Shown: one piece after another, positions 1 through 50,417 of the stretch | Layout of the letters: each line of letters begins with the position of its first letter | How positions within the stretch are numbered: the stretch's first letter is position 1 | The notes under the pieces: generated by a model | What the model was told of the DNA's origin: nothing | The model's database searches: none | The model's input: the letters and a program-made list of their open reading frames with translations, nothing else | Source of the DNA: a virus | Taxonomy: Duplodnaviria; Heunggongvirae; Uroviricota; Caudoviricetes | Length of the DNA stretch: 50,417 bases | Strand: one strand, 5' to 3' | Virus record (IMG/VR): IMGVR_UViG_2700989535_000003 | Program-made: the position numbers and the translations under genes

Positions 1-1284
1 TTACAGACTTCTGGAAGGTTGCGCAGCTCTTACAACACGCGGTTGATCTTCCGCAGCGTCTTCCAGCGCACTTAAATCACGGTCTTTCACCTCTGGCATT
101 TTCAGCGCAGAGATTAAACCAATTACTGAATATGCCATGATCATAATGGCGATCGGATACCAGGATTCCGTCATGGTGCAGAAAATACCCGCCAGGATAG
201 GACCAAAACCGGAAGCGATAAGACCACCAATTTCTTTAGAAATAGCCATCCGGGTAAAGCGGTTTTTACAGCCGAACATTTCTGCCATGGTAATGTTTTC
301 CAGAGCAAATAATCCCAGCACCGCACAGTTATGAATCACAATCAGTGCAACCATAATGGTGCTCGGGGCATAGCTTTTATCTACAATGATAGAAAGCATT
401 GGCCATGCCAGCACAATCGCGGAGGTATTCATAATAATATACGGGATCCGGCGACCAATTTTATCGGATAACCAACCAAGGAACGGAATGGTCATAAAGC
501 CGAGAATCGAACTAATCATCAATGCATCTGTTGGAATTGCTTTGTTAAACAATAACGTCTGCACTAAATAGCCTGCAAGGAAAGTCTGAATTAACCCGGA
601 GTTACCCGCCTGACCAAAACGCAGCCCTGTTGCCAGCCAGAAGGATTTGCTCTGGAACATGCTACCAGCAGGTGCAGGTTTTGCTGTGGGTTGGTTGCTG
701 TCATTAACCTTCTCAAAGACCGGGCTTTCTTTCAGATTCATACGTAACCAGATAGCAAAGACCATCACGACAACGCTCGCCAGGAACGGTATACGCCATC
801 CCCACGCCAGCAGTTCCTCTTTACTGAGAATGAAGAACATAAAGGCCCAGATTGCCGTTGCGCTCAAGGTTCCGCAGTTAGTTCCCATAGCTACAAATGA
901 GGAGATAATTCCGCGCTTACCTTTTGGTGCATATTCCGCCAGCATCGTACCGGCACCGGAAATTTCCGCACCTGCACCCAACCCCTGAATAATACGCAGC
1001 GTCACCAGCAAGATGGGGGCAAAAACACCAATCTGTGCATAGGTCGGTAACACACCAATTAAGGTGGTACAGATCCCCATCATGGTGATGGTAATAAAGA
1101 GCACTTTTTTACGCCCTATTCTGTCGCCCATTTTGCCGAAAATAAATGCTCCGACAATACGCGCCACATAACCTGCACCGTAGGTTCCCATTGCCAAAAT
1201 TAACGCCATTGCCGTTGATGATTCAGGAAAAAATATTTCATGAAACACTAACGCTGCGCCGAGCGAATATAACTGGAAATCCAT
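1..1284 (-). pseudogene. ydfJ: MFS transporter YdfJ, 5'-truncated by prophage insertion (427-aa remnant)
   Basis: ORF translation has MFS sugar/metabolite:H+ symporter motifs (GxxxxRPxGxxxFGxxGDRIGRK, GWRIPF) but begins inside TM1 (MDFQLYS.. corresponds to the conserved W-FDF-xY motif), and an in-frame stop lies 2 codons upstream of the first Met (1288..1290). Consistent with recalled K-12 annotation of ydfJ as interrupted by Qin. Confidence 0.6.
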
Positions 1285-1886
1285 AATTCACAGGTGTTTT
1301 TTCCCATCCTGTGGTTTCCTTGGCGTTTTCTAGGTTTTTTCAGATAGTTGCATTTTTTTAAAAGCATCCTAAGTTCGATCTCAGTGTCTATCTGGGGCCT
1401 ATTTCTGTCCCATATATGCCCCAAAAAACTCCCCAACAGATAAGTAGTTTTTTCATGGATTTACGCGTAAAATCAATAACGGCTGGAAATCATTCAATAC
1501 TCGCACTATCGAAAAATTTACCAGCCAACCGCAGCACGTTCTTGCATAAGGCGTGTCTGCGGTTTTTCAACTATTCAGATACATCACTCCCATCACATTC
1601 ATTCCTCCGCATCAAAGGCATATAGGCTATATCACCTTGATATTTTTCTTCTTCAGATAAAAATTGTTATCTATGTATACTTTTAAACCCAATCCGTGTA
1701 GAGTCTCTGCATAAGATAGTTTGCAGTTGCCACTTCAGATTGCGCCATAAACCGCCTGATTTTTGCCGCCACCTGTTAGCATTCCTGTATACCTGAAACG
1801 ACAATGTTTATCTACGAACTTTAAGAACACCCAAGATAAAAATTGTCAACTATATCATATATAACACATTACTAATTCGAGGCTAT

Positions 1887-2000
1887 ATGAACAGCATACT
1901 GATAATCACTTCTCTCCTTATCATATTCAGCATTTTTAGTCATGCCCTAATAAAATTAGGGATTGGCATATCCAATAACCCAGACAAAACCGATGTATAA
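1887..2000 (+). CDS. Small hydrophobic ORF (37 aa, [37 protein letters not shown])
   Basis: ATG preceded by GAGG at -8; single predicted TM helix; AT-rich intergenic region between ydfJ and ydfK. Below the size cutoff of the ORF track. No homology assessed. Confidence 0.25.
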
Positions 2001-2068
2001 GTCAACATATCCTGAATCAGACATACAATATCGCAATGAAAATCAATAATATTTTAAGGAATATCTTC

Positions 2069-2302
2069 ATGAAATCAAAAGACACCCTAAAGTGGTTCCC
2101 TGCGCAGCTTCCTGAAGTAAGAATTATCCTAGGGGATGCTGTAGTGGAAGTAGCAAAACAGGGAAGACCTATCAATACCAGAACATTGCTTGATTACATT
2201 GAAGGAAACATAAAGAAAAAATCATGGCTGGATAACAAAGAATTATTACAAACAGCGATATCAGTTCTTAAAGACAACCAAAATTTAAATGGTAAAATGT
2301 AA
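2069..2302 (+). CDS. ydfK: YdfK/YnaE-family small protein (77 aa, cold-shock associated)
   Basis: Internal Met of track ORF 2036..2302 gives MKSKDTLKWFPAQLPEV...; AAGGA SD 8 nt upstream; position next to pin matches Qin/Rac layout as recalled. Confidence 0.6.
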   Translation: MKSKDTLKWFPAQLPEVRIILGDAVVEVAKQGRPINTRTLLDYIEGNIKKKSWLDNKELLQTAISVLKDNQNLNGKM

Positions 2303-2618
2303 TATAACAAACTTACTTTTTTATCATTTTTCCACTTTAACAACATTTTGCTCCACTTTTCCACGACCAAACAAATTGAAATCTGGTTAAAATAACACGC
2401 AACACTATTCTTCTTCCTTGAGTCTGCCCGGAACTCGAAAAACAAACCGAGTTAAAGCCATTTTTCACAAAATCGATTTTGGGTCTCACCAAAATTACGG
2501 GGTTGCATACGCATTCGTTTATTTTCGAACGTGTACATACAAATATGCACAAAAATAATCAAAATTATTTTCTGAGATGCATTATGATATGAACACCAAT
2601 TTCGTATAGAGTCTCACT

Positions 2619-3209
2619 ATGTCTCGAATTTTTGCTTACTGTCGGATATCAACGCTGGATCAGACCACCGAAAATCAACGCCGGGAAATCGAAAGTGCAG
2701 GTTTTAAAATCAAACCTCAGCAAATAATCGAAGAACACATTAGCGGCTCAGCAGCAACCAGTGAGCGTCCTGGTTTTAACCGGTTGCTTGCTCGCCTGAA
2801 ATGTGGTGATCAATTGATTGTGACAAAACTGGATCGCCTTGGTTGTAATGCAATGGATATCAGGAAAACAGTGGAACAACTGACCGAAACAGGTATCAGA
2901 GTGCATTGCTTAGCATTGGGGGGCATTGACCTGACCAGTCCAACAGGAAAAATGATGATGCACGTAATTTCAGCAGTCGCTGAATTTGAACGAGACCTTT
3001 TACTTGAACGCACTCATTCCGGGATAGTAAGAGCCCGCGGCGCAGGGAAACGTTTTGGTCGACCACCTGTGTTAAATGAAGAACAGAAACAGGTGGTATT
3101 CGAACGAATTAAGTCAGGTGTAAGTATAAGTGCCATTGCCCGGGAATTCAAAACCTCGCGGCAAACCATTTTAAGAGCCAAAGCAAAACTTCAGACACCT
3201 GACATATAA
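2619..3209 (+). CDS. pin: Serine recombinase, DNA invertase Pin (Gin/Hin/Cin family)
   Basis: 196 aa; N-terminal resolvase catalytic region (YCRISTLDQ, Ser nucleophile), C-terminal HTH; adjacent to tail fibre genes. Confidence 0.9.
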
Positions 3210-3306
3210 AAAATAATCTCGGTGTGAGATGCTTTACGTCTTCCAAGCCCCCTTCCTTGCCGTAAATGGAAAGATACATCTAATTATAGAATTTATATGT
3301 TTTACC

Positions 3307-3882
3307 CTACGGCAGTGCTGGCCATTCAATATCCTGTGCAGTTGATGTATCAACACGGTTCAGCAACACCCGATACTTTTTCCAGGCTTCCAGCAATGAG
3401 GTTTCTTCCTCCGTTGCGATTTCCAGATCTACAGCATCCTGAAGTGGCGCTATATGCTCACTGGCTACCTGCATCAGGCTGTTTTTTGTTTCTTCCGCCT
3501 CCCGAATCCGGAACAGTTTTTCTGCTTCCGTATCCTTCACCCAGACTGTACCGTTCCACTTCTGAAACTCCCCTTCCGGCGATAACCAGGTAACATTTTC
3601 CGGTAACGGACCGAGTTCAGAAATAAATAACGCGTCGCCGGAAGCCACGTCATAAACCATTTTACCCCGATGATCTTCAACGAGATGCCACGATGACTCA
3701 TCACTGTTGAAAACAGCCACGAAGCCAGCCGGAATATCTGGCGGTGCAATATCGGTACTGTTTGCTGGCAGACCTGTATGAGGCGGAATATATGCATCAC
3801 CTTCACCAATAAATTCATTAGTTCCGGCCAGCAGATTATAAATTTTTATGGTCCGTGGTTGTTCACTCATTCTGAATGCCAT
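3307..3882 (-). CDS. tfa: Tail fibre assembly protein Tfa
   Basis: 191 aa ORF immediately downstream of stf, start overlapping stf stop; lambda Tfa-like sequence. Confidence 0.85.
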
Positions 3883-6800
3883 TATGCAAGCCTCACAATA
3901 TAGTTAAATGCGATGTTTTTGACGGTGTTTTCCGCGTTACCAGCAGCGTTAACGGTGATGGTGTGTCCATGTGAACCAATCGCAACGGAGTGCGTATGAG
4001 CACCAATACCCACAGTATGTGCGTGTGCACCTGCGCTTGCAGCAGTACCCGATACAGAGTGCGTATGAGCGCCTGCAGAAGAAGTGTTAACACTGTATTT
4101 AGAATAATCAGATGCTCCACTTCCCGGAGCACCACTGGAACCACCTGAAACAAATGTCATCGAATGGGTATGTGCACCGGCTGAAGCAGCCGTACCGCTA
4201 ACACTATGGGTATGCGCCCCGGTGTTATTCGTGGATTTAGTGCCGTAATCAAACGACGATGTGGTTTTCGTCCCCAAATCCGTACTGGATGCGCTGGCGC
4301 TGTGGGTATGCGATTTAATGCCGTCCTGTTCCTGAGACAATACGGCCCGACCACTGGCAGGTTTGCCCTTAATCGTCCAGCCACGCATATCAGGGATCAC
4401 GCCTGACGGATAAGCGGCTGCAAGTTTCGGGTAAGCAGATTTGTCAAAAGTCTGCCCCTGCATCAGGGCATAACCAGACGGAACGGTATCTGATGGCCAC
4501 GGGATTGGTGCGCCGACTGGGTAGCTTTCTGGTGGAAGATTTTTCGAGGTATAAACTTCTGCCCAGTCTTCCTCAAAACCATAACCGCCTCTTGAAGAAC
4601 GGTAGAACAGACCACCATTTCTGTAATGCGCCTTCATCTGCAAGGTCCGGCAACTTCCGACTCCGGTATAGAAGTTAACCAGAATATAGCTGTCGCCAGA
4701 GCGGGTGACATTGTAAGCACCTGATTCGGCATTCCAGGGAACGCCACCATCCGCATCGGCATATGTATCCGTTGCCCTTCTGGCAAAAGCAGCCACATGC
4801 GCGGCGGTTAAAGTAATATCTCTGGAACCATCAAACTCAACACCAGAAACCAGTCTTGGCGTTTGCAGCTTTGTTGCTGTTAATGCATTACCGTTCAGAC
4901 TTGCGGACAGTTTGGTTCCAATAACCAGTTCGCCGGTTGCGTTATCAATAGCAAACGGTCTTAATGTATTCCAGCTACCATAAACATCACCTTGATTGGT
5001 AAGCAGCAGGTAAGTTTTAGCGCCATCATTACGCCATAATGCACCATACTCCCCACCTATCATTCGAATCTGATTACCACCACGCGCTACAATTTCGTCT
5101 GTGGCAAAAAGTTTTTTGCACGACAAATTATCGTTAACGATTAACGAATGAGACTCATAAAAACCACGCCCACTCTTAAAATCAAGGATAACGTCCGCCG
5201 CGATACATTCAGTCGCTGGATTTGTTGCCCCAAACTTATAGGTCGTATCATTAACAACGAGATCAGCACCAGGTGCGGATATTGACAGGCCATCTTCGAT
5301 AAACGCAAAAACAGGGAAAGCAGCGCCATCAACATAGAACACAGAGCGCAAATCATCGCCCTTATTACTCATCATTATTGAGTGGATGGCTCGTTCATTG
5401 TTTTGATATTGCCAGAACATTCCATAAGCATAACGCCCCCTGTCAGTCCAGCCACCAGGCATAACAAATCCGTTAAACTCGCAGTTATTCATCGGATCGC
5501 CTGCGGTTCGCGGTGCCGTGGTGATAATGACCCTTGATGCCAGTTCGCTTACTGAGCCAGCAGAACGCATAACAACAACAGGGTAATATTTTCCAGATGT
5601 TGCACCTGCAGGAGCGTTAACCCGCACATAACGCATACCACGCTTATCAGCAAAGTCTGTTTTACTGACCGCGTTAATGTTGTTCAGGAAGCGTCCCTTA
5701 TCGGGTATATCAGCGCCGTTCTGGTCTTTCTGCAGACGTTTCTCTGCATTGTCATAGGCTGATTTTACTGCCTTTGGCGTTGCCGCCAGCGTTTCAGACG
5801 TACTGTTGGTCGCACTGCTGAGCTGTACTATCCCCTTTTTCGTCGTGCTCGCATCCTCAAGCGCCACGGCGGATGCAATATCCTCTGCCCGTTTTGCCGC
5901 TGTCTCGGCGCGCGTTGCCGCGGATTCCGCCGTACTTTTGCTCTGTGCTGCCGCCGTCGCACTGCCAGCTGCCTCTGTCGCCTTCGTGGATGCTGTCGTG
6001 GCGCTGCCCTTCGCTGCTGACGCCTGTCTGGTCGCCTCATCTTTTGAAGCAGACGCCGATGATGCCGATGACGCCGCCGAACTGGCTGACGATGCGGCAG
6101 CCGTTTTTGAGGATTCTGCGCTGGTTTCCGACGCTTTCGCGTTCGTTTCGGATGTCTTCGCTGCGGAAGCAGAACTCGCTGCTGCGCTGGCCTGTTCAGT
6201 GGCTTCGCCAGCCTTCGTTGTGGCTGTTGAAGCGGATGATGCGGCGCTTTCTGCCGATTTTCCGGCGGCGGTGGCACTGGCTGAGGCCTGCCCGGCACTT
6301 GTTGACGCGGCGCTGGCAGATGATGCAGCCGCTGTTTTTGAGCCTGCCGCAGCTGAGGCGCTCTGTCCCGCTGCCGTCTCAGAAGACTTAGCGTTCGTCT
6401 CGGACGTTTTTGCCGCCTTCGCGGAATTTCCTGCCGCCGTTGCCGAGGAAGTTGCGCTACTGGCGCTCGAGGATGCGTTCGTTTCTGATGATTTCGCTGC
6501 CTCTTTTGAGGCCGCCGCATCCCGGGCTGAGGTGGCAGCTTCTGACGCTTTCGTGGTCGCGGTGGATGCAGAAGTGGCTGCTGATTGTTGTGACGCTGCG
6601 GCATTCGTTTCTGACGTTTTCGCGGCACTGGCACTGGTAGCTGCCGCGCTTTTTGAGGACTCTGCAGCAGCAGCACTTTTCGATGCTTCACTGGCCTTTG
6701 TTGATGCCGTTCCTGCGCTGGAAGACGCTGACTGAGCCGACGACGCGGCCTGTCCGGCTGACGTGCTGGCTGCGCGTGCTGAGCCTGCAGCATCAGTCGC

Positions 6801-7232
6801 ATGGGTTGCCGCCTCACGGGCTGATGTGCCGGCATCGCCGGCTGACTTCTTCGCGGCTGCCGTGTTCTGTGCCACCGCGGACGCGTTACGCGCCACCTCT
6901 TCCACCATCAGCTCAAAACGGCGCAGTGCCTCTGGCCGGGCATCATCCTCCGTCATGGCACCGAGAAAATCATTCAGCGTACCGGGTCGGGAGTCTTCAT
7001 ACACGGTGATGGTCCCGGCATGTGACGGCGGGAATCCTTCCACCAACAGAATAACGCTGTACTGACCGTACTCAACGTCCATGCTGTAACGCCCGACTTC
7101 ATCCGGATTTTCTGAGGCCACCGTGTTCACCACCACCGTGGTGCTGTTACGTTTTGCTTTCAGCTGGATTGTGCAGTTCTGTACCGGTTTTCCTGTGCCG
7201 TCTTTCAGTACACCTGAAATCTTTACTGCCAT
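3882..7232 (-). CDS. stf: Side tail fibre protein Stf
   Basis: About 1116 aa; N-terminus [26 protein letters not shown] (lambda Stf-like) from ATG at 7232 (track ORF begins 2 codons earlier at GTG); long Ala/Ser/Thr-rich repeat region; C-terminal GAHTHS repeats. Confidence 0.85.
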
Positions 7233-7243
7233 ATTCACCCCAC

Positions 7244-7269
7244 AAAAAAGCCCGCCTGAACCGGCGGGC
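7244..7269 (-). terminator. Rho-independent terminator downstream of lom
   Basis: GCCCGCC-TGAACC-GGCGGGC hairpin followed by a T-run on the minus strand (A-run 7244..7249 on plus). Confidence 0.5.
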
Positions 7270-7296
7270 TGTCATAACACTGTGTTACCTGGCTAA

Positions 7297-7896
7297 TCAG
7301 AATTTATAACCGACACCCACGATGAAACCGTCAGTGCGCCAGTCACCACTGCCGGAGCCTTCATAAGCAATATCAATGGCCACGGATTCGGTCGGGTTAA
7401 ACTGCACGCCAGCTCCCCACGCCAGAGACGTGTTGCTGTGGCGACCGTCATCACTTCCGGTCAGCACGTCGTGCGTTTTCCCCTTGTTGTCAGTTACGCG
7501 AAGATAATCCCCGGAGAAAGTCGACACACGGCTGTAAACTACACCCGCCATCGCATACGCGCTGAACCATTCATTCACGCGCACAGACGGCCCCGCCATT
7601 ACGCTGAACCAGCGGTTACGAACGGAATCTTCATGCCAGCGGGTATCGCTGTAACGGGTCAGCTGGCGATTCTTGTCTCCTGCATAGCTGAATGACGTCA
7701 CCATTCCCAGAGTGTCCGTAAACTCATAACGGTATTTCACGTTAATCCCGTTCAGATCATCGCTGCCGGAAACGTTCGTCGAGGCATGAAGATAGCCCGC
7801 GCTCAGCGTGGACTGATGTTCAGACGCCCATGCAGGCGCACCGGATACGGCCAGACAGATGGCTGCGGACAAAATGGCGGCATAAAGTTTACGCAT
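7297..7896 (-). CDS. lom: Outer membrane protein Lom (Ail/Lom/PagC family)
   Basis: 199 aa with signal peptide (AICLAVSGAPAWA) and beta-barrel OMP-like sequence ending GYKF; between J and stf as in lambda. Confidence 0.85.
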   Translation of the reverse strand: MRKLYAAILSAAICLAVSGAPAWASEHQSTLSAGYLHASTNVSGSDDLNGINVKYRYEFTDTLGMVTSFSYAGDKNRQLTRYSDTRWHEDSVRNRWFSVMAGPSVRVNEWFSAYAMAGVVYSRVSTFSGDYLRVTDNKGKTHDVLTGSDDGRHSNTSLAWGAGVQFNPTESVAIDIAYEGSGSGDWRTDGFIVGVGYKF

Positions 7897-7920
7897 AATT
7901 ACCTCTCGCTTTTCTGCAAT

Positions 7921-7944
7921 AAAAAAGGCGTCATTTCTGACGCC
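7921..7944 (-). terminator. Rho-independent terminator downstream of J
   Basis: GGCGTCA-TTTC-TGACGCC hairpin followed by T-run on minus strand. Confidence 0.45.
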
Positions 7945-7962
7945 CGTTATGGGTTATAAAAT

Positions 7963-10900
7963 TCAGCTGATACTGATACCTGCTGTGGATTTTTTCATCA
8001 CCACAACCAGCAGATCGCTGATACTGGTTGTTGGTGTCCAGTTATTCGCTCCTGATGAAGATACGGTGAATGTCAGTGTCAGCGTCCCCTGTCCGGCAGG
8101 CATATCTATAACTGAGGAAAATACGCCCTGAGCATCCGTCGTGGACTGATTAAAAATCTCCTGACCATTGCGGGTCACTCTTAACCGGCAGGTTGAATAC
8201 CAGTATGACTGTTGGTTATTACTGTTGAAATTCTCATGCTTACCACCGCGGAATAACACTGGCGGTATCATGACCTGCCGGTCAAATTTCTGATCATCAC
8301 TGATTCTTACCGTGATGGTGCCACTGGCATAACTGTTCGTGCGGGGGAAAGACTTGCTGACCGTTTTGACAATATCGCCTTCAATCTGATTGGCTGACAG
8401 TTTCCCCTTAATCTGACAGTTTTCATTAATCGTGACATTGTTGAGCGTCCCTGAATTTGCATTCACATTACCGCTGATATCCGCATTTTTAGCGGTCAGC
8501 TTTCCGTCTGGTGTCAGGGAAAATGCCGGCGGATTTCCACCGCTGGTAATGGTGGGAGCCGTCAGGCGTTTCAGGAACACGTCGTTCATGAATATCTGAT
8601 CGCCCTGACCAACAAACATCGGTTTTGTGTTGCCATTCGCAGGATTAACCATCGCAATCCTGTCCGCCGCCAGCAGCACCTGACTCTGCATGCCGTCAGG
8701 GGTGTTCTCAATACCGGCACCAATACCCGCGATATAAAGGCGTCCGTCCTGCATCTGCTGCAGCTTCACAGCCCACATGCTGTTCAGGTTATTATTTGTA
8801 TCAACCTGAACCTTCTGTATCTGCTGAATTGCAGCACTCTGGTCTTCCAGTTTCTTATTGACGGTCTGCGTGATTTCATTGCTGACATCCGTAATGGACG
8901 TCCTGATTTCAGCCAGGTCAGGCGCAAGCTGACCGTTATCAATCTGCGTCCACAGCTCCTGAGCCAGATGGGTTTTCCCTATCTCGCCTTTGAAAAAATC
9001 CAGATAACCGGATGCATCATCACTCGGCTGACCAACAGCCTCCACGAATGCCGATTTGCCAACGGTGTTCACACTGCGGATATAAAAGTAATAATCATGG
9101 CCCGGTTTGATATTGATACTGGCGGCTATCCAGTACAGCGCCGTGCCAAGATAGCGTGCTGTGGTTTCAACCTGCCTGATATCCGCAATCCGCTTTTCCG
9201 AGAACCAGAACTCAAACTGTACCGTCGGATCATAAACCGCAAGATGCGGCGTGGCGGTTATCTGAAAATAGCCCGGCGTCAGCTCAATCCGCGACGGCGC
9301 TGCCGGTGCGGCAATCCGGAACGATACCGACGCCGGATCGCCCTGCTGCCCCCACGCATTTACTGCCCGGACTGTCAGCCTGTAGTTCCCCAGCGCCAGT
9401 TGTGTGAAGCGGTAAGTGGTTTCCGTCGTCCGGGCCGTGCTGACCAGCCACTCACTGCCGTCATCCGCTGTTACGGTCAGACGGAGCAGGAAGCTCACGC
9501 CCTTCACCACCTTCGGCGTGTCCCAGCGCGCCAGCACCTGATATTCCCCGCTGTCTACGGTGACTTCGGCAGTCAGGTGCTGCACCGCTGGCGGCGTGAC
9601 ACCATTCACCGTGCCGCTCTGGTCGCCGTCAAAGTGCGCCCCGTTATCCACGATGGCTTCTTTTTCCGGTACATGCTGCACGGCGGTGATGGCATACGTG
9701 CCGTCGTCGTTCTCACGGATACTCACGCAGCGGAACAGGCGCTGGCGCAGCGTCGGCAGCTTCAGCCCCCACACGCTGTATTCAGCAACGCCGTCAGGAA
9801 CACGGCTCACTTTCACCTTCACGCCGTCGGTGACGGACTGAACCTCCACGCTGACCGGATTGCCACTTCCGTCAACCAGGCTTATCAGCGTGGTACCGGA
9901 GGATGGCAGCGTGATTTCACGGTCGAGCGTCAGCGTCCGGGTCTGGCTGTTTACCGCCAGCACGCGCCCGCCGGTGCGGATACCGGCATAGTCATCATCA
10001 CAGATTTCAATGACATCGCCCGGCACATGGCGAAGCCCTTCTGCGCCCACGCTGAAGTCCACGGTCTGCGTTTCCAGCAGTTCTGTTTTAATCAGCCACA
10101 GCCCGGCGCGATGTGCCTGCCCCCGGCTGGTACAGCCAAAGGCATCCATCTTCGTGACATTACGACCGTAACGGGCAATGGCCTGCGTGTCCTCCACAAG
10201 CTCTGTCGCCGTCTCCCAGCCGTTATTCGGGTCAATCCAGTTCACCTCAACGGCATTATGGCGGTCCTTCAGGGCGCTGAAGCTGTAGCGGAACGGCGCG
10301 CCATCATCCGGCATCACCACATTACTGCGGTTATAGGTCCACACCTTATCTGATGGTCGGTCCTGCACGAACGTCAGCGTCTGCCCGTTCCATACCGGCA
10401 TACAGCGCATCGCCGAGCAGAAATCACTGAGCACATCCCACGCCTTGCGCTGTGTGGTCAGGTACGCATTACAGGTGATGCGCGGCTCCGTGCCGCCAAA
10501 GCCGTCCGGCACTGACTGGTCGCAGTACTGGCCGATGACATACAGCGCCCATTTATCCACATCCGCCGCACCAAGACGTTTCCCCATGCCGTAGCGCGGA
10601 TGGGTCAGCATATCCCACAGACACCAGGCCATGTTGTTGCTGTATGCCGGTTTAAACGTTCCGTCCCAGATACCGCTGTATTGCCGCGTCTGCGGGTTAT
10701 AGTTCGACGGCACCTGCAGAATGCGCCCGCGCAGATGATAATTACGGCTCACCTGCTGGCTGCCGAACTGCTCCGAATCCACCTGCACGCCGACCAGTGC
10801 CGTGTTCGGGTAGCCCTGTTTCACATCGATGATTTCGGTGTATGACGACCAGAGCGTTTTGTTCTGCAGCTGGTCTGTGGTGCTGTCCGGCGTCATCCTG

Positions 10901-11445
10901 CGCATCCGGATATTGAACGGGCGCGGCGGCAGGTTACCCACCACCACCGAGGCCAGATACTGCGAGGTGGTTTTGCCCTTAATGGTGATGTCTTTTTCCG
11001 TCACCCAGCCACCATTACGCTGGATCTGAACCAGCAGGCGGACTTCCGACGGATTCCTGTCCCCCTTTGAGGTGGTTTCCACCAGTGCCTGCACGCCGAA
11101 GGTAAAACGCAGTCGGTCAATGTTTGCCGACGTGATGGTCCGGGTGATCGGCGTGTCGTATTTCACTTCCGTACCCAGCACCGTCTCGGAGCCGGAGGAT
11201 TCAAATCCCTCCGGCGGTGTCTGCTCCTGCTCACCGGCCCGGAACACCACCGTGACGCCGGAGATATTGGTATTCCCCTCACTGTCCAGCACTGGCGTAC
11301 TGTTCAGCAGCACGCTTTTTAATCCATCCACCGGACCTTCAACCGGCCCTTCGCTGATGGCATCGATCACACTCAGCAACTGCGTGGACTTCAGGTTGTC
11401 CTTCGCTTCGCGCGGAGTATGCCCCTTACTGCTGCCTTTACCCAT
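7963..11445 (-). CDS. J: Tail tip / host specificity protein J
   Basis: 1160 aa ORF, lambda gpJ-like, correct position after I. Confidence 0.9.
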
Positions 11446-11504
11446 TCCTCACGCTCCATAAACGACAAAACCGCCCGGAGGCGGTTTCACATAAACGTTT
11501 TTCA

Positions 11505-12176
11505 TCATCGACCAATCACCACAACCTGACCACCATCCCCTTCGTCTGCCGTGCTGATCTCCTGAGAGACCACCCGCGACCCCACGCGCATTTCACCGTA
11601 CAGAACCGGCAGAACATTGCCCTGGGCAACCATGTTATCCAGTGAGGAGAAATAGGTGTTCTGTTTGCCGTTATCCGTTGTCTGTGTACGGGGAGTTCTG
11701 GCTTTCGGTGCCAGCATCTGCGCCACACCACCGAGCACCATACTGGCACCGAGAGAAAACAGGATGCCGGTCATACCACCGGCCCCAATGGCTGCCCCCC
11801 ATGCTGCAAGGGTGGCCCCGGCGGTAAAGAATGATCCGGCAATGGCGGCAGCCCCCAGGACAATCTGGAATACGCCACCTGACTTGGCCCCGGCGACTCT
11901 GGGAACAATATGAATCACAGCGCCATCAGGCAGAGTCTCATGTAACTGCGCCGTTAATCCGGACGTGCTGACATCCTGCCCGGCAATCCGTACCTGATAC
12001 CAGCCGTCGCTCAGTTTCTGACGAAACGCCGGGAGCTGTGTGGCCAGTGCGCGGATGGCTTCAGCCCCCGTTTTCACACGAAGGTCGATGCGGCGGCCAA
12101 ATCGTTGTAAATCCCCGTAAAGGCAGATGCGCGCCATGCCCGGTGACGCCAGAGGGAGTGTGTGCGTCGCTGCCAT
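11505..12176 (-). CDS. I: Tail assembly protein I
   Basis: 223 aa, same length as lambda gpI; overlaps 3' end of K. Confidence 0.85.
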   Translation of the reverse strand: MAATHTLPLASPGMARICLYGDLQRFGRRIDLRVKTGAEAIRALATQLPAFRQKLSDGWYQVRIAGQDVSTSGLTAQLHETLPDGAVIHIVPRVAGAKSGGVFQIVLGAAAIAGSFFTAGATLAAWGAAIGAGGMTGILFSLGASMVLGGVAQMLAPKARTPRTQTTDNGKQNTYFSSLDNMVAQGNVLPVLYGEMRVGSRVVSQEISTADEGDGGQVVVIGR

Positions 12177-12817
12177 TTGTCGGTATACCTCTCTCGTTTG
12201 CTCAGTTGTTCAGGAATATGGTGCAGCAGCTCGCCATCACCACAGTAAATGGCGGCATGATTCGGCACCGATGAACCAAAACAGCACAGCAGCACATCGC
12301 CCGGTTGTGCTGATGACAACGGCACCTGATACAGCCCTGTGGCCTCCAGATTATCCAGATAGAGATTCTGGCCGTTACGCCACCAGTCATCCTCACGATG
12401 AAAGTCCGGCATCTCAATCCCCGCCAGATGATAAGCATCCCGGAACAGTGTGTAACAGTCCGTCACACCGTGCTCAAAGCGCCGCCCGGTGAGATGCGGC
12501 ACACAGCGGAACTTATGAATCGTCCCCCGGCAGACCAGCCACCACGGCAAATCACTCTGCACCTGCAGCCGCCGGTCGGCCTCACTCAGCCAGGGCAGAC
12601 CACCGGGGTGGCTGTGGACCAGCGCCACAATCTCACCCTGCATTTCTGCCTGCAGCCAGTCTTCCGGCGACATACGGAAATACGCCTCCGGCTCACCGGA
12701 GATATTCACGCAGGGAAAATATCTTTCCCCTTCCGGCGTGCTTACCACGAAGCCGCACGACTCCGCTGGCGCACATCGCCGGGCGTGCGCCAGAATCGCT
12801 GATTCTGTCTCTGTCAT
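12074..12817 (-). CDS. K: Tail tip assembly protein K (JAB/MPN + NlpC/P60 domains)
   Basis: 247 aa ORF with HSHPGG (JAMM-like) N-terminal motif and NlpC/P60-like C-terminus; ATG 5 nt after L stop. Start may be internal. Confidence 0.8.
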   Translation of the reverse strand: MTETESAILAHARRCAPAESCGFVVSTPEGERYFPCVNISGEPEAYFRMSPEDWLQAEMQGEIVALVHSHPGGLPWLSEADRRLQVQSDLPWWLVCRGTIHKFRCVPHLTGRRFEHGVTDCYTLFRDAYHLAGIEMPDFHREDDWWRNGQNLYLDNLEATGLYQVPLSSAQPGDVLLCCFGSSVPNHAAIYCGDGELLHHIPEQLSKRERYTDKWQRRTHSLWRHRAWRASAFTGIYNDLAAASTFV

Positions 12818-12822
12818 GGGAT

Positions 12823-13521
12823 TTACTGCGAAAGTTTGTTAATGGAAAGGAAGCCGCCAAAGTTGCCGACGTTATTGCGAAACTTACAACCGCTCAGGCA
12901 TTTGCTGCATTTATCCTTCGTGATATCGGACGTCGGCTGGTCATATTCATCCGCGACAGCCGGACCGTGATAACCGCACTCATCACCGCGATAGGTCCAG
13001 GTGCAGGTATTAGCCAGCATGATGCGGCCCGGAAAAACGGCACCATCCGTTTCCGTCGGTGTGGAGAGCACAAAGGAAGCACTGACCGCGCTCAGTTCGC
13101 TGCACTGCTCGATGCGCCAGCGGCTGATCACCTCCTGCTCCGGATCGGCGTCGCTGTTTCCGTTGACGAAGTTCACCGCATCCAGAAAACGGGCGTAAAC
13201 CTTACGCCGGACCACCGTTCCGCCGACCAGACTCTGCAGATCTTCCGCCATCCCGGTGACCATACCGTACAGGTTAGAAACCGTCAGCGTGGGGCGCGTA
13301 CTGGTGCCTTTGCCATTCAGTTCAAAACCACTCCCCTGAATGGGATACGGCTGATACTGTCGCCCCTGCCAGGTGACCGGCTCACCTTTTTCGTTCTGCT
13401 CATTACAGAAAAAATAACGTTCTCCACCGACCTCTGTCAGGTCGATTTCCCAGAGCACCACGCTGGCCGACTGCTCCGCACGGGTGCATTCATTCAGTGT
13501 TTCCTGCCGGATATCCTGCAT
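12823..13521 (-). CDS. L: Minor tail protein L
   Basis: 232 aa, lambda gpL-like; start overlaps M stop (ATGA). Confidence 0.9.
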   Translation of the reverse strand: MQDIRQETLNECTRAEQSASVVLWEIDLTEVGGERYFFCNEQNEKGEPVTWQGRQYQPYPIQGSGFELNGKGTSTRPTLTVSNLYGMVTGMAEDLQSLVGGTVVRRKVYARFLDAVNFVNGNSDADPEQEVISRWRIEQCSELSAVSASFVLSTPTETDGAVFPGRIMLANTCTWTYRGDECGYHGPAVADEYDQPTSDITKDKCSKCLSGCKFRNNVGNFGGFLSINKLSQ

Positions 13522-13850
13522 CAGTTCACCACCTGTTCAAACTCTGCGCTGAACTCAACACGCAGCATACTGACCCGCGACGACCATTTTGCGCAGGTCA
13601 CCTTTATCTGCCGCCACTCATAAGGCGGCGTCCACAGAAAGGCTTTCCAGCCCCCGTGCTCTTCCAGAAACGACTCCAGTACCGTGGCCTCCTCACGGGG
13701 GACAGAAAGCGTCACGCTGTACGTTTTCAGGTTGGCATTCAGCCCGGCAGGCGCTCGCTGGGAATAGCCATCACCAAAGCGCACCTTTCTTACAGAAGGG
13801 GCCGAAGCCACATCCATACCGGGTTTCACTTTCCAGCGGAAGGTTTTCAT
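13521..13850 (-). CDS. M: Minor tail protein M
   Basis: 109 aa, lambda gpM-like. Confidence 0.9.
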   Translation of the reverse strand: MKTFRWKVKPGMDVASAPSVRKVRFGDGYSQRAPAGLNANLKTYSVTLSVPREEATVLESFLEEHGGWKAFLWTPPYEWRQIKVTCAKWSSRVSMLRVEFSAEFEQVVN

Positions 13851-16426
13851 CGTCCACCTCCGGAGAACAGACCACCATCGCGCATCTGTGCCTGGATTTC
13901 ATCACGGGCACCCTTGCGGGCCATGTCATACACCGCCTTCATCATCTGTGGACCTGGCAGACCATTCGTACCGTCGTTCTGAATCACCACGTGATTGTTC
14001 TGATTAAAATTAATGCCTTCAGCCCGCCGCATCTGCGCCGGACTTCCGGCACCGCCCACATAACCACCTTCCGCATAGCCCCGCATCAGGCGGTACAGGT
14101 TGCCGACACCAATCCGGCTGGTTGCCTCCTTCGTGAAGACAAATTCACCACGGTGAACAATCCCCGCTGGCTCATATTTGCCGCCGGTTCCCGTAAATCC
14201 CCCGGTCGCAAAATGGAATTTCGCCGCAGCGGCCTGAATGGCTGTACCGCCTGACGCGGATGCGCCGCCACCAACAGCCCCGCCAATGGCGCTGCCGATA
14301 CTCCCGACAATCCCCACCATTGCCTGCTTAAGCAGAATTTCTGTCATCATGGACAGCACGGAGCGGGTGAAGCTGCGCCAGTTCTGTTCACTGCCGGTCA
14401 GCATCGCCGCCATATTCTGCGCAATACCATCAAAGGTCTGCGTGGCTGCACTTTTAACCTGCGACATACTGTCCGTGGCACTCTCTTTCCACTCGCTCCA
14501 GCCGGACCTGAGGCCTGCCATCCAGTTCCCGCGAAGCAGGTCTTCAGCCGCCCAGGTCTTTTTCTGCTCTGACATGACGTTATTCAGCGCCAGAGGATTA
14601 TCGCCATACTGTTCCTTCAGGCGCTGTTCCGTGGCTTCCCGTTCTGCCTGCCGGTCAGTCAGCCCCCGGCTTTTCGCATCAATAGCGGCCCGTTTTGCCC
14701 GTTGCTGCTGTGCGAATTTATCCGCCTGCTGCGCCAGCGCGTTCAGGCGCTCCTGATACGTAACCTTGTCGCCAAGTGCAGCCAGCTGGCGTTTGTACTC
14801 CAGCGTCTCATCTTTATGCGCCAGCAGGGATTTCTCCTGTGCAGACAGCTGGCGACGTTGCGCCGCCTCCTCCAGTACCGCGAACTGACTCTCCGCCTTC
14901 CACAAATCCCGGCGCTGCTGGCTGATTTTCTCATTTGCTCCGGCATGCTTCTCCAGCGTCCGGAGTTCTGCCTGAAGCGTCAGCAGGGCAGCATGAGCAC
15001 TGTCTTCCTGACGATCGCCCGCAGGCACCTTCACGCCGGACTGTTTCGGCTTTTTCAGCGTCGCTTCATAGTCCTTTTTCGCCGCCGCCATCAGCGTGTT
15101 GTAATCTGCCTGCAGAATTTTCCCGTCCTTCAGTGCCTTGTTCAGTTCTTCCTGACGGGCGGTATATTTCTCCAGCGGCGTCTGCAGGCGTTCGTAAGCC
15201 TTCTGCGCCTCTTCGGTATATTTCAGCCGTGATGCCTCAGACTCGGCCCAGTCCTTTGCTGCCATCTCTCTGGCCTTTTCAAGATCGGCCTGCAACGTGG
15301 CGGCTGAAAGCCCAAGTTGCGCATTCGCTCTGTCCTCCCATGCTCCCCGGAGATTGGCAAGAAATGCTGAGGTTTTACCGCGCCGGTGGCTCCGGCTCTG
15401 ATACCACTGCCATTTTTTGTCCGCCTCATCAAAAGCCTTTTCTGCTTTCTCCAGCATTCCCTGGGCAGTGTCCGGGCGACCAATATCCAGCACCGAATCC
15501 CACATGGATTTGAATGCCCGTGCTGTCCTGTCTGCCCAGGTCTCCAGCGTGCCCATGTTCTCTTTCAGGCGGCGGGTCTGGTCATCAAACCCTTTCGTTG
15601 CGGCCTCGTTCGCCGCCTGCAATGCCCCGGCTTCATCTCCGGAACGCTGCAACTGAGCAACATACGCAATCTGCTCCGCCGTCACGTTATGGAACTGACG
15701 TGCCATCGCTGTCAGTCCCGACGTCGGGTCTGTGGTCAGCTTCCCGAAGGCTTCAGCGACCTTGTCCACCTCCACGCCGGATGCAGAGGAGAAACGCGCC
15801 ACACTCTGGCTGATCGCCTCAAACTGCTCACCACCACGCACACCGGCATTCACCAGCGCCGTCAGTGACTCGCTGGTCTGGTTAAACGTCAGCCCTGCCG
15901 CCTGCCCGGCTCTGGACAGGACCAGCATACGATCTGCCGTCAGTCCCGCCTGATTGCCGGAAAGGACCAGCGTTTTGTTGAAATCGGACAGGGTTGAGTT
16001 GCCCTGATACCAGGCATACGCCAGCGCACCGGTCGCCACCGCCAGCGAGGTGGCCCCCACCATCGGCAGGGTGATCGCACCGGCAAGCCCCCTGAACATG
16101 GGGATCATCCCGCCGAAGGAGTCCTTAACCTGACCACCCTGTTGCAGCAGGATCAGCCACGGGCTTTGCCCGCCTGCAAGCTGCGTGGCCACGTCGGTGA
16201 ACTGTGCAGGCAGCATACGCATGGCGGCTTTATACTGCCCGACGGAAATCCCCGCTTTCTGTGCAGCCAGCGCCTGTCGGCTCAGCGACTGTTCAACGAC
16301 TGCCGCTGTTTTTTTCGCATCAGTTTCCGTACCGGAAAAATGACGCCTGACTCTGGCCATCTGCTCGTCAAATCTGGCCGCATCCAGACTTAAATCAACG
16401 ACCAGATCGCCTACCGGTTCAGCCAT
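13847..16426 (-). CDS. H: Tail tape measure protein H
   Basis: 859 aa, coiled-coil rich, lambda gpH-like. Confidence 0.9.
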   Translation of the reverse strand: MAEPVGDLVVDLSLDAARFDEQMARVRRHFSGTETDAKKTAAVVEQSLSRQALAAQKAGISVGQYKAAMRMLPAQFTDVATQLAGGQSPWLILLQQGGQVKDSFGGMIPMFRGLAGAITLPMVGATSLAVATGALAYAWYQGNSTLSDFNKTLVLSGNQAGLTADRMLVLSRAGQAAGLTFNQTSESLTALVNAGVRGGEQFEAISQSVARFSSASGVEVDKVAEAFGKLTTDPTSGLTAMARQFHNVTAEQIAYVAQLQRSGDEAGALQAANEAATKGFDDQTRRLKENMGTLETWADRTARAFKSMWDSVLDIGRPDTAQGMLEKAEKAFDEADKKWQWYQSRSHRRGKTSAFLANLRGAWEDRANAQLGLSAATLQADLEKAREMAAKDWAESEASRLKYTEEAQKAYERLQTPLEKYTARQEELNKALKDGKILQADYNTLMAAAKKDYEATLKKPKQSGVKVPAGDRQEDSAHAALLTLQAELRTLEKHAGANEKISQQRRDLWKAESQFAVLEEAAQRRQLSAQEKSLLAHKDETLEYKRQLAALGDKVTYQERLNALAQQADKFAQQQRAKRAAIDAKSRGLTDRQAEREATEQRLKEQYGDNPLALNNVMSEQKKTWAAEDLLRGNWMAGLRSGWSEWKESATDSMSQVKSAATQTFDGIAQNMAAMLTGSEQNWRSFTRSVLSMMTEILLKQAMVGIVGSIGSAIGGAVGGGASASGGTAIQAAAAKFHFATGGFTGTGGKYEPAGIVHRGEFVFTKEATSRIGVGNLYRLMRGYAEGGYVGGAGSPAQMRRAEGINFNQNNHVVIQNDGTNGLPGPQMMKAVYDMARKGARDEIQAQMRDGGLFSGGGR

Positions 16427-16853
16427 ACCGGACTCCTCCTGCGATCCCTTCTGATACTGTCATCAGCATTACGTCATCCTCCGTCATGTCCGCCACATCC
16501 GGGGAAGCGGGGATAACTTCATTCCCGTCCGGGCCAAAACGAACGCCTCCGGCAAGCCCTGCCGCTTTCTGCATCAGCACATCATCTTCAGGCTCTTCGT
16601 CAGCCTCGCGCCGGTTCAGCAGACTGAAATCCAGCGGATGCATCTCCGGATCGCTGAAAAACAGGCTGAGCACGGTGTACGTCAGCCCGGAAAAGTGCAT
16701 ATCCAGCAGAACATCATGAAAATAATGGGTACTGTAAAAGCGGTGCCAGTCGGCATACTCCGTGGATGACATCCCGGCAAGCATGGCGCGCCAGTCGGGT
16801 CGCCCCATCTCACGCGCCAGTTTCAGGGCAAAACTCAGCTCACCGTCGAACAC
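16419..16853 (-). CDS. T: T portion of G-T tail assembly chaperone (expressed by -1 frameshift from G)
   Basis: Reading frame continuing from the slippery heptamer at the 3' end of G; no independent ATG start. Confidence 0.7.
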   Translation of the reverse strand: MFDGELSFALKLAREMGRPDWRAMLAGMSSTEYADWHRFYSTHYFHDVLLDMHFSGLTYTVLSLFFSDPEMHPLDFSLLNRREADEEPEDDVLMQKAAGLAGGVRFGPDGNEVIPASPDVADMTEDDVMLMTVSEGIAGGVRYG

Positions 16854-17257
16854 TTTCCCGCAGAAACAGGCTCTGCAGGCCCGGCGTCCTCTGCCTGTTC
16901 AGGAGCATCATTCACCACAAACTCAGACATACCGGACAGCCGGTACACCACGTTTTCAGCATGAGAAATTGCCTCTGTGGGCCAGGTGGTAAGCACTTCC
17001 TGCTCAATCTGTTTAACGGCTTCATTCATGGAAGGCAGCTTTGTCTTCTTCGGATGGTTATGCCACAGGGACATCGCCACCAGAAACGCGCCGGTTCTGA
17101 TGGCGTCTTCCACAGTAAACTTCCGGTTGCTGTCTGACTCCGCCTGTTCTGCCTGCCGTTTCATCAGGGCGAGATGCTCAATACGCTGCAGGGCTGACAG
17201 TTCAGAAAGCGTGACGGTCACACCGTTATGTTCAAATGATTCGGTTTTCAGGAACAT
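16835..17257 (-). CDS. G: Tail assembly chaperone G
   Basis: 140 aa, lambda gpG length and position. Confidence 0.85.
   Translation of the reverse strand: MFLKTESFEHNGVTVTLSELSALQRIEHLALMKRQAEQAESDSNRKFTVEDAIRTGAFLVAMSLWHNHPKKTKLPSMNEAVKQIEQEVLTTWPTEAISHAENVVYRLSGMSEFVVNDAPEQAEDAGPAEPVSAGKCSTVS
16853..16859 (-). other. Programmed -1 ribosomal frameshift slippery site G GGA AAG (G to G-T)
   Basis: CTTTCCC on plus strand = GGGAAAG on minus, 13 nt upstream of the G stop codon, as in lambda. Confidence 0.65.
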
Positions 17258-17272
17258 CGCTGACTCTCCGGA

Positions 17273-18013
17273 TTAACTGGCGGTGACGTTGATTTCTGCA
17301 ACCGCAGCAAACTCACCATTACCGGATACGACCGGAATGTTGACCTTGCCTGCAGCAACACCTTTCACGGTGATGGTCATACCACTGACCGACACGGTGG
17401 CTTTTGTTTTATCCGCAGACACCGCACGGAAGCTCTTGTCGGTTGCGCCATCCGGCTGGAATGCCACGGTCAGCGTGGTGCTCTGCCCTTTCACTACGGA
17501 AGCACTGGCGGGTGTCACCGTCATGCCGGTTGTCGCCGTCACCGTGCTGCGATCTTCTGCCATCGACGGACGTCCCACATTGGTGACCTTCACCGTGCGG
17601 GTAATCACTTCCTTCGCCGTCACCGCCTTACCGATACTGCTGACCCAGCCACGGAACACATCGACCGTGCCGTTCGGGAAGCGGATTTTATAGGCACGGG
17701 TATCGCCTTCATTAAACCACGCCAGCAGCGCCTGCTGCCCCTGCTCTCCGGGCATCCACGCCAGCGTGAAGCTGGTATCTCCGGCAGATTTCTGCCCCTG
17801 CCCGGTCGCAGTCCAGTCTGCATCTTCATCATCGAGATAGCTGTCGTCATAAGACTCAGCGGTCAGTTCGCCGGGCGTCAGGTCTTTAACTTTTGCCAGA
17901 CGCGACCAGTCAACGTCTGAAAGCGGATTCGCATAAGGGTCACCACTCCCCTTATAAACCCACAGGGTGGTCCCGGCCCCTTTCACCGGCATTACAGGAT
18001 TTGGTACAGGCAT
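17273..18013 (-). CDS. V: Major tail protein V
   Basis: Internal ATG gives [22 protein letters not shown] (lambda gpV N-terminus); Ig-like C-terminal domain. Confidence 0.9.
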
Positions 18014-18020
18014 AGCGTCC

Positions 18021-18416
18021 TCACATTTCATAGGTAATGACATAAGTCAGATCGGCTGAACTCCACAGGCCCGCATCATCGTCGCGCCGGTAGTCATAGC
18101 CGCTGGTCACCATACTGGTGATCAAATCTGACAGTGCCGGGATATCACTCATCACCGGATAAATCCGGGACTCCATCCACGCATCCAGCTCTGAATCCGG
18201 CACCTGAGCAGGCAGGAAAACTTCAATATGCAGCTCCGCCTGCCAGGTATCGCTGTCCAGCTCTTCGCCCGTGTATTCAGCGCCGGTGAGATAAACGGCA
18301 ATTGCCGGAAAATCTTCCTCATCAAAAACAGCGGGGCGACCATCAAAAAGCGTCGCCCCGGTGTCATGCTTCTCCAGTGCATCCAGTACGGCTGCTCGGA
18401 GTTCAGTATGTTTCAT
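18021..18416 (-). CDS. U: Tail terminator protein U
   Basis: 131 aa, lambda gpU-like. Confidence 0.9.
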
Positions 18417-18991
18417 CGCTTTATTACCATCCTCAGTTGATGCTGCAGCGCATAGCCCAGCTCTTTCGGAAGACGCTCACGCCGTATCCGCTCAATATTC
18501 TGTTTAAACGCCGTGGTCAGCGGCACCGCCATCGGGATTTTCACCACATCAATGGGGTAACGATTTTTCCCGGCCACACGCTGCATGACATGCCAGCGGC
18601 CATTTTTCAGTTGCTGAATAAACGCGCCGGGAATACGACGGTTTCCCACCACAAGCACGCTGCCGCCACCTTTCAGGGCTGAACGCTGCCCCTTTTTACG
18701 ACGCCTGCGTCGGGACAGGACAATCCGCGCGTTACCCAGCTTTATTACGGGCAAATCCCCCCGGTTAACCCTGATTCTGGCCTGCGGATTTTTGACCGTG
18801 GCCCTTTTCAGCCTGGCCCTTTCCTTTACCAGTTTCCGGCGTACCTTTGTCTCACGGGCAACCTGTGACGCCGACTGCGATATCGCGGATGAAGCAACGC
18901 GGTTAATGGCCATTGCGGCGGCACCGGGCACCGCCGTTCTGCTGATACGGCTGAGGTTTTCAACGGCCTGCTCAAGACCCTGTATGGCCAT
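18413..18991 (-). CDS. Z: Tail completion protein Z
   Basis: 192 aa, lambda gpZ-like. Confidence 0.9.
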   Translation of the reverse strand: MAIQGLEQAVENLSRISRTAVPGAAAMAINRVASSAISQSASQVARETKVRRKLVKERARLKRATVKNPQARIRVNRGDLPVIKLGNARIVLSRRRRRKKGQRSALKGGGSVLVVGNRRIPGAFIQQLKNGRWHVMQRVAGKNRYPIDVVKIPMAVPLTTAFKQNIERIRRERLPKELGYALQHQLRMVIKR

Positions 18992-19002
18992 ACATCCCCC
19001 TT

Positions 19003-19356
19003 TCAGCGGCGACGGTTAACGGCAGGCGGTACGCCCCGCCCAAGCCAGAGATGACAGCTTCCGCCATCATCCGGCGAAATCCGGTCTATCCAGAAGTTTT
19101 CCTCACCGATGGTCAGCGTGTCGCCGCGCCGCAGCTGCCGCACATCATCAGTCCGGACAAACAGGGACGGGCTGGAGCCTTCAACGCGCACGCCCTGTCC
19201 GGCATAGCTGATATTTTCAGGGTCATCAAAAACACCACGTATCACAGCACCGGACTGCTCACCGGATGTCATGGTGGCTGACGTTCCCATGTACCCGCGT
19301 ATCGTTTCATCGGCGCGGGCAATGGCAGCATCGAACAGGTTATCGAAATCAGCCAC
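19003..19356 (-). CDS. FII: Head-tail joining protein FII
   Basis: 117 aa (MADFDNLFDAAIARADET...), GTG start. Confidence 0.85.
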   Translation of the reverse strand: MADFDNLFDAAIARADETIRGYMGTSATMTSGEQSGAVIRGVFDDPENISYAGQGVRVEGSSPSLFVRTDDVRQLRRGDTLTIGEENFWIDRISPDDGGSCHLWLGRGVPPAVNRRR

Positions 19357-19367
19357 AGCGCCTCCCG

Positions 19368-19763
19368 TTATTGCATTCTGGCCAGGCCGCGCTCTGTCAT
19401 TTCAGCTGACACACCGGCAGAGACACGGAACGCCGTTCCCGGCAGCACAAATGCCACAGCCTCATCCCGCGTGGCGTGAAGTGCATCAGTATGCAGCGTC
19501 ACCAGTGCCACAACCGTGACCAGATCAGCCGTATCAGTCACGGTATCCGGCTGCGCTGATACCACCTCATTTTCATGTCCGGTCAGCGCATTTTCCGGGC
19601 TGACAGATGTGTCCTGACCGGCAGCGTCATCCGTGTCATCAAGCTCCTCTTCCAGCTCTGCCACACGGAGCACCAGTTCTTCTTTCGTCCCCGTCAGGCT
19701 GACATCACGGTTCAGTTGCTCACCCAGCACCTGAAGACGGGCAATCAGTTCATCTTTCGTCAT
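19368..19763 (-). CDS. FI: DNA packaging protein FI
   Basis: Internal ATG gives MTKDELIARLQVLGEQLN...; lambda gpFI-like. Confidence 0.8.
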   Translation of the reverse strand: MTKDELIARLQVLGEQLNRDVSLTGTKEELVLRVAELEEELDDTDDAAGQDTSVSPENALTGHENEVVSAQPDTVTDTADLVTVVALVTLHTDALHATRDEAVAFVLPGTAFRVSAGVSAEMTERGLARMQ

Positions 19764-19804
19764 GGACTCCTCCACAGAGAGAAAATGGCCCCGAAGGGCC
19801 ATGA

Positions 19805-20830
19805 TTACGCCAGTTGTACGGACACGAACGCATCAGGGTCAGCCAGCAGCATCAGCGGTGCTGACTGAATCATGGTGAACTCACGCGCCGGATCGCCGGT
19901 GGTCACCCAGTTTTTCGGGTAGCGGGCAGAGGCGTTAATACCTTCGCGCTGTGCGTCCGCATCCTGAATGCAGCCATAGGTGCGCAGACCGCGTGCCTGA
20001 GTGTTCCCCAGCACCATCGTGTTGTCCGGAAGGAAGTTCTTTTTGACGTCGTTTTCCACGTACTGTCCGGAATACACGACGATCGCCGTATCGCCATACA
20101 TCCCCTTATAGGACACCGCTTCGCCCAGGTCTTTTACCGCTGTCTCCAGCTCGGAATTAGAGCCGCGACGGGTATCCAGCTTCTCCCTGACGGCTTTGAA
20201 GGAACGGAACAGCGCCCAGCCTTTCGGATCAAACACGATGATATTCACCACTCCGCTGGCGTTCAGCGCATAGGCTTCGATATCGTCGGTCGGGTCATAC
20301 GTGGACTTGTCACGCTTGCTCCACTCCGTACCACCGGACTGTGTGATGTTGTTCGCCGCACTGCGGCCCATATCCACCTCAACCGGATCGAAGGCTTCAC
20401 CGGTCATGGTGTATTTGCCCTTAAGCACAGCAGAAACTGCCTGCATCTCTTCGACCTGAGCAATGGCCAGCTCTTCGTCTCGCATGTTCTGCATGATGAT
20501 GCGACGGCGGCGGTAAGCCGGGTCCGCCAGATTCTGCGGATCTTCATCCGGCAGGCGACGCAGGGTCATCTGCGGATTCACCTCATGCTTCGGCTTGACA
20601 TATCCCGGTGTAAATTCAGAGGTGGAGCCGCCACGGGAGCGGATAACCTCACCGGAAACAATCGGCGAAACGTACAGCGCCATGTTTACCAGTCCCGGAA
20701 TTTGTGAGAGATAGACTTTCTCCGTGGTGAAGGGATAGCTCTCACGGAAAAAGAGACGCAGAAACAGCGGATCAAACTTAAATTTCTTCTCATTTGCCGC
20801 CAGCAGCTGGGCGGTTGTGTACATCGACAT
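19805..20830 (-). CDS. E: Major capsid protein E
   Basis: Internal ATG gives MSMYTTAQLLAANEKKFKFDPLF (lambda gpE N-terminus); 341 aa. Confidence 0.9.
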   Translation of the reverse strand: MSMYTTAQLLAANEKKFKFDPLFLRLFFRESYPFTTEKVYLSQIPGLVNMALYVSPIVSGEVIRSRGGSTSEFTPGYVKPKHEVNPQMTLRRLPDEDPQNLADPAYRRRRIIMQNMRDEELAIAQVEEMQAVSAVLKGKYTMTGEAFDPVEVDMGRSAANNITQSGGTEWSKRDKSTYDPTDDIEAYALNASGVVNIIVFDPKGWALFRSFKAVREKLDTRRGSNSELETAVKDLGEAVSYKGMYGDTAIVVYSGQYVENDVKKNFLPDNTMVLGNTQARGLRTYGCIQDADAQREGINASARYPKNWVTTGDPAREFTMIQSAPLMLLADPDAFVSVQLA

Positions 20831-20885
20831 AAAAAAATCCCATAAAAAAAGCCGCACAGGCGGCCTTTAGTGATGAAGGGTAAGG

Positions 20886-21218
20886 TTAAACGATGCTGAT
20901 TGCCGTTCCGGCAAACGCGGTCCGTTTTTTCGTCTCGTCGCTGGCAGCCTCCGGCCAGAGCACATCCTCATAACGGAACGTGCCGGACTTGTAGAACATC
21001 AGTGTGGTGCTGGTCTGGTCAGCAGCAACCGCCAGAATGCCAACGGCAGCACCGTCGGTGGTGCCATCCCACGCAACCAGCTTACGGGTGGAGGTGTCCA
21101 GCATCAGCGGGGTCATTGCAGGCGCTTTCGCACTCAATCCGCCGGGCGCGGTTGCGGTATGAGCCGGGTCACTGTTGCCCAGCGGCTGGTAATGGGTAAA
21201 GGTTTCTTTGCTCGTCAT
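20886..21218 (-). CDS. D: Head decoration protein D
   Basis: [27 protein letters not shown]..., 110 aa, lambda gpD-like. Confidence 0.9.
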
Positions 21219-21227
21219 AAACATCCC

Positions 21228-22527
21228 TTACACTGGTGTGTTCAGCAAATCGTTAACGGCATCAGATGCCGGGTTACCTGCAGCCAGCGGTGCCGGTGCC
21301 CCCTGCATCAGACGATCCAGCGCAGTGTCACTGCGCGCCTGTGCACTCTGTGGTGCTGCGGCCAGAATGCGGCGGGCCGTTTCCACGGTCATACCGGGGG
21401 TTTCTGCCAGCACGCGGGCCTGTTCTTCGCGTCCGTGAGCCTCCTCACAGTTGAGGATCCCCATAATGCGGCTGTTTTCTGCCGCAACCGCAGCGGTGAT
21501 CTGCGCGTTCACGTCCGGCTGCGCCGCGCTGGCGTTTTCGCCCTCCGTCGCTGGCACCACGTCAGTAACGTCAGCCTGCGAAGCAGTGGCTGAAACAGTT
21601 GTTGATTGAGTCTCTTTGGTCATTCGCCCTCCTGAGAGACGGGATTTACGTGCATCCAGTGCATCACGCATAACGGTGATCGCATCGGTGCTGTTGACAA
21701 GTTCATCAGCCAGTCCGGCATCAATGGCCTCCTGACCGCTGTACACTGCAGCCTCGGTATCCAGCACAGCCTGCACGGACAGGCCGGTATATGCCGACAC
21801 CTTCTGCGCAAACATCCGGCGGGTTGCATCCATCCGGGACTGCAGTGTCTCCCGGACGTCATCCGGAAGATGGCTGTAGGGGTTGCCATCCACCTTATGG
21901 CTGCCGCTGTAAATCAGCGTGATTTCCACGCCCTGTTTCTCCAGCGCAGCGCCGTAATTACTGTGAGCCATCATGACGCCGATGGAGCCTGTCCGTGCGG
22001 TCTGCGTGACCAGACGTCGGGAGGCGGCACTGGCAAGCAGCTGACCTGCACTGCAGTTCATGTCGTTGGCCAGCGCCCATACCGGCTTTATGTCACGCAC
22101 ACGGGCGATGATGTCAGCGCAGTCAAATGCTCCCGCCACCATTCCGCCCGGTGTGTCCATATCGAGCAGAATGCCGTCCACCATCGGGTCGCTGGCAGCC
22201 TGTTGCAGACGGGCGATAATGCCGTTGTAACCGGTCATCCCCGAGTACGGCTGCAGCGCCCGCGTCCGGCTGACCAGCGTGCCGGACACCGGCAGCACGG
22301 CGATGCCGTTCATGACCTGATAACTGCGGGCCTGTCGTGGTCCGTCATCATCACCGGATAATGCCAGCGTCGCGGGTGCCTCCTGGGCAGTCAGGCTGTC
22401 GCCGGACACCGCATCCGTCAGGCGGCTGATCCCAAGCTGGCCTGCAAGCGCACAAAAGAAAACCCGCGCATAGGCGGGTTCAAGCATCAGCGGCTCATTA
22501 AAGGCCATGCTGGCAATATGCGGGAGA

Positions 22528-22547
<20 letters not shown>
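21228..22547 (-). CDS. C: Minor capsid protein C (S49 protease-like); C-terminal part also encodes scaffold Nu3 in frame
   Basis: Probable GTG start at 22547 giving (M)TAELRNLPHIASMAF (lambda gpC N-terminus), 20-nt overlap with B stop; track ORF extends further upstream. Confidence 0.8.
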
Positions 22548-26228
<3,681 letters not shown>

Positions 26229-26254
<26 letters not shown>

Positions 26255-26774
26255 TCAGCAACCCCGGTATCAGTTCATCCAGCGCGGCTGCTTTGTTCAT
26301 GGCTTTGATGATATCCCGTTTCAGGAAATCAACATGTCGGTTTTCCAGTTCCGGAAAACGCCGCTGCACCGACAGGGGGATCCCGTCGAGAATACTGGCA
26401 ATTTCACCTGCGATCCGCGACAGCACGAAAGTACAGAATGCGGTTTCCACCACTTCAGCGGAGTCTCTGGCATTCTTCAGTTCCTGTGCGTCGGCCTGCG
26501 CACGCGTAAGTCGATGGCGTTCGTACTCAATAGTCCCTGGCTGGAGATCTGCCTCGCTGGCCTGCCGCAGTTCTTCAACTTCCCGGCGCAGCTTTTCGTT
26601 CTCAATTTCAGCATCCCTTTCGGCATACCATCTTATAACGGCGGCAGAGTCATAAAGCACCTCATTACCCTTGCCACCACCTCGCAGAACGGGCATTCCC
26701 TGTTCCTGCCAGTTCTGAATGGTACGGATACTCGCACCGAAAATGTCAGCCAGCTGCTTTTTGTTGACTTCCAT
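26229..26774 (-). CDS. nu1: Terminase small subunit Nu1
   Basis: 181 aa, MEVNKKQLADIFGASIRTIQNWQEQGMPV (winged HTH), adjacent to cos. Confidence 0.9.
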
Positions 26775-26859
26775 TGTTCATTCCACGGCCAAAAACAGAG
26801 AAAGGAAACGACAGAGGCCCAAAAGCTCGTTTTCAGCACCTGTCGTTTCCTTTCTTTTC

Positions 26860-27010
26860 AGGGGGTATTTTAAATAAAAACATTAAGTTACAACGAAGAA
26901 GAACGGAAACGCCTTAAACCGGAAAATTTTCATAAATAGCGAAAACCCGTGAGGTCGCCGCCCCGTAACCTGTCGGATCGCCGGAAAGGACCCGCAAAAT
27001 GATAATAATT
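26860..27010. other. cos site (cosB / cosN / cosQ); cosN 12-nt cohesive end at 26952..26963
   Basis: Sequence GCGAAAACCCGTGAGGTCGCCGCCCCGTAACCTGTCGG is the reverse complement of the lambda right-end/left-end junction as I recall it (1 mismatch); Nu1 gene starts just leftward. Confidence 0.85.
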
Positions 27011-27162
27011 ATCATCTACATGTCACAACGTGCATCTACGCCATCAAACCACGTCAAATAATCAATTATGACGCAGGTATCGTATTAATTGATCTGCATC
27101 AACTTAACGTAAAAACAACTTCAGACAATACAAATCAGCGACACTGAATACAGGGCAACCTC

Positions 27163-27357
27163 ATGTCAACGAAGAACAGAACCCGCAGAACAACAACCCG
27201 CAACATCCGCTTTCCTAACCAAATGATTGAACAAATTAACATCGCTCTTGATCAAAAAGGGTCCGGGAATTTCTCAGCCTGGGTCATTGAAGCCTGCCGC
27301 CGGAGACTAACGTCAGAAAAGAGAGCATATACATCAATCCAGAGTGATGATGGATGA
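27163..27357 (+). CDS. Small conserved phage ORF, possible ribbon-helix-helix DNA-binding protein
   Basis: 64 aa (NIRFPNQMIEQINIALDQKGSGNFSAWVIEACRRRL) resembling Arc/CopG-type RHH; in the lambda-like right-end segment near cos. Confidence 0.4.
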   Translation: MSTKNRTRRTTTRNIRFPNQMIEQINIALDQKGSGNFSAWVIEACRRRLTSEKRAYTSIQSDDG

Positions 27358-27607
27358 ACATCCCGGTTTCTTGACCTTCCCTCCCTCCCCGCACAGAACT
27401 GGCGAGCGTGAGGGACCAATATGTGAGCCATAAATGCCTTATCTTCAGAAATGTAGTTGGTATCCGAATAGAACGATATTGTAAATTCACCTAAATACGA
27501 GGCATTGCTGTAGTTGAATTGCAGTACTGTATTAGCCTGACAGTGACAGAATACGATATTGACTCTGTCACTTGTGAAATGGTCAGAATGGTTAGCAGTT
27601 ATGGTGA

Positions 27608-27814
27608 TCAGTCAACCACCAGGGAATAATCCTTCGTATTCTTATCGTGCTTTACTAACGCGGCCTCAATTGCCCTGAATGCTTCCAGAGATACTTGATG
27701 TTCTATACATGCAATTACAACATCCGGGTAACCCATCGAAATGGTGCTATTAAGCATAGTTTTTACACGAACCTGCTCCTGGGAGGGGGCATCAATGTAT
27801 TGATCTTTATGCAT
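27608..27814 (-). CDS. Hypothetical small protein
   Basis: 68 aa ORF in AT-rich moron region; no recognisable motifs. Confidence 0.3.
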
Positions 27815-28109
27815 TTTGTCGCTCCATTCGTTTGCTCTTCACTTGCGGCTAAAAATATAACGTCAAATCACTCAGCATGAAAGAGTGAAAGTTTCAGCGC
27901 GTTTCCCTTACATAATCTGTCGTTTGTATTCTCTTCAGGCATACCGGAAAGACTAGGTATTGTCACACAACCAATACCATCGACAATCGAGATTTATATC
28001 TATTCGGTAATGTTTAAATATAACAAAACCCCGTAAAAACGAGGTTTATGGGTAATTTGTATTGTTGAATAGCATCTGATGAGAAATTGATGCTAATACT
28101 ATAAACATG

Positions 28110-28283
28110 CTAGATTAAATCAATCTTGATATCATAGCTTTCAAGACCAGTCATTTTTTCCCGTGCAGTAAACTGGATACTGGTAACTTCTTTCCCGGTC
28201 TTTTTCTTAAGCTCAATGATTTTTTTTGTTATATATTCAGAAATATCTGCTTCTGTTTTTGTTTTTAACTCTTCAATGTTCAT
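28110..28283 (-). CDS. gnsB: GnsA/GnsB-family protein
   Basis: Internal ATG gives MNIEELKTKTEADISEYITKKIIELKKKTGKEVTSIQFTAREKMTGLESYDIKIDLI (57 aa); AGAGGA SD upstream. Confidence 0.6.
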   Translation of the reverse strand: MNIEELKTKTEADISEYITKKIIELKKKTGKEVTSIQFTAREKMTGLESYDIKIDLI

Positions 28284-28455
28284 CATTTCCTCTTTTAGTC
28301 TGTTATGACTGTCCTGGTACACAGTAGTGTCAATTATATGGAGCAAACGTATAAAAGATAAGATGAAACATCGCAATAATCAACATACGACGGTCTAAAT
28401 TTCACACAAACAGATAAAGATGATTATCATTTATTATCAATGCATTAGAATCAAA

Positions 28456-28686
28456 TCAATTCAAGAGTCTCATTGCTGCTTCCAGAATTTCTTCTGAAGT
28501 TACATGTCGATCCGCTGCTACATAAATGACTTTATGATCTCCGGTCAGAGATGGAAACCCTGCAGCCATTACAGTGAGGTGTGTTGTTTCGCCATTTGGA
28601 TATTCACGCATGATGGTGTTAACTCCGGTCATCACTGGCACTACCATTGCTGGTTCAGAGTTAAAAAAAACTATTATTTTTTTCAT
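28456..28686 (-). CDS. Small cold-shock-cluster protein (YmcE/YnfN-like by position)
   Basis: 76 aa from internal ATG (MKKIIVFF...); lies between csp and gnsB genes as in chromosomal cold-shock clusters. Identity uncertain. Confidence 0.35.
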   Translation of the reverse strand: MKKIIVFFNSEPAMVVPVMTGVNTIMREYPNGETTHLTVMAAGFPSLTGDHKVIYVAADRHVTSEEILEAAMRLLN

Positions 28687-28957
28687 AATGTTACCGTAAT
28701 ATGTGAGTATCCATCGACTAGACACTAAGCAAAAAAGCTCCCGAAGGAGCCTTCATTTTCACTTTCTTAAATCTAACGACAGATGGCTAACATTTAAGTA
28801 TTGTGAAATATTATCAAATGTAATCATCATTGATTTACAAAAGATACATTTTGCCCCGAAAGGATTTCTGTCAGAAACATCAAAAGATGATGTTCTATAC
28901 TGAGAACCATGGCAACACGGGCATCTAAAGTGAATATGGTTTGTAATATTTTCTACC

Positions 28958-29173
28958 TCAAAGTGCCACTACATGAACAGCTGCAGGGCCTTTAGGTCCG
29001 TTCTCAATACCAAATTCGACTTCCTGATTCTCAGTTAACGTTTTGAAATCGTTGCTCTGAATAGCTGAGAAATGCACAAACACATCTTTGCTACCATCTT
29101 TCGGCGTGATGAAACCAAAACCTTTTTCAGGGTTAAACCATTTCACTAAACCAGTCATTTTGTTAGACATCAT
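28958..29173 (-). CDS. cspI: Cold shock protein (CspA family)
   Basis: [38 protein letters not shown] - RNP1/RNP2 cold-shock domain motifs; 70-71 aa. Confidence 0.85.
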
Positions 29174-29533
29174 TATTACCTTTTGAAGAAGTTAGCCCTT
29201 GGGCAGAATGGTCCGAAAAAAAATATCAGAGAGAAAAACCAACAAGGAAATCTCAAGAGGTACAAATAATAAAATTATAACAATGACTGCTTCAGATAAT
29301 TTTGTAACAAACCAGAACACCATTAACGCATGATTAACCAACCATAGCAAGGATTACTTTTGTAAAGAAAAACACACGAATGAAACAATAGCTTTATTTA
29401 TTAATAAAACGTGTCATTCTGTCTAATGACCTTTTATCTTACCCTTAAGATTTCAAGGATTTTGACTCATGGAAGAGTCCTTTTTATTTAAATTTCACAT
29501 TCAGCGCTAAAAATAATCCGATTTAATATTAAT

Positions 29534-30557
<1,024 letters not shown>

Positions 30558-30561
<4 letters not shown>

Positions 30562-30869
30562 AGATATTTATGATGAGGACGCTCGTGCTTATTGGCAGGA
30601 TTTTCAATCTTAAAGGAGTACTGATGCTGCAGATAAGACTCAACTTTTTCTGACAATTTTTCTGCTACTTCCAGGAAGACTTGCCGGACGCTCATTCTGG
30701 CTGCTGCCTCATAAAACTCCAGCGCAGCTCCTTCAACACGGTCCATGGCGACATCCAGGCCAAAAATTTCACCGTCAAAGCGTTCTTTGTCCTGTAAGGC
30801 TACAGTTACCGTAACTTTATTCTCAAAATTACGGACTCCTTTCACAACCAGTTCATAGTCTTGAGTCAT
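30558..30869 (-). CDS. ydfR: YdfR-like protein of unknown function between holin and endolysin
   Basis: 103 aa ORF translationally coupled to R; recalled as Qin ydfR by position. Confidence 0.45.
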
Positions 30870-30873
30870 TGGA

Positions 30874-31089
30874 TTACTCTCCTCTCGCAGCCTTACGCCT
30901 GTCTTCTTTAATCTTGAAATAAAGATTTGTCAGATACGTCAGCATGCCAAATACCAGACTACCCAATACACCTATTGCCGCCCACTGTGAGGGCGTGACT
31001 TTATCGAGCAACTGTAAAAACCAGTAGCCAGCACTGCCTGCAGAGGTGCTGTAGGCGATGCCCGTTGTTAACTTATCCATGGATTTCAT
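30874..31089 (-). CDS. Pinholin (phage 21 S-type) with dual-start motif MKSM
   Basis: 71 aa [71 protein letters not shown]; near-identical to recalled S21; strong GGAGGTGAGG SD. Confidence 0.85.
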
Positions 31090-31279
31090 AGCCTCACCTC
31101 CGCAGATAACGGATGGTGTACACGGTTTGGTTCGAAGAAGGAAAGAAGTTACATTAGCGTAAGGCCCGAACATCTATTCAAAAAGAAAAACGCCAGCAAT
31201 TATTCTGGCGTAGCTAAAAATATCGTATAATCTTACACTTCAAAAAATAACTTTATAAAATGCCATCACATCATATCTT

Positions 31280-31993
31280 CTAAGAAAATCTTGATAAATA
31301 TTGGTGCGGAGGCACACCAAAATATCCTCTAAAAACACTTACAAAATATGATGCATTGTCATACCCGCATATTCCCGCCACCTTGCCGACAGTATGGTTA
31401 CTGTAGATCAATAATCTTTGCGCCATCATCATTCGTTCTTCAAGAATTAATTTACTAAACGATAATCCTTCGTCTTTTAATTTTCTTTTTAACAAACTCT
31501 CGCTCATATATAATCTTGAAGATATATCACAAAGTCTCCATGACGCTGAGATATCCGAGTGAATAATAGCCTTAACTTTACAACCTAAGCTATTAAGACT
31601 TCCGAACAAAAAACTTTGCACCATTTTCTCTGAAGATAAGACAGCAAGACATGCAAGTGATATTTGATTTCTAACTACATCCACGGTTTTGCTATCACAA
31701 TTCAAGCATGCAACCAAGTTCTTTAACAATGAAAAATCTTCACATTCTACTATCAAGTATGACGGATAAAACCTTCTTACAGAAAAAGGTGAGAGTGTGT
31801 AGTTTTTAAAGAAATCATTAACTGTTTTCTCCTCAACATCTACGATCATTAGATGATCTGTATTTGACGAAAAAAGATCTTTTAAATTGTATTCAATGAG
31901 GACAGCATTTCCTTTTTTAAACAAAATATCTTCTTTACCAATTCGGACACCAAACGAGTTCAACACCAAAATGATAGAACATATGTATGGCAT
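31280..31993 (-). CDS. AraC/XylS-family transcriptional regulator (moron)
   Basis: C-terminal AraC-type HTH (..LSFSKLILEERMMMAQRLL.., GICGYDNASYFVSVFRGYFGVPPHQY); ATG at 31993 preceded by AGGTGG; AT-rich. Confidence 0.8.
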   Translation of the reverse strand: MPYICSIILVLNSFGVRIGKEDILFKKGNAVLIEYNLKDLFSSNTDHLMIVDVEEKTVNDFFKNYTLSPFSVRRFYPSYLIVECEDFSLLKNLVACLNCDSKTVDVVRNQISLACLAVLSSEKMVQSFLFGSLNSLGCKVKAIIHSDISASWRLCDISSRLYMSESLLKRKLKDEGLSFSKLILEERMMMAQRLLIYSNHTVGKVAGICGYDNASYFVSVFRGYFGVPPHQYLSRFS

Positions 31994-32399
31994 ATTATCC
32001 ACCTGATATCATTGGGGTTACACCAGGTAAGTATAGGTGGAAAATCAATATTCGCCAGTTCAACAATAAGGAAAATCTCATTGCATCACAACTATAAAAC
32101 CATGTGTTTAACTCACAAAAAACAAATCATTAAACTAATCTGTTATATTATAATAGCTGCGTGCAATAATAATATTATATGCTCTTAATATTCACTTGAA
32201 ATATCTTCATATAAAAACAGATTGAATAAAATCTTTTGGGGCTGGTATGTTTACCAACATTAAATTGCATCTCAATGTTTTCTTTAGCGTGAACAGGATT
32301 TTTATAAAAACTGACACTATGAGCATCATAGCGTAGTTTTTACGATTGTAAATATCCTGCATACAGGAACTCATCACTTTCAGATGATATCGCATACAG

Positions 32400-33359
32400 T
32401 TAATTCACCATCAGTCTTAGAGCCAGTTCTTCCGGATAGGGATCGAAGTAATTCTGTGTAAGCAAGTAATCATTAGGATACTCACCCAGATAATGCTTCA
32501 GCAGAGTCAACGGCGCAAGAAGAGGCAATGTGCCAAAGCGATAGTTAAGTATAACCTCGCTCAACTCTTTACGCTGGCGTGTACTTAAGTAATTACTAAA
32601 ATACCCCTGTATATGCATCAGCACATTCGTGTGATTTTTACGTGATGCTGGTTTTCTGAGAATCGCCATCAGATTATCACGATACACCTCAAAGTATGAT
32701 TCAAGGTCCGCCCACTCGTGTATTGCAGCCACAAATGGTCCCATATCTTTATAGCCTGCCTGGCTATGCGCCAACAACTGAAGCTTATAACGACTATGAA
32801 AAGCTAATAACTCTCTTCTTGATAATTTCTCCTTGTAAAGGTGATTGAGCTCATGCAAAGCAAAAACTCTTTCAATAAAATTCTCACGAAGCACTGGATC
32901 ATGTAATCGCCCATCCTCTTCAACCGGTAGCCAGGAAAACTTTTCCATCAAAGTGCTCGTAAATAGTCCCACTCCATCTTTACGACCTCGATTACCATTT
33001 TCATCATAGACACGCACGCGCTCCATGCCACAGCTGGGAGATTTAGCACAAACCACAAACCCCGATACATCCTTTAATTTGTCCATATAAGAACGACTAA
33101 ACTCTGTCATTCTCTCTGTCACATCCTCATTCTGGTCGTGGCTGAAACACATCCGTATATTTCCTTGCTTCGAGCGCACAAGTCGTAGAGCAGGACGCGG
33201 AACTGGCAGCCCTATAGCCATTTCCGGACATACTGGTCTGAATGTTACCCATTCCACTAATTTGTCCATTAAAAAGTCATCTCTTTTGTGACCACCATCA
33301 AAACGAACAGCAGAACCACCCAAACAACCGCTGATCCCAATCACAGGTTTTTTTATCAT
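32400..33359 (-). CDS. DUF523 (TudS-like Fe-S thiouracil desulfidase fold) - DUF1722 fusion protein (YbgA-like C-terminus)
   Basis: 319 aa; Cys12, Cys44, Cys104 in motifs GISGCLGG / RPVCPE / VVCAKSPSCG match the 3-Cys cluster ligands recalled for DUF523; strong GGGGGAGGA SD. Confidence 0.65.
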   Translation of the reverse strand: MIKKPVIGISGCLGGSAVRFDGGHKRDDFLMDKLVEWVTFRPVCPEMAIGLPVPRPALRLVRSKQGNIRMCFSHDQNEDVTERMTEFSRSYMDKLKDVSGFVVCAKSPSCGMERVRVYDENGNRGRKDGVGLFTSTLMEKFSWLPVEEDGRLHDPVLRENFIERVFALHELNHLYKEKLSRRELLAFHSRYKLQLLAHSQAGYKDMGPFVAAIHEWADLESYFEVYRDNLMAILRKPASRKNHTNVLMHIQGYFSNYLSTRQRKELSEVILNYRFGTLPLLAPLTLLKHYLGEYPNDYLLTQNYFDPYPEELALRLMVN

Positions 33360-33551
33360 TTCCTCCCCCTTGACTAATTCATTAACACATAAACTTTGTA
33401 GTGCACGGACTAAATTGCCTTTCTGGCTTCATCACTGACAATTTTTCTGTTATTGACTATTCCTAATATAGTAGGAAAGTTCTTTAAGTGATCGGTCGTA
33501 CTCATCTATCTTTCATACTTACTCTCAACTATCAAAAGTACAGGATTTATT

Positions 33552-34076
33552 ATGAAGTTATGGCCTGTGTTGACTGGCATTGCACTCTCTTTCACTCTTA
33601 TAGCATGTAAGGCCCCGACACCACCTAAAGGTGTGCAGCCGATTACAAATTTTGACGCCAACCGCTACCTCGGAAAATGGTATGAAATAGCTCGCCTCGA
33701 GAACTGGTTCGAACGTGGTCTGGAACAGGTCAGCGCTACTTATGAAAAACGGAACGACGGAGGGATTCGCGTACTTAACCGTGGATACGATCCAACGAAA
33801 AACAAATGGAGCGAGAGCGAAGGTAAAGCATACTTTACTGGAGATACTAAAACTGCAGCGTTGAAAGTTTCGTTTTTTGGCCCCTTCTATGGTGGCTATA
33901 ATGTAATCAAACTGGATGATGAGTATAAGTATGCTCTTGTCAGTGGTCCGAACAGAGAATACCTATGGATTCTGGCAAGGACCCAAACTATTCCAGATAA
34001 TGTAAAAGCAGACTATGTGCGTACCGCTCAAAAGTTGGGATTCAATGTCAATGAACTATTATGGGTTAAACAATAA
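33552..34076 (+). CDS. Bacterial lipocalin (Blc-like outer membrane lipoprotein)
   Basis: 174 aa; lipoprotein signal with LIAC lipobox; NFDANRYLGKWYEIARL lipocalin motif; ..FFGPFYGGYNVI.. very similar to E. coli Blc. Confidence 0.85.
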   Translation: MKLWPVLTGIALSFTLIACKAPTPPKGVQPITNFDANRYLGKWYEIARLENWFERGLEQVSATYEKRNDGGIRVLNRGYDPTKNKWSESEGKAYFTGDTKTAALKVSFFGPFYGGYNVIKLDDEYKYALVSGPNREYLWILARTQTIPDNVKADYVRTAQKLGFNVNELLWVKQ

Positions 34077-34102
34077 AATCCCCACCCGAAATGATACTTA
34101 TT

Positions 34103-34131
34103 AGAAAAAAACCAGCCTTTGGGGAGGCTGG
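34103..34131 (-). terminator. Rho-independent terminator about 100 nt downstream of Q (candidate tR'-like late terminator)
   Basis: CCAGCC-N8-GGCTGG hairpin followed by an 8-nt T-run on the minus strand. Confidence 0.45.
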
Positions 34132-34231
34132 CTAAATCAGGAAACAAGCTGTTATATGATAATAACTACGTTGCGATTCCAACATTTAAAATGTTAGACT
34201 AATGAAAATCAGACAGCAACTTTTCCTTTAA

Positions 34232-34609
34232 TTATTTCGAACAATCAGCATCCATCTCCAATCGGAGATCCAACACCATCAGCATGCCCTCCACTACGCC
34301 CTCAGCTTTCTGGAGCATCCTGCCAACCCAACAATCAGATCGCCCATGCTTACGTGCAAGCGCCATAAAAGTCATGCCGCCGACATAATAGTCCACCAAT
34401 AAATCATGTAAATCGCTGTTGTTTTTTTTCAGGCGAGCCATACATTCACAAATGATCATCGCGTCATCGTCACAGCATTGCGGACGAGATCTTACTTTTG
34501 AAGGAATTAATCCCTTAAAACCGGCGGCAATGGACGACCAGGTCACATCTTCATGATTATTAGCCGCCCATGCCCCCCAACGCTCAAGAACCATCTGAAT
34601 ATCACGCAT
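34232..34609 (-). CDS. Late-gene antiterminator Q (phage 21/82-type Q family)
   Basis: About 125 aa from first ATG (track ORF starts at TTG 34624); Cys-rich zinc-binding-like region [12 protein letters not shown]; position immediately upstream of the late/lysis region. Confidence 0.65.
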
Positions 34610-34626
34610 CAACTTACTCCACAAAA

Positions 34627-35676
34627 TTAGGCCAGCACACCAATTGCCAGCGCGCGATCGATAAATCGAAAAATCAGCTCCAGTTGGGAGCCATACTTCT
34701 CTTCAAATGCCACGGTATCCGTATGCAACTCGTCGTGATGCTTTCTGCACAAAGGCAAAACAAAGAGATCATGTGCTTTGGTTCCCATTCCGCCCTGCCC
34801 GTGACCAATCAGATGATGCGGATCGTCGGCTGGCATACCGCAGCAAGCACACGGCTGTGTCTTAACCCAGCGTGTGTATTTCTCCTTAACCCACCGGTGA
34901 CGTTTAGGCAGCTTCATGAAAGATTCCGGAGACTCTGGATCAACGGTGATGCTTACCACCGTCTTTTCCTGTGATGGGTTTTGTTGCTGGTGGGCGTGAG
35001 GCAACGGTGCAAGATTTTTTGTGCGCTGTTTCAATATGCTGGTGGCGGTCTGCTCTCCCGGTACGATGTCGCTTTCGCGGTACACCGAGCAGATTTTTTC
35101 CGCTGGTAATCCCAGCGAGCGACGTAATACCGCTTCCGGTAGCGCGTCCGCCAGCTGATTGCGGACCGCCCACCAGGATAATTCAGCCAGAGATAATTCA
35201 CGCTCCTGCGTACCGCTTATTGCGTGACCGATGACGTCAATCATCCATGCTGACAGGTTTTGATGAGCAAGTTGCTCGAGTGATTCGGATGTCTGGTCAC
35301 GCAGCTGGTTGTCGCAGTGCCAGCACAACACCATTGCGCCGGTACCATATCGGTGAATAACGGTTTCGCTGTGATGATAATCGCCGTGTGGCCACTGGCA
35401 GGATTTAATATGGCGCAACAGCCAGTCAGACAATGCACCAGCACCACCAGCAGCACGAATTACCCGTGCGTTACTGAAAAACGGCAGCAATGTTTTGTCT
35501 TCCACCAGCGGCTGGCGAACGGCAGGAACGACCCCGGACGGCAGATTACGCATGCTTTTCGGTTCCGGCTCCACCAGTACCCGGGTATTGTGGAATACCG
35601 GCATGGATTCACGGCCCGGCTTAACGACCACCAGCCCGAGTTCCGGTACCAGAACAGGTCGAAGTAATACCCGCAC
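34627..35676 (-). CDS. ydfU: DUF968-family protein YdfU (HNH-like Cys/His motif)
   Basis: 349 aa; C-terminal [21 protein letters not shown]...[10 protein letters not shown]; GGAGGT SD before GTG start. Confidence 0.65.
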
Positions 35677-35677
35677 G

Positions 35678-35956
35678 TTACCTCCAGAGGCGTTGCTGGA
35701 ATGTACGGGACGGACGCGGTGGGCGTTCGGAGTAAGGCAATCTGACTGAGATTATCCAGTGACGGTAGTCGAGGCTAAGGGCTTTTTTAACCTCGTATCC
35801 GCGCCTGCGGTAACACTGAATTATCCATTCAGCCTGCTCTTCAGTGCATGGAGGGTGTTGGAACCATTCAGACTTGAATGCGTGAGAATACCGCTCGTGC
35901 GTGCAGACAAGAACGGGCGAATTATCAGAATTGTAATATTTTACGTTGCGTGCCAT
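35678..35956 (-). CDS. Hypothetical phage protein (92 aa)
   Basis: ATG with GGAGAAAA SD; stop abuts ydfU start. Confidence 0.4.
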   Translation of the reverse strand: MARNVKYYNSDNSPVLVCTHERYSHAFKSEWFQHPPCTEEQAEWIIQCYRRRGYEVKKALSLDYRHWIISVRLPYSERPPRPSRTFQQRLWR

Positions 35957-36022
35957 CGGTTTTCTCCGGTGGCACGGTGTTACTCAGCGGGAGTTCAGCC
36001 CCGCGCAAGATTGTAGATGAGT

Positions 36023-36274
36023 TTATTCTTCTGCAAAAGCTGAAAAGCCTGCTTTTATTCCGATCTCTTTCAGTGCCTGTAATGAAGTGACAAACTCACC
36101 TTCGCGCAAGATAAATCCGTCTGTCACTCGACCATCCACAAAATTAATTAACGCAGCCCCATTCTTTCGCAAACACATAATGCGGTAATGACTAACAAGA
36201 TTTCCATTTTCAACGCACACAGCATAGAGGCCATCTTCACAAAAAATTTTACGCAGTTCTTCGATGTTCATCAT
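36023..36274 (-). CDS. Hypothetical protein (83 aa; Rem-like by position next to hokD)
   Basis: ORF with GGAAG SD; occupies the position of rem in recalled K-12 Qin order. Confidence 0.35.
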   Translation of the reverse strand: MMNIEELRKIFCEDGLYAVCVENGNLVSHYRIMCLRKNGAALINFVDGRVTDGFILREGEFVTSLQALKEIGIKAGFSAFAEE

Positions 36275-36390
36275 CAGAATTCTTCCGGATAATTAGCTCT
36301 CCCCTTTAAGGGACCATCCCTCTTATCCCTGCGCGCTACTTAAGTATTTTTGATTCTATTCCGGCACCGTCCAGAACTTCAAACGCGTTG

Positions 36391-36422
36391 AAAATAAAAA
36401 CAAAAACCCGCCGAAGCGGGTT
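36391..36422 (-). terminator. Rho-independent terminator downstream of hokD
   Basis: CCCGC-CGAA-GCGGG hairpin followed by T-rich run on minus strand. Confidence 0.5.
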
Positions 36423-36490
36423 AAGTGCGGGTGCGTTGAGGATGCCTGCCACATCAGAGGTGGCGAGGGATTTCTCCCTCGCCGGGTCTC

Positions 36491-36646
36491 TTACTCCTCA
36501 GGTTCGTAAGCTGTGAAGACAGCGACCTCCGTCTGGCCGGTTCGGATTCGTACCTCGCAGAGGTCTTTCCTCGTTACCAGTGCCGTCACTATGACGGTTA
36601 AACAGATGACGATCAGGGCGATTAACATCGCCTTTTGCTGCTTCAT
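36491..36646 (-). CDS. hokD: Hok-family type I toxin HokD (RelF)
   Basis: Hand-translated 51 aa: MKQQKAMLIALIVICLTVIVTALVTRKDLCEVRIRTGQTEVAVFTAYEPEE; not in ORF track (below size cutoff). Confidence 0.85.
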   Translation of the reverse strand: MKQQKAMLIALIVICLTVIVTALVTRKDLCEVRIRTGQTEVAVFTAYEPEE

Positions 36647-36717
36647 AGCCTGCTTCTCCTGTCAACGCAAAGCAGAAGTGTCACCTTCGGTGCGAAACAG
36701 AGATGTCATGCTTTGGT

Positions 36718-37005
36718 TCAGAGAATGCGTTTGACCGCCTCGCTATATACTTCCGAGCGTTCTCTTTTCCCAACAGAAATCACGAAAACGACAACTTTCT
36801 CGTCTATAACCTGGTATACAAGGCGATAGCCTGAAGACCGGAGCTTAATCTTGTAACAATCAGGCATACCACGGAGCTTGTTTGCTTCAATCCGGGGTGA
36901 CTCAAGTACTTCAACCAGCTTCTTTTTCAACTGTTCACGTACCGTCGAGCCCAGCTTTCGCCATTCCTTTAGTGCCCGCTCGTCAAAATCCAGAAAATAC
37001 GCCAT
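36718..37005 (-). CDS. relE: Type II toxin RelE (mRNA interferase)
   Basis: 95 aa MAYFLDFDERALKEWRKLGSTVREQLKKKL...; start overlaps relB stop. Confidence 0.9.
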   Translation of the reverse strand: MAYFLDFDERALKEWRKLGSTVREQLKKKLVEVLESPRIEANKLRGMPDCYKIKLRSSGYRLVYQVIDEKVVVFVISVGKRERSEVYSEAVKRIL

Positions 37006-37244
37006 CAGAGTTCATCCAGCGTCACACGTACTGGCTTAGGATTACGAAGCCGTTCTTTCACTATCTCCACAAGTTCAGCATCTTCATCACTCAGGAGTGT
37101 CTGTTTGAACGGCAAGCGTTCATTGTCAGCGATATACTCGAGCATGAGACGAAGCGCTTCAGAAGGAGTTACACCCATTTTTTCAAGCGCGGCGTAAGAA
37201 CGCGCTTTAAGTTCATCGTCAATACGCAGGTTAATGCTACCCAT
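37005..37244 (-). CDS. relB: Type II antitoxin RelB
   Basis: 79 aa MGSINLRIDDELKARSYAALEKMGVTPSEALRLMLEYIADNERLPF... Confidence 0.9.
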   Translation of the reverse strand: MGSINLRIDDELKARSYAALEKMGVTPSEALRLMLEYIADNERLPFKQTLLSDEDAELVEIVKERLRNPKPVRVTLDEL

Positions 37245-37255
37245 GTCTTACACCT

Positions 37256-37281
37256 CTTGTAATTACAAATGTCATTACAAG
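37256..37281. promoter_or_regulatory. relBE operator/promoter palindrome (relO-like)
   Basis: CTTGTAAT-N10-ATTACAAG inverted repeat immediately upstream of relB start. Confidence 0.5.
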
Positions 37282-37574
37282 TATCGCACTACAACATGCT
37301 TAGGGCAAGTCACGAAGGAAGTCAGAAAGTAGTCGTAAGAACGGTGATCACTGTCCGCTTTGTGCCAGGAGCAGCCATTGCTAAGTCCATCCTGTATTGT
37401 GCAGGTCAGCTCATTTTTAAAGAGTCCGGCCATCATCTTACTGGTACAGACACCATATACTTTGTGACGGTCAGGCTACATATGCACAACTCAACTTATT
37501 CATCTATTTTTTGCTTTAGCATGTCAGTGTTGCTTTCTCGTCGGCGGGTGAGCGGTGACCTGACCTGTCGATAA
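37269..37574 (+). CDS. Hypothetical ORF (101 aa; YdfV-like by position)
   Basis: ORF between relB and flxA; overlaps relO; coding status doubtful. Confidence 0.25.
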   Translation: MSLQVSHYNMLRASHEGSQKVVVRTVITVRFVPGAAIAKSILYCAGQLIFKESGHHLTGTDTIYFVTVRLHMHNSTYSSIFCFSMSVLLSRRRVSGDLTCR

Positions 37575-37726
37575 AGGAACGTAGCACGTTTTATGCAACA
37601 CCCGCATGCGGCAGAAAATTATTGCCGAACGTTTACCCCTGTCAACAAGCTTTACTTTCTGAGGCGCGCCAGCCCGCTAGGAAAACAATCTGAACATCAA
37701 ACAATTAATGACACAAGAAATACGAT

Positions 37727-37753
37727 TAAAGATTTTTTTGTGCATGCCGATAG
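37727..37753 (+). promoter_or_regulatory. Sigma-28 (FliA) promoter of flxA
   Basis: TAAA-N15-GCCGATAG matches the FliA consensus TAAA-N15-GCCGATAA; 24 nt upstream of flxA ATG. Confidence 0.6.
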
Positions 37754-37776
37754 TGCTTTTTTAAAAGGAGAAATCT

Positions 37777-38109
37777 ATGTCTGTCACAATTCAGGGAAAT
37801 ACCTCAACCGTTATTTCAAACAACTCCGCCCCGGAAGGAACATCAGAAATAGCCAAAATCACAAGACAAATTCAGGTGCTGACTGAAAAGCTTGGGAAAA
37901 TCTCATCGGAAGAGGGGATGACGACACAGCAGAAAAAAGAAATGGCTGCATTGGTACAGAAGCAAATTGAAAGCCTCAGGGCTCAACTGGAGCAGTTGTT
38001 AAGGCAGCAGGCAGAGAAAAAGAATGAAGACGCGACAGTTCAGCCTGATAAAAAAGAAGAGAAAAAAGACGATACAAATACCGCTGGCACCATTGATATT
38101 TACGTCTAA
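37777..38109 (+). CDS. flxA: FlxA (FliA-regulated protein)
   Basis: 110 aa; AAGGAG SD; coiled-coil Q/E/K-rich sequence. Confidence 0.8.
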   Translation: MSVTIQGNTSTVISNNSAPEGTSEIAKITRQIQVLTEKLGKISSEEGMTTQQKKEMAALVQKQIESLRAQLEQLLRQQAEKKNEDATVQPDKKEEKKDDTNTAGTIDIYV

Positions 38110-38123
38110 GTGACAGCCGTATT

Positions 38124-38150
38124 GTGGCCCTCATCGGGCCACTTTTCGCC
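38124..38150 (+). terminator. Rho-independent terminator of flxA
   Basis: GTGGCCC-TCATC-GGGCCAC hairpin followed by TTTTCGCC. Confidence 0.55.
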
Positions 38151-38375
38151 ATCAGCCTTTTCTTTAAAGACATATTATCTTTGTATCATTTCTGATAGTT
38201 AACATTACAAGATATAAGTAATGGACGCACTCCCAATTAGTCTATTTAAATCGCCACGAGTTTAACTGACAACCCATGATCAATTATGAATTGCAACTAT
38301 TTCTGTAGTCACTTTTGTGGGGACAGTCCACAAAACTGCCAACTTCCGCTTCTTGCTCTTAGCGGACATTAGCAT

Positions 38376-39967
38376 AGGCTATTTACCATAACGCCTCATT
38401 ACGCGCACCGCCCAGACTGACTCAGCGCGTTTCTGGCATATCCCCAGTAAAACAAGTAACAAACCACCCGAAAATGAACACCAGAAACGCGACTTAAGAA
38501 TCTACCCTATGAATGGATATGCACTCAACCGAATCGATCTTGGTTTCAATCTTTTTTATCGGGATCAGGCTTCTTTTTAGGTAACTTCGGGGGCTTAACT
38601 TGCTGATGACTTTGCGTTCGGCGCGTAAGCCAGGGATGGTCAGCTTTAGGTTTAACATAGTATTTTGAGCGTAAATCAATACGGGCATTATCCACTCGTT
38701 CATGGACACTCTTTTCATCATCCAGTGGTATAGGCTCCGGGCCATCAACATACTTTTCCCAGCCCAGCGCTTTCCCGTCATACAGAACGTTAATTTCACC
38801 GTCAAAGTTCTCGCATACAGTAACAACCGAATGCCTAAGTCGATATCCCCGGCTCTCACTGCGTACCTGAAACGCACTGCTTTTGTACTGGAAAGTGAGA
38901 TTTTTAGACAGAACGCGCTTCGCCTGTAGGCTGAAGATATAACCCAGTTCCTCTTCAGAATGGTGCACATCAAGATGAGCATTATCAGTAGTACGAGGCG
39001 ACGTAGCGAACCGGTTGTTATAGGCTTCAATAAAGGTCGGCAACCATGCATTTGCTGTTTCAATATCACTGATATTCTGAAGCCGCATTTCTTTGACCAG
39101 CCTGTCCTGTAGTGTCTGATTGGCGCGCTCTACCCGCCCTTTTGCCTGCGGGCTGTTGGCATGGATTGGCTCGATGCCCAGTGTCTTTATCGCACGAGTG
39201 AACTGGGTCAGCTCACCTTCCCGCTCTGGGTTATTTACCCTGAATATACTGTGTCTATCAGAGTAGAGAGCGAGCGGTACGCCATGATCATTAAGGTAAC
39301 CCCGGAGGGTTTCCATGTAAGCCCGGGTTGTTTCAGCAGGCACAAAACGCAACGCCATCAACGCACTGGTGGCATCATCAATGAAAACGATCAGTGTACA
39401 TCTGGGGCCTCGATTTTCAAACCAGTCATGAGGTGAGCCATCAATCTGGATCAGTTCACCGTAAGATGGTCGTCGCATGCGGCGTTGATATATACGGGCA
39501 ATTTTACGACGGCGTTCACGCCATAACCCCTCTTCTATCATCCACTTTCTGAGAGTTTCAACGGATAAAGATAAACCGTGTATCTCGCGCAATTTTTCGC
39601 ACGCAAACGTAGGTCCAAAATCAGCGTAACGGCTTTTGAGGAGTGAAATTACTGTTGCTCTGAATTCAGTAGAAAAGGAATTATTAGGACGCTTTCCACG
39701 TCGGTGGGAAACCAGACCAGAAGGCCCTTCATTTCTATACCGTTGCACCAGACGTTTAACCTGCCGAATAGAAATGCCAATGCGTGCCGCAGCTTGTTCC
39801 TGAGTAATATGTCGATTAATTGACTCCTGAATAATCTGAAGTCGGTGGAGTTCCTTATGACTCATCGTAACAGTCTCTTTGATCATGAAAAATCCCCCAG
39901 AGAATTGTCTGGGGACATTTTAGAATGGTTCAAAGGGGACATTACAGCTTGGTGTTAACAAATAGCC
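38376..39967. mobile_element. Candidate insertion sequence (about 1.6 kb) with imperfect terminal inverted repeats
   Basis: Left AGGCTATTTACCATAACGCC (38376..38395) vs reverse complement of right end GGTGTTAACAAATAGCCT (39950..39967): 9 identical outer bases then about 6/8; encloses the DDE transposase. Boundaries approximate; no target-site duplication verified. Confidence 0.4.
38546..39886 (-). CDS. DDE transposase (N-terminal HTH + rve/integrase-core domain; IS481/ISNCY-like, family unresolved)
   Basis: 446 aa; HTH (ITQEQAAARIGISIRQVKRLVQRY) and integrase-core region with D..D..E-type spacing (QIDGSPHDWF..., LYSDRHSIF..., KGRVERANQTLQD). Confidence 0.75.
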   Translation of the reverse strand: MIKETVTMSHKELHRLQIIQESINRHITQEQAAARIGISIRQVKRLVQRYRNEGPSGLVSHRRGKRPNNSFSTEFRATVISLLKSRYADFGPTFACEKLREIHGLSLSVETLRKWMIEEGLWRERRRKIARIYQRRMRRPSYGELIQIDGSPHDWFENRGPRCTLIVFIDDATSALMALRFVPAETTRAYMETLRGYLNDHGVPLALYSDRHSIFRVNNPEREGELTQFTRAIKTLGIEPIHANSPQAKGRVERANQTLQDRLVKEMRLQNISDIETANAWLPTFIEAYNNRFATSPRTTDNAHLDVHHSEEELGYIFSLQAKRVLSKNLTFQYKSSAFQVRSESRGYRLRHSVVTVCENFDGEINVLYDGKALGWEKYVDGPEPIPLDDEKSVHERVDNARIDLRSKYYVKPKADHPWLTRRTQSHQQVKPPKLPKKKPDPDKKD

Positions 39968-40145
39968 TGCTTCTCCTTGCCTTTCGGCACGTAAGAGGCT
40001 AACCTACATGTGTCTAGCATGAAATTGGCCTCAGATTAATGTTAAGCGTCTTGCAGGACGCGTAATGTTAACTGGGGCTTTTCTCTATCTGCCGTTGGTG
40101 TTCATGCCCGAGGCAGATAGCCTCAAGCACCCGCAGCAATTTTAC

Positions 40146-40253
40146 TTAACTCCCTCTACCTCGCCAATCAGAAAATCGCTCCATGAAAGCAACAACAAGA
40201 CAATAAATTACCAGCACAGCCACAATAGCCAACACACACGTCAGAGCCAACAC
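40146..40253 (-). CDS. Small hydrophobic peptide (35 aa, single predicted TM); candidate membrane toxin/effector
   Basis: GTG start 5 nt after a perfect AGGAGG SD; translation (M)LALTCVLAIVAVLVIYCLVVAFMERFSDWRGRGS; about 170 nt downstream of the SIR2-like gene, same strand; palindrome GTATTGG-N6-CCAATAC just upstream of the SD. Confidence 0.35.
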   Translation of the reverse strand: MLALTCVLAIVAVLVIYCLVVAFMERFSDWRGRGS

Positions 40254-40423
40254 GATAACCTCCTGTATTGGACGTATACCAATACTGATAAATATGAGAC
40301 TGCCTCTTCAATGATTCAATACAACTATTGGGTGTTCATCTAAAGAATGAAATGAAGGTAAAGTGTATATTTCAGCTCAGCGAAGTTAGAACCGTATACT
40401 CTCGATACTAACTTCGCATTGTG

Positions 40424-41455
40424 CTACCAATTGATGAAGTCAGTGATGTTATCCAACATGGTTACAGTAACTTCCCGTCCTAACAAATATTGCCAGTATG
40501 CCTCACGGTCATTTTGTTCACCTGCACCGCTCCACTCAATTACTCTTAAATGCTTAGAGGTTAGGTAAGGCCGAATAAGCAGGTTAAGGTGTTCATCGAG
40601 GCCAGAATAACCAAACAGTATTATTTCTTCTGATTCAAATAATGCAAACTGCAAATAATCCCAGTACGTAGAAAGAACATTAGATGCTGCTATAACTGAC
40701 GGTTTCCTTTTTATATGCGTTAACACTATATGTTCGCTAGGCTCATCCCTGTCAACCGTAAGTTGAGAACGTGAAAGTTTTAAGACGGTCTCACCCTGAT
40801 TAACAAATAGTGGTGAGCCATGCAAATGCAAATAATAACCAAACCTACGATTATATTTCCGTTCGAGCGCTTCGGCGGAAAATCCGTGGCCTAACATCCC
40901 ATCAACCAGATACCCATCATACCCGCTGAATATATCATTATCTATGAATGAGTTGTATAATAATTTGTCATAGTTTAATGTCGCAATATGAGTGCGTGTA
41001 TTTTTTACAAATTCCACTAGCGCATTTTCGAATCTTTGCGGCAACCCTTCACCGTAATTATGCAAACTAGTTGCAACTTTGTGGATATAAGTGGCGGTGA
41101 TTTCGGGGAAGTTTAGTCCATCGTCAGTAAGCCAATGCTCGTTTCCTTCTCCAATTTGCGCAAGAGCCTTACAATATGTGATAGCTTGGTGAAGGGTATC
41201 CAACTCATGTTCCCCTGCCGGTGGACCTTGCCGCTGAAGACAACGTTCGATAAGTTGCTTATGGACATCGTTTAAGAAATTGGATCGATGCCAAATTTCT
41301 GCCAACGCCCTGTCTAAGGAAAAATGAGCAGGATCTAAAGCCATACCAAGACCGTTGCCGAATATTATTAATTTTCGTGCCATATAGGAGGACTCATGTT
41401 GGAATAATCTTGAGTAGCGTAACGCGATACGCCGCAGTTTGGAAGTAATATACAT
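40424..41455 (-). CDS. SIR2-like (SIR2_2-type) protein, candidate NAD+-consuming defence effector
   Basis: 343 aa; motifs IIFGNGLGMALDP (Gly loop), IATLNYDKLLY (TTNYD-like), YLHLHGSPLF (His motif), ILFGYSGLDEH; AT-rich context. Start may be the internal ATG at 41383. Confidence 0.55.
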   Translation of the reverse strand: MYITSKLRRIALRYSRLFQHESSYMARKLIIFGNGLGMALDPAHFSLDRALAEIWHRSNFLNDVHKQLIERCLQRQGPPAGEHELDTLHQAITYCKALAQIGEGNEHWLTDDGLNFPEITATYIHKVATSLHNYGEGLPQRFENALVEFVKNTRTHIATLNYDKLLYNSFIDNDIFSGYDGYLVDGMLGHGFSAEALERKYNRRFGYYLHLHGSPLFVNQGETVLKLSRSQLTVDRDEPSEHIVLTHIKRKPSVIAASNVLSTYWDYLQFALFESEEIILFGYSGLDEHLNLLIRPYLTSKHLRVIEWSGAGEQNDREAYWQYLLGREVTVTMLDNITDFINW

Positions 41456-41799
41456 TCCGTTTGATTACACTCGATATTACAGACTTGCATGCAAAGAAAT
41501 CCAAGCTGTTAGGTAAATAGAGACCGCAGAGGAAAGTGATATAGTCTATAAAAACCAACGAATAGCGGCATGTCTTCTGCGACCTCCATTTACCCAAATA
41601 GCGCTTATCTAGTAAAATTCAATGATGTATTGCATAGTATTTCGTATGAATTGATATAGATAAGAATCAGTCTTAATTCATTAGCAAATATTGAAACTCA
41701 AAATGTCTGTTTTTGATACAAAGCTGACAACCAGACCAGTTCTAGCCATGTGCCATCAAAATGTCAATTCATATCTGAAGTAATGCTCTTTAATTTCGT

Positions 41800-42222
41800 T
41801 CACCGTGGTAATGTTCGAATATTTCCCTTATAAAATGCCAAAATCCGCTGCATAACTTCGCTCTTCCGGCACTCGCGACAGATTATGTTCATACGCCTGT
41901 CGTAGCGACGTATTTCTCCGTCAGGTAATGACCAGATAAGGTCCGGATCAACCACAGCAGGTTTCTTCACCTTTGCCCTCGAGAGTTTTTTGCGGGCGTT
42001 TTGCCAGTCCTTACGCGCCTGTTCAGAGGGGAATAACCCGTAGCCGGAGTTGTATACATCGCCACTGGCAACCAGCTCTCTGGCAAGAACGCTCATCAGA
42101 TATCTTGTCGCACCTGTTTTAGCTTCCAGTTGCCGTAGCGTCTCACGACCGCTCTGGCGCACGAGTTCCACCACCTGCCCTTTAATTTTTTCCCGCTCTT
42201 CTTGTGTAAAAACTTTTGCCAC
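41800..42222 (-). CDS. Hypothetical phage protein (140 aa) downstream of the replication gene
   Basis: GTG start with AAGGGGG SD; possible HTH (TLRQLEAKTGATRYLMSVLAREL) and a CRECR motif. Confidence 0.4.
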   Translation of the reverse strand: MAKVFTQEEREKIKGQVVELVRQSGRETLRQLEAKTGATRYLMSVLARELVASGDVYNSGYGLFPSEQARKDWQNARKKLSRAKVKKPAVVDPDLIWSLPDGEIRRYDRRMNIICRECRKSEVMQRILAFYKGNIRTLPR

Positions 42223-42262
42223 AAGTCCCCCTTAAAATTACCTCATGACCTGAAATCAACAC

Positions 42263-43228
42263 TTATCCCCTGAAACCAGGCGGAATTTCTGTATCCGGTT
42301 CAGAAATATGATTCACACAACGCTGTACAGACGAACGCCCCAGACGGATGACCAGTTCATCCCATTTTTCACGAAGTTTTGACGGGCTCATGATGTTTTT
42401 TACCCAGAATGGATCTCGCTGTACCCGACCAAACATTTCGCAAATTTGTCTGTGGCTTCTGCCATCCAGCATCCGCATTGTGCGCACGTCATTGGCCCAG
42501 GCAGTCCAGTTAGGCTCTTTTGGTCGCATGATCTCGCCATCATCACTGGCTGCCTGTTCGTAGAGACCCACGATCCGCCCCCAGATCCACTGCGCACACG
42601 CCAAATCCTCCCTGCTACCCCACTGGCGTTTTTTCGCACTAAACACAACCGCGTCGGAGTTCCGGGTTAAAAAATCCTGTTCAGTCGTCTGCGGGTCCGG
42701 TTGCAAAGCTTCCGGACGAAAAGTGTTTTTATTCTCTGTAGTAATCTCTGTTGTATTCTCTGTAAGATCATCAGGCCATTTTGACCCGATGACATTGGGT
42801 CGTTTTGAACCAATGGAGCGTTTCATTTTGACCTCTTCCATCGTGTCATTTTGACCTGATGGAGCGGCGCATTTTGAACCGATGGATTCGCTCAATTTGC
42901 CACCATCTAAAAGCTCGCTCCCATAGTTGATCGTGTAGAAATTGGTCATATCGCGCTTTGATTTATTGAGCTTTTCACAACGCAAAAGCCCCAGCGTTTT
43001 CAGACTTGCAAACGCGCGCTTTAACGTTGACTCTGACCAGAATGGGAACTGTTCCAGCCATTGTTCCGTTGTGTTGTAAATCCAGCGAACACCATCACAT
43101 TCCATGCCGGAATTGGTATCTCTCAACCAGTAATGCAACTGCTGCAACACAATGGCTTCATTTAAGCCAATCTTCATCGCAAGCTGTGTGTTTATAACCA
43201 GTGGGCGTTCAGCAAAAAGAAGGCTCAT
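42263..43228 (-). CDS. Replication initiation protein (O-like N-terminus, DnaT-like C-terminal domain)
   Basis: C-terminus ...VNHISEPDTEIPPGFRG closely matches recalled E. coli DnaT C-terminus (...VSEPDSQIPPGFRG); start taken at internal ATG 43228. Confidence 0.65.
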   Translation of the reverse strand: MSLLFAERPLVINTQLAMKIGLNEAIVLQQLHYWLRDTNSGMECDGVRWIYNTTEQWLEQFPFWSESTLKRAFASLKTLGLLRCEKLNKSKRDMTNFYTINYGSELLDGGKLSESIGSKCAAPSGQNDTMEEVKMKRSIGSKRPNVIGSKWPDDLTENTTEITTENKNTFRPEALQPDPQTTEQDFLTRNSDAVVFSAKKRQWGSREDLACAQWIWGRIVGLYEQAASDDGEIMRPKEPNWTAWANDVRTMRMLDGRSHRQICEMFGRVQRDPFWVKNIMSPSKLREKWDELVIRLGRSSVQRCVNHISEPDTEIPPGFRG

Positions 43229-43730
43229 AATTCCATCCAGCTTTTTGTTGGTATTGCTGTCGATACGCAAGTTTGAAAGCAATTGCTTTTTCTATAAGTT
43301 CGTCAGTTTCACGATCCACTACGGCAGGATCAGCAAAAAGCAGTCCGGACTCCACCACATCGCCATATTCTTTGTTTAACCCGGCGATCATGTACGTGAT
43401 GCTTTTTCCGTCACTAATTTCACGATACAACCTGAAATCATTAATCCGGATAGCCTCCATAATTGCAGGCACTAGCGCCGTGAACTTTTCACGCTTATCC
43501 CTGGTGTCGATAGCCTTCCAGCGTTCGAATATCTTCACTCGATTAACGCCAAGCGCTCGCTGATCAACCGCGCCACCTTCATCTGTGACACGCTGAACAT
43601 CGATGTTCGGGCGCTCTTTCAAAGCCCAGAATGCTTCAGTGATTAATATCGTCGCCTGCTCCTGTGTCATTCCTGGTCGACATATCCAGGCATCCAGAGC
43701 CTCACGAGCCTGTTCAGGAGTGATTTTCAT
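43209..43730 (-). CDS. Hypothetical early protein (173 aa; cII-position, YdaT-like?)
   Basis: ORF immediately downstream of the cro-like dicC, overlapping both neighbours by about 20 nt. Confidence 0.4.
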   Translation of the reverse strand: MKITPEQAREALDAWICRPGMTQEQATILITEAFWALKERPNIDVQRVTDEGGAVDQRALGVNRVKIFERWKAIDTRDKREKFTALVPAIMEAIRINDFRLYREISDGKSITYMIAGLNKEYGDVVESGLLFADPAVVDRETDELIEKAIAFKLAYRQQYQQKAGWNYEPSFC

Positions 43731-43941
43731 TGTTCAACCGCCCCGCCCGCTTCGTCTTACGATATTCGTCATAAACCTTGGGATCATACTGAAGCTCGCC
43801 GCCAGATGCCTCCTGTAGACGCATCGCGCGACCTTCAGGAACCAGCTCTTGCCATTGAGAAACAGCAGATGGGTCAACGCCAGCAGCTTTCGCTACTTTG
43901 GCTTTCGTACCGTAAAAATTAATTACGTCTGATTTAAACAT
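43714..43941 (-). CDS. dicC: Cro-like repressor DicC
   Basis: 75 aa from ATG at 43941 (GGAGGTG SD); C-terminus LVPEGRAMRLQEASGGELQYDPKVYDEYRKTKRAGRLNNENHS matches recalled DicC; divergent from dicA. Confidence 0.75.
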   Translation of the reverse strand: MFKSDVINFYGTKAKVAKAAGVDPSAVSQWQELVPEGRAMRLQEASGGELQYDPKVYDEYRKTKRAGRLNNENHS

Positions 43942-43953
43942 CGCACCTCCAAT

Positions 43954-43969
43954 ATTGAGTTTTCTCAAT
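43954..43969. promoter_or_regulatory. Operator palindrome in dicC-dicA intergenic region
   Basis: Perfect inverted repeat ATTGAG-TTTT-CTCAAT between divergent dicC and dicA starts. Confidence 0.5.
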
Positions 43970-44018
43970 GCTAATCACTCAAGGAATCTCAAGTCAAGGG
44001 TTATTAAGATATCTAAAT

Positions 44019-44426
44019 ATGAACGAGAAAACTTTAGGTCAACGCATTAGAGAAAGACGTAAGCAGGTAGGCTTAAGTCAAAACGGTTTAAGCAAAGCTG
44101 CTGGCGTATCTGGCTCATCAATTTCATTATGGGAAAGTGACCATACAGCCCCGCGCGGGCAAAATTTGCATCGCCTCGCCGAGGTATTGCAATGTTCACC
44201 AACCTGGATACTGTTTGGCGACGAGGACAAAACACCAGCTCCCCCTGTTTCACTCGATAGTGCCTTAGACTTATCGGAAGATGAGTTAGAGATGCTGCGT
44301 TTGTATCGCGCACTTCCTAAATCAGAGCAACAAGCACAACTCAGCGAACTCCGCGCCCGCGTTGAGAATTTTAATCGCCTGTTCACCGAGCTATTAGAGG
44401 CTCGCAAACGCAACAAGCATCAATAA
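44019..44426 (+). CDS. dicA: CI-like repressor DicA (XRE-family HTH)
   Basis: 135 aa from ATG 44019: MNEKTLGQRIRERRKQVGLSQNGLSKAAGVSGSSISLWE...LQCSPTWILFGDEDK... similar to recalled DicA. Confidence 0.8.
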   Translation: MNEKTLGQRIRERRKQVGLSQNGLSKAAGVSGSSISLWESDHTAPRGQNLHRLAEVLQCSPTWILFGDEDKTPAPPVSLDSALDLSEDELEMLRLYRALPKSEQQAQLSELRARVENFNRLFTELLEARKRNKHQ

Positions 44427-44488
44427 TCATCCCTTCACAAAATTTTAAAGCCTTACATTTCAATGTATTGGCTTTATCTTGCGCCAAT

Positions 44489-44504
44489 ACTTGAGTTTTC
44501 TCAT
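44489..44504. promoter_or_regulatory. Second operator-like palindrome upstream of the dicB operon
   Basis: ACTTGAGTTTTCTCAT, 14/16 identical to the dicC-dicA operator; between dicA stop and ydfA start. Confidence 0.45.
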
Positions 44505-44618
44505 CAAAAAACCTTGACGAAAAATAATGAGAAAACTAAATTACCTCCATCAAGACACCGCACGGTGTTCTCAGCAAACAGTTCCGCTACCCCGGCGTTA
44601 AGGGGAAATGAGGTCAGC

Positions 44619-44774
44619 ATGGATACTATCGATCTTGGCAACAACGAATCTCTGGTGTACGGCGTGTTTCCAAACCAGGACGGCACGTTCACCGCAATGA
44701 CGTATACCAAAAGCAAAACGTTTAAAACCGAAAATGGTGCCCGTCGCTGGCTGGAAAGAAACTCAGGTGAGTGA
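44619..44774 (+). CDS. ydfA: YdfA (51 aa), first gene of the dicB operon
   Basis: MDTIDLGNNESLVYGVFPNQDGTFTAMTYTKSKTFKTENGARRWLERNSGE; AGGGGAAATGAGG SD. Confidence 0.6.
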   Translation: MDTIDLGNNESLVYGVFPNQDGTFTAMTYTKSKTFKTENGARRWLERNSGE

Positions 44775-44775
44775 T

Positions 44776-45351
44776 ATGGATTTCGACACAATCATGGAAA
44801 AGGCTTACGAAGAATACTTCGAAGGCCTTGCCGAAGGCGAAGAAGCTCTCAGCTTCAGTGAGTTTAAACAGGCACTCAGAATAAGAATGTGCTCTCACAA
44901 TGACGCGGAGCACAAATATGAGAAGCAAAATCAGACCGCAGAAAATTTTGTTCTGGAACCCGGAGAAACGCTTTTCAAAATTCCCGTTACGTGCCCCATT
45001 TGCGGTTTTACATCAGAAGAACTTGACGACTCCTGTAACAATCAGGAAACAACCAAGTATGTCGAAGATGATACCGAGTGCGCACGAAGAACGATTATAT
45101 CCACAAGTCCAAACTCCAGGACCAATAAATCTCACTTTGAGAGGGTGATTAATCCACTCCCCCAAACCAATAAAAAAGATGCCGGAGGACAAAAAACCCA
45201 ATGGAACAACGGGATATCTGTCAAAAAAAGACGTTCCATTAAAGACAAACAACGCAGCGCCAACAACTGTAAGCGCTTTATACCAGTAATCAATTTTCAT
45301 GTTCTTAAGCGGATTTATTGGTGGTTGCGACATTGCTTAATGAATCCTTAA
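44776..45351 (+). CDS. Hypothetical ORF at the ydfB position (191 aa as read; conserved part may be only the N-terminal ~42 aa)
   Basis: ATG 1 nt after ydfA stop (coupled); N-terminus MDFDTIMEKAYEEYFEGLAEGEE..; C-terminal two thirds low-complexity and overlapped by an opposite-strand ORF. Confidence 0.35.
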   Translation: MDFDTIMEKAYEEYFEGLAEGEEALSFSEFKQALRIRMCSHNDAEHKYEKQNQTAENFVLEPGETLFKIPVTCPICGFTSEELDDSCNNQETTKYVEDDTECARRTIISTSPNSRTNKSHFERVINPLPQTNKKDAGGQKTQWNNGISVKKRRSIKDKQRSANNCKRFIPVINFHVLKRIYWWLRHCLMNP

Positions 45352-45387
45352 AACTGTGGTGATTTTAAGGATACCACCTCGCCTGAC

Positions 45388-45579
45388 GTGGTTAAAAGCA
45401 GGCACACAACACGAAAGCGCACGGCGAAGTTCGTCTCACTGTACGGTGTCGTTAAATTTAATTCGACCGTGCGCTTCCGGTTGTGGCAACCCGCAAAATG
45501 GCGCGGCGGTAAGTATGGCGGGGTTATTCCTTCCCCGTTGAGGACACCGAGTTGTCAGGTTGACCATACGCTTAAGTGA
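45388..45579 (+). CDS. Small ORF upstream of dicF (YdfC-like by position)
   Basis: 63-aa ORF in the dicB operon leader; identity not verified. Confidence 0.3.
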   Translation: MVKSRHTTRKRTAKFVSLYGVVKFNSTVRFRLWQPAKWRGGKYGGVIPSPLRTPSCQVDHTLK

Positions 45580-45610
45580 CAACCCCGCTGCAACGCCCTC
45601 TGTTATCAAT

Positions 45611-45668
45611 TTTCTGGTGACGTTTGGCGGTATCAGTTTTACTCCGTGACTGCTCTGCCGCCGTTTTT
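45611..45668 (+). ncRNA. dicF: DicF small regulatory RNA
   Basis: TTTCTGGTGACGTTTGGCGGTATCAGTTTTACTCCGTGACTGCTCTGCCGCC followed by TTTTT matches the recalled 53-nt DicF sequence (1 difference near the 3' end); located between the ydfC-like ORF and dicB. Confidence 0.6.
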
Positions 45669-45837
45669 AAAGTGAATTTTGTGATGCGGTGAATGCGGCT
45701 AAGCGCACGCGGAACAGTTAAAACCAAAAACAGTGTTATGGGTGGATTCTCTGTATCCGGCGTTAATTGTTAACTGGTTAACGTCACCTGGAGGCACCAG
45801 GCACTGCATCACAAAATTCATTGTTGAGGACGCGATA

Positions 45838-46026
45838 ATGAAAACGTTATTACCAAACGTTAATACGTCTGAAGGTTGTTTTGAAATTGGTGTCACTATC
45901 AGTAACCCTGTATTTACTGAAGATGCCATTAACAAGAGAAAACAAGAACGGGAGCTATTAAATAAAATATGCATTGTTTCAATGCTGGCTCGTTTACGTC
46001 TGATGCCAAAAGGATGTGCACAATGA
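45838..46026 (+). CDS. dicB: Cell division inhibitor DicB
   Basis: 62 aa MKTLLPNVNTSEGCFEIGVTISNPVFTEDAINKRKQERELLNKICIVSMLARLRLMPKGCAQ; GAGGA SD. Confidence 0.8.
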   Translation: MKTLLPNVNTSEGCFEIGVTISNPVFTEDAINKRKQERELLNKICIVSMLARLRLMPKGCAQ

Positions 46027-46214
46027 ATTCAGCATTTGCGCTTGTTCTGACAGTTTTTCTTGTTTCCGGAGAGCCAGTTGATATTGCAGTCAGTGTTCAC
46101 AGGACAATGCAGGAGTGTATGACTGCAGCAACCGAACAGAAAATTCCCGGTAACTGTTACCCGGTCGATAAAGTTATTCACCAGGATAATAACGAAATCC
46201 CGGCAGGTCTTTAA
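46023..46214 (+). CDS. ydfD: YdfD (small membrane lysis-associated protein)
   Basis: 63 aa MNSAFALVLTVFLVSGEPVDIAVSVHRTMQECMTAATEQKIPGNCYPVDKVIHQDNNEIPAGL; start overlaps dicB stop (ATGA). Confidence 0.65.
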   Translation: MNSAFALVLTVFLVSGEPVDIAVSVHRTMQECMTAATEQKIPGNCYPVDKVIHQDNNEIPAGL

Positions 46215-46306
46215 AACAGTTCCGTAATAAACATCCGATTTCATTCTTATATGCCAGCAATGGCAGGGATTTGTTCACCCTTAAATCTGTAATGAGGTAA
46301 AACAAA

Positions 46307-48778
46307 ATGAGTAAAGTCTTTATTTGCGCCGCCATTCCGGACGAACAGGCAATAAAGGAAGAAGGTGCCGTCGCTGTAGCCACTGCCATTGAAGCCGGTG
46401 ATGAACGTCGCGCCCGCGCAAAATTTCACTGGCAATTCCTGGAACATTATCCGGCTGCTCAGGACTGCGCTTATAAATTTCTTGTTTGCGAGGATAAACC
46501 CGGTATACCCCGCCCTGCCCTCGATTCCTGGGATGCTGAATATATGCAGGAAAACCGCTGGGATGAGGCGTCTGCTTCCTTTGTCCCGGTCGAGACTGAA
46601 TCCGATCCGATGAACGTCACTTTTGACAACCTAGCCCCTGAAGTACAGAACGCTGTCATGGTTAAGTTCGACACATGTGAAAACATCACTGTTGATATGG
46701 TGATTAGCGCACAGGAATTGTTGCAGGAAGACATGGCAACATTCGACGGCCATATCGTTGAAGCGTTGATGAAAATGCCAGAAGTTAACGCTATGTATCC
46801 GGAGCTTAAGCTGCATGCCATCGGGTGGGTTAAGCATAAATGTAAGCCTGGTGCCAAATGGCCCGAAATTCAGGCAGAGATGCGCATCTGGAAAAAACGT
46901 CGCGAAGGTGAACGCAAGGAAGCCGGAAAATACACGTCTGTTGTTGATCTCGCCCGCGCCAGAGCCAATCAACAGCACACTGAAAATTCAACAGGAAAAA
47001 TCAACCCGGTCATTGCTGCCATTCATCGCGAATACAAGCAGACATGGAAAACACTGGATGACGAACTGGCCTACGCTCTCTGGCCTGGTGATGTGGATGC
47101 CGGAAACATTGACGGCAGCATCCATCGCTGGGCAAAAAATGAAGTTATCGACAACGACCGCGAAGACTGGAAGCGTATCTCGGCATCAATGCGCAAACAG
47201 CCTGATGCCCTTCGCTACGACCGCCAGACTATTTTTGGCCTTGTCCGTGAACGTCCGATCGACATTCACAAAGACCCTGTGGCACTGAACAAATACATTA
47301 CTGAATACCTGACTACAAAGGGCGTGTTTGAAGATGAAGGAACAAATCAGAGCGCAACTGATACTCTCTCGTCGCCAGTACCAGAAACTGATGCAGTGGA
47401 AACGGCAATTCCAGACAACGAAAAAACCGAATGCAAAGTGGAAGTCGAACCATCTGTAGAACGTGAGGGGCCGTTCTACTTCCTCTTCACCGACAAGGAT
47501 GGCGAAAAATACGGTCGCGCAAATAAACTTTCTGGTCTGGATAAGGCGCTGTCTGCTGGGGCTACTGAAATCACGAAAGAAGAATATTTCGCCCGCAAAA
47601 ACGGTACATACTCAGGTTCACAACAAAATACTGGTGCATCTGACACGACCGCACAACCAGGGTCAGTAAAAGTTACCGCTGACGAAGTAAACAAAATTAT
47701 GCAGGCAGCCAATATCAGCCAGCCTGACGCCGATGAACTGCTTGCAGTATCACGTGGTGAATTTGTTGAAGGGATTAGCGACCCGAATGATCCGAAATGG
47801 ATTAAGGGGATCCAGACCCGCGATTCTGTGAACCAGAACCAGCAAGAAACGGAACAGAACGACCAGAAAGCGGAACAAAACAGCCCAAATACGCAACAAA
47901 ACGAGCCAGAAACGAAACAACCTGAACCAGTAGTGCAACAGGAACCGGAAAAGATCTGCACCGCCTGCGGTCAGAGCGGTGGCGGCAACTGCCCTGATTG
48001 TGGTGCGGTGATGGGTGACGCAACATACCAGGAAATATTCGATGGAGAGAATCAGCCTGAAGTTCAGGAAAATGATCCGGAGGAAATGGAAGGCACTGCG
48101 CATCAGCACAAGGAGAACACTGGCGGCAATCAGCATCATGCCAGCGATAGTGAAACTGGCGAGGCGTCAGATCCCTTAATTAAGGCAAACGGTCATCATA
48201 ATCTCACATCCACCAGCAGAGCGGGGATTCATCTGATGATCGACCTTGAAACCATGGGAAAAAATCCCGATGCCCCGATTATCTCAATAGGTGCAATATT
48301 TTTCGATCCGCAAACCGGAGATATGGGACCGGAATTTAGTAAGACTATCGATCTGGAAACTGCTGGCGGAGTCATTGATCGGGACACCATTAAATGGTGG
48401 CTTAAACAATCACGCGAAGCGCAATCTGCCATTATGACCGATGAAATCCCGTTAGATGATGCACTGTTACAATTGCGGGAATTTATCGACGAAAACTCCG
48501 GTGAATTTTTTGTTCATGTCTGGGGAAATGGAGCCAACTTCGACAACACGATTTTGCGCCGTTCATACGAACGGCAGGGGATCCCCTGCCCGTGGCGTTA
48601 CTACAACGATCGCGATGTACGCACAATCGTTGAGCTGGGGAAAGCCATAGACTTCGATGCCAGAACGGCTATTCCATTCGAAGGTGAGCGCCATAATGCA
48701 CTTGATGACGCCCGTTACCAGGCAAAATACGTTTCAGCTATCTGGCAAAAACTGATCCCGAGTCAGGCTGATTCTTAA
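46307..48778 (+). CDS. YdfE-like large early protein with C-terminal DEDDh-type 3'-5' exonuclease domain
   Basis: 823 aa; C-terminal LMIDLETMG...HVWGNGANFDNTIL...HNALDDARYQAKY (Exo I/II/III-like motifs); central Q/E/N-rich linker and CxxC-N8-CxxC zinc ribbon; occupies the exo position of the lambdoid map. Confidence 0.65.
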   Translation: MSKVFICAAIPDEQAIKEEGAVAVATAIEAGDERRARAKFHWQFLEHYPAAQDCAYKFLVCEDKPGIPRPALDSWDAEYMQENRWDEASASFVPVETESDPMNVTFDNLAPEVQNAVMVKFDTCENITVDMVISAQELLQEDMATFDGHIVEALMKMPEVNAMYPELKLHAIGWVKHKCKPGAKWPEIQAEMRIWKKRREGERKEAGKYTSVVDLARARANQQHTENSTGKINPVIAAIHREYKQTWKTLDDELAYALWPGDVDAGNIDGSIHRWAKNEVIDNDREDWKRISASMRKQPDALRYDRQTIFGLVRERPIDIHKDPVALNKYITEYLTTKGVFEDEGTNQSATDTLSSPVPETDAVETAIPDNEKTECKVEVEPSVEREGPFYFLFTDKDGEKYGRANKLSGLDKALSAGATEITKEEYFARKNGTYSGSQQNTGASDTTAQPGSVKVTADEVNKIMQAANISQPDADELLAVSRGEFVEGISDPNDPKWIKGIQTRDSVNQNQQETEQNDQKAEQNSPNTQQNEPETKQPEPVVQQEPEKICTACGQSGGGNCPDCGAVMGDATYQEIFDGENQPEVQENDPEEMEGTAHQHKENTGGNQHHASDSETGEASDPLIKANGHHNLTSTSRAGIHLMIDLETMGKNPDAPIISIGAIFFDPQTGDMGPEFSKTIDLETAGGVIDRDTIKWWLKQSREAQSAIMTDEIPLDDALLQLREFIDENSGEFFVHVWGNGANFDNTILRRSYERQGIPCPWRYYNDRDVRTIVELGKAIDFDARTAIPFEGERHNALDDARYQAKYVSAIWQKLIPSQADS

Positions 48779-48850
48779 TGTTCAACTGTCGCCGGTTGTG
48801 ACTGGTATTCTGCAACCGGCGCTCGTCTGATGTAAGAGATAAAGAAATCG

Positions 48851-49102
48851 ATGAGCGAAGTAATCATGATTGTCTCTCCCGGCAAATGGGTATCCGAAGA
48901 GCAGTTAATTGCGCTGAAAGGAATAAAAAAAGGTACGTTAAAAAAGGCCCGGGAAAAATCGTTTATGGAAGGAAGGGAATATAAGCATGTCGCTCATGAC
49001 GGTATGCCATGGGATAACAGTCCATGCTTTTACAACCTGGAAGAAATTGATCGCTGGATTGAGCGCCAGGCATCAGCAAGACCAAGACGTCATCTTACTT
49101 GA
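48851..49102 (+). CDS. xis: Excisionase-like protein (Xis)
   Basis: 83 aa directly upstream of int; GREY motif region resembling lambdoid excisionases. Confidence 0.55.
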   Translation: MSEVIMIVSPGKWVSEEQLIALKGIKKGTLKKAREKSFMEGREYKHVAHDGMPWDNSPCFYNLEEIDRWIERQASARPRRHLT

Positions 49103-49121
49103 CTAAAAGCCACACTAACTA

Positions 49122-50417
49122 ATGAGAGAAGTTGAAATGAAATATCCGACAGGCGTGGAAAACCATGGAGGGAAATTACGTATCTGGTTTGTTTATAAAG
49201 GCGTAAGAGTCAGGGAAAACCTGGGGGTTCCTGACACAGCAAAAAACAGGCGCGTTGCAGGTGAGCTACGCGCCTCTGTTTGTTACGCAATAAAAACTGG
49301 TGTTTTCGACTATGCAAAACAGTTTCCCTCCTCACGCAATCTGGAAAAATTTGGTGAGGCCCGACAAGATTTAACCATAAAAGAACTGGCTGAAAAATTT
49401 CTGGCACTGAAAGAAACTGAAGTCGCAAAAACATCACTCAACACATACCGTGCCGTCATCAAAAATATCCTGAGCATAATCGGTGAAAAAAATCTTGCCT
49501 CATCGATTAATAAAGAAAAATTACTGGAGGTTCGTAAAGAGCTACTGACTGGATACCAGATCCCCAAAAGTAACTATATTGTTACACAACCAGGGAGATC
49601 GGCTGTAACTGTAAATAATTACATGACAAATCTTAACGCCGTGTTCCAGTTTGGTGTTGATAACGGTTACCTGGCAGATAACCCGTTTAAGGGGATCTCG
49701 CCATTAAAGGAATCAAGAACCATTCCGGATCCTCTTTCGCGGGAGGAATTCATCCGTCTTATCGATGCGTGCAGAAATCAGCAAGCCAAAAATTTATGGT
49801 GTGTTTCTGTTTATACTGGCGTTCGCCCTGGTGAGCTGTGTGCACTTGGATGGGAGGACATAGATCTGAAAAATGGAACAATGATGATCAGGAGAAATTT
49901 AGCAAAAGACCGTTTCACGGTCCCAAAAACACAGGCGGGAACCAATCGGGTCATTCATCTTATTAAGCCAGCAATCGACGCTCTCCGGAGTCAGATGACA
50001 TTAACGAGACTGAGCAAAGAGCATATCATTGATGTTCACCTCAGAGAGTATGGCAGAACAGAAAAACATAAATGCACCTTTGTTTTTCAACCTGAAGTGT
50101 CAGCGAGAGTAAAAAATTATGGTGACCATTTTACCGTTGACTCAATAAGGCAGATGTGGGACGCAGCGATAAAACGTGCCGGACTCCGCCATCGAAAATC
50201 ATATCAGTCGAGACATACTTATGCCTGCTGGTCGCTGACAGCTGGTGCTAACCCGGCATTTATAGCAAACCAGATGGGCCATGCAGATGCGCAAATGGTA
50301 TTTCAGGTATACGGAAAATGGATGTCTGAAAACAATAATGCACAGGTAGCTTTGTTAAATACACAGTTAAGCGAGTTTGCCCCAACCATGCCCCATAACG
50401 AAGCAATGAAAAATTAA
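49122..50417 (+). CDS. int: Tyrosine-type site-specific integrase
   Basis: 431 aa; C-terminal catalytic region with R..H..R..Y signature (..RHTYACWSL.., ..MGHADAQMVFQVYGKW..); at the prophage edge. Confidence 0.9.
   Translation: MREVEMKYPTGVENHGGKLRIWFVYKGVRVRENLGVPDTAKNRRVAGELRASVCYAIKTGVFDYAKQFPSSRNLEKFGEARQDLTIKELAEKFLALKETEVAKTSLNTYRAVIKNILSIIGEKNLASSINKEKLLEVRKELLTGYQIPKSNYIVTQPGRSAVTVNNYMTNLNAVFQFGVDNGYLADNPFKGISPLKESRTIPDPLSREEFIRLIDACRNQQAKNLWCVSVYTGVRPGELCALGWEDIDLKNGTMMIRRNLAKDRFTVPKTQAGTNRVIHLIKPAIDALRSQMTLTRLSKEHIIDVHLREYGRTEKHKCTFVFQPEVSARVKNYGDHFTVDSIRQMWDAAIKRAGLRHRKSYQSRHTYACWSLTAGANPAFIANQMGHADAQMVFQVYGKWMSENNNAQVALLNTQLSEFAPTMPHNEAMKN

Follow-up and report, generated by a model that had tools for sequence, protein, structure and literature searches.

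A composite cargo cassette with a rudS gene in the Q-to-holin slot of a lambdoid Escherichia coli prophage

The segment between the antiterminator gene Q and the holin in a 50,417-nt stretch of viral DNA (hereafter the window) is a three-gene cargo cassette in an E. coli prophage, and as such it is real but largely ordinary. The window itself is a lambdoid prophage of the Qin/DLP12-like kind. The reading favoured here, to which we assign a probability of about 0.7, is that of a composite lysogenic-conversion (moron) cassette that occupies the Q-to-S slot of lambdoid coliphages and is co-inherited with a QuuD/Q21-type Q. The analysis established what the genes encode, the catalytic residues and predicted terminator structures, where the modules end and which chromosomal locus is ancestral, as well as how the cassette is distributed and that its genes are under purifying selection. 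Two of the three cargo genes have been described in phages before; the new context consists of the chromosomal ancestry of the blc-rudS pair, three predicted late-strand terminators, and the occurrence of RudS in roughly one in five E. coli strains.

The slot between Q and the holin

Relative to K-12 Qin, a 3.5-kb module that comprises the QuuD/Q21-type Q gene and the cargo has been exchanged (31119-34626), and homology to K-12 Qin picks up again at 31118 on the right flank (Table 1). The Q protein shows 86% amino acid identity to K-12 QuuD, none to YdfT of K-12 Qin, and a distant match to the solved Q21 (5e-9). The same slot is filled differently in related phages, i.e. by cspB/cspF in K-12 Qin, by the nmpC/lc porin moron in DLP12, ev243 and mEp332, by PsrA and tRNAs in Sakai Sp4, and by stx, the classic Q-S cargo, in Stx phages. 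In the nmpC-type sister phages Q is 86-87% identical, and the first cargo gene likewise encodes an outer-membrane protein antisense to the late operon. The present cassette differs from the nmpC and stx cargo in that it holds other genes, three of them, together with three late-strand terminators.

The GC content amounts to 33.6% for the araC-like gene, 28-36% for all four spacers, 43.1% for rudS and 43.8% for blc, to be compared with 47% for Q and the holin and 49.7% for the whole window. Thus, the segment carries the marks of a moron: a slot with alternative occupants, a GC content of 31-44% vs. 47-50%, and, by prediction, terminators of its own behind rudS (T2) and araC (T3). The initial annotation had proposed a cargo cassette at this position; the open reading frames lie at the coordinates it gave, and the varied filling of the slot bears it out. 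Its three family assignments (AraC, DUF523-DUF1722 and Blc-like lipocalin) were reproduced in Pfam and NCBIfam profile searches, and the AraC-like and DUF523-DUF1722 genes indeed lie on the late-operon strand with the lipocalin gene antisense. The description as AT-rich applies strongly to the araC part and moderately to rudS and blc. The term "island" should not be taken to mean a single unit (see below).

Two additional open reading frames, one of 62 aa (32207-32395, overlapping T2) and one of 58 aa (32012-32188), have no family matches and were treated as non-coding. A search with Rfam at gathering thresholds returned no known RNA element between Q and the holin. LexA boxes (CTGT-N8-ACAG, at most one mismatch) are absent from the island spacers, with counts across the window at chance level, and SOS control was rejected. 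Neither the three cargo proteins nor the 62-aa product matched any PADLOC defence model, and the anti-defence role suggested earlier was rejected as unsupported.

Table 1. Features of the Q-to-holin segment in window coordinates
Feature	Position	Strand	Description
Holin, EssD/EssQ (P21-type)	30874-31089	-	Pfam PF04971 6e-34; first lysis gene, right flank of the cargo slot
T3, predicted terminator	31180-31211	-	behind araC, ~90 nt before the start of the holin gene; 7-bp stem + U5CU5; -11.3 kcal/mol
araC-like gene	31280-31993	-	YdeO/GadW/AppY/PatE/Psr clade (AraC/XylS); ATG start, 237 aa; HTH_18 3.2e-16
Candidate araC promoter	32091-32118	-	weak, TTGTGA-16-TATAGT; consensus scan 9/12, such matches no commoner than in shuffles
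T2, predicted terminator	32306-32341	-	behind rudS; -17.6 kcal/mol, z -7.0; flanked by A-run and U-run
rudS	32400-33359	-	putative [4Fe-4S] tRNA 4-thiouridine desulfidase, TudS(DUF523)-DUF1722; 319 aa; Pfam, both domains
Near-perfect 18-bp dyad	33460-33477		TTCCTAATATAGTAGGAA; blc-rudS spacer, aligned to conserved chromosomal block
-10-like element	33514-33521	+	CATACTTA; upstream of blc, aligned to chromosomal CTACACTTAA
blc2	33552-34076	+	outer-membrane lipocalin lipoprotein, antisense to the late operon; 174 aa; NCBIfam Blc
T1, predicted tR'-like intrinsic terminator	34105-34133	-	directly downstream of Q; 9-bp stem + U7; -14.9 kcal/mol, z -3.5
Candidate late promoter pR'	34191-34219	-	weak, TTGCTG-17-TAACAT; read from the sequence
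Antiterminator gene Q, QuuD/Q21 type	34232-34609/34624	-	Pfam PF06530 (Phage_antitermQ) 8e-51; left end of the exchanged module

The three cargo proteins

The rudS product combines PF04463 (residues 7-149, 5.8e-40) with PF08349 (residues 192-309, 9.4e-40) in one fusion protein. Fusions of DUF523 and DUF1722 are RudS tRNA 4-thiouridine desulfidases (PMC11417400), and judged by its sequence the window protein is identified as RudS, acting on s4U8 of tRNA. Alignment of the N-terminal domain to TudS (PDB 6Z92) places the [4Fe-4S] ligands at Cys12, Cys44 and Cys110 (motif S107-P-S109-C110), opposite C10, C43 and C104 of TudS, and finds the catalytic set of E46, S107, S109 and R55 complete; all ligands and catalytic residues are common to both proteins. 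The initial annotation was correct for Cys12 and Cys44, whereas its third cysteine, Cys104, is present but is not the aligned ligand.

The closest point of reference is RudS_vir of phage 1H12 (gp66, H3V29_gp66), which is 91.8% identical (26 substitutions) and shares the two domains, the length of 319 aa, Cys12/44/110 and the Glu/Ser/Ser/Arg set, with residue numbering identical to that in Table 1 of PMC11417400. Phage 1H12 shows the same gene order of Q, blc, rudS, araC-like gene and holin. Expression of RudS_vir in E. coli lowered tRNA s4U (Jamontas et al. 2024, PMC11417400), so that the earlier view of the function of a TudS-like enzyme in a phage as unknown cannot be upheld at the enzyme level. 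The prophage context is left undiscussed in that paper, which was the only match in a literature search by protein accession. The same study reports that RudS overexpression shortened the UVA growth delay of E. coli, and that single-domain TudS and YbgA did not erase tRNA s4U as RudS did. All RudS tested lowered tRNA s4U and none gave a growth rescue like that of TudS. RudS_vir showed lower tRNA desulfidation than other orthologues, albeit at a high level of soluble protein, and the shortest lag on 4-thiouracil among the RudS tested (PMC11417400). We count these last two properties against the favoured reading.

K-12 YbgA, a stand-alone DUF1722 protein, shares 49% identity with the C-terminal domain. 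Unlike TudS or YbgA, the window protein is a fusion; it falls short of the NCBIfam YbgA equivalog (PRK10167; 189.1 bits over the C-terminal half only, cut-off 237) as well as of the TudS-related cut-off. The RefSeq label "YbgA family protein" is a domain description and not a statement of orthology.

The lipocalin passes the NCBIfam Blc model (NF007786; 312.6 bits vs. a cut-off of 267) and contains Lipocalin_2 (PF08212, 7.5e-43) behind a signal peptide with lipobox (MKLWPVLTGIALSFTLIAC, LIAC, Cys19). Length class, lipobox and Lipocalin_2 are shared with E. coli Blc (b4149). The identity to K-12 b4149 is 59%, and 80% to an Enterobacter paralogue that adjoins rudS. Orthology with the ampC-linked chromosomal blc of E. 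coli was not found; the phage gene, here blc2, is a separate paralogue, and its relatives on chromosomes adjoin rudS rather than ampC. As a moron, blc has been found in >50% of infant-gut lambdas (PMC6969025).

The third protein, assigned to PHROG 1450, is encoded by a reading frame that can be extended to a GTG at 32002. HTH_18 and full-length similarity place it in the YdeO/GadW/AppY/PatE/Psr clade, with identities of 48% to ECs_0287 (presumed to be PatE solely because Sakai Sp1 (OI-8) has no other AraC-type gene), 38% to PsrA, 33% to GadW, 30% to AppY and 29% to YdeO. It has the size of PatE, PsrA, PsrB, AppY, YdeO and GadW (237-253 aa), and both their N-terminal M-x-x-(V/I)-C-S-(V/I)-I motif and their C-terminal HTH_18 recur in the window protein. 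PatE, PsrA and PsrB are borne by EHEC prophages, and PsrA sits in a Q-to-S slot, as does the window gene. Every equivalog cut-off was missed (YdeO, the best, 112.7 bits vs. 348; GadX 90.4 vs. 500; NCBIfam). Among the regulators of EHEC prophages, PatE and PsrA are paralogues of this as yet uncharacterised protein; its low identity to the nearest characterised relative, together with the missed cut-offs, is counted against the favoured reading. Every tested member of the clade, i.e. PatE, PsrB, AppY, YdeO and GadX/W, acts on the acid-resistance regulon (gadE/hdeAB).

Ancestry, distribution and selection

Chromosomal RudS proteins of, among others, Enterobacter (incl. E. cloacae), Citrobacter and Leclercia are 66-76% identical to the phage protein, and the Salmonella ORF319 is RudS_ST (PMC11417400). 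As in the phage, blc2 lies divergent and upstream at the chromosomal rudS loci. The prevailing layout, with blc2 divergent from a co-directional merR, TTR and rudS, was found in 36 of 62 species loci; a direct divergent blc2-rudS pair occurs in 3/62, and C. sedlakii has this same arrangement as the phage. Three elements of the chromosomal loci are missing from the phage: the MlrA/BluR-like regulator of the MerR type, the transthyretin-like gene and the MerR-type box before rudS. Conservation upstream of rudS was not found between phage and chromosome, and the GC content of the chromosomal rudS copies is 57-60% vs. 43% in the phage. Based on this comparison of sequences, phage blc-rudS is described as a trimmed copy of the enterobacterial blc2/MlrA-like MerR/transthyretin-like/rudS locus. 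The loss of the regulator and of the MerR-type promoter is counted against the favoured reading.

Part of the control region appears to have been kept on the blc side. The dyad in the blc-rudS spacer aligns with a block conserved across 38 unique chromosomal blc2-merR spacers and is read as a remnant of the region that controls blc2 and merR on the chromosome. The chromosomal counterpart of the -10-like element, CTACACTTAA, fits the sigma-S -10 consensus, and CATACTTA is suggestive of a sigma-S-like promoter for blc. Host BluR/BluF control of the dyad was considered and is kept as a lead only: the chromosomal regulator is 36% identical to BluR and 40% to MlrA, and a similar dyad is absent from the K-12 bluF-ycgZ and bluR-bluF spacers.

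The araC module has a separate history, as seen from its GC content (33.6% vs. 43%), its higher dS (0.59 vs. 0.30 and 0.18) and a recombination joint at ~32282 between the araC and rudS-blc modules. Megablast homology to 1H12 begins at this position (~32282), and T2 marks the approximate end of the rudS-blc module. Rather than forming one unit, the island joins two modules that differ in origin and divergence and are carried along with one particular Q allele.

Prophages of 1154 out of 5426 complete E. coli genomes carry the rudS-blc-araC island in whole or in part, and 883 of these genomes hold at least 80% of it; the araC module occurs at ≥80% nucleotide identity in ~1037 genomes. Among 80 IMG/VR loci, 72 show rudS followed by araC and 70 the full order of Q, blc, rudS, araC and holin, on two backbones. 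The cassette is also found in plaque-forming phages with tight genomes, on at least two backbones. A lack of co-conservation in other prophages, or failure of the DUF523 assignment, had been named in advance as grounds for giving up the cargo reading. The trio recurs as a conserved set in other prophages as well as in phage isolates, and the PF04463 match is strong; these grounds therefore fall away. Two papers state that E. coli lacks RudS (PMC11417400, PMC13602947); roughly one strain in five contradicts this.

All three reading frames are intact in most copies, and dN/dS values of 0.07-0.25 for all three genes (alleles at dS 0.2-0.6; whole-gene rudS 0.11-0.22) reveal purifying selection. 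Insertions of IS1, IS2 and IS3 and deletions are frequent in the cassette, which is thus dispensable; this is counted against the favoured reading. In the laboratory B strains BL21/C41(DE3), rudS is truncated within an IS3-cut remnant of the island, and in ZF8-1 the araC gene is replaced by IS1.

Late transcription and biological meaning

Between Q and the holin, the predicted terminators T1-T3 all lie on the late strand, which renders Q-dependent read-through into rudS and araC, and hence their co-expression with the lysis genes as initially proposed, plausible. T1 is kept in 3/3 cassette-bearing phages, and T3 in 1H12 and IdasGreatGrand. In the latter two phages the -35 of the candidate pR' is invariant, and its -10 retains TAnnnT. 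The promoter consensus scan missed this candidate; it returned 13 sites vs. 11.5 expected, i.e. matches were no more numerous than in shuffles. A TGAGCA direct repeat, as in the QBE of Q21, was not noticed on plain reading of the Q-blc spacer, and this spacer shares short blocks only with nmpC-type Q spacers, just ATATAACAG.

Module A, the divergent blc2 and rudS, is pared down from an enterobacterial chromosomal locus, and module B, the AT-rich regulator of the PatE/Psr/YdeO type, was acquired separately. As for the promoters, the Q-dependent read-through, the AraC regulon and any physiological benefit, we infer the following. The [4Fe-4S] cluster of RudS (Cys12/44/110) is expected to support conversion of 4-thiouridine-8 to uridine in host tRNA, and this erasure would remove the near-UV chromophore that cross-links tRNA and thereby brings on the stringent response and a delay in growth. 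Blc2, an outer-membrane lipoprotein, is probably expressed in the lysogen via the retained candidate sigma-S-like promoter, and the AraC-like protein most likely feeds into the GAD/hdeAB acid-resistance regulon of the host. With a terminator behind each late-strand gene, the lysis genes are proposed to be insulated in the lysogen. Upon induction, RNA polymerase modified by Q would start directly behind the Q gene, pass T1, T2 and T3, and transcribe rudS and araC in sense, blc in antisense, and then the holin.

Other readings shift the weight among these parts. It is conceivable, though on balance doubtful, that rudS serves mainly as a lytic-cycle auxiliary gene on the Q-antiterminated late transcript, where erasure of s4U8 would spare late translation from near-UV cross-linking in sunlight. 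The position of rudS on the late-operon strand downstream of T1, the loss of the chromosomal MerR gene and MerR-type promoter, and the effect of RudS overexpression on UVA growth delay (PMC11417400) are in line with this, as is the 192-bp blc-rudS spacer, in which the consensus scan found no late-strand promoter-like site of ≥9/12. However, with TATATT on its rudS strand the retained dyad could still suffice to express rudS in the lysogen, neither a LexA box nor another induction-linked signal was found, and within a lytic cycle of ~1 h tRNA may turn over too slowly for its erasure to count. It might also be that the main substrates of phage RudS are free thiolated bases or nucleotides and not tRNA, so that the enzyme would salvage or detoxify 4-thiouracil or 4-thio-UMP in the manner of TudS. 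The behaviour of RudS_vir, i.e. its short 4-thiouracil lag and comparatively low tRNA desulfidation, and the conserved TudS core would fit, but this is unlikely given that all RudS tested lowered tRNA s4U and none rescued growth as TudS did (PMC11417400), and that purifying selection acts on the tRNA-binding DUF1722 domain, which is intact.

Similarly improbable is that the AraC-like protein is the cassette's own regulator, standing in for the lost MerR and controlling blc and rudS via the AT-rich spacers instead of host acid resistance. The trio is nearly always found together, as the genome counts and the recurrent order of rudS and araC illustrate (see above), and the native MerR regulator is absent from the phage locus. 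Conversely, the araC module has its separate history, the paralogues PatE and PsrA are present in prophages devoid of rudS or blc, and the relatives characterised so far all target host genes in trans. The frequent IS disruption, exemplified by BL21/C41(DE3) and ZF8-1, could be taken to mean that the cassette is functionless passenger DNA hitch-hiking with a successful Q allele. This is highly improbable in view of the intact reading frames, the low dN/dS, the intact catalytic residues of RudS, and the retention of the cassette in plaque-forming phages.

The composite conversion cassette is of interest in several respects. The chromosomal blc2/merR/TTR/rudS locus ties the lipocalin to RudS functionally, and phage blc-rudS represents a natural "regulator-less" variant useful for study. 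The AraC-like gene stands for a further branch, uncharacterised and very widespread, of the PatE/Psr/AppY prophage regulators that rewire acid resistance. In a more far-reaching and rather speculative scenario, which we deem improbable, the phage would have freed a tRNA-modification eraser of its light-linked MerR control and rewired it behind a Q-dependent late promoter; upon induction in sunlight, the near-UV sensor s4U8 would be removed and translation kept running. In that scenario, both the s4U level and the response to UVA would depend on RudS and vary between strains in some 20% of E. coli, at odds with the literature. Studies outside K-12 that concern s4U, the growth delay under UVA or labelling with thiouracil should check the strain for the rudS island.

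Cargo genes and their slot

Three ORFs had been placed between Q and the P21-type holin in the initial annotation; their positions proved exact, and all three families receive strong Pfam support, with E-values of 3e-16 for HTH_18 in the AraC-like protein, 6e-40 and 9e-40 for PF04463 and PF08349 in the DUF523-DUF1722 protein, and 8e-43 for Lipocalin_2. The lipocalin also passes the curated NCBIfam Blc model (312.6 bits, cut-off 267). All three proteins belong to existing PHROGs labelled "unknown function", and PADLOC defence models did not match any of them. The island had been described as AT-rich, which holds for araC (33.6% GC) and for its four spacers (28-36%) but not uniformly, as the composition is graded: GC rises to 43-44% in rudS and blc and to 47% in the phage genes on either side, with 49.7% over the whole window. 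Two small ORFs lie in the AT-rich rudS-araC spacer, at 32207-32395 (-, 62 aa) and 32012-32188 (+, 58 aa), and family searches gave no match for either. The 62-aa ORF overlaps terminator T2 and is an annotated gene in phage IdasGreatGrand.

Coordinates of genes, predicted transcription signals and RNA features in the window
Feature	Position	Strand	Remarks
Holin gene, P21-type	30874-31089	-	flanks cargo
T3, predicted terminator	31180-31211	late (-)	after araC, ~90 nt before holin; -11.3 kcal/mol
AraC-like gene	31280-31993	-	ATG start, 237 aa; extendable to GTG at 32002
T2, predicted terminator	32306-32341	late (-)	after rudS; -17.6 kcal/mol, z -7
rudS (DUF523-DUF1722)	32400-33359	-	319 aa
blc (lipocalin)	33552-34076	+	174 aa
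T1, predicted terminator	34105-34133	late (-)	~100 nt after Q; U7 tail; -14.9 kcal/mol
Best pR' candidate (putative)	34191-34219	late (-)	TTGCTG-17-TAACAT
Q antiterminator gene	34232-34609/34624	-	Phage_antitermQ 8e-51; flanks cargo
IS009	3341-3539	-	Rfam
cspA-type thermoregulator leader	28912-29328	-	Rfam; upstream of cspI
sok antitoxin RNA	39961-40132	-	Rfam; hokD locus
DicF	45612-45663	+	Rfam

Overall, the window is a lambdoid E. coli prophage of the Qin/DLP12 kind with relBE, hokD, rem, ydfU, ydfR, rrrQ, cspI and DicF. Collinear blastn homology to K-12 Qin ends at 31118 and resumes at 34627, which defines the exchanged unit as Q plus its downstream cargo (31119-34626). Where K-12 Qin carries ydfT(Q)-cspF-cspB-ynfU, the window holds a QuuD-type Q and the three cargo genes. 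This Q shares 86% identity with K-12 QuuD; it has no relationship to YdfT and is a distant relative of the structurally solved Q21. The proposal that this interval is a classic cargo slot is borne out by its occupants elsewhere: in DLP12, ev243 and mEp332 (Q 86-87% identical) an nmpC-type porin gene, likewise antisense to the late operon, and in Sp4 of O157 Sakai the gene for PsrA, an AraC-like regulator, with three tRNAs after it. Within the early region of the window prophage, a stand-alone SIR2-like gene (40424-41455, -; Pfam SIR2_2 26.5 bits, weak PADLOC SIR2/Aga_SIR2 matches) adjoins an IS-type transposase ORF (38546-39886) and may be a defence gene carried by the prophage.

The other phages with the cassette also conserve T1 and T3. 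Such a layout would be expected if polymerase loaded with Q set out from the stretch between Q and T1 and had to override T1, T2 and T3 to reach the lysis genes; en route it would produce sense transcripts of rudS and araC and an antisense transcript of blc. Promoter-like matches in the region were in no excess over shuffles, and reading the Q-blc spacer by eye revealed no evident Q21 QBE repeat. Q-dependent co-expression of rudS and araC is a plausible inference.

Identity of the cargo proteins

The DUF523-DUF1722 protein is RudS, a tRNA 4-thiouridine desulfidase. Cys104 had been proposed as the third [4Fe-4S] ligand; the TudS alignment (PDB 6Z92), a residue check and Table 1 of PMC11417400 instead identify Cys110, in the motif S107-P-S109-C110. 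Jamontas et al. expressed six enzymes, including RudS_vir, gp66 of Escherichia phage 1H12 (Cys12/44/110; PMC11417400). Phage 1H12 has the same order Q-blc-rudS-araC-like-holin, and its gp66 shares 91.8% identity with the window protein (26 substitutions), which moreover retains the counterparts of all residues whose mutation killed the activity of the orthologue RudS_KT (C12, C44, C110, E46, S107, S109 and R55). With an assayed orthologue this close and every activity-critical residue in place, the earlier statement that the function is unknown is outdated at the enzyme level. RudS_vir was less active on tRNA than other orthologues despite good expression and showed the shortest lag on 4-thiouracil (PMC11417400), so that a free base or nucleotide as the substrate of phage RudS stays a minor rival to tRNA desulfidation.

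The lipocalin (lipobox LIAC, Cys19) is 59% identical to K-12 Blc and 78-80% identical to the second lipocalin adjoining rudS in Enterobacter, Leclercia and Citrobacter sedlakii. Mathieu et al. 2020 (PMC6969025) had already listed blc among the morons of the lambda-like phages of infant-gut E. coli, over half of which carry it.

Judged by its sequence, the AraC-like protein is a member of the YdeO/GadW/AppY/PatE/Psr clade, with which it shares size, the N-terminal MxxxCS(V/I)I motif and a C-terminal HTH. It is 48% identical to full-length Sakai ECs_0287, 38% to PsrA, 33% to GadW, 30% to AppY, 29% to YdeO and 23% to YbcM; none of the curated equivalog models was passed (best YdeO, 112.7 bits, cut-off 348). 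ECs_0287 is presumably PatE/z0321, being the sole AraC-type gene of Sp1 (= OI-8). According to reviews and the AppY paper, all clade members characterised so far act on the acid-resistance regulon GAD/hdeAB, and our best guess, by analogy, is that the window protein would act there too. It should be noted that psrA (ECs_1087; 23678-24391 of the Sp4 locus L006) is annotated with 195 aa whereas its ORF extends to 237 aa and then carries the conserved N-terminus of the clade (MVVVCSVIMV); the start chosen in RefSeq probably lies too far downstream.

Origin of the two modules

A scan of one genome per species yielded 62 Enterobacterales chromosomal rudS loci, with 66-76% amino acid identity to phage RudS. 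The order blc2< merR> transthyretin-like> rudS> is found in 36 of them (L028, 5021-7960, and 35 similar loci within L018-L070, the third gene being transthyretin/HIUase-like), and the direct blc2< rudS> arrangement of the phage in three, including C. sedlakii. The regulator is an MlrA/BluR-type MerR protein (40% identical to MlrA, 36% to BluR), a third MlrA paralogue, and a MerR-type box (ACTTGGACAAAT...TTGTGTAACTTT) lies directly upstream of chromosomal rudS. The conserved chromosomal order argues that the phage blc-rudS pair is a trimmed copy, from which the merR gene, the transthyretin-like gene and the box before rudS were lost. Of the sequence upstream of blc2, about 110 bp are kept. Within them, a -10-like CATACTTA aligns with chromosomal CTACACTTAA, which we take to be a sigma-S-type -10, and a near-perfect 18-bp dyad, TTCCTAATATAGTAGGAA (33460-33477), aligns with a block that is conserved across 38 unique spacers on chromosomes. 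The dyad is a remnant of the chromosomal blc2/merR control region, although the phage has no regulator gene; it was not found in the bluF-ycgZ and bluR-bluF spacers, the sole K-12 sequence scanned. The GC content of phage blc/rudS (43% vs 57-60% on chromosomes) and the saturated synonymous sites indicate that the capture is old or the donor unsampled.

The araC module has a history separate from that of blc-rudS. Its dS to 1H12 is 0.59, compared to 0.30 for rudS and 0.18 for blc, its GC content is lower, and megablast homology breaks at ~32282, just after the rudS terminator.

Distribution and disruption of the cassette

With this cassette we have a new copy of a known and very common type of prophage cargo. 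The 3,052-bp island has matches in 1154 of 5426 complete E. coli genomes, at least 80% of it in 883, and the araC module alone (>=80% nucleotide identity) in ~1037. Plaque-forming phages with the island are IdasGreatGrand, 1H12 and ten "Lambda_ev" relatives. The expected co-conservation of the trio at this position was thus recovered in isolated phages and also in IMG/VR, where 70 of 80 contigs selected on rudS show the full order Q>blc<rudS>araC>holin on two backbones (ydfU/ydfR/RrrQ-type and rusA/RrrD-type); araC is missing from four, and contig ends truncate the others. A "Candidatus Nanosynbacter sp." (Saccharibacteria) MAG includes two short contigs (L059, L064) that encode this coliphage segment (Q, blc, rudS, araC and holin at 85-98% amino acid identity), almost certainly through binning contamination.

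For rudS, blc and araC alike, pairwise comparison of three alleles gives dN/dS values of 0.07-0.25. IS insertions and deletions within the cassette are common: IS3, IS2 and IS1 recur in unrelated strains (e.g. island matches H5-H7, H15-H17, H112, H128, H135, H144), and in strain ZF8-1 araC is replaced by IS1. In BL21/C41(DE3), blc is kept and rudS is cut to 49 codons by IS3. The C41(DE3) locus (L078, NZ_CP010585.1 1588189-1589052) is a Qin-like module with a Blc protein identical to that of the window and rudS as an N-terminal stub; other BL21 derivatives have the same module, with blc intact and rudS truncated by IS3. BL21(DE3) was the host of the published RudS UVA experiments (PMC11417400).

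In summary, the initial interpretation was largely right and outdated on its key unknown, the function of RudS. To the known cargo type we add the chromosomal ancestry of the blc-rudS pair with its losses on capture, a two-module structure tied to a Q allele, and the three-terminator layout. E. coli has been said to lack RudS (PMC11417400, PMC13602947); against both statements, RudS is found in about one fifth of E. coli genomes, and the exact RudS protein has entries on at least 1000 contigs. The phage may use RudS in its lytic growth or may donate it to the lysogen.

Follow-up and report, generated by a model that had tools for sequence, protein, structure and literature searches.

SIR2-domain NADases form a major class of bacterial immune effectors; those characterised so far are large proteins with several domains or else depend on a partner such as HerA, ThsB or pAgo. 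The closest solved relatives of the protein described here, the SIR2 subunits of SIR2-HerA, need the HerA partner for activation. DSR1 and DSR2, which Garb et al. are said to have presented in 2022, reportedly act as single-protein SIR2 defences. A further one-protein defence, sole-Sir2, shows NAD+ to ADPR activity, and a homologue of it protected against T2 and T4 (bioRxiv 10.1101/2024.12.27.630466). PD-T7-2A, a DUF4917/SIR2_2 protein, belongs to a validated E. coli defence system (Vassallo et al. 2022), and for the DUF4917 protein SliP of C. jejuni both secretion and deacetylase activity have been reported (PMC10421069). In the window, by which we mean the whole stretch of 50,417 nucleotides of Caudoviricetes DNA that was analysed (IMG/VR record IMGVR_UViG_2700989535_000003), we found a SIR2-family gene for a protein of 319 aa. 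With slightly better than even confidence, and judging from sequence and a predicted structure, we propose that this SIR2 enzyme is single-gene cargo providing a one-protein, NAD+-depleting abortive-infection defence. On our best reading, such a minimal one-protein SIR2 gene would be a variant on the known SIR2 defence types. The gene and the signals around it are as follows.

40424..41383, minus strand: SIR2-family gene, likely the true coding sequence (319 aa; motifs GNGLGM, ATLNYD, HLHGSP and FGYSG.D.HLN)
41384..41455, minus strand: in-frame upstream extension of 24 codons, probably 5' UTR rather than protein
41456..41799, minus strand: AT-rich non-coding stretch from the DUF977/Ren-like gene to the SIR2 gene (GC about 0.40-0.43)
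40380..40417, minus strand: stem-loop 6 nt past the SIR2 stop (GCGAAGTTAG, an 18-nt loop, CTAACTTCGC; without a U-tract)

The SIR2 open reading frame at its full length, 40424..41455 on the minus strand, encodes 343 aa and contains the motifs IIFGNGLGMALDP, ATLNYD, LHLHGS and ILFGYSGLDEH. All sequence features named in a sequence-only reading of this DNA (the ORFs, motifs, Shine-Dalgarno sequence (SD), transposase and location) are present. The true start is very probably M25 (ATG at 41383), which leads to the 319-aa protein and is the start used by the RefSeq annotation; a near-identical protein carries the RefSeq accession WP_001533280. The 343-aa form was set aside in favour of M25 because the homologues in Serratia, Klebsiella, Aeromonas and Vibrio start with MARK or MDRK, each behind its own SD (AGAGG in Klebsiella, AAGGAG in Aeromonas, GGGAG in Serratia), because the frame is closed upstream of the M25-equivalent start in Serratia and Klebsiella, and because the attC preceding the Vibrio gene lies only 28 nt from that start. 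The extension is nevertheless open in several enterobacterial homologues, with an LRYPxLFQ motif kept. Upstream, the stretch 41456..41799 holds no ORF with a family match, and a consensus scan found no minus-strand promoter there at a minimum of 9/12 consensus matches; a promoter active in the lysogen is presumed to lie within it. The GC content of 40-43% across the SIR2 gene is lower than the 45-52% of its flanks, so that the AT-richness ascribed to the locus earlier is modest. The RNA of the stem-loop folds with -22.1 kcal/mol (z = -2.3 against shuffles), and a scan called no intrinsic terminator at this place; judged from its sequence, the element may stabilise the transcript or define where it ends. 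Prompted by an integron cassette in Vibrio (see below), we considered the stem-loop as a relic attC and dropped the idea: its arms are ordered GTTAG...CTAAC, opposite to R''/R' core sites, and in E. albertii the junction is not convincingly at G|TT.

The SIR2 identity that had been read from the motifs is borne out by family, fold and residues, all three of which this analysis establishes. The protein exceeds the gathering cut-off of the Pfam family SIR2_2 (PF13289) by a small margin (26.5-26.7 bits vs 24.5), and the family is matched by all 40 of the 40 aligned relatives. The AF2 model (pLDDT 90.3, pTM 0.88) has a Rossmann-type SIR2 fold, with the SIR2 chains of E. coli SIR2-HerA as the best Foldseek matches in the PDB (E 1.4e-10, TM about 0.6), so that the nearest folds are of the defence type. 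Since sequence searches of PDB chains with the protein or the family profile found nothing meaningful, the link to solved SIR2 proteins runs only via this fold comparison. The Gly loop GNGLGM occupies aa 9-14, ATLNYD provides Asn137 and Asp139, and HLHGSP provides His186 and His188. M14, N137, D139, H186, H188 and G258 are invariant in the 40 sequences (55-82% identity), while G9, N10, G11, G13 and S260 are kept in at least 90% of these relatives. N137, H186 and H188 are equated with the catalytic residues of ThsA and DSR2 by motif position, not by residue-level superposition. The SIR2 core starts at residue 4 and a single domain fills all 319 aa, including a helical insertion of roughly 110 residues at aa ~20-130; no obvious sensor domain is seen within this length.

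No PHROGs family was found for the protein, and the PADLOC comparison that had been proposed along with the SIR2 assignment gave matches to the PDC-S21 and pAgo-associated SIR2 (Aga_SIR2) models, although with weak E-values (best 7e-9 across the 40 members). These two are the best-scoring defence HMMs and are matched by 31/40 and 40/40 members, respectively, at E-values of only 1e-5 to 7e-9, which argues that they are not the same family as the window protein; PDC-S21 is itself a candidate, and no Argonaute or APAZ gene lies near the SIR2 gene of the window. The PADLOC models named SIR2 reach 7e-6 for the window protein and 4e-8 at best in the family, with 26/40 members matched.

The host element is a complete Qin-like lambdoid prophage inserted in ydfJ, in which the SIR2 locus has the replication genes (O-like, DUF977/Ren-like) on one side and Q on the other. 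In Escherichia the gene occupies a variable slot that extends from the Ren-like DUF977 gene to hok/sok, in the order DUF977, cargo, small ORF, hok. The same slot carries PD-T7-1 in phage mEp460 (E 4e-157) and, elsewhere, a dCTP-deaminase defence gene (7.9e-169), PDC-S39 (8e-103), a DUF262/NsnA-like gene, an nSTAND1 NTPase, or QueH together with a methyltransferase; several cargo genes of the slot match no defence model. With validated defence genes in this slot in sister phages, and with the fold and residues of a SIR2 protein, the gene keeps the status of an anti-phage candidate that the sequence-only reading had given it. The hotspot context is thus established, and a slot framed by a Ren-like gene on one side and a small membrane ORF with hok/sok on the other is a practical hunting ground for new systems.

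A search of 1.84e9 proteins gave a family of 306 clusters at 50% identity, nearly all of whose members are full-length matches of 310-365 aa. The SIR2 locus is present in 46 of 5426 complete E. coli genomes, and the family is also found in 21 prophage contigs of IMG/VR that represent several types of phage. Flanking genes differ among Serratia, Klebsiella, Aeromonas, Chromobacterium and Vibrio. In V. parahaemolyticus (locus L019) the gene forms a single integron cassette between attC repeats at 4851-4973 and 5971-6092. Across five or more bacterial genera and several types of phage, neither HerA, TIR nor any other partner recurs beside the gene, and due to this and the one-gene cassette the SIR2 gene is, as far as its sequence contexts tell, autonomous; neighbours vary in every context, and a single gene would suffice. 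In Serratia a SoFic-type Fic protein is encoded nearby, and the gene adjoins that of an ATPase; this 680-aa upstream protein was rejected as a partner, as it is PDC-M36A-like and accompanies SIR2 there only. No defence neighbours are seen in Klebsiella and Aeromonas, two of the five chromosomal contexts that lie outside prophages. Some rare Vibrio relatives carry an N-terminal domain of roughly 190-220 aa, of unknown function, fused to the same core.

For the course of such a defence we infer expression in the lysogen, a trigger, NADase chemistry and a protective phenotype. In the lysogen, the gene's own promoter would drive expression, and the SIR2 protein would stay inactive until an infecting phage switches it on, either directly or via a changed oligomeric state. 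The active protein would then hydrolyse NAD+ at the site formed by Asn137 and His186/His188, and the loss of NAD+ would leave the infected cell no longer able to support phage replication. Points against the defence model are the weak defence HMMs, the missing HerA, the lack of an obvious sensor, the consensus scan without a promoter, the two of five chromosomal contexts without defence neighbours, and the report of the DUF4917 protein SliP as a secreted deacetylase. We found no experimental test of this SIR2 family in the literature, including the papers of Vassallo and Rousset and those on DefensePredictor and integron defence. If the 319-aa protein works alone, it would be a minimal unit for both infection sensing and NAD+ destruction and easy to study structurally; if the gene is not defensive, it would encode a common accessory enzyme with a role yet to be assigned. 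In several Gammaproteobacteria the family travels as one gene between an integron cassette array, chromosomal sites and prophages, and would in the former case show how a compact immune gene spreads. More speculatively, and with clearly less than even confidence, we suggest that no autonomous SIR2 immune protein is smaller, and that it is an offshoot of the SIR2-HerA type of SIR2 that does without HerA, in which the insertion at aa ~20-130 senses the phage and self-assembly activates the enzyme, with the gene spreading between species as a single integron cassette or prophage cargo.

The fold is also like that of CobB and SIRT2 (Foldseek E 4e-5 to 1e-3), and this similarity speaks for a different function, namely that of a deacylase or ADP-ribosyltransferase that serves lysogenic conversion or host manipulation in the manner of SliP. 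In the same direction point weak matches of 27/40 members to DUF4917 (PF16263; best E 7e-8), the family of the reported sirtuin-like deacetylase SliP (PMC10421069), and the chromosomal copies without defence neighbours; the window protein itself has no DUF4917 match at E<=1. In contrast to the canonical sirtuin deacylases (CobB/Sir2), the window protein matches the canonical Sir2 Pfam family PF02146 at no E<=1. Deacylating sirtuins have a Cys4 zinc module, and this is absent here, as the protein contains no CxxC pairs. Together with the placement in a prophage defence slot and an integron array, which is typical of defence cargo, these differences make a protein-modifying enzyme an unlikely explanation, and we continue to favour an NAD+-depleting defence.

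Among the defence systems, SIR2-HerA (Nezha; PDB 8sub, 8uae, 8j4u, 8w9l, 8yhx) has the fold nearest to that of the window protein, but sequence identity is only 14-18%, with no PDB match at the sequence level. The window protein is shorter (319 aa vs about 340-430 aa), and no HerA gene adjoins it in the window, where the neighbours are the DUF977/Ren-like gene and the hok leader, or in the other contexts examined. By analogy, it shares with DSR1, DSR2 and sole-Sir2 the one-gene organisation and a SIR2 domain that is presumed to act as NADase effector. However, these proteins comprise about 440 to more than 1000 aa and possess a separate non-SIR2 sensor region, while the window protein has no such region; sole-Sir2 resembles the SIR2 domain of DSR2, whereas the window protein is nearest to the HerA-associated type. 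Unlike Thoeris ThsA, it has no C-terminal domain of the SLOG or Macro type for signal binding, and its neighbourhood contains no ThsB/TIR gene. PD-T7-2 needs a second, HerA-like ATPase gene, and its PADLOC models are not matched by the family.

That the closest solved relatives are HerA-activated subunits and that no sensor domain is recognisable would also fit one half of a split system, inert without a partner encoded elsewhere, for example a HerA-like ATPase or a signal-producing enzyme. We consider this quite improbable: the many contexts examined, from five or more bacterial genera and several types of phage, revealed no ATPase or other gene that recurs alongside, the spread as single-gene cassette and prophage cargo argues for a protein that works alone after transfer, and the N-terminal fusions in Vibrio suggest regulation within the same polypeptide. 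It is still less likely that the enzyme serves the prophage against its host or other elements, for example by degrading immune signals derived from NAD and so acting as an anti-defence factor. SIR2-fold enzymes do act on NAD-derived nucleotides, and the gene is oriented with the early-right operon and would therefore also be transcribed in lytic growth. Nevertheless, neither tblastn against 50,697 phage records nor Foldseek against the BFVD viral structures gave a match to the protein, the gene is found at non-phage chromosomal sites and in an integron, and the characterised occupants of the slot are defence genes. A single-protein defence remains our preferred interpretation.

Downstream of the SIR2 gene lies a second open reading frame, which the sequence-only reading had joined with it into a two-gene architecture.

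40146..40253, minus strand: small membrane-protein ORF of 35 aa, outside the SIR2 unit (GTG start; SD AGGAGG at 40259-40264)
40319-40314 and 40296-40291, minus strand: candidate own promoter of the peptide ORF (TTGAAT, 17 nt, CATATT)

The peptide ORF starts 170 nt past the SIR2 stop on the same strand, with its SD 5 nt upstream of the start, and the 35-aa form is an 11-nt-deletion variant of a conserved ORF of 29-34 aa; E. coli B REL606 is one strain with the 29-aa form. The ORF, SD and GTG start of the peptide are retained in all loci compared. Two lineages are distinguished, A with the pattern MLVLKCALAI.AVMAIYCL..VLMD.LSD* and B with MSDDISLAMEGALAV.AVVGVYCLVVFLMDRLGN*, the latter having an ATG start and the SD AAAGGAGGG. 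Between them dN/dS amounts to 0.22-0.30, and the other two frames hold stops. According to an exact-sequence look-up, GenBank submitters sporadically annotate the peptide as 'membrane protein' or 'hypothetical'; in RefSeq it is never annotated. The conserved ORF lies just upstream of the hok promoter, which its last 22 nt overlap.

A two-gene anti-phage module, for example of an NADase with a membrane effector or anchor, would be in line with the common strand, the 170-nt spacing, the strong SD and the adjacency of the pair in an E. coli allele of 89% identity and in E. albertii, yet it is hardly tenable and largely refuted by co-occurrence: the peptide region is present in 1904/5426 complete E. 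coli genomes as compared to 46 with the SIR2 locus; it adjoins more than ten unrelated cargo types, among them PD-T7-1, dCTP deaminase, PDC-S39, nSTAND1 and QueH; downstream of SIR2 there is no small hydrophobic ORF with an SD in Serratia, Klebsiella, Aeromonas, Vibrio or Chromobacterium, nor in eight viral contigs of non-Escherichia type (L036-L043); in Vibrio the SIR2 gene makes up an integron cassette by itself; the two genes are separated by a stem-loop and by a possible promoter of the peptide's own; and the 35-aa form derives from a 29-aa ORF by a local deletion. Since the peptide ORF is not kept together with the SIR2 gene, the two-gene proposal fails the conservation test that had been attached to it. 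The peptide accompanies SIR2 only in Escherichia lambdoid prophages, where other cargoes have it as well, and its distribution indicates that the ORF, a conserved gene for a small membrane protein, stands apart from SIR2 and belongs to the hok-side flank of the slot. As a secondary reading of the sequence data, the 29-34-aa membrane ORF beside hok would be a real expressed small protein at the border of a lambdoid defence hotspot; if true, it marks one hotspot border in roughly one of every three E. coli genomes. Loci L006 and L036 contain weakly hydrophobic ORFs without SD that are unlike the peptide.

The hok side of the slot is interrupted in the window.

39961..40167, minus strand: hok promoter and hok mRNA leader (mok start, antisense sok region), outside the SIR2 unit
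40167..40139, minus strand: hok promoter (TTGGCG-17-TAAAAT)
36661..39961, minus strand: IS1202/ISNCY-type transposon-like block of 3.3 kb (transposase, flxA, ydfV, relBE)
38546..39886, minus strand: ISNCY/IS1202-like transposase ORF (NCBIfam ISNCY 2e-140)

The hok/sok leader, which the earlier reading did not mention, corresponds at 39961..40132 on the minus strand to Rfam RF01794 (109.5 bits vs a gathering score of 59, E 1.7e-25). With a full-length Rfam leader, hok promoter and mok start it resembles known hok/sok loci, and it is 96% identical to the sokW/mokW/hokW start region of phage 933W. In contrast to these, the leader is orphaned: the hokD coding sequence (36491..36646) is found 3.3 kb away behind the relBE-carrying transposon. 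In strain S30 and in phages nothing interrupts the passage from the leader to hokD; here a 3301-nt insertion with a 16-nt flanking duplication separates them. The transposon-like block is inserted in the translation-initiation region of hokD and carries the transposase that had been named from the sequence. A perfect 16-nt direct repeat, ATAGCCTGCTTCTCCT, is present at 36645-36660 and 39962-39977, and the terminal inverted repeats match at 21/30 positions, a value reached by 0/5000 shuffles. In strain S30 the site of the transposon is empty.

The SIR2-like ORF read earlier from the sequence was recovered with its motifs at 40424..41455 on the minus strand (343 aa). The 35-aa hydrophobic ORF 170 nt past its stop codon was also confirmed (40146..40253, minus strand; GTG start, AGGAGG 5 nt upstream). 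The neighboring transposase is an ISNCY/IS1202-like ORF (38546..39886, minus strand; NCBIfam, 2e-140), and the locus lies between the replication genes and Q. In E. coli KSC1031, a complete Qin-like lambdoid prophage inserted in ydfJ is collinear with the window. The GC content of the SIR2 gene is 40-43%, compared with 45-52% in its surroundings. In the prophage early-left region, the collinear KSC1031 record annotates an IS3 element at 46241..47403, with the dicB/DUF1482 genes on one side and the exonuclease gene on the other.

The Pfam SIR2_2 assignment (PF13289) of the protein passes narrowly: it scores 26.5 bits, the cut-off being 24.5. A near-identical 319-aa protein in related strains is named "SIR2 family protein" in RefSeq, and WP_057696359.1 has exactly the sequence of the window protein. 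Defense HMMs gave only weak matches (Aga_SIR2, 7e-7; SIR2 of SIR2-HerA, 7e-6; candidate PDC-S21, 1e-5); 40 relatives scored equally weakly (best 7e-9), distant relatives were weak too, and searches against all PDB chains gave no match. The family is compact: clustering at 90% identity gives 642 clusters in a set of 5.8 billion proteins, and clustering at 50% identity gives 306 in 1.84 billion representatives. Nearly all members are full-length matches of 310-365 aa. Forty aligned sequences, 55-82% identical to the window protein, share invariant ATLNYD (N137, D139) and HLHGSP (H186, H188) motifs; most of the GNGLGM loop and of the FGYSG.D.HLN motif is conserved as well. Lacking both a PF02146 match and a CxxC zinc module, the protein does not belong to the canonical deacylating sirtuins.

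The 343-aa form is probably not the real product, as judged from start-site comparison; translation probably starts at M25 and yields 319 aa, the length annotated in RefSeq. Homologues of Serratia, Klebsiella, Aeromonas, Vibrio and Chromobacterium have the equivalent start (MARK/MDRK...) with a Shine-Dalgarno (SD) sequence ahead and a frame shut by stops upstream, and in Vibrio the gap between the preceding attC and this start is just 28 nt. In several homologues from enterobacteria (P0002-P0034; 71-90% identity), the 24-codon extension (41384..41455, minus strand) has no stop and contains a conserved LRYPxLFQ motif; in the Serratia and Klebsiella homologues its frame is closed. The extension could act as a conserved regulatory or 5' UTR element, or could be translated as part of a longer alternative isoform. 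A consensus scan found no SIR2 promoter.

The SIR2 gene is autonomous, having different neighbors in every context:
Serratia plymuthica (L006), 3812-5854: 680-aa protein directly upstream of the homologue, with a Walker-A/AAA_16 N-terminal region and a C-terminal match to PADLOC candidate PDC-M36A (6e-21)
Serratia: SoFic-type Fic protein a few genes downstream
Klebsiella: LysR regulator and AAA_28 gene
Aeromonas: homologue directly after sucD
Chromobacterium: Bro-N gene nearby
Vibrio parahaemolyticus (L019), 4382-9977: chromosomal integron array with a homologue of 73% identity

The Serratia neighborhood looks like a small defense island. In the Vibrio array, attC repeats of ~122 nt (4851-4973 and 5971-6092) enclose the homologue alone as a single-gene cassette, and the adjoining cassettes encode CcdAB and an Mrr-type (Mrr_cat) nuclease. 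Relatives of 40-100% identity occur on 21 IMG/VR viral contigs of several phage types. Across the contexts examined, no recurrent partner (HerA, TIR, Argonaute or other) was seen. As called ORFs, two Vibrio relatives, P0061 (541 aa) and P0065 (506 aa), are longer at the N-terminus, where a domain of ~190-220 aa precedes the SIR2 core. The two added domains are homologues (30% identity, E 8e-12) without a Pfam match and may be sensor domains.

The sequence-only reading had joined the SIR2 gene and the 35-aa peptide into a two-gene module. Outside Escherichia lambdoid prophages, no hydrophobic small ORF with an SD follows the SIR2 homologues; the peptide is thus not kept at those loci, which, by the criterion given in that reading, largely refutes the module. 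Alignment of the window with strain S30 and phages HannyBb, mEp460 and 933W places the small ORF just upstream of the hok promoter:
40167..40139, minus strand: hok promoter TTGGCG-17-TAAAAT
39961..40132, minus strand: hok/sok leader (Rfam, 109.5 bits)

The ORF has 29 aa in other strains and phages (MLVLKCALAI.AVMAIYCL..VLMD.LSD*); an 11-nt deletion in the window and close relatives removed the TGA stop, giving the 35-aa ORF that runs into the hok promoter. Among 5426 complete E. coli genomes, 1904 contain the peptide region and only 46 the SIR2 locus. PGAP never annotates the ORF, and in GenBank submissions such as that of REL606 it appears as "membrane protein" or "hypothetical". The same hok leader is present at 116 IMG/VR loci; at 49 of them a counterpart of the ORF region is recognizable by homology, with an uninterrupted ORF at 46. 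They include a second lineage with ~64-70% nucleotide identity, which encodes MSDDISLAMEGALAV.AVVGVYCLVVFLMDRLGN, with an ATG start and the SD AAAGGAGGG. Due to a dN/dS of 0.22-0.30 between the two lineages and stops in the other two frames, the ORF is probably a genuine small membrane-protein gene. It moves with the hok side of the slot, the stretch between the Ren-like DUF977 gene (phrog_142) and hok, and adjoins many unrelated cargoes. Directly upstream of the hok promoter, the window (40146..40330, minus strand), comparison loci L003, L005 and L013-L018, and 49 IMG/VR loci share this conserved single-TM ORF (29-34 aa, strong SD; 35 aa in the window).

The slot is a cargo hotspot for defense genes in lambdoid phages (examples: L005 3246-4595; L015 2927-5207; IMG/VR loci L154, L150, L156, L110, L044 and others):
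PD-T7-1, in phage mEp460 (PADLOC, E 4e-157)
dCTP-deaminase defense gene (7.9e-169)
PDC-S39 (8e-103)
DUF262/NsnA-like gene
pAgo-associated-nuclease-like gene
nSTAND1 NTPase
QueH with a methyltransferase
weakly HEPN/RES-like and GNAT-like pair
several proteins of 250-480 aa matching no PADLOC model

The SIR2 gene therefore occupies a site where validated anti-phage genes are exchanged, and the proteins without a model could be new defense candidates.

A defense activity of the SIR2 gene is plausible by analogy. SIR2-domain effectors of Thoeris, DSR1/2, SIR2-HerA and SPARSA are reportedly described by Ofir 2021, Garb 2022 and Zaremba 2022. Because of the analogy with these systems and with "sole-Sir2", the most likely role of the protein would be infection-triggered NAD+ hydrolysis, which would abort phage replication. 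Since a lone integron cassette survives without an antitoxin, constitutive toxicity seems unlikely, and the protein would have to be auto-inhibited until triggered. Candidate regulatory elements are a predicted helical insertion of ~110 residues (aa ~20-130) and a possible oligomeric switch. Alternatively, the protein might have a non-immune function, as SliP of C. jejuni, a DUF4917 protein, is reported to be a secreted deacetylase (PMC10421069).

We found no published test of this SIR2 family in the literature. PD-T7-2 (Vassallo et al.) pairs a DUF4917/SIR2_2 protein with a HerA-like ATPase and, as a two-gene system, differs from the window gene. "Sole-Sir2" is DSR2-like and has ~440 aa with an N-terminal extra region (bioRxiv 10.1101/2024.12.27.630466), in contrast to the 319 aa of the window protein. 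The window gene is classified as a predicted minimal SIR2 gene without a partner, structurally of the HerA-associated type.

The hokD locus beside the slot is interrupted by a block:
36661..39961 (3301 nt): relE, relB, ydfV, flxA and the transposase, between 16-nt repeats

Truncation of hokD by relBE integration was noted earlier (PMC6379469, citing Ramisetty and Santhosh 2016); no transposon boundaries were seen in the text consulted. A perfect 16-nt direct repeat, ATAGCCTGCTTCTCCT, flanks the block (36645..39977 with both copies) and is the duplicated hok SD/start region. The terminal inverted repeats are imperfect, with 21/30 matches, a value reached by 0 of 5000 shuffles. The block is missing in strain S30, which has the empty site, and in several IMG/VR prophages. 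Given these repeats and absences, relBE-flxA resemble passenger genes of an IS1202-type transposon whose insertion would have parted hokD from its mok/sok leader; such a split would account for the missing leader of relF/hokD in K-12. The mok frame is cut to a 21-codon ORF (MLDTCRLASYVPKGKEKQAIC*; 39962..40024, minus strand) running into the IS end. The insertion would thus have left an orphan leader beside the SIR2 gene, and the intact sok antisense region without a hok target in cis is a predicted orphan antitoxin RNA locus.

Follow-up and report, generated by a model that had tools for sequence, protein, structure and literature searches.

A divergent allele of an under-annotated prophage gene family, probably encoding a single-helix membrane micro-protein, at a hok promoter in Escherichia coli

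Background

The small inner-membrane modulator peptides of Escherichia coli include KdpF (29 aa), MgtS (31 aa) and AcrZ (49 aa).

In E. coli O157:H7 Sakai, the 34-aa hypothetical protein ECs_5710 (YP_009502606.1) is encoded in prophage Sp6, at a distance of 189 nt upstream from the annotated mok/hok gene, and its identity with XECs145, which contains this ORF, was confirmed. XECs145 is predicted to be an inner-membrane protein with one transmembrane helix. Ribosome profiling showed it to be translated: in LB it had RPKM values of 79.1 (transcriptome) and 346.1 (translatome), with a ribosome coverage value (RCV) of 4.35 and a coverage of 0.99, and the corresponding values in BHI were 121.3, 150.1 and 1.14 (Huecker et al. 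2017, PMC5597208). Furthermore, GenBank holds 29-aa entries named 'membrane protein' or 'conserved hypothetical protein' (ACT39199.1 from E. coli B REL606, CDU35968.1 and GCZ25347.1).

Here we describe a small ORF in a stretch of 50,417 nt from a virus of the Caudoviricetes (IMG/VR record IMGVR_UViG_2700989535_000003), the whole of which is called the window. A first-pass annotation made from the sequence alone had seen in it an unannotated 35-aa transmembrane peptide with the general shape of a type I toxin, and had left out the hok/sok locus which the ORF abuts and whose promoter it overlaps. The 29-aa GenBank entries are referred to as type A proper, the form to which the window ORF belongs, and ECs_5710 as type B. 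The family is a real, under-annotated gene for a prophage membrane micro-protein. The window ORF very probably codes for a single-helix membrane peptide.

Sequence sets

Two samples of loci were used. The first consisted of 96 loci largely chosen by a peptide pattern; it is biased and inflates the apparent constraint within type A. Therefore a second sample was drawn by the hok 5' motif alone, giving 117 usable loci. The core of the type A/B family was defined as ALA-x2-AV-x3-YCL-x-V-x-LM(D/E)(R/H)(L/F), followed by two residues and a stop.

Results

The small ORF and its signals

The GTG start 5 nt downstream of AGGAGG and the 35 codons that follow were reproduced in position and spacing (Table 1), and so was the description of the peptide as little more than one hydrophobic helix, the highest Kyte-Doolittle value over 19 residues being 3.13. 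An AGGAGG followed by a start and at least 29 codons occurs six times in the window, against 1.6 +/- 1.3 cases in simulated sequences (first-order Markov). The sequence signal of the ORF alone is thus not significant, and its support comes from the homologues.

Table 1. Coordinates of the small ORF and of neighbouring features in the window.
Feature	Position	Strand	Remarks
Small ORF	40253..40146	-	GTG start, 35 codons and TAA; product MLALTCVLAIVAVLVIYCLVVAFMERFSDWRGRGS
Shine-Dalgarno AGGAGG	40264-40259	-	5 nt, then GTG at 40253-40251
Palindrome GTATTGG-N7-CCAATAC	40265-40271 / 40279-40285		perfect in the window lineage only; no covariation support
Putative weak promoter of small ORF	40319..40291	-	TTGAAT (40319-40314), 17-nt spacer, CATATT (40296-40291)
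Junction of 11-bp deletion	40165..40169	-	common allele TCTGATTGATTTCATATTGGCG, window TCTGATTGGCG
hok promoter TTGGCG-N17-TAAAAT	40167..40139	-	the only sigma-70-like promoter reported by the scanner; predicted hok mRNA 5' end at about 40132
hok mRNA leader with mok start and sok antisense gene	40132..39961	-	Rfam RF01794, 109.5 bits
IS1202-like (ISNCY family, ISEsa1-like) transposase	39886..38546	-	replaces the hokD coding sequence; end of element at about 39961
SIR2-family gene	41455..40424	-	upstream of the small ORF on the same strand; no terminator-like site between them

Codons 1-29 of the window ORF are homologous to the 29-aa type A product; the remaining six (30-35, WRGRGS) come from read-through into the hok promoter. 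In the window peptide the family core reads VLAIVAVLVIYCLVVAFMERFSD, its stop having been lost through the 11-bp deletion. The ORF has a Shine-Dalgarno sequence and start codon of its own, an arrangement which the homologues share; in nearly all of them the Shine-Dalgarno sequence is kept as AGGAGG, AGGAGA, GGGAGG or GGGGG. It also has the position of the family, in a lambdoid nin region on the O/ren/Q strand with the end just upstream of a hok promoter or the former site of one.

A putative promoter, TTGAAT-N17-CATATT, matches the consensus at 8 of 12 positions and falls under the threshold of the scanner, so it was not called. Its hexamers and 17-nt spacing are retained, by eye, in the diverged homologues L003, L005 and L007, in which the spacer sequences differ, and it is missing from the O55:H7 homologue. 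The best-conserved non-coding stretch near the ORF is the block CATATTTATCAG.

Two other frames were considered and rejected. A 47-aa frame at 40311..40168 (-) is likewise open across the region, with conservation below that of the main frame. A 92-aa antisense frame at 40065..40343 (+) is shifted by the 11-bp indel; the record of phage HannyBb annotates it as two hypothetical CDS, which we judged to be spurious.

Palindrome and leader

The palindrome next to the Shine-Dalgarno sequence had been proposed to sequester the ribosome binding site or to be a regulatory target, with a spacer given as six nucleotides; the spacer is in fact seven nucleotides long. The Shine-Dalgarno sequence is not part of the palindrome, which ends 1 nt before it, and the arms pair at 7/7 positions only in the window lineage and at 5/7 in the common allele. 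By our estimate, chance alone would produce about 0.7 such inverted repeats (7 nt, within 40 nt) over the 341 nt that were scanned. If the TTGAAT-N17-CATATT promoter is used, the palindrome would lie at the 5' end of the mRNA.

Compared with shuffled sequences, the leader folds gave z-scores of -0.34, -0.12 and +1.06, i.e. no better than shuffled, and RNAalifold on 18 distinct leaders found no shared hairpin at the palindrome. The only helix predicted by RNAalifold is a weak one in which five pairs, one of them compensatory, join the start codon to the Shine-Dalgarno region. A conserved RNA hairpin at the palindrome was rejected on the fold z-scores and the leader alignment, and the proposed regulatory role is unsupported, given the lineage-specific occurrence of the palindrome, its chance-level frequency and its lack of overlap with the Shine-Dalgarno sequence.

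Occurrence and annotation of type A

The type A product is normally 29 aa long, MLVLKCALAIAAVMAIYCLAVVLMDRLSD, and its stop is TGA. The 206 nt around the ORF were matched in 1904 of 5426 complete E. coli genomes with 71-90% identity, and the region is also found in four phage genomes. Scans of genome contigs and metagenomes gave Escherichia/Shigella-type sequences only, apart from three odd MAG contigs, and on the sequences scanned the family is a narrow one, of Escherichia/Shigella. These three are short contigs with type A ORFs (L092, L094 and L095) from MAGs named Collinsella, Candidatus Scatousia and Haemophilus, and are most likely mis-binned E. coli prophage DNA.

Beneath the 206-nt match no RefSeq feature was present in the 39 best-covered of the sampled records. 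The remark that standard annotation would miss the ORF holds for what is very probably a genuine coding sequence. The term 'unannotated' is right for RefSeq records with the window allele; elsewhere in the family, the 29-aa forms occur sporadically in GenBank and type B is ECs_5710 in the current Sakai RefSeq record. The exact 35-aa window peptide is absent from a collection of 15 billion proteins, and phmmer with this peptide gave 0 matches among 1.84 billion representatives. Searches of Pfam, NCBIfam, PHROGs and PADLOC with types A, B and C (type C is described below) returned chance-level transmembrane matches only, and no paper was found by a full-text literature search for the peptides and locus names.

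Coding constraint in types A and B

The 96 loci contain 24 distinct ORF DNAs, all of them open. On a neighbour-joining tree, the parsimony changes at codon positions 1/2/3 numbered 22/19/35. Of the codon changes, 33 were synonymous; the 39 others altered the residue, mainly by hydrophobic-for-hydrophobic exchange, and A/V, V/I, L/F, D/E and R/H made up most of them. One homologue has an in-frame deletion of 3 nt and ATG instead of GTG. In the hok-motif sample 30 loci carry type A, and the ORF is intact in 30/30.

The hok-motif sample also yielded type B (34 aa, MSDDISLAMEGALAVIAVVGVYCLVVFLMDRLGN), which we take to be a paralogous type. Over the core of 23 codons, which are the last 23 of type B, types A and B have 65% nucleotide identity with 14/23 identical amino acids, a dN/dS of 0.23 and differences of 8/4/12 by codon position. 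Random placement of the same number of substitutions did as well in 42 of 20000 trials (p ~0.002). With this p-value and the dN/dS of 0.23, we conclude that the family is under purifying selection; the frame, whose preservation in homologues the first-pass annotation had named as a check, is intact in the independently ascertained loci. Translation in growing lysogens is shown for the type B relative, and the window allele, which has 11/23 core residues identical with type B, would be translated too. The supplements of the EDL933 translatome contained no match.

It is extremely improbable, in our view, that the conservation belongs to the DNA or RNA, the stretch being, for example, an element upstream of the hok promoter or a piece of a longer hok transcript, and the open frame being incidental. 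The ORF does end in the hok promoter, within type A the conservation of the non-coding flanks is about equal to that of the ORF, and the 47-aa frame is open too. However, between types A and B it is the peptide that is kept, with 12 third-position against 4 second-position changes; the alternative frames reach only 9-11/22 identical residues, below the main frame, and frame 1 has stops. Moreover, the ORF persists without hok in 26/84 loci, hok promoters work with entirely different upstream sequence in 38/117, and the type B relative has a ribosome-profiling signal.

The 11-bp deletion and the state of the window allele

The 11-bp deletion is specific to the window lineage, lies between ATTG direct repeats and takes out the TGA stop of the family. 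Because of this loss, the frame continues for six codons into the -35 region of the hok promoter, which gives the tail WRGRGS. The deletion probably arose by slippage, and the removal of hokD by the IS, described below, would have been the later event. The usual tail of the family is ...LMDRLSD, and a tail made by a lineage-specific deletion is no family feature; the basic tail which had been listed among the toxin-like traits is thus, in its last six residues, a deletion artefact.

The window allele is the most diverged type A sequence seen, with a dN/dS of ~0.75 against the type A consensus and differences of 4/5/4 by codon position, and given this unusual divergence it may be under relaxed constraint. 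It is also rare, with 16 records at >=99% identity among the 1904 carriers; these 16 are 99.8-100% identical, come from unrelated sources, and have hokD intact in 11 cases.

The family could therefore be genuine and the window allele a decaying or neutral relic, with no functional product since the 11-bp deletion and the loss of hokD. The dN/dS without an excess at third positions, the replaced tail with the native stop gone, the rarity of the allele and the absence of the exact peptide from the protein collection all fit such a relic. Nevertheless, frame, GTG, AGGAGG and the complete hydrophobic helix have been preserved. At each of the nine core replacements the new residue is again hydrophobic or of like charge, and the allele still has the motifs Y-C-L and M-E/D-R. 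The near-identity of the allele in 16 records of unrelated sources, 11 with intact hokD, speaks against decay as well, and we regard the relic as unlikely, while giving it some weight.

The hok/sok locus and the upstream slot

The window ORF overlaps the hok promoter with its final seven codons and its stop. The hok leader breaks off at the 'AT' of the hokD ATG, which is where the IS1202-like element starts. By cutting off hokD there, the element has left behind the hok promoter as an orphan, together with the mok start and the sok gene. Strains that are 100% identical over the leader stretch carry hokD after the leader. The hokD/IS junction is also present in five other genomes with 99.8% identity, and an IS-joined version of ~89% identity is found in others (H17-H30). 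A second hokD, intact and coding for 51 aa, lies at 36491-37244 (-) of the window in the K-12 Qin order relB-relE-hokD, followed by rem, ydfU and Q, and retains only ~15 nt of hok leader. Thus the window has one hok without a leader and one leader without a hok, 3.3 kb apart, with ydfV, flxA and the IS between them.

The gene order O-like, DUF977/ren-like, cargo, small ORF, hokD, rem, ydfU, Q is that of a lambdoid nin region. In other strains the slot upstream of the small ORF holds an nSTAND1 NTPase, DUF2326, QueH, hypothetical or other genes. Since the upstream gene varies while the small ORF stays, the ORF travels with the hok side and not with SIR2, and a role as partner of SIR2 was ruled out. 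The SIR2 gene itself (40424-41455, -) stands alone, with a Pfam SIR2_2 match and weak PADLOC matches to Aga_SIR2, SIR2 and PDC-S21; the slot that it occupies, flanked by the ren-like DUF977 gene and the small ORF, has the look of a hotspot for prophage defence and cargo genes. Just past the SIR2 stop there is a 15-nt inverted repeat (40380-40417; 87% complementary, 8-nt loop, no T-run), which belongs to the SIR2 cargo segment and not to the conserved module of the small ORF.

A tiny transmembrane ORF of type A, B or C, ending 36-71 nt before the hok transcript start, was found at 79/117 of the hokD-type prophage loci sampled by hok. Five hok loci retain only the last codons of type A, and the remaining 33/117 'other' loci have no intact ORF of types A, B and C; hok promoters with entirely different upstream sequences make up 38/117. 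Type A was found with no hok leader downstream in 26/84 loci. ORF and hok are therefore separable in both directions, and we read their adjacency as synteny within a mosaic module.

Type C has 27 aa (MTWPEAFTTVGIAMAVALVVYSICRWG or MIWPEAFAITGVAIAIDFLVYVICRWG) and is apparently unrelated to types A and B. It occurs in Sakai Sp6 (L216 1544-1627) and in loci among L096-L215, where it precedes either hok directly or the type B ORF, and it falls below the length that most gene callers accept. The start codon and the stop of the gene before it overlap (ATGA), a hint of coupled translation. A perfect palindrome of 22 bp, CGATATGGGAATTCCCATATCG, lies at L216 1776-1797 of Sakai Sp6 between the type B stop and the hok -35; no T-run follows it on either strand, and it is retained where the ORF itself has been replaced.

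The small ORF has also been considered as a partner of Hok, i.e. a membrane peptide tuning Hok or conferring immunity to it, or a second effector released together with Hok. The 79 loci with a tiny transmembrane ORF before the hok transcript invite such a reading. Against it, ORF and hok separate both ways, ORF types A, B and C all pair with one hok leader type, and neither the hokW-sokW study (PMC8621323) nor the survey of Hok diversity (10.1101/2025.08.07.668861) reports a need for upstream sequence, so we hold a partnership to be very unlikely. The slot upstream of prophage hok promoters is recurrently filled by at least two unrelated kinds of tiny single-helix ORF (A/B and C), and on a wider version of the idea their peptides would act as Hok companions, for example modulators or immunity factors that time killing or phage release. 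We give this little credence; if true, a toxin-antitoxin system believed to be under RNA control only would have a level of control by protein as well.

The question of a type I toxin

As a type I toxin, the small ORF would have its mRNA restrained by an antisense RNA and/or by leader structure. The window peptide is short, prophage-borne and a single hydrophobic helix, and lies beside another type I system; being a small hydrophobic membrane peptide is the type I feature that it has. In the common allele, a promoter-like site on the opposite strand, TTAACT-N18-TAAAAT, would send an antisense transcript through the ORF. It was read at L005 1670-1699 (-) and in the same place in other type A loci, and is directed backwards from the hok promoter.

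However, the antisense -10 is TAAAAT in just 61/158 loci and a poor TGAAAT in 94/158. The site falls within the 11 bp deleted from the window, where the scanner reports no promoter on the opposite strand; the search for an antisense promoter, which had been suggested as a check, thus comes out negative for this allele. The only Rfam match is the sok of hok, the leader z-scores and the alignment at the palindrome given above indicate no conserved structure, the Shine-Dalgarno sequence is strong and the predicted leader is short. Furthermore, translation of XECs145 in exponentially growing cells is efficient, which would not be expected of a tightly silenced toxin and by analogy argues indirectly against strong toxicity of the small ORF. 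Neither Hok nor any toxin family is similar to the peptide, and a degenerate duplicate of hok was rejected at an hhalign probability of 0.7%. With no antitoxin RNA, no fold hiding the Shine-Dalgarno sequence, no likeness to Hok and a tail that is a deletion artefact, the toxin shape attributed to the peptide is not supported. The type I toxin reading of the window ORF is unsupported and, in our assessment, distinctly unlikely.

Discussion

With confidence somewhat above even, we favour the explanation that the window ORF is a divergent allele of a conserved micro-protein gene of lambdoid prophages, and that its product acts as an accessory or modulator peptide in the membrane and not as an RNA-repressed toxin. 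The product would form one inner-membrane helix with, in the family, the short polar C-terminus LMDRLSD. It would be transcribed rightward with the nin region, from its own weak promoter or by read-through from the SIR2 gene or pR, and translated from its own strong Shine-Dalgarno sequence. The peptide may then serve as a small accessory or modulator in the membrane in the manner of AcrZ, MgtS and KdpF. To judge by the invariant Y-C-L in mid-helix and the LMDRL motif, a specific partner is more likely than unspecific pore formation. Modulation of a membrane partner is the most likely mechanism on the conservation pattern and by analogy.

Several observations weigh against this explanation. The ribosome-profiling signal concerns a relative with which the window allele shares 11/23 core residues. 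The allele has a dN/dS of ~0.75 and has lost its native stop. Finally, the putative promoter matches at only 8/12 positions and is absent from the O55:H7 homologue.

About one third of the complete E. coli genomes contain the gene, and none of the carrier records examined has it in its RefSeq annotation. No Pfam, NCBIfam, PHROG or PADLOC family includes it, although its type B relative is demonstrably translated. The ORF marks the conserved right-hand border of a prophage cargo or defence slot, filled by SIR2 here and by an nSTAND1 NTPase, DUF2326 or QueH elsewhere. As the ORF overlaps the hok promoter, work in which 'hok-sok' is deleted or cloned may take the ORF along or truncate it unnoticed. 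For the window, the type I toxin look of the tail is a product of the deletion, and much of the local signal is accounted for by hok/sok, its true neighbour.

Comparison with known systems

The GenBank 29-aa entries are the same gene at the same locus as the window ORF, with 52-72% identity over 28-29 residues; the window allele differs from them by the 11-bp deletion and the 6-residue extension.

Hok/Gef peptides (PF01848), including that of the neighbouring hokD, resemble the window peptide in being small, hydrophobic and prophage-encoded with a cysteine in the helix, and the two are adjacent. The window peptide nevertheless gave no Pfam match to them at E<=1 and the hhalign probability stated above. 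It is also ~20 residues shorter and is devoid of a periplasmic C-terminal domain, and its gene has no mok-type coupled translation, no sok-type antisense RNA and no fold-back leader.

KdpF, MgtS and AcrZ are like the small ORF in size, in the single transmembrane helix and in having their own Shine-Dalgarno sequence, and the constitutive translation of the type B relative without harm to growth agrees with such peptides. They differ in that they have no homology to the small ORF (chance-level matches only) and in that the latter is carried on a prophage.

Another of the closest described systems is ECs_5710/XECs145. It has in common with the window ORF the core ALAxxAVxxxYCLxVxLM(D/E)R(L/F) plus two residues (then the stop in the family), the location immediately before a hok promoter within a lambdoid nin region, a strong Shine-Dalgarno sequence of its own and a single predicted transmembrane helix. 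The N-terminus is MSDDISLAMEG in ECs_5710 and MLALTC in the window peptide, and the 22-bp palindrome separates the type B stop from the hok promoter in Sakai, whereas the window ORF runs into the promoter.

Follow-up and report, generated by a model that had tools for sequence, protein, structure and literature searches.

A common natural variant of the Qin-family dicA/dicC immunity switch and dicBF operon in an Escherichia coli prophage

When two divergent regulatory genes of a prophage enclose a perfect palindrome that returns in imperfect form upstream of the operon for the DicF small RNA and DicB, the question is which protein reads these palindromes, which promoters it controls and whether the operon behind them is the one known from E. 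coli K-12. The window (the whole stretch of 50,417 nucleotides analysed here) is bounded by ydfJ' on one side and by the end of int on the other and carries, between 43.7 and 46.3 kb, the dicC/dicA immunity region and the ydfA-DicF-dicB-ydfD operon. All parts of this region were identified in the present analysis, and we conclude with high confidence that it comprises the immunity switch of an E. coli Qin-locus lambdoid prophage, of the mEp460_ev081/HannyBb immunity type, together with the early-left (dicBF) operon. Many E. coli chromosomes match the region at 100% identity, rspB adjoins the prophage as it does in the case of K-12 Qin, and the copy in the window is integrated and bears an IS insertion as well as additional cargo genes. 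Strain S30 was discarded as a full-length reference: it matched the window only in part, because its prophage is degraded. The departures from K-12 are confined to 43843-44547 and 44877-45393, the flanks being 96-99% identical, which describes a mosaic structure; the first of these swapped segments comprises the 5' part of dicC, the operators, dicA and the dicB promoter. The identities assigned to the genes in an earlier note on this DNA (Cro-like dicC, CI-like dicA, DicF and DicB) are borne out by Rfam, Pfam and NCBIfam matches.

The repressor gene (44019-44426, plus strand) encodes 135 residues, all of which are covered by the match to the NCBIfam DicA model NF007257 (positions 1-135 of 135; 239.4 bits for a cutoff of 101). 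Its Pfam matches are limited to overlapping Cro/CI-type HTH families, HTH_3 being the best, and the Pfam search found no Peptidase_S24 (autocleavage) domain. The closest solved structure is the N-terminal domain of P22 C2 (1ADR, 2R1J; E about 1e-15). The earlier call of dicA holds at the level of the family, but the protein is not K-12 DicA: the two align end to end with 57% identity over their whole length and 40% within the HTH part, and the recognition helix reads SGSSISLWE in the window repressor and SHVSVSQWE in K-12 DicA. The genome records of two phages, HannyBb and mEp460_ev081, encode repressors 100% identical to that of the window, which to judge from these comparisons represents a heteroimmune allele relative to K-12 DicA. 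The divergently arranged dicC (43714-43941, minus strand) encodes a Cro-like protein of 75 residues that matches both NCBIfam DicC (NF007282, 167.6 bits, cutoff 130) and Pfam P22_Cro (PF14549, 61.6 bits), and is 71% identical to K-12 DicC, with an identical C-terminal half and a diverged N-terminal HTH part.

The perfect palindrome reported between these two divergent genes is present at 43954-43969 as ATTGAGTTTTCTCAAT (ATTGAG-TTTT-CTCAAT). This site, O1, precedes the dicC ATG by 13 nt, at a place equivalent to that of K-12 Oc, which lies 16 nt upstream of the K-12 dicC ATG, and Buttiauxella ferragutiae holds an identical 16-mer. O1 overlaps the -10/+1 region of a putative dicC promoter recognized by a consensus scan on the minus strand (43968-43997; -35 TTGACT at 43997-43992, -10 TAGCAT at 43973-43968), whose -35, read on the other strand as the block GTCAAG, does not vary when Buttiauxella and Citrobacter are aligned to the window. 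A second operator-like site, O2 (ATTAAGATATCTAAAT, 44003-44018), abuts the dicA ATG at the position of K-12 Oa, where K-12 has TTTAGCATTAGCTAAC; the window shares its core ATTAAGATATCTAAA unchanged with two Buttiauxella and with Citrobacter braakii; Citrobacter has C as the 16th base.

The earlier note had also described a single copy of the palindrome, matching at 14 of 16 positions, upstream of ydfA. That copy exists, but it is one of two. OB2 (AATGAGAAAACTAAAT, 44526-44541) has the inverse orientation, its minus-strand reading ATTTAGTTTTCTCATT showing the two mismatches to the O1 16-mer, and it occupies the spacer and -10 of the dicB-operon promoter (44514-44542, plus strand). OB1 (CTTGAGTTTTCTCATC, 44490-44505), which matches O1 at 13 of 16 positions and shares with it the exact 13-nt core TTGAGTTTTCTCA, lies 9 nt upstream of the -35 of this promoter, so that the two sites bracket the -35 hexamer; both are imperfect, with half-sites that do not agree at the third position, which counts against them as operators. 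The promoter itself (-35 TTGACG at 44514-44519, a 17-nt spacer, -10 TAAATT at 44537-44542) has the geometry of K-12 TTGACC-17-TAATCT. At the OB1 equivalent, equally distant from its own -35, K-12 has GTTAGCTATAGCATAC, and at the OB2 position GTTAGTCATGGCTAAT.

Is such a set of palindromes more than what chance would provide? The perfect palindrome was rejected as stand-alone evidence, since the window has 27 perfect 6-N4-6 palindromes (12 +/- 3.4 in shuffles), and no enrichment of the loose core TGAG-N4-CTCA is seen in the window. It is the recurrence that counts, because the 13-nt operator core is the sole 13-mer repeated within 43900-44650. Furthermore, a scan of the whole 50.4-kb window with the O1 16-mer, allowing up to 3 mismatches, returned three sites, all of them in this region, for a chance expectation of 0.63 per 50 kb. 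It is very improbable that these palindromes are RNA hairpins (for example a dicA terminator at 44490-44505 or a dicC leader structure) instead of protein-binding DNA. Each site could indeed form a stem of 5-6 bp with a 4-nt loop, and the dicA stop precedes OB1 by 64 nt, but OB1 is followed by TCAAAAAACC in place of a U-run, a terminator scan returned nothing there, and OB2 is oppositely oriented and overlaps the -10. Moreover, Buttiauxella keeps the sequence itself, loop TTTT included, with no compensatory changes in the stems, and other immunity classes hold, at the same positions, class-specific motifs that match the repressor helix. The terminator scan and this conservation at the level of the sequence led us to reject the palindromes as RNA terminators.

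The comparison of related prophages speaks for these operators. The repressors of B. ferragutiae and B. gaviniae are 76% and 74% identical to that of the window and present the helix VSDSSISLWES; both genomes keep all four sites while the adjacent bases have diverged, TGAGTTTTCTCA being invariant at OB1 in the three-way alignment and TGAGAAAACTAA at OB2. The conservation in related prophages on which the earlier note had made its reading depend is thus found in these relatives. The four-site geometry is the same in the window and in K-12, and other repressor classes present a motif of their own at the four positions: repressors with the helix SHV[ST][VI]SQWE, a class made up of K-12, PPompW, a Klebsiella phage, Citrobacter and Rosenbergiella, are accompanied by (G/C)TTAG-N6-CTAA(C/G), and those with SSVSVFKWE (phiES15, E. 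whittamii, LSJC7) by TAAC-N4-GTTA. Across classes, the operator motif changes together with the recognition helix of the repressor. The Oc-equivalent position of O1, the conservation in Buttiauxella and this joint change strongly support, by comparison of sequences, the proposal that a DicA-type repressor would act through the palindromes at both the dicC and the dicB promoters.

DicC has to be weighed as a second reader of these sites. In lambda-type switches both proteins share the same operators, and the palindromes might similarly be shared, or be mainly sites of the Cro-like DicC with a preference for O2, and would then not be DicA-specific. The HTH part of DicC belongs to the same swapped cassette and has diverged from K-12, so that it may have changed together with the sites, and the O2 core is invariant even in C. 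braakii, where O1 differs. In the K-12 in vivo assay, DicA bound Oc only, Om and Oa being unbound (PMC3441716); O2 may therefore be a weak or DicC-preferred site, and possibly not a DicA site at all. The experiments on K-12 nevertheless speak against DicC as the principal ligand: Oc, the equivalent of O1, binds DicA in vivo, which represses dicC and activates dicA (PMC3441716), and dicBp is derepressed 22-fold by a deletion of dicA (PMC10448788) but not by a deletion of dicC (PMC3441716, PMC10448788). As the motif also follows the DicA helix across classes, we consider a predominant role of DicC possible but with the balance clearly against it, and such a role would refine repression by the DicA-type protein without excluding it.

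Identity with K-12 resumes at 44548, just past the dicB promoter, whose +1 we infer to lie near 44547; the K-12 start would be at about 2937 (L002), a position worked out from where RNase III cuts (813/814) and from the 190-nt DicF species (PMC10448788). The operon leader (44548-44618, plus strand) is 99% identical to K-12 and includes two hairpins (ACACC/GGTGT at 44555-44568 and CCCC/GGGG at 44590-44605) and the invariant GTTCCGCT. In per-sequence folds, 9 lineages that differ in immunity class show both hairpins with stems of altered sequence, the covariation seen by RNAalifold being weak only. The leader was considered as an HK022-type put RNA and not filed as such, since it bears no resemblance on reading to the HK022 putL region, the window holds no second copy (the put criterion being a copy downstream of the rightward promoter), and no Rfam family matches 44548-44618.

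The model we propose for the lysogen takes repressor binding, promoter starts, Rem action and RNA processing in the window allele by analogy from the work on K-12. The short CI-like repressor of the DicA family, devoid of an autocleavage domain, would bind the 16-bp operators A-TTGA-GTTTTC-TCAA-T. Its binding to O1 would cover the -10/+1 of the dicC promoter, thereby keeping dicC and the replication genes behind it off, and would also aid the transcription of dicA as in K-12. At the dicB promoter, bound to OB1 and OB2, it would flank the -35 and cover both spacer and -10, which would keep the ydfA-DicF-dicB-ydfD transcript off. Derepression would result either from the removal of the repressor by the Rem antirepressor of the same prophage or from a spontaneous DicC-dependent flip. 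The rem gene is present in the window (36023-36274, minus strand) and its product is identical to K-12 Rem at 80 of 83 residues (96%); a nearly unchanged Rem facing a repressor whose DNA-binding part is only 40% identical to that of K-12 counts against the model on this point, and Rem is a candidate antirepressor for the window repressor. Once derepressed, the operon would be transcribed and the transcript cleaved by RNase III as well as RNase E, the 3' end of DicF being set by a hairpin and a U-run. DicF would then block the translation of ftsZ, DicB together with MinC would block division and ManXYZ-dependent phage entry, and the translation of YdfD would start at the codon overlapping the dicB stop.

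Does the operon behind this switch follow K-12 in its content? At its two ends it does. YdfA (DUF1391; 44619-44774, plus strand; Pfam 98.5 bits) is 100% identical to its K-12 counterpart. DicB (45838-46026, plus strand) is identical at 62 of 62 residues and matches Pfam DicB (PF05358, 136.8 bits) and NCBIfam NF049927 (132.8 bits, cutoff 100), and the DUF1482 lysis protein YdfD (46023-46214, plus strand; Pfam 90.1 bits) is identical at 61 of 63; the ATGA overlap through which dicB and ydfD had been proposed to be coupled is there. Between these ends the operon is not collinear with K-12, a feature absent from the earlier note. The ydfB gene is truncated: its first 34 residues are those of K-12 YdfB, the homology stops at 44876 (5' part at 44776-44876, plus strand) with the frame remaining open to 45351, and RefSeq marks it as a pseudogene. 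From 44877 to about 45410 a replacement cassette of 0.5 kb, a moron oriented on the minus strand and without similarity to K-12, takes the place of the ydfB 3' end and of ydfC. Of 5426 complete E. coli genomes, 806 (about 15%) have it, almost always with nothing but 'ydfB' annotated beneath it; phage HannyBb carries it and mEp460_ev081 lacks it.

This cassette carries a conserved and usually unannotated gene for a membrane protein of 106 residues (45013-45333, minus strand), antisense to the operon. The plus-strand frame of 191 or 205 residues (44734/44776-45351, phrog_35040) was considered for the role of the cassette's true gene and rejected, the minus-strand one being preferred: distant homologues exist only for the minus-strand protein and none for the plus-strand frame, and the substitutions fall mainly at third codon positions of the minus-strand gene (38:22:55 by codon position), with an identity of 58% in the sense frame vs 39% in the antisense frame. 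The protein has 60 homologues, down to 36% identity, with invariant residues in two conserved blocks of consensus DYWYKA and GLGEWINHPL, and AlphaFold2 models it as three long helices (mean pLDDT 84). Searches of Pfam, PHROG, PADLOC and NCBIfam returned no match, and a fold search against viral structures no significant one (best E 0.06). The distant homologues that were checked (Herminiimonas, Reinekea and two metagenome or draft-genome contigs) have non-phage genes as neighbours, so that the family is not restricted to phages. In other enterobacterial prophages the homologues occupy a similar place: they separate the repressor gene from the early-left operon and are oriented against the latter. 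A conserved region upstream, with an extended -10-like TGGTATCCT, belongs to the cassette itself, and a TATCCT hexamer lies at 45373 to 45368. The placement and orientation of the homologues suggest that the gene may be a lysogen-expressed moron, serving for instance superinfection exclusion or membrane defence. Its convergent transcription might also damp leaky DicF/DicB expression. That the operon departs in this way from the simple K-12 unit, with the three-helix membrane-protein gene as a lysogen-expressed moron, is a tentative idea that we hold to be rather unlikely. As a point against carrying the K-12 model over unchanged, an antisense gene inside the operon could alter the amounts of DicF and DicB relative to K-12.

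DicF (53 nt; 45611-45663, plus strand), followed by a U-run at 45664-45668, lies inside the operon 174 nt upstream of dicB. Both comparisons suggested for it identify it: the Rfam model RF00039 matches 45612-45663 on the plus strand (model positions 1-52) with 72.5 bits for a gathering score of 48, and 52 of 53 nt are identical to K-12. The 5' part of its precursor (45474-45610, plus strand) corresponds to that of the 190-nt RNase III species of K-12, where alone this processing is known (PMC10448788), and 45463-45700 shows only 4 differences from K-12. The 3' difference from K-12 given in the earlier note is real: K-12 ends in ...CTGCCGCCC-TTTTT and the window in ...CTGCCGCCG-TTTTT, a C-to-G change at 45663. 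The effect on the terminator stem that had been attached to it is not supported, as neither the fold nor the predicted ftsZ duplex changes and the allele is common. The base is just outside the stem, at the unpaired last position of the Rfam model; the minimum-energy hairpin, followed by UUUUU, is the same in both alleles (-16.6 kcal/mol in the window vs -15.9); and nt 53 is unpaired in both predicted ftsZ duplexes (-38.9 vs -38.5 kcal/mol). A disruption of the stem or of the ftsZ pairing was rejected on these predictions, in which the change is neutral. It might still alter termination efficiency, the choice of the 3' end or Hfq binding, and thereby shift the DicF:DicB ratio, for it directly follows the stem and precedes the U-run, the G could add a U-G closing pair making the predicted hairpin 0.7 kcal/mol more stable, and the DicF 3' region pairs with ftsZ and pykA (PMC5069750). 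With the structure and duplex predictions unchanged, and with the G allele carried by 959 (about 18%) and the C allele by 3935 of the 5426 complete genomes, as expected of a tolerated polymorphism, we consider such an effect improbable.

In conclusion, the locus is the well-known Qin-family switch and operon, in a variant that is common in nature and in which the repressor reads an operator sequence different from that of K-12. It is real but ordinary, the variant being common and the module well known, and the re-identification of this textbook prophage module changes little. The swap of the helix together with four operators nevertheless provides a natural pair of heteroimmune DicA switches, of the K-12 and mEp460 types, that share a near-identical remaining operon and Rem. 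Such a pair would help to locate the part of DicA that Rem recognizes and to ask whether Qin-family prophages of different immunity cross-induce; should Rem derepress both alleles, its target would be expected where DicA is conserved, for instance in the VLQCSPTWILFGDEDK segment or in the C-terminal domain. Studies of DicF/DicB expression outside K-12 should moreover allow for the antisense membrane-protein gene.

Among known systems, K-12 Qin is similar in its site by rspB, in the gene order dicC, dicA, ydfA, ydfB, DicF, dicB, ydfD, in its DicB and YdfA, DicF, Rem and leader, and in the arrangement of the four sites. It differs by its operators, TTAG-N6-CTAA in place of TTGA-N6-TCAA, by having ydfC and the ydfB 3' end where the window has the cassette, and by being far less complete than the window prophage, which spans 50 kb and retains int, xis and exo intact. 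The phages mEp460_ev081 (LR597641) and HannyBb (PP925841) share with the window the repressor, matching operator regions, dicC, DicF, dicB and ydfD; mEp460_ev081, a functional temperate phage carrying dicB, dicF, dicAC and rem (PMC10448788), differs by the segment between ydfA and DicF. The relationship with P22 immC extends from the C2 N-terminal HTH and the P22_Cro match of DicC to symmetric operators with a non-contacted centre; the recognition helix is SNVAISQWE in C2, and C2 has 216 residues with a RecA-sensitive C-terminal domain, whereas the DicA-type proteins have 135 and lack this domain (PMC10448788). Finally, the Salmonella Gifsy GfoR/GfoA systems likewise rely on a short non-cleavable repressor inactivated by a small antirepressor; their antirepressors are LexA-controlled, and it is this Gifsy-type repressor/antirepressor logic that led to the finding of Rem (PMC10448788).

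From a reading of 43000-47500 and an ORF listing, the gene order is clear. The minus strand carries a YdaT-like gene (43209-43730) and the 75-aa Cro-like gene dicC (43714-43941); the plus strand carries the gene of the 135-aa HTH repressor DicA (44019-44426), ydfA (44619-44774), the start of ydfB (from 44776), dicB (45838-46026), ydfD (46023-46214) and an exonuclease gene (46307-48778). The names that the earlier note had given to dicC, dicA and dicB are borne out by curated protein models, matched above their cutoffs by DicC (NF007282, 167.6 bits against 130), DicA (NF007257, 239 against 101) and DicB (NF049927, 132.8 against 100); the Pfam matches in the region are P22_Cro, HTH_3, DUF1391, DicB and DUF1482. 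The ATGA overlap of dicB with ydfD is found as described. The original observation is confirmed, and its interpretation is essentially right.

The 2.6 kb of 43700-46300 occur at 100% identity in many complete E. coli chromosomes, and at least 80% of this stretch is present in 406 of 5426 genomes; in strain S30 it adjoins rspB, the position of the cryptic prophage Qin in K-12. Since the window is limited by the truncated host gene ydfJ at one end and by the last base of an integrase gene at the other, it represents a complete prophage of the Qin locus from a different strain. The phage genome records PhiR42_1, HannyBb and mEp460_ev081 align with the right half of the window over 57-72% of that half, at 96-97% identity, and the last two encode a repressor 100% identical to that of the window. 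The module is already in the literature, since mEp460_ev081 has been named as a functional temperate phage with dicB, dicF, dicAC and rem (Ragunathan et al. 2023, PMC10448788).

Comparison with the K-12 locus by BLAST divides the region into five segments: 43693-43842 (97% identity; end of the YdaT-like gene and 3' half of dicC), 43843-44547 (strongly diverged; the immunity cassette), 44548-44876 (99%; leader, ydfA and 5' part of ydfB), 44877-45393 (unrelated; the replacement cassette) and 45394-46328 (96%; DicF precursor, DicF, dicB and ydfD). The limits of the immunity cassette enclose precisely the DicC N-terminal HTH part, the region of the divergent promoters, the whole of dicA and the dicB promoter, and its end lies at most 1-2 bases from the inferred transcription start. 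The two DicA proteins are 57% identical overall, with 40% in the HTH helices, 100% in the segment VLQCSPTWILFGDEDK and 56% in the C-terminal part; DicC is 71% identical with an identical C-terminal half, DicB and YdfA are identical, and YdfD differs by two residues. Such a pattern is classic for lambdoid phages that have exchanged immunity regions.

The palindrome between dicC and dicA, O1 (ATTGAGTTTTCTCAAT, 43954-43969), overlaps the -10 and the start of the predicted dicC promoter. A scan of the whole window for this 16-mer with up to 3 mismatches returns two further sites only, for 0.63 expected by chance per 50 kb, and both lie at the dicB-operon promoter (-35 TTGACG, 44514-44519; -10 TAAATT, 44537-44542). 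OB2 (44526-44541, inverted, 14/16), which occupies the spacer and the -10, is the copy upstream of ydfA that the earlier note had recognized; OB1 (44490-44505; 13/16, its 13-nt core matching exactly), which precedes the -35 by 9 nt, had escaped it. A fourth related site, O2 (ATTAAGATATCTAAAT, 44003-44018), adjoins the dicA start codon. As the window holds 27 perfect palindromes for 12 expected, a single one is little evidence, and it is the recurrence and placement of the sites, not palindrome perfection alone, that give the operator reading its weight.

In K-12 Qin, these four places are taken by a motif of its own, (G)TTAG-N6-CTAA(C), and the spacings are the same: the sites of the divergent region are 50 bp apart in K-12 and 49 bp in the window, and those of the dicB promoter 35 and 36 bp, centre to centre. 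The K-12 counterpart of O1 is Oc, TTGTTAGTCATAACTAACAA, which binds DicA in vivo, loses this binding by one base change, and mediates both dicC repression and dicA activation (Yun et al. 2012, PMC3441716); deletion of dicA derepresses the dicB promoter 22-fold (PMC10448788).

A comparative scan of one genome per species returned relatives with repressors 44-100% identical. The earlier note would have been contradicted by palindromes that were not conserved in related prophages; all four sites are retained in two Buttiauxella species, whose repressors are 76% and 74% identical to that of the window and whose recognition helix reads VSDSSISLWES against VSGSSISLWES. Their sites are ATTGAGTTTTCTCAAT or CCTGAGTTTTCTCAAT adjoining dicC, ATTAAGATATCTAAAT at the dicA ATG, xxTGAGTTTTCTCAAT upstream of the dicB-promoter -35 and, across the spacer and -10, TTGAGAAAACTAA. 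Few runs of these alignments are invariant, and the operator cores and -35 blocks belong to them, the flanking bases being variable. Across lineages, the operator motif changes along with the recognition helix: SHV[ST][VI]SQWE (K-12, PPompW of EHEC, a Klebsiella phage, Citrobacter sp., Rosenbergiella) goes with (G/C)TTAG-N6-CTAA(C/G) at the four positions, SSVSVFKWE (Cronobacter phage phiES15, E. whittamii, Enterobacteriaceae bacterium LSJC7) with TAAC-N4-GTTA at the four positions, and SHATISLWE (Citrobacter braakii) with GTTGAG half-sites. The nearest solved structure to the window repressor is the N-terminal domain of P22 C2, from whose recognition helix it differs at four residues (N to G, V to S, A to S, Q to L) that, in the 2R1J work, reportedly contact bases. 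There is strong computational support for the four sites as predicted operators of this repressor type, and the comparison supports a window allele that would be heteroimmune to K-12 Qin. Between the dicA stop and OB1, a block at 44453-44470, TTTCAATGT(A/G)TTG within the imperfect palindrome TTACAT-TTCA-ATGTAT, likewise does not vary in the Buttiauxella alignment; it might serve as a weak terminator of dicA or as a further binding site.

By homology with K-12, the repressor bound to O1 in the lysogen would shut off dicC and support its own weak, consensus-poor promoter, and that bound to OB1 and OB2 would shut off the dicB promoter. As the repressor is without a cleavage domain, induction should proceed via the antirepressor Rem, which is encoded at 36023-36274 (minus strand) and shares 96% identity with the K-12 protein; the switch may also flip spontaneously, depending on DicC, as has been described in K-12 (PMC10448788). 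Derepression would then yield a polycistronic RNA giving DicF, DicB and YdfD. The conservation of Rem, set against that of the repressor (DNA-binding part diverged, VLQCSPTWILFGDEDK intact), hints at a Rem target in a conserved part of the repressor and at possible cross-induction between Qin-type prophages that differ in immunity.

The operon leader (44548-44618) contains two hairpins and the invariant GTTCCGCT; nine lineages that differ in immunity class have both hairpins too, with altered stems. The leader matches no Rfam family and is annotated in no phage record, no resemblance to HK022 putL was seen, and the head of the dicB operon carries no N-like gene. This leader may act in antitermination or in processing.

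DicF is matched by its Rfam covariance model at 45612-45663 (72.5 bits against a gathering score of 48). Its 53 nt match K-12 at all positions but the final one (45663), where C is replaced by G, as the earlier note had stated; the suggested effect on the terminator stem is not supported, the base being in the last, unpaired column of the model and the minimum-energy fold being the same in both alleles (-16.6 and -15.9 kcal/mol). In the duplexes that RNAduplex predicts with the ftsZ leader, neither allele pairs nt 53 (-38.9 and -38.5 kcal/mol). The alleles were counted by megablast of 55-mers centred on the variant, where the 28-nt exact word requires the same central base; among 5426 complete genomes, 959 carry G and 3935 carry C, and the G allele is a common polymorphism, probably a neutral one. 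As the 190-nt precursor region hardly differs from that of K-12, the RNase III/RNase E processing pathway described for K-12 (PMC10448788, PMC5069750) should apply here. The spacer between DicF and dicB (45661-45870) gives an Rfam match to the STnc100 sRNA of 34.5 bits, below the gathering score of 47.

The replacement cassette (44877 to about 45410) stands in place of the 3' end of K-12 ydfB and of ydfC. RefSeq annotates there a ydfB pseudogene only, and phage annotators call a 205-aa plus-strand ORF (phrog_35040); the real gene runs on the opposite strand (45013-45333, minus), antisense to the dicBF operon, and encodes a 106-aa membrane protein. This protein has 60 homologues, with identity down to 36%, in Yersinia, Herminiimonas, Reinekea and metagenomes, with invariant residues in two conserved blocks (consensus DYWYKA and GLGEWINHPL); substitutions at codon positions 1, 2 and 3 are in the ratio 38:22:55, and the AlphaFold2 model is confident (mean pLDDT 84, three long helices). 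Searches of Pfam, PHROG, PADLOC, NCBIfam and the viral fold library yielded no match to the protein. In other enterobacterial prophages, homologues lie between a CI-like repressor gene and the early-left operon, oriented against the operon, a placement and antisense orientation shared by the window gene. Its upstream region is conserved across contexts, including TGGTATCCT preceded by TTTAAC at 17 nt, and a hairpin with a T-rich tail lies 3' of the gene. The cassette occurs in 806 of 5426 genomes, the gene being unannotated in nearly all RefSeq carriers. We read the cassette as a putative moron; an exclusion or defence role would be a guess.

The codon-aligned frame opposite this gene (plus strand, 44776-45351) is stop-free in the window, as it is in homologues with no more than 51-58% identity (metagenomic prophages, Yersinia); distant chromosomal homologues have 5-17 stops there, and the sense gene contains no TTA, CTA or TCA codon. 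Dual coding is unsupported, because the protein of the opposite frame is poorly conserved (36-41%).

Elsewhere in the prophage, a SIR2-like protein (40424-41383, minus strand; Pfam SIR2_2, 26.7 bits; weak PADLOC matches to Aga_SIR2 and PDC-S21), encoded between the hok/sok region and the replication genes, is a candidate for defence cargo. A 3.3-kb stretch (36660-39962) missing in strain S30 holds relBE-like toxin-antitoxin genes (36718-37244), flxA (37777-38109) and an IS transposase gene (38546-39886), and is followed by a sok RNA match (39961-40132). Rfam matches above threshold are found to IS009 (3341-3539, 226 bits) and to the cspA thermoregulator (28912-29328, 110 bits), the latter presumably the leader of a prophage cold-shock gene.

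In conclusion, the dicAC-dicBF region is a known system in a known and common allele. To this system our analysis adds an allele-specific map of four predicted operators and their co-variation with the recognition helix, the frequency and probable neutrality of the DicF G allele, and an overlooked antisense gene inside the dicBF operon.

Follow-up and report, generated by a model that had tools for sequence, protein, structure and literature searches.

An intact ydfE-type prophage gene predicted to join a RecE-type scaffold to a DexA-like 3'-5' exonuclease domain

Within a Qin/mEp460-type lambdoid prophage, an intact ydfE-type 'exonuclease' gene (46307..48778 on the plus strand, as are all features given below) encodes an 823-amino-acid early protein that appears, from sequence comparison, to be a RecE-type scaffold in which the 5'-3' PD-(D/E)XK nuclease has been replaced by a predicted DexA-like 3'-5' exonuclease. 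This reading follows from homology to RecE in the N-terminal part combined with a DexA-like domain at the C-terminus. The architecture, a complete catalytic pentad, the junction of the swap, purifying selection and a position in the operon free of any annealase were all established by the analysis. The window, meaning the whole 50,417-nucleotide stretch that was analysed, carries the gene as an uninterrupted frame of 823 codons plus stop, opening with ATG and bearing none of the internal stops that would mark a disrupted frame, just as the original prediction had it. A Shine-Dalgarno-like GAGG (46294..46297) lies 9 nt 5' of the ATG; an internal start at M644, which would release a free nuclease domain, was considered and rejected, with no more than a weak GGGG upstream of it. 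A scan for promoters and terminators around the gene returned sites no more numerous than in shuffled sequence. At the nucleotide level the gene is 99.8% identical to its counterpart in phage mEp460_ev081 and 100% identical to that of E. coli strain 1190. RefSeq, PHROGs and Pfam already contain annotations of the protein: a phrog_2082 match spans its whole length, and many copies bear the RefSeq name '3'-5' exoribonuclease domain-containing protein'. Literature searches covering ydfE, exoD/DLP12 and Rv2179c turned up no functional work on the protein.

Domain architecture and the junction with RecE

The protein begins with a head of two domains, an alpha/beta domain D1 (aa 1-100; 46307..46606) and a helical domain D2 (aa 105-226; 46619..46984), so that aa 1-~226 probably correspond to the recent Pfam families YdfE_N (PF27430) and YdfE_C (PF27432) respectively, an assignment made through precomputed hits on proteins 95-97% identical over aa 1-260. 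AF2 places two confident domains within this region, and D2 evolves under a dN/dS of about 0.14 around the conserved motifs FxGHIVEAL, MYPE and KWPEI. In other phages the same head bears a RecE-type nuclease, a Rad52-like-fold domain or a domain of about 190 aa with no assigned family. One sibling domain, 'P0240_C', resembles Rad52/Mgm101 by fold comparison only; by sequence it matched nothing in Pfam, PDB phmmer or PDB profile searches.

Behind the head, a helical domain D3 (aa 245-340; 47039..47326; AF2 pLDDT >90), where homology to RecE starts, is followed by a disordered acidic linker (aa 345-387; 47339..47467; pLDDT <50, dN/dS 0.3-0.7) and by a mini-domain D4 of beta-beta-alpha-beta-alpha topology (aa 388-432; 47468..47602; pLDDT >90), which has a dN/dS of 0.03-0.19 and a GPFY motif present in all four architecture classes. 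Within the disordered region beyond D4 lies a conserved peptide, RGEFVEGISDPNDPKW (aa 483-498; 47753..47800), shared by RecE and by members of each of the four classes; its consensus is RGEFVxGISDPxDPKW in the scaffold and RGEFVxGISDPNDPKW in RecE. The structure prediction originally proposed for the N-terminal region thus yielded confident domains, and the accompanying view that the first 600 residues hold no recognisable motifs has to be abandoned, given YdfE_N/YdfE_C and the homology to RecE over aa 262-625.

A zinc-ribbon-like Cys4 motif, CTAC-N7-CPDC (C551-x2-C554-x7-C562-x2-C565; aa 551-565; 47957..48001), has its equivalent in K-12 RecE as CNAC-N7-CPDC, with identity to RecE reaching about 80% around it. 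The four cysteines of the zinc ribbon first read from the sequence are therefore real, but their central spacing is seven residues and not the eight first given. Purifying selection acts on aa 546-570 (dN/dS 0.06-0.25); the Pfam double zinc ribbon (DZR) model matches weakly (E 0.13), and most head-bearing relatives are without the motif. An acidic low-complexity linker recognised by composition (aa 571-640; 48017..48226; dN/dS 0.66-0.98) completes the scaffold. Enrichment in Q, E, N and D extends over aa 460-640 as a whole, a region whose net charge is about -23; this bears out the acidic Q/E/N-rich linker of the original prediction.

Residues 262-625 are homologous to Rac RecE 278-591 (BLASTP E 5e-61), and the NCBIfam exoVIII model NF007259 matches over positions 270-603 (E 4e-81), although at 273.4 bits against a cut-off of 1269 the protein falls short of a RecE equivalog. 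The alignment stops at query residue 625 and RecE residue 591; at the nucleotide level, identity to recE is about 76% over nt 1425-1874 and homology stops at nt 1874. The domain-swap junction lies at aa ~625, where homology to RecE ends. Beyond it, the RecE PD-(D/E)XK nuclease gave no PF12684 match in the protein, and RecE 592-866 gave no phmmer or tblastn match in the protein or in the window. The likeness to Rac RecE consists of a large protein of the early-left operon, a homologous non-catalytic region, the Cys4 motif and an acidic linker. The differences are threefold: firstly, the catalytic domain of RecE is a 5'-3' PD-(D/E)XK nuclease (PF12684-type; RecE 564/606-866); secondly, the RecE gene is followed by recT, whereas the present gene is without an annealase partner; thirdly, RecE 1-225 bears no relation to the opening ~260 aa of the present protein (YdfE_N/YdfE_C). 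PF06630, the N-terminal domain of RecE itself, is even found in some alleles of the present gene.

What stands in place of the RecE nuclease is a predicted DEDDh 3'-5' exonuclease domain (aa 642-813; 48230..48745). It matches PF16473 (Rv2179c-like) at 224.5 bits against a cut-off of 27 (E 9.8e-67) over model positions 2-177 of 177, with the PF00929 RNase_T score slightly under its own cut-off. When the domain is aligned with T4 DexA and with stand-alone homologues, the catalytic residues D646, E648, D746, H796 and D801 do not vary; the residues of Exo I (DxE), Exo II (D) and Exo III (Hx4D) are thus all present. The domain has a dN/dS of 0.15-0.18. The DEDDh exonuclease first read from motifs in the last ~190 residues is thereby upheld by the domain search. 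In the PDB, T4 DexA (8kel) was the sole match (sequence search E 6e-6, profile search E 6e-15), with nothing else retrieved by either search at E<=0.1. DexA (8KEL/8KEN) belongs to the same DEDDh family and has identical catalytic residues, but it shares 26% identity, is a stand-alone protein of 227 aa, has extra loops and comes from a lytic phage with modified DNA. Rv2179c of Mycobacterium tuberculosis, namesake of PF16473 and a member of the same Pfam family, is judged a more distant relative than DexA because the PDB profile did not retrieve it at E<=0.1. DNA is favoured over RNA as the likely substrate only because the closest solved relative is DexA. Lambda Exo (Red-alpha, of the YqaJ family) is likewise a nuclease of the lambdoid early-left operon, but is of another fold family and opposite polarity: it gave only a chance-level tblastn match (E 0.25) and there was no Pfam YqaJ match, in keeping with the original description of a large early-left-operon protein from a different nuclease family.

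Prophage setting, distribution and selection

The gene is the last of a DicF-dicB-ydfD operon under a DicA-type repressor, immediately before xis-int. The leftward early region opens with a gene for a DicA/CI-type HTH repressor (43968..44426; PHROG transcriptional repressor matches), and dicA occupies the corresponding position in both strain 1190 and K-12. The small RNA DicF (45612..45663; Rfam RF00039, 72.5 bits against a gathering score of 48) lies 650 nt upstream of the gene on the same strand; directly upstream are a dicB-like gene (45838-46026) and a ydfD-like gene (46023-46214), matched as a pair by phrog_1251/phrog_1092, and the dicB-ydfD-exonuclease spacing is identical in strain 1190. 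An excisionase (48851-49102) lies directly downstream and is followed by a tyrosine integrase (49122-50417), both by PHROG matches. No RecT, Bet, Erf or Rad52-like sequence was found in the window. The original comparison with the 'exo position' of lambda thus stands as far as the early-left operon is concerned, but not in its detail: the gene is the last before xis-int and the prophage has no annealase, whereas lambda Exo has Bet as its partner. Homologues of the exonuclease domain that stand alone are likewise found in this slot before xis-int.

The original statement that the gene is a pseudogene in K-12 proved correct. K-12 ydfE (b1577, Qin) is the same gene, likewise located after dicB-ydfD; its aa 1-256 are 96% identical, and IS2E cuts it after about codon 256, so that everything beyond, the nuclease included, is missing. 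DLP12 exoD was considered as the K-12 pseudogene in question and set aside, being unrelated and without a tblastn match. Of complete E. coli genomes, about 65% have a place that covers at least 80% of the gene. Among 80 IMG/VR loci, a set made up only of near-identical E. coli-type copies, 68 copies are not cut by a contig end; 62 of these are intact at 823-830 aa and the other six are shortened. Inducible phages with the gene include mEp460, Tritos, Evi, HannyBb and PhiR42_1. Across the protein, the folded domains show dN/dS values of 0.03-0.19 and the linkers values of 0.3-1.2. A chance open reading frame is rejected because of this contrast and because most IMG/VR copies are intact.

The same data bear on whether the gene is a decaying, functionless prophage remnant, as in K-12. 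It has been inactivated there (IS2), in an O157 strain (IS1203), in PPompW_EH1846 (frameshift) and in 6/68 IMG/VR copies; against this, it is intact here and in 62/68 of those copies, the catalytic pentad is whole, every folded domain has a dN/dS of 0.03-0.19 and the gene is found in inducible phages. Selection and intactness thus go most of the way to refuting this reading, which is highly improbable.

Proposed function and its rivals

The role in recombination or anti-defence suggested at the outset is plausible. The best explanation overall, to which we give about an even chance, is a modular early protein in which a scaffold-tethered 3'-5' exonuclease trims DNA 3' ends. Upon induction, the gene would be transcribed together with DicF-dicB-ydfD from a leftward promoter repressed by the DicA-type protein. 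The C-terminal domain would then take nucleotides off DNA 3' ends by two-metal-ion hydrolysis, while the scaffold would tether the nuclease to the partner or DNA structure (broken ends or recombination intermediates) that also anchors the RecE-type nuclease or Rad52-like annealase of sibling phages. Its job would be to trim 3' ends or 3' tails during recombination-dependent replication or repair of the phage, working with host functions and not with a phage annealase. Trimming is proposed as the most likely job because a 3'-5' nuclease is presumed to be tethered to recombination intermediates.

The main rival is defence against phages with modified DNA, in which the protein would act as a superinfection-exclusion nuclease of 'HREX' type, digesting the 5hmC-type DNA of invading T-even phages and so protecting the lysogen or induced cell. 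Published experiments on E. coli homologues of DexA offer a single lead, and it points this way: Kang et al. 2025 (PMC12153337) report that EcD, such a homologue, digests T4 DNA but not unmodified dsDNA, and that when carried on a plasmid it protects against T4. The closest solved relative of the present domain is DexA, the gene is carried by prophages and is extremely frequent in E. coli, dicB, which protects against some phages, lies directly upstream on the same strand, and one stand-alone homologue of the domain adjoins a DndB-like gene. EcD and the present protein are both E. coli-encoded DEDDh exonucleases of the DexA family. Yet EcD is a different, short protein with primer-encoded ends MIDTET...TIPETYD (compared by its termini and reported residues alone) and with no scaffold described; a scan of genome contigs for EcD with the primer sequences gave no match for the 23-mer and, for the 20-mer, one chance match in an Acetatifactor MAG. 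Of the DexA residues reported as necessary for 5hmC recognition, W152 aligns with Y766, at a position that varies between W, Y, A and V among homologues, and D169 aligns with Ala; neither is thus conserved, a result that must be taken as tentative, since at 26% identity the alignment of loop positions is uncertain. DexA D90, a tetramerisation residue replaced by Ala in the dimer-only EcD (PMC12153337), is retained as D718. The gene sits in a repressor-controlled early operon and should therefore be silent in a stable lysogen; PADLOC returned only a generic DEDDh match (E 1e-5); and the scaffold is one common to recombination enzymes. On this balance an exclusion nuclease is unlikely, if still a serious contender.

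An exoribonuclease like Rv2179c, trimming RNA 3' ends such as those of the DicF precursor or of host RNAs at induction, seems improbable. Rv2179c has been reported as an exoribonuclease, the best Pfam family is named '3'-5' exoribonuclease Rv2179c-like' and the RefSeq name of many copies agrees, and DicF, which is processed from a longer transcript, lies close upstream on the same strand. In the PDB searches, however, the only match at E<=0.1 is a DNA exonuclease, DexA (E 6e-15), maturation of DicF is attributed to other enzymes, namely RNase E and RNase III, and the scaffold is shared with enzymes of DNA recombination. Still less probable is an anti-defence enzyme that destroys a host immune nucleic acid (retron msDNA, a DNA or RNA signal, or 3' ends that a defence system uses), with the scaffold as decoy or inhibitor. 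The case for it is circumstantial: the gene is an early phage gene, phage exonucleases including RecE interact with retron msDNA, and large acidic disordered regions could mimic nucleic acid; scans of Pfam, PHROG and PADLOC nevertheless gave no known anti-defence homologue.

Implications for phage DNA-end proteins

The gene is among the commonest prophage genes of E. coli, and, as it is already annotated, the value of the present analysis lies in the comparison of architectures rather than in finding a gene that is new. We put forward tentatively, and at longer odds than the trimming function, that the YdfE/RecE-type N-terminal region is a portable targeting module, a single conserved head (YdfE_N/YdfE_C, helical domain, GPFY mini-domain and RGEFVxGISDPxDPKW peptide) through which interchangeable effectors are brought to a common host or DNA partner. 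Its effectors would comprise a 5'-3' PD-(D/E)XK nuclease, a 3'-5' DEDDh nuclease, a Rad52-like annealase and the domain of about 190 aa, and the module would define a superfamily of modular phage DNA-end proteins that has yet to be described. The N-terminal part of RecE improves linear-linear recombineering; a portable module, if true, would give this part a function, as one that phages pair with nucleases of either polarity or with a Rad52-like-fold domain, and would make the 823-aa protein a polarity-reversed RecE. Should the protein instead exclude other phages as a DexA-like nuclease, it would represent a prophage-encoded defence of very wide distribution. The comparison of architectures provides a concrete handle on the partner of the module and may aid the engineering of recombineering tools.

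The gene and its nuclease domain

The gene (46307..48778, +) is a single ATG-start open reading frame of 823 codons with no internal stops and a GAGG located 9 nt 5' of the ATG. Of 80 IMG/VR loci sharing an almost identical head, 62 keep an intact frame (823–830 aa) and six have a shortened one; contig ends truncate the remaining 12. It is under selection, purifying on every folded part, with dN/dS against the Evi and Tritos alleles of 0.03–0.19 in folded domains, 0.06–0.25 around the putative zinc motif and 0.3–1.2 in linkers. Between alleles, neighbouring segments differ sharply in dS, the pattern that recombination at the linkers would produce.

The C-terminal DEDDh domain proposed in the original prediction was recovered by a Pfam search as PF16473 ('3'-5' exoribonuclease Rv2179c-like') at aa 642–813 (224.5 bits against a cut-off of 27, E 9.8e-67), with the generic RNase_T model scoring slightly under threshold. 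The catalytic centre is complete: D646 and E648 correspond to Exo I, D746 to Exo II, and H796 and D801 to Exo III, and none of the five varies when the domain is aligned with T4 DexA and five stand-alone homologues. A phmmer search of the PDB matched T4 DexA alone (8kel, E 5.7e-6), and a profile of 12 homologues again found DexA (E 6e-15) and no other PDB entry at E ≤ 0.1. As DexA was the only match in both searches, the nearest characterised relative is, judged by similarity, a DNA 3'-5' exonuclease rather than the RNase after which the Pfam family is named. Stand-alone versions of 183–190 aa, at ~60% identity, occur in Escherichia, Salmonella, Klebsiella, Enterobacter and Kluyvera. In a Salmonella prophage (L013:4743-6570), a 189-aa version lies directly upstream of xis-int, in the same slot as the fused gene; it is preceded by DndB-like, DUF2303 and YfdP genes, the DndB-like gene immediately before it. 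With the intact frame, the selection and the surviving copies, this domain bears out the original prediction in all but one detail of the linker. The low-complexity acidic stretch is present (aa 460–640, Q/E/N/D-rich, net charge ~-23), as are both CxxC pairs, C551-x2-C554-x7-C562-x2-C565, but the pairs are separated by seven residues and not the eight proposed.

A RecE-like scaffold shared across a modular family

The N-terminal 600 residues, in which the original prediction recognised no motifs, are identifiable through RecE homology and two Pfam families. Positions 270–603 of the NCBIfam RecE model (exodeoxyribonuclease VIII) match aa 245–626 at E 4e-81, the whole-protein score of 273 bits being below the cut-off of 1269, and BLASTP against K-12 RecE aligns residues 262–625 with RecE 278–591 (E 5e-61). 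Identity rises to ~80% from aa 470 onward, covering the peptide RGEFV(E/D)GISDPNDPKW, the Cys4 motif and the acidic linker. Similarity ends just short of the crystallised RecE nuclease domain (residues 606–866), and extends about 27 residues into the genetically defined one, placed at residues 564–866 in a 2023 review. At the DNA level, the gene is 76% identical to recE over nt 1425–1874 and unrelated beyond. These alignments show a RecE-type scaffold with a swap junction at aa ~625: where K-12 RecE carries a PDDEXK nuclease, the same scaffold here carries a DEDDh nuclease of predicted opposite polarity. Two recent Pfam families, YdfE_N and YdfE_C, are assigned to aa 1–260 via precomputed hits for near-identical proteins. 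AlphaFold2, run on aa 1–460 only with a 22-sequence alignment (mean pLDDT 83.5), predicts four confident domains: D1 (aa 1–100, alpha/beta), D2 (aa 105–226, helical), D3 (aa 245–340, helical) and D4 (aa 388–432, beta-beta-alpha-beta-alpha, with a GPFY motif), with disordered linkers at 207–211, 226–236, 345–382 and 439–460.

An exhaustive phmmer search with aa 1–260 against 1.84 billion cluster representatives gave 103 matches, and modules were mapped in the 39 representatives that reach 450 aa, backed by Pfam scans. Among these, the YdfE-type head precedes at least four architectures. The commonest (20 representatives) carries a ~285-aa tail, here P0240_C; nine (P0241, P0304, P0305, P0311, P0313, P0314, P0318, P0323 and P0333) carry a ~190-aa tail, P0241_C; four have the DEDDh tail; and four (P0267, P0299, P0301 and the fragment P0320) have a RecE-type PDDEXK tail, PF12684. 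A fifth DEDDh protein, P0324, bears RecE's own PF06630 head together with no more than the final ~44 residues of the YdfE region. P0241_C conserves the motifs SGRTxxM and LTYxQQLTxAAxxGxCANP; it matches no Pfam family and, among PHROGs, only the functionally unassigned phrog_26058. In P0240 (L008:5001-7337), the head is joined to a domain predicted to fold like the annealases RAD52 and Mgm101; the gene follows KilR and a Gam-like gene and precedes Sipho_Gp157, xis and int. The 'exonuclease' label that PHROGs give the P0240 family seems to have been carried over because of the head it shares. Phage 689R5 has a RecE_N-headed allele, 91% nucleotide identical to recE at its 5' end and 93.6% identical to the window gene over its last 1.1 kb. 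The Cys4 motif is restricted to E. coli RecE and the ydfE group; the GPFY mini-domain and the peptide RGE[FY][VI]xGISDPxDPKW occur in all four classes. The latter (aa 483–498; window 47753-47800) falls in a disordered region and, being found at differing positions in RecE and all four classes, behaves like a short linear interaction motif.

Prophage setting and distribution

The window spans an entire Qin-site prophage, running from a ydfJ-like transporter (1-1284) to the integrase. The former, a 427-aa MFS protein on the minus strand with the length and position of K-12 ydfJ, is host flank, which places the left prophage end between 1284 and about 2600. At the other end, a plus-strand series comprises a DicA/CI-type repressor (43968-44426), two small ORFs (44463-44774 and 44734-45351), the DicF sRNA (45612-45663; Rfam, 72.5 bits), dicB-like (45838-46026) and ydfD-like (46023-46214) genes, the 823-aa gene, xis (48851-49102) and int (49122-50417). 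The presence of DicF with dicB-like and ydfD-like genes makes this a complete dicBF-type cell-division-inhibition operon in an intact prophage. The 823-aa gene itself has an early-operon location ahead of xis-int. The second small ORF (205 aa) matches phrog_35040, of unknown function, and has a CPICG motif; opposite it lies a 106-aa hydrophobic ORF (45013-45333, -) with no family match. Since a scan between the repressor-to-int genes found no promoter or terminator signal above chance, their co-transcription is plausible. Searches of the 50-kb window by tblastn and phmmer found no lambda Exo, Bet or Gam, no P22 Erf, Abc1 or Abc2, and no RecT, RecE nuclease domain or Rad52-like domain; nor is an annealase annotated in related phages. 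The protein thus stands alone, an orphan rather than one partner of a two-component recombinase.

Elsewhere in the window, a 343-aa SIR2-like ORF (40424-41455, -) adjoins a hok/sok module (sok RNA 39961-40132, -) at a moron position occupied by an FRG-domain gene in mEp460 and strain 1190; weak PADLOC matches to Aga_SIR2 and PDC-S21 make it a possible prophage-borne defence gene. The early-right region carries an inserted 446-aa transposase-like ORF (38546-39886, -; HTH domains and rve_3 integrase core). Between a DUF968 (ydfU-like) gene and the lysis region lies a non-phage-like cluster (31280-34076) of an AraC-type regulator (31280-32002, -), a 2-thiouracil desulfurase/DUF1722 protein (32400-33359, -) and a lipocalin (33552-34076, +). 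Rfam also identified a cspA-type thermoregulator leader in the late region (28912-29328, -; 110 bits) and an IS009 RNA within the tail-fibre-assembly region (3341-3539, -; 226 bits).

Among phages, the gene matches the 'exodeoxyribonuclease' of mEp460_ev081 at 99.8% nucleotide identity and its counterparts in other inducible E. coli phages (Tritos, HannyBb, PhiR42_1, Evi and the PPompW phages) at 91–96%. Some match occurs in 4,785 of 5,426 complete E. coli genomes, and at least 80% of the gene is covered at one place in 3,534. The K-12 copy is a pseudogene, as the original prediction stated: in MG1655 it is ydfE (b1577), after dicB-ydfD and cut by IS2E, with 96% identity by tblastn over aa 1–256 only. 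DLP12 exoD, considered as the K-12 counterpart, is unrelated.

Possible roles

Because its scaffold is found with recombination enzymes, the favoured view is that the protein acts during lytic growth at broken DNA ends or recombination intermediates, where it would trim 3' ends or tails. By analogy with DexA, two-metal-ion hydrolysis would proceed from DNA 3' ends; a DicA-type-repressed promoter would drive expression on induction, and the scaffold would tether the nuclease to a partner or DNA structure common to RecE and the sibling Rad52-like annealases. The whole statement we regard as about evenly balanced, with much higher confidence in the architecture and less in the physiological role, the weak points of which are a 'wrong' polarity for single-strand annealing and the absent annealase. 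Defence of the type described for HREX, the bacterial DexA homologues, is rather unlikely: Kang et al. 2025 (PMC12153337) report digestion of T4 DNA and protection of cells by the short E. coli homologue EcD, but the termini encoded in its cloning primers mark it as a different protein, DexA W152 and D169 tentatively align (at 26% identity) with Y766 and Ala (D90 is kept as D718), the gene should be repressed in lysogens and the PADLOC match is only to generic DEDDh. That the enzyme is an RNase for DicF or other RNAs, as the Pfam family name and the nearness of DicF suggest, is improbable given that the closest solved relative is DexA. The case for an anti-defence role is purely circumstantial, and we consider it less probable still. 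That the gene is a decaying remnant is very improbable, as, whilst independent inactivations occur, selection and intactness contradict it.

Public databases already list the gene, its nuclease domain and its N-terminal domains under consistent names ('exonuclease', '3'-5' exonuclease' and '3'-5' exoribonuclease domain-containing protein' in RefSeq; an end-to-end match to PHROG 2082, 'exonuclease'), so the object itself is not new. The literature searched held no description of a RecE scaffold with its nuclease exchanged for one of opposite polarity, or of the same head bearing a Rad52-like annealase-fold domain. Whilst ordinary as a sequence feature, this uncharacterised gene has a full-length copy in roughly two in three complete E. 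coli genomes and is of moderate interest as a way into what the unexplained RecE N-terminus does.
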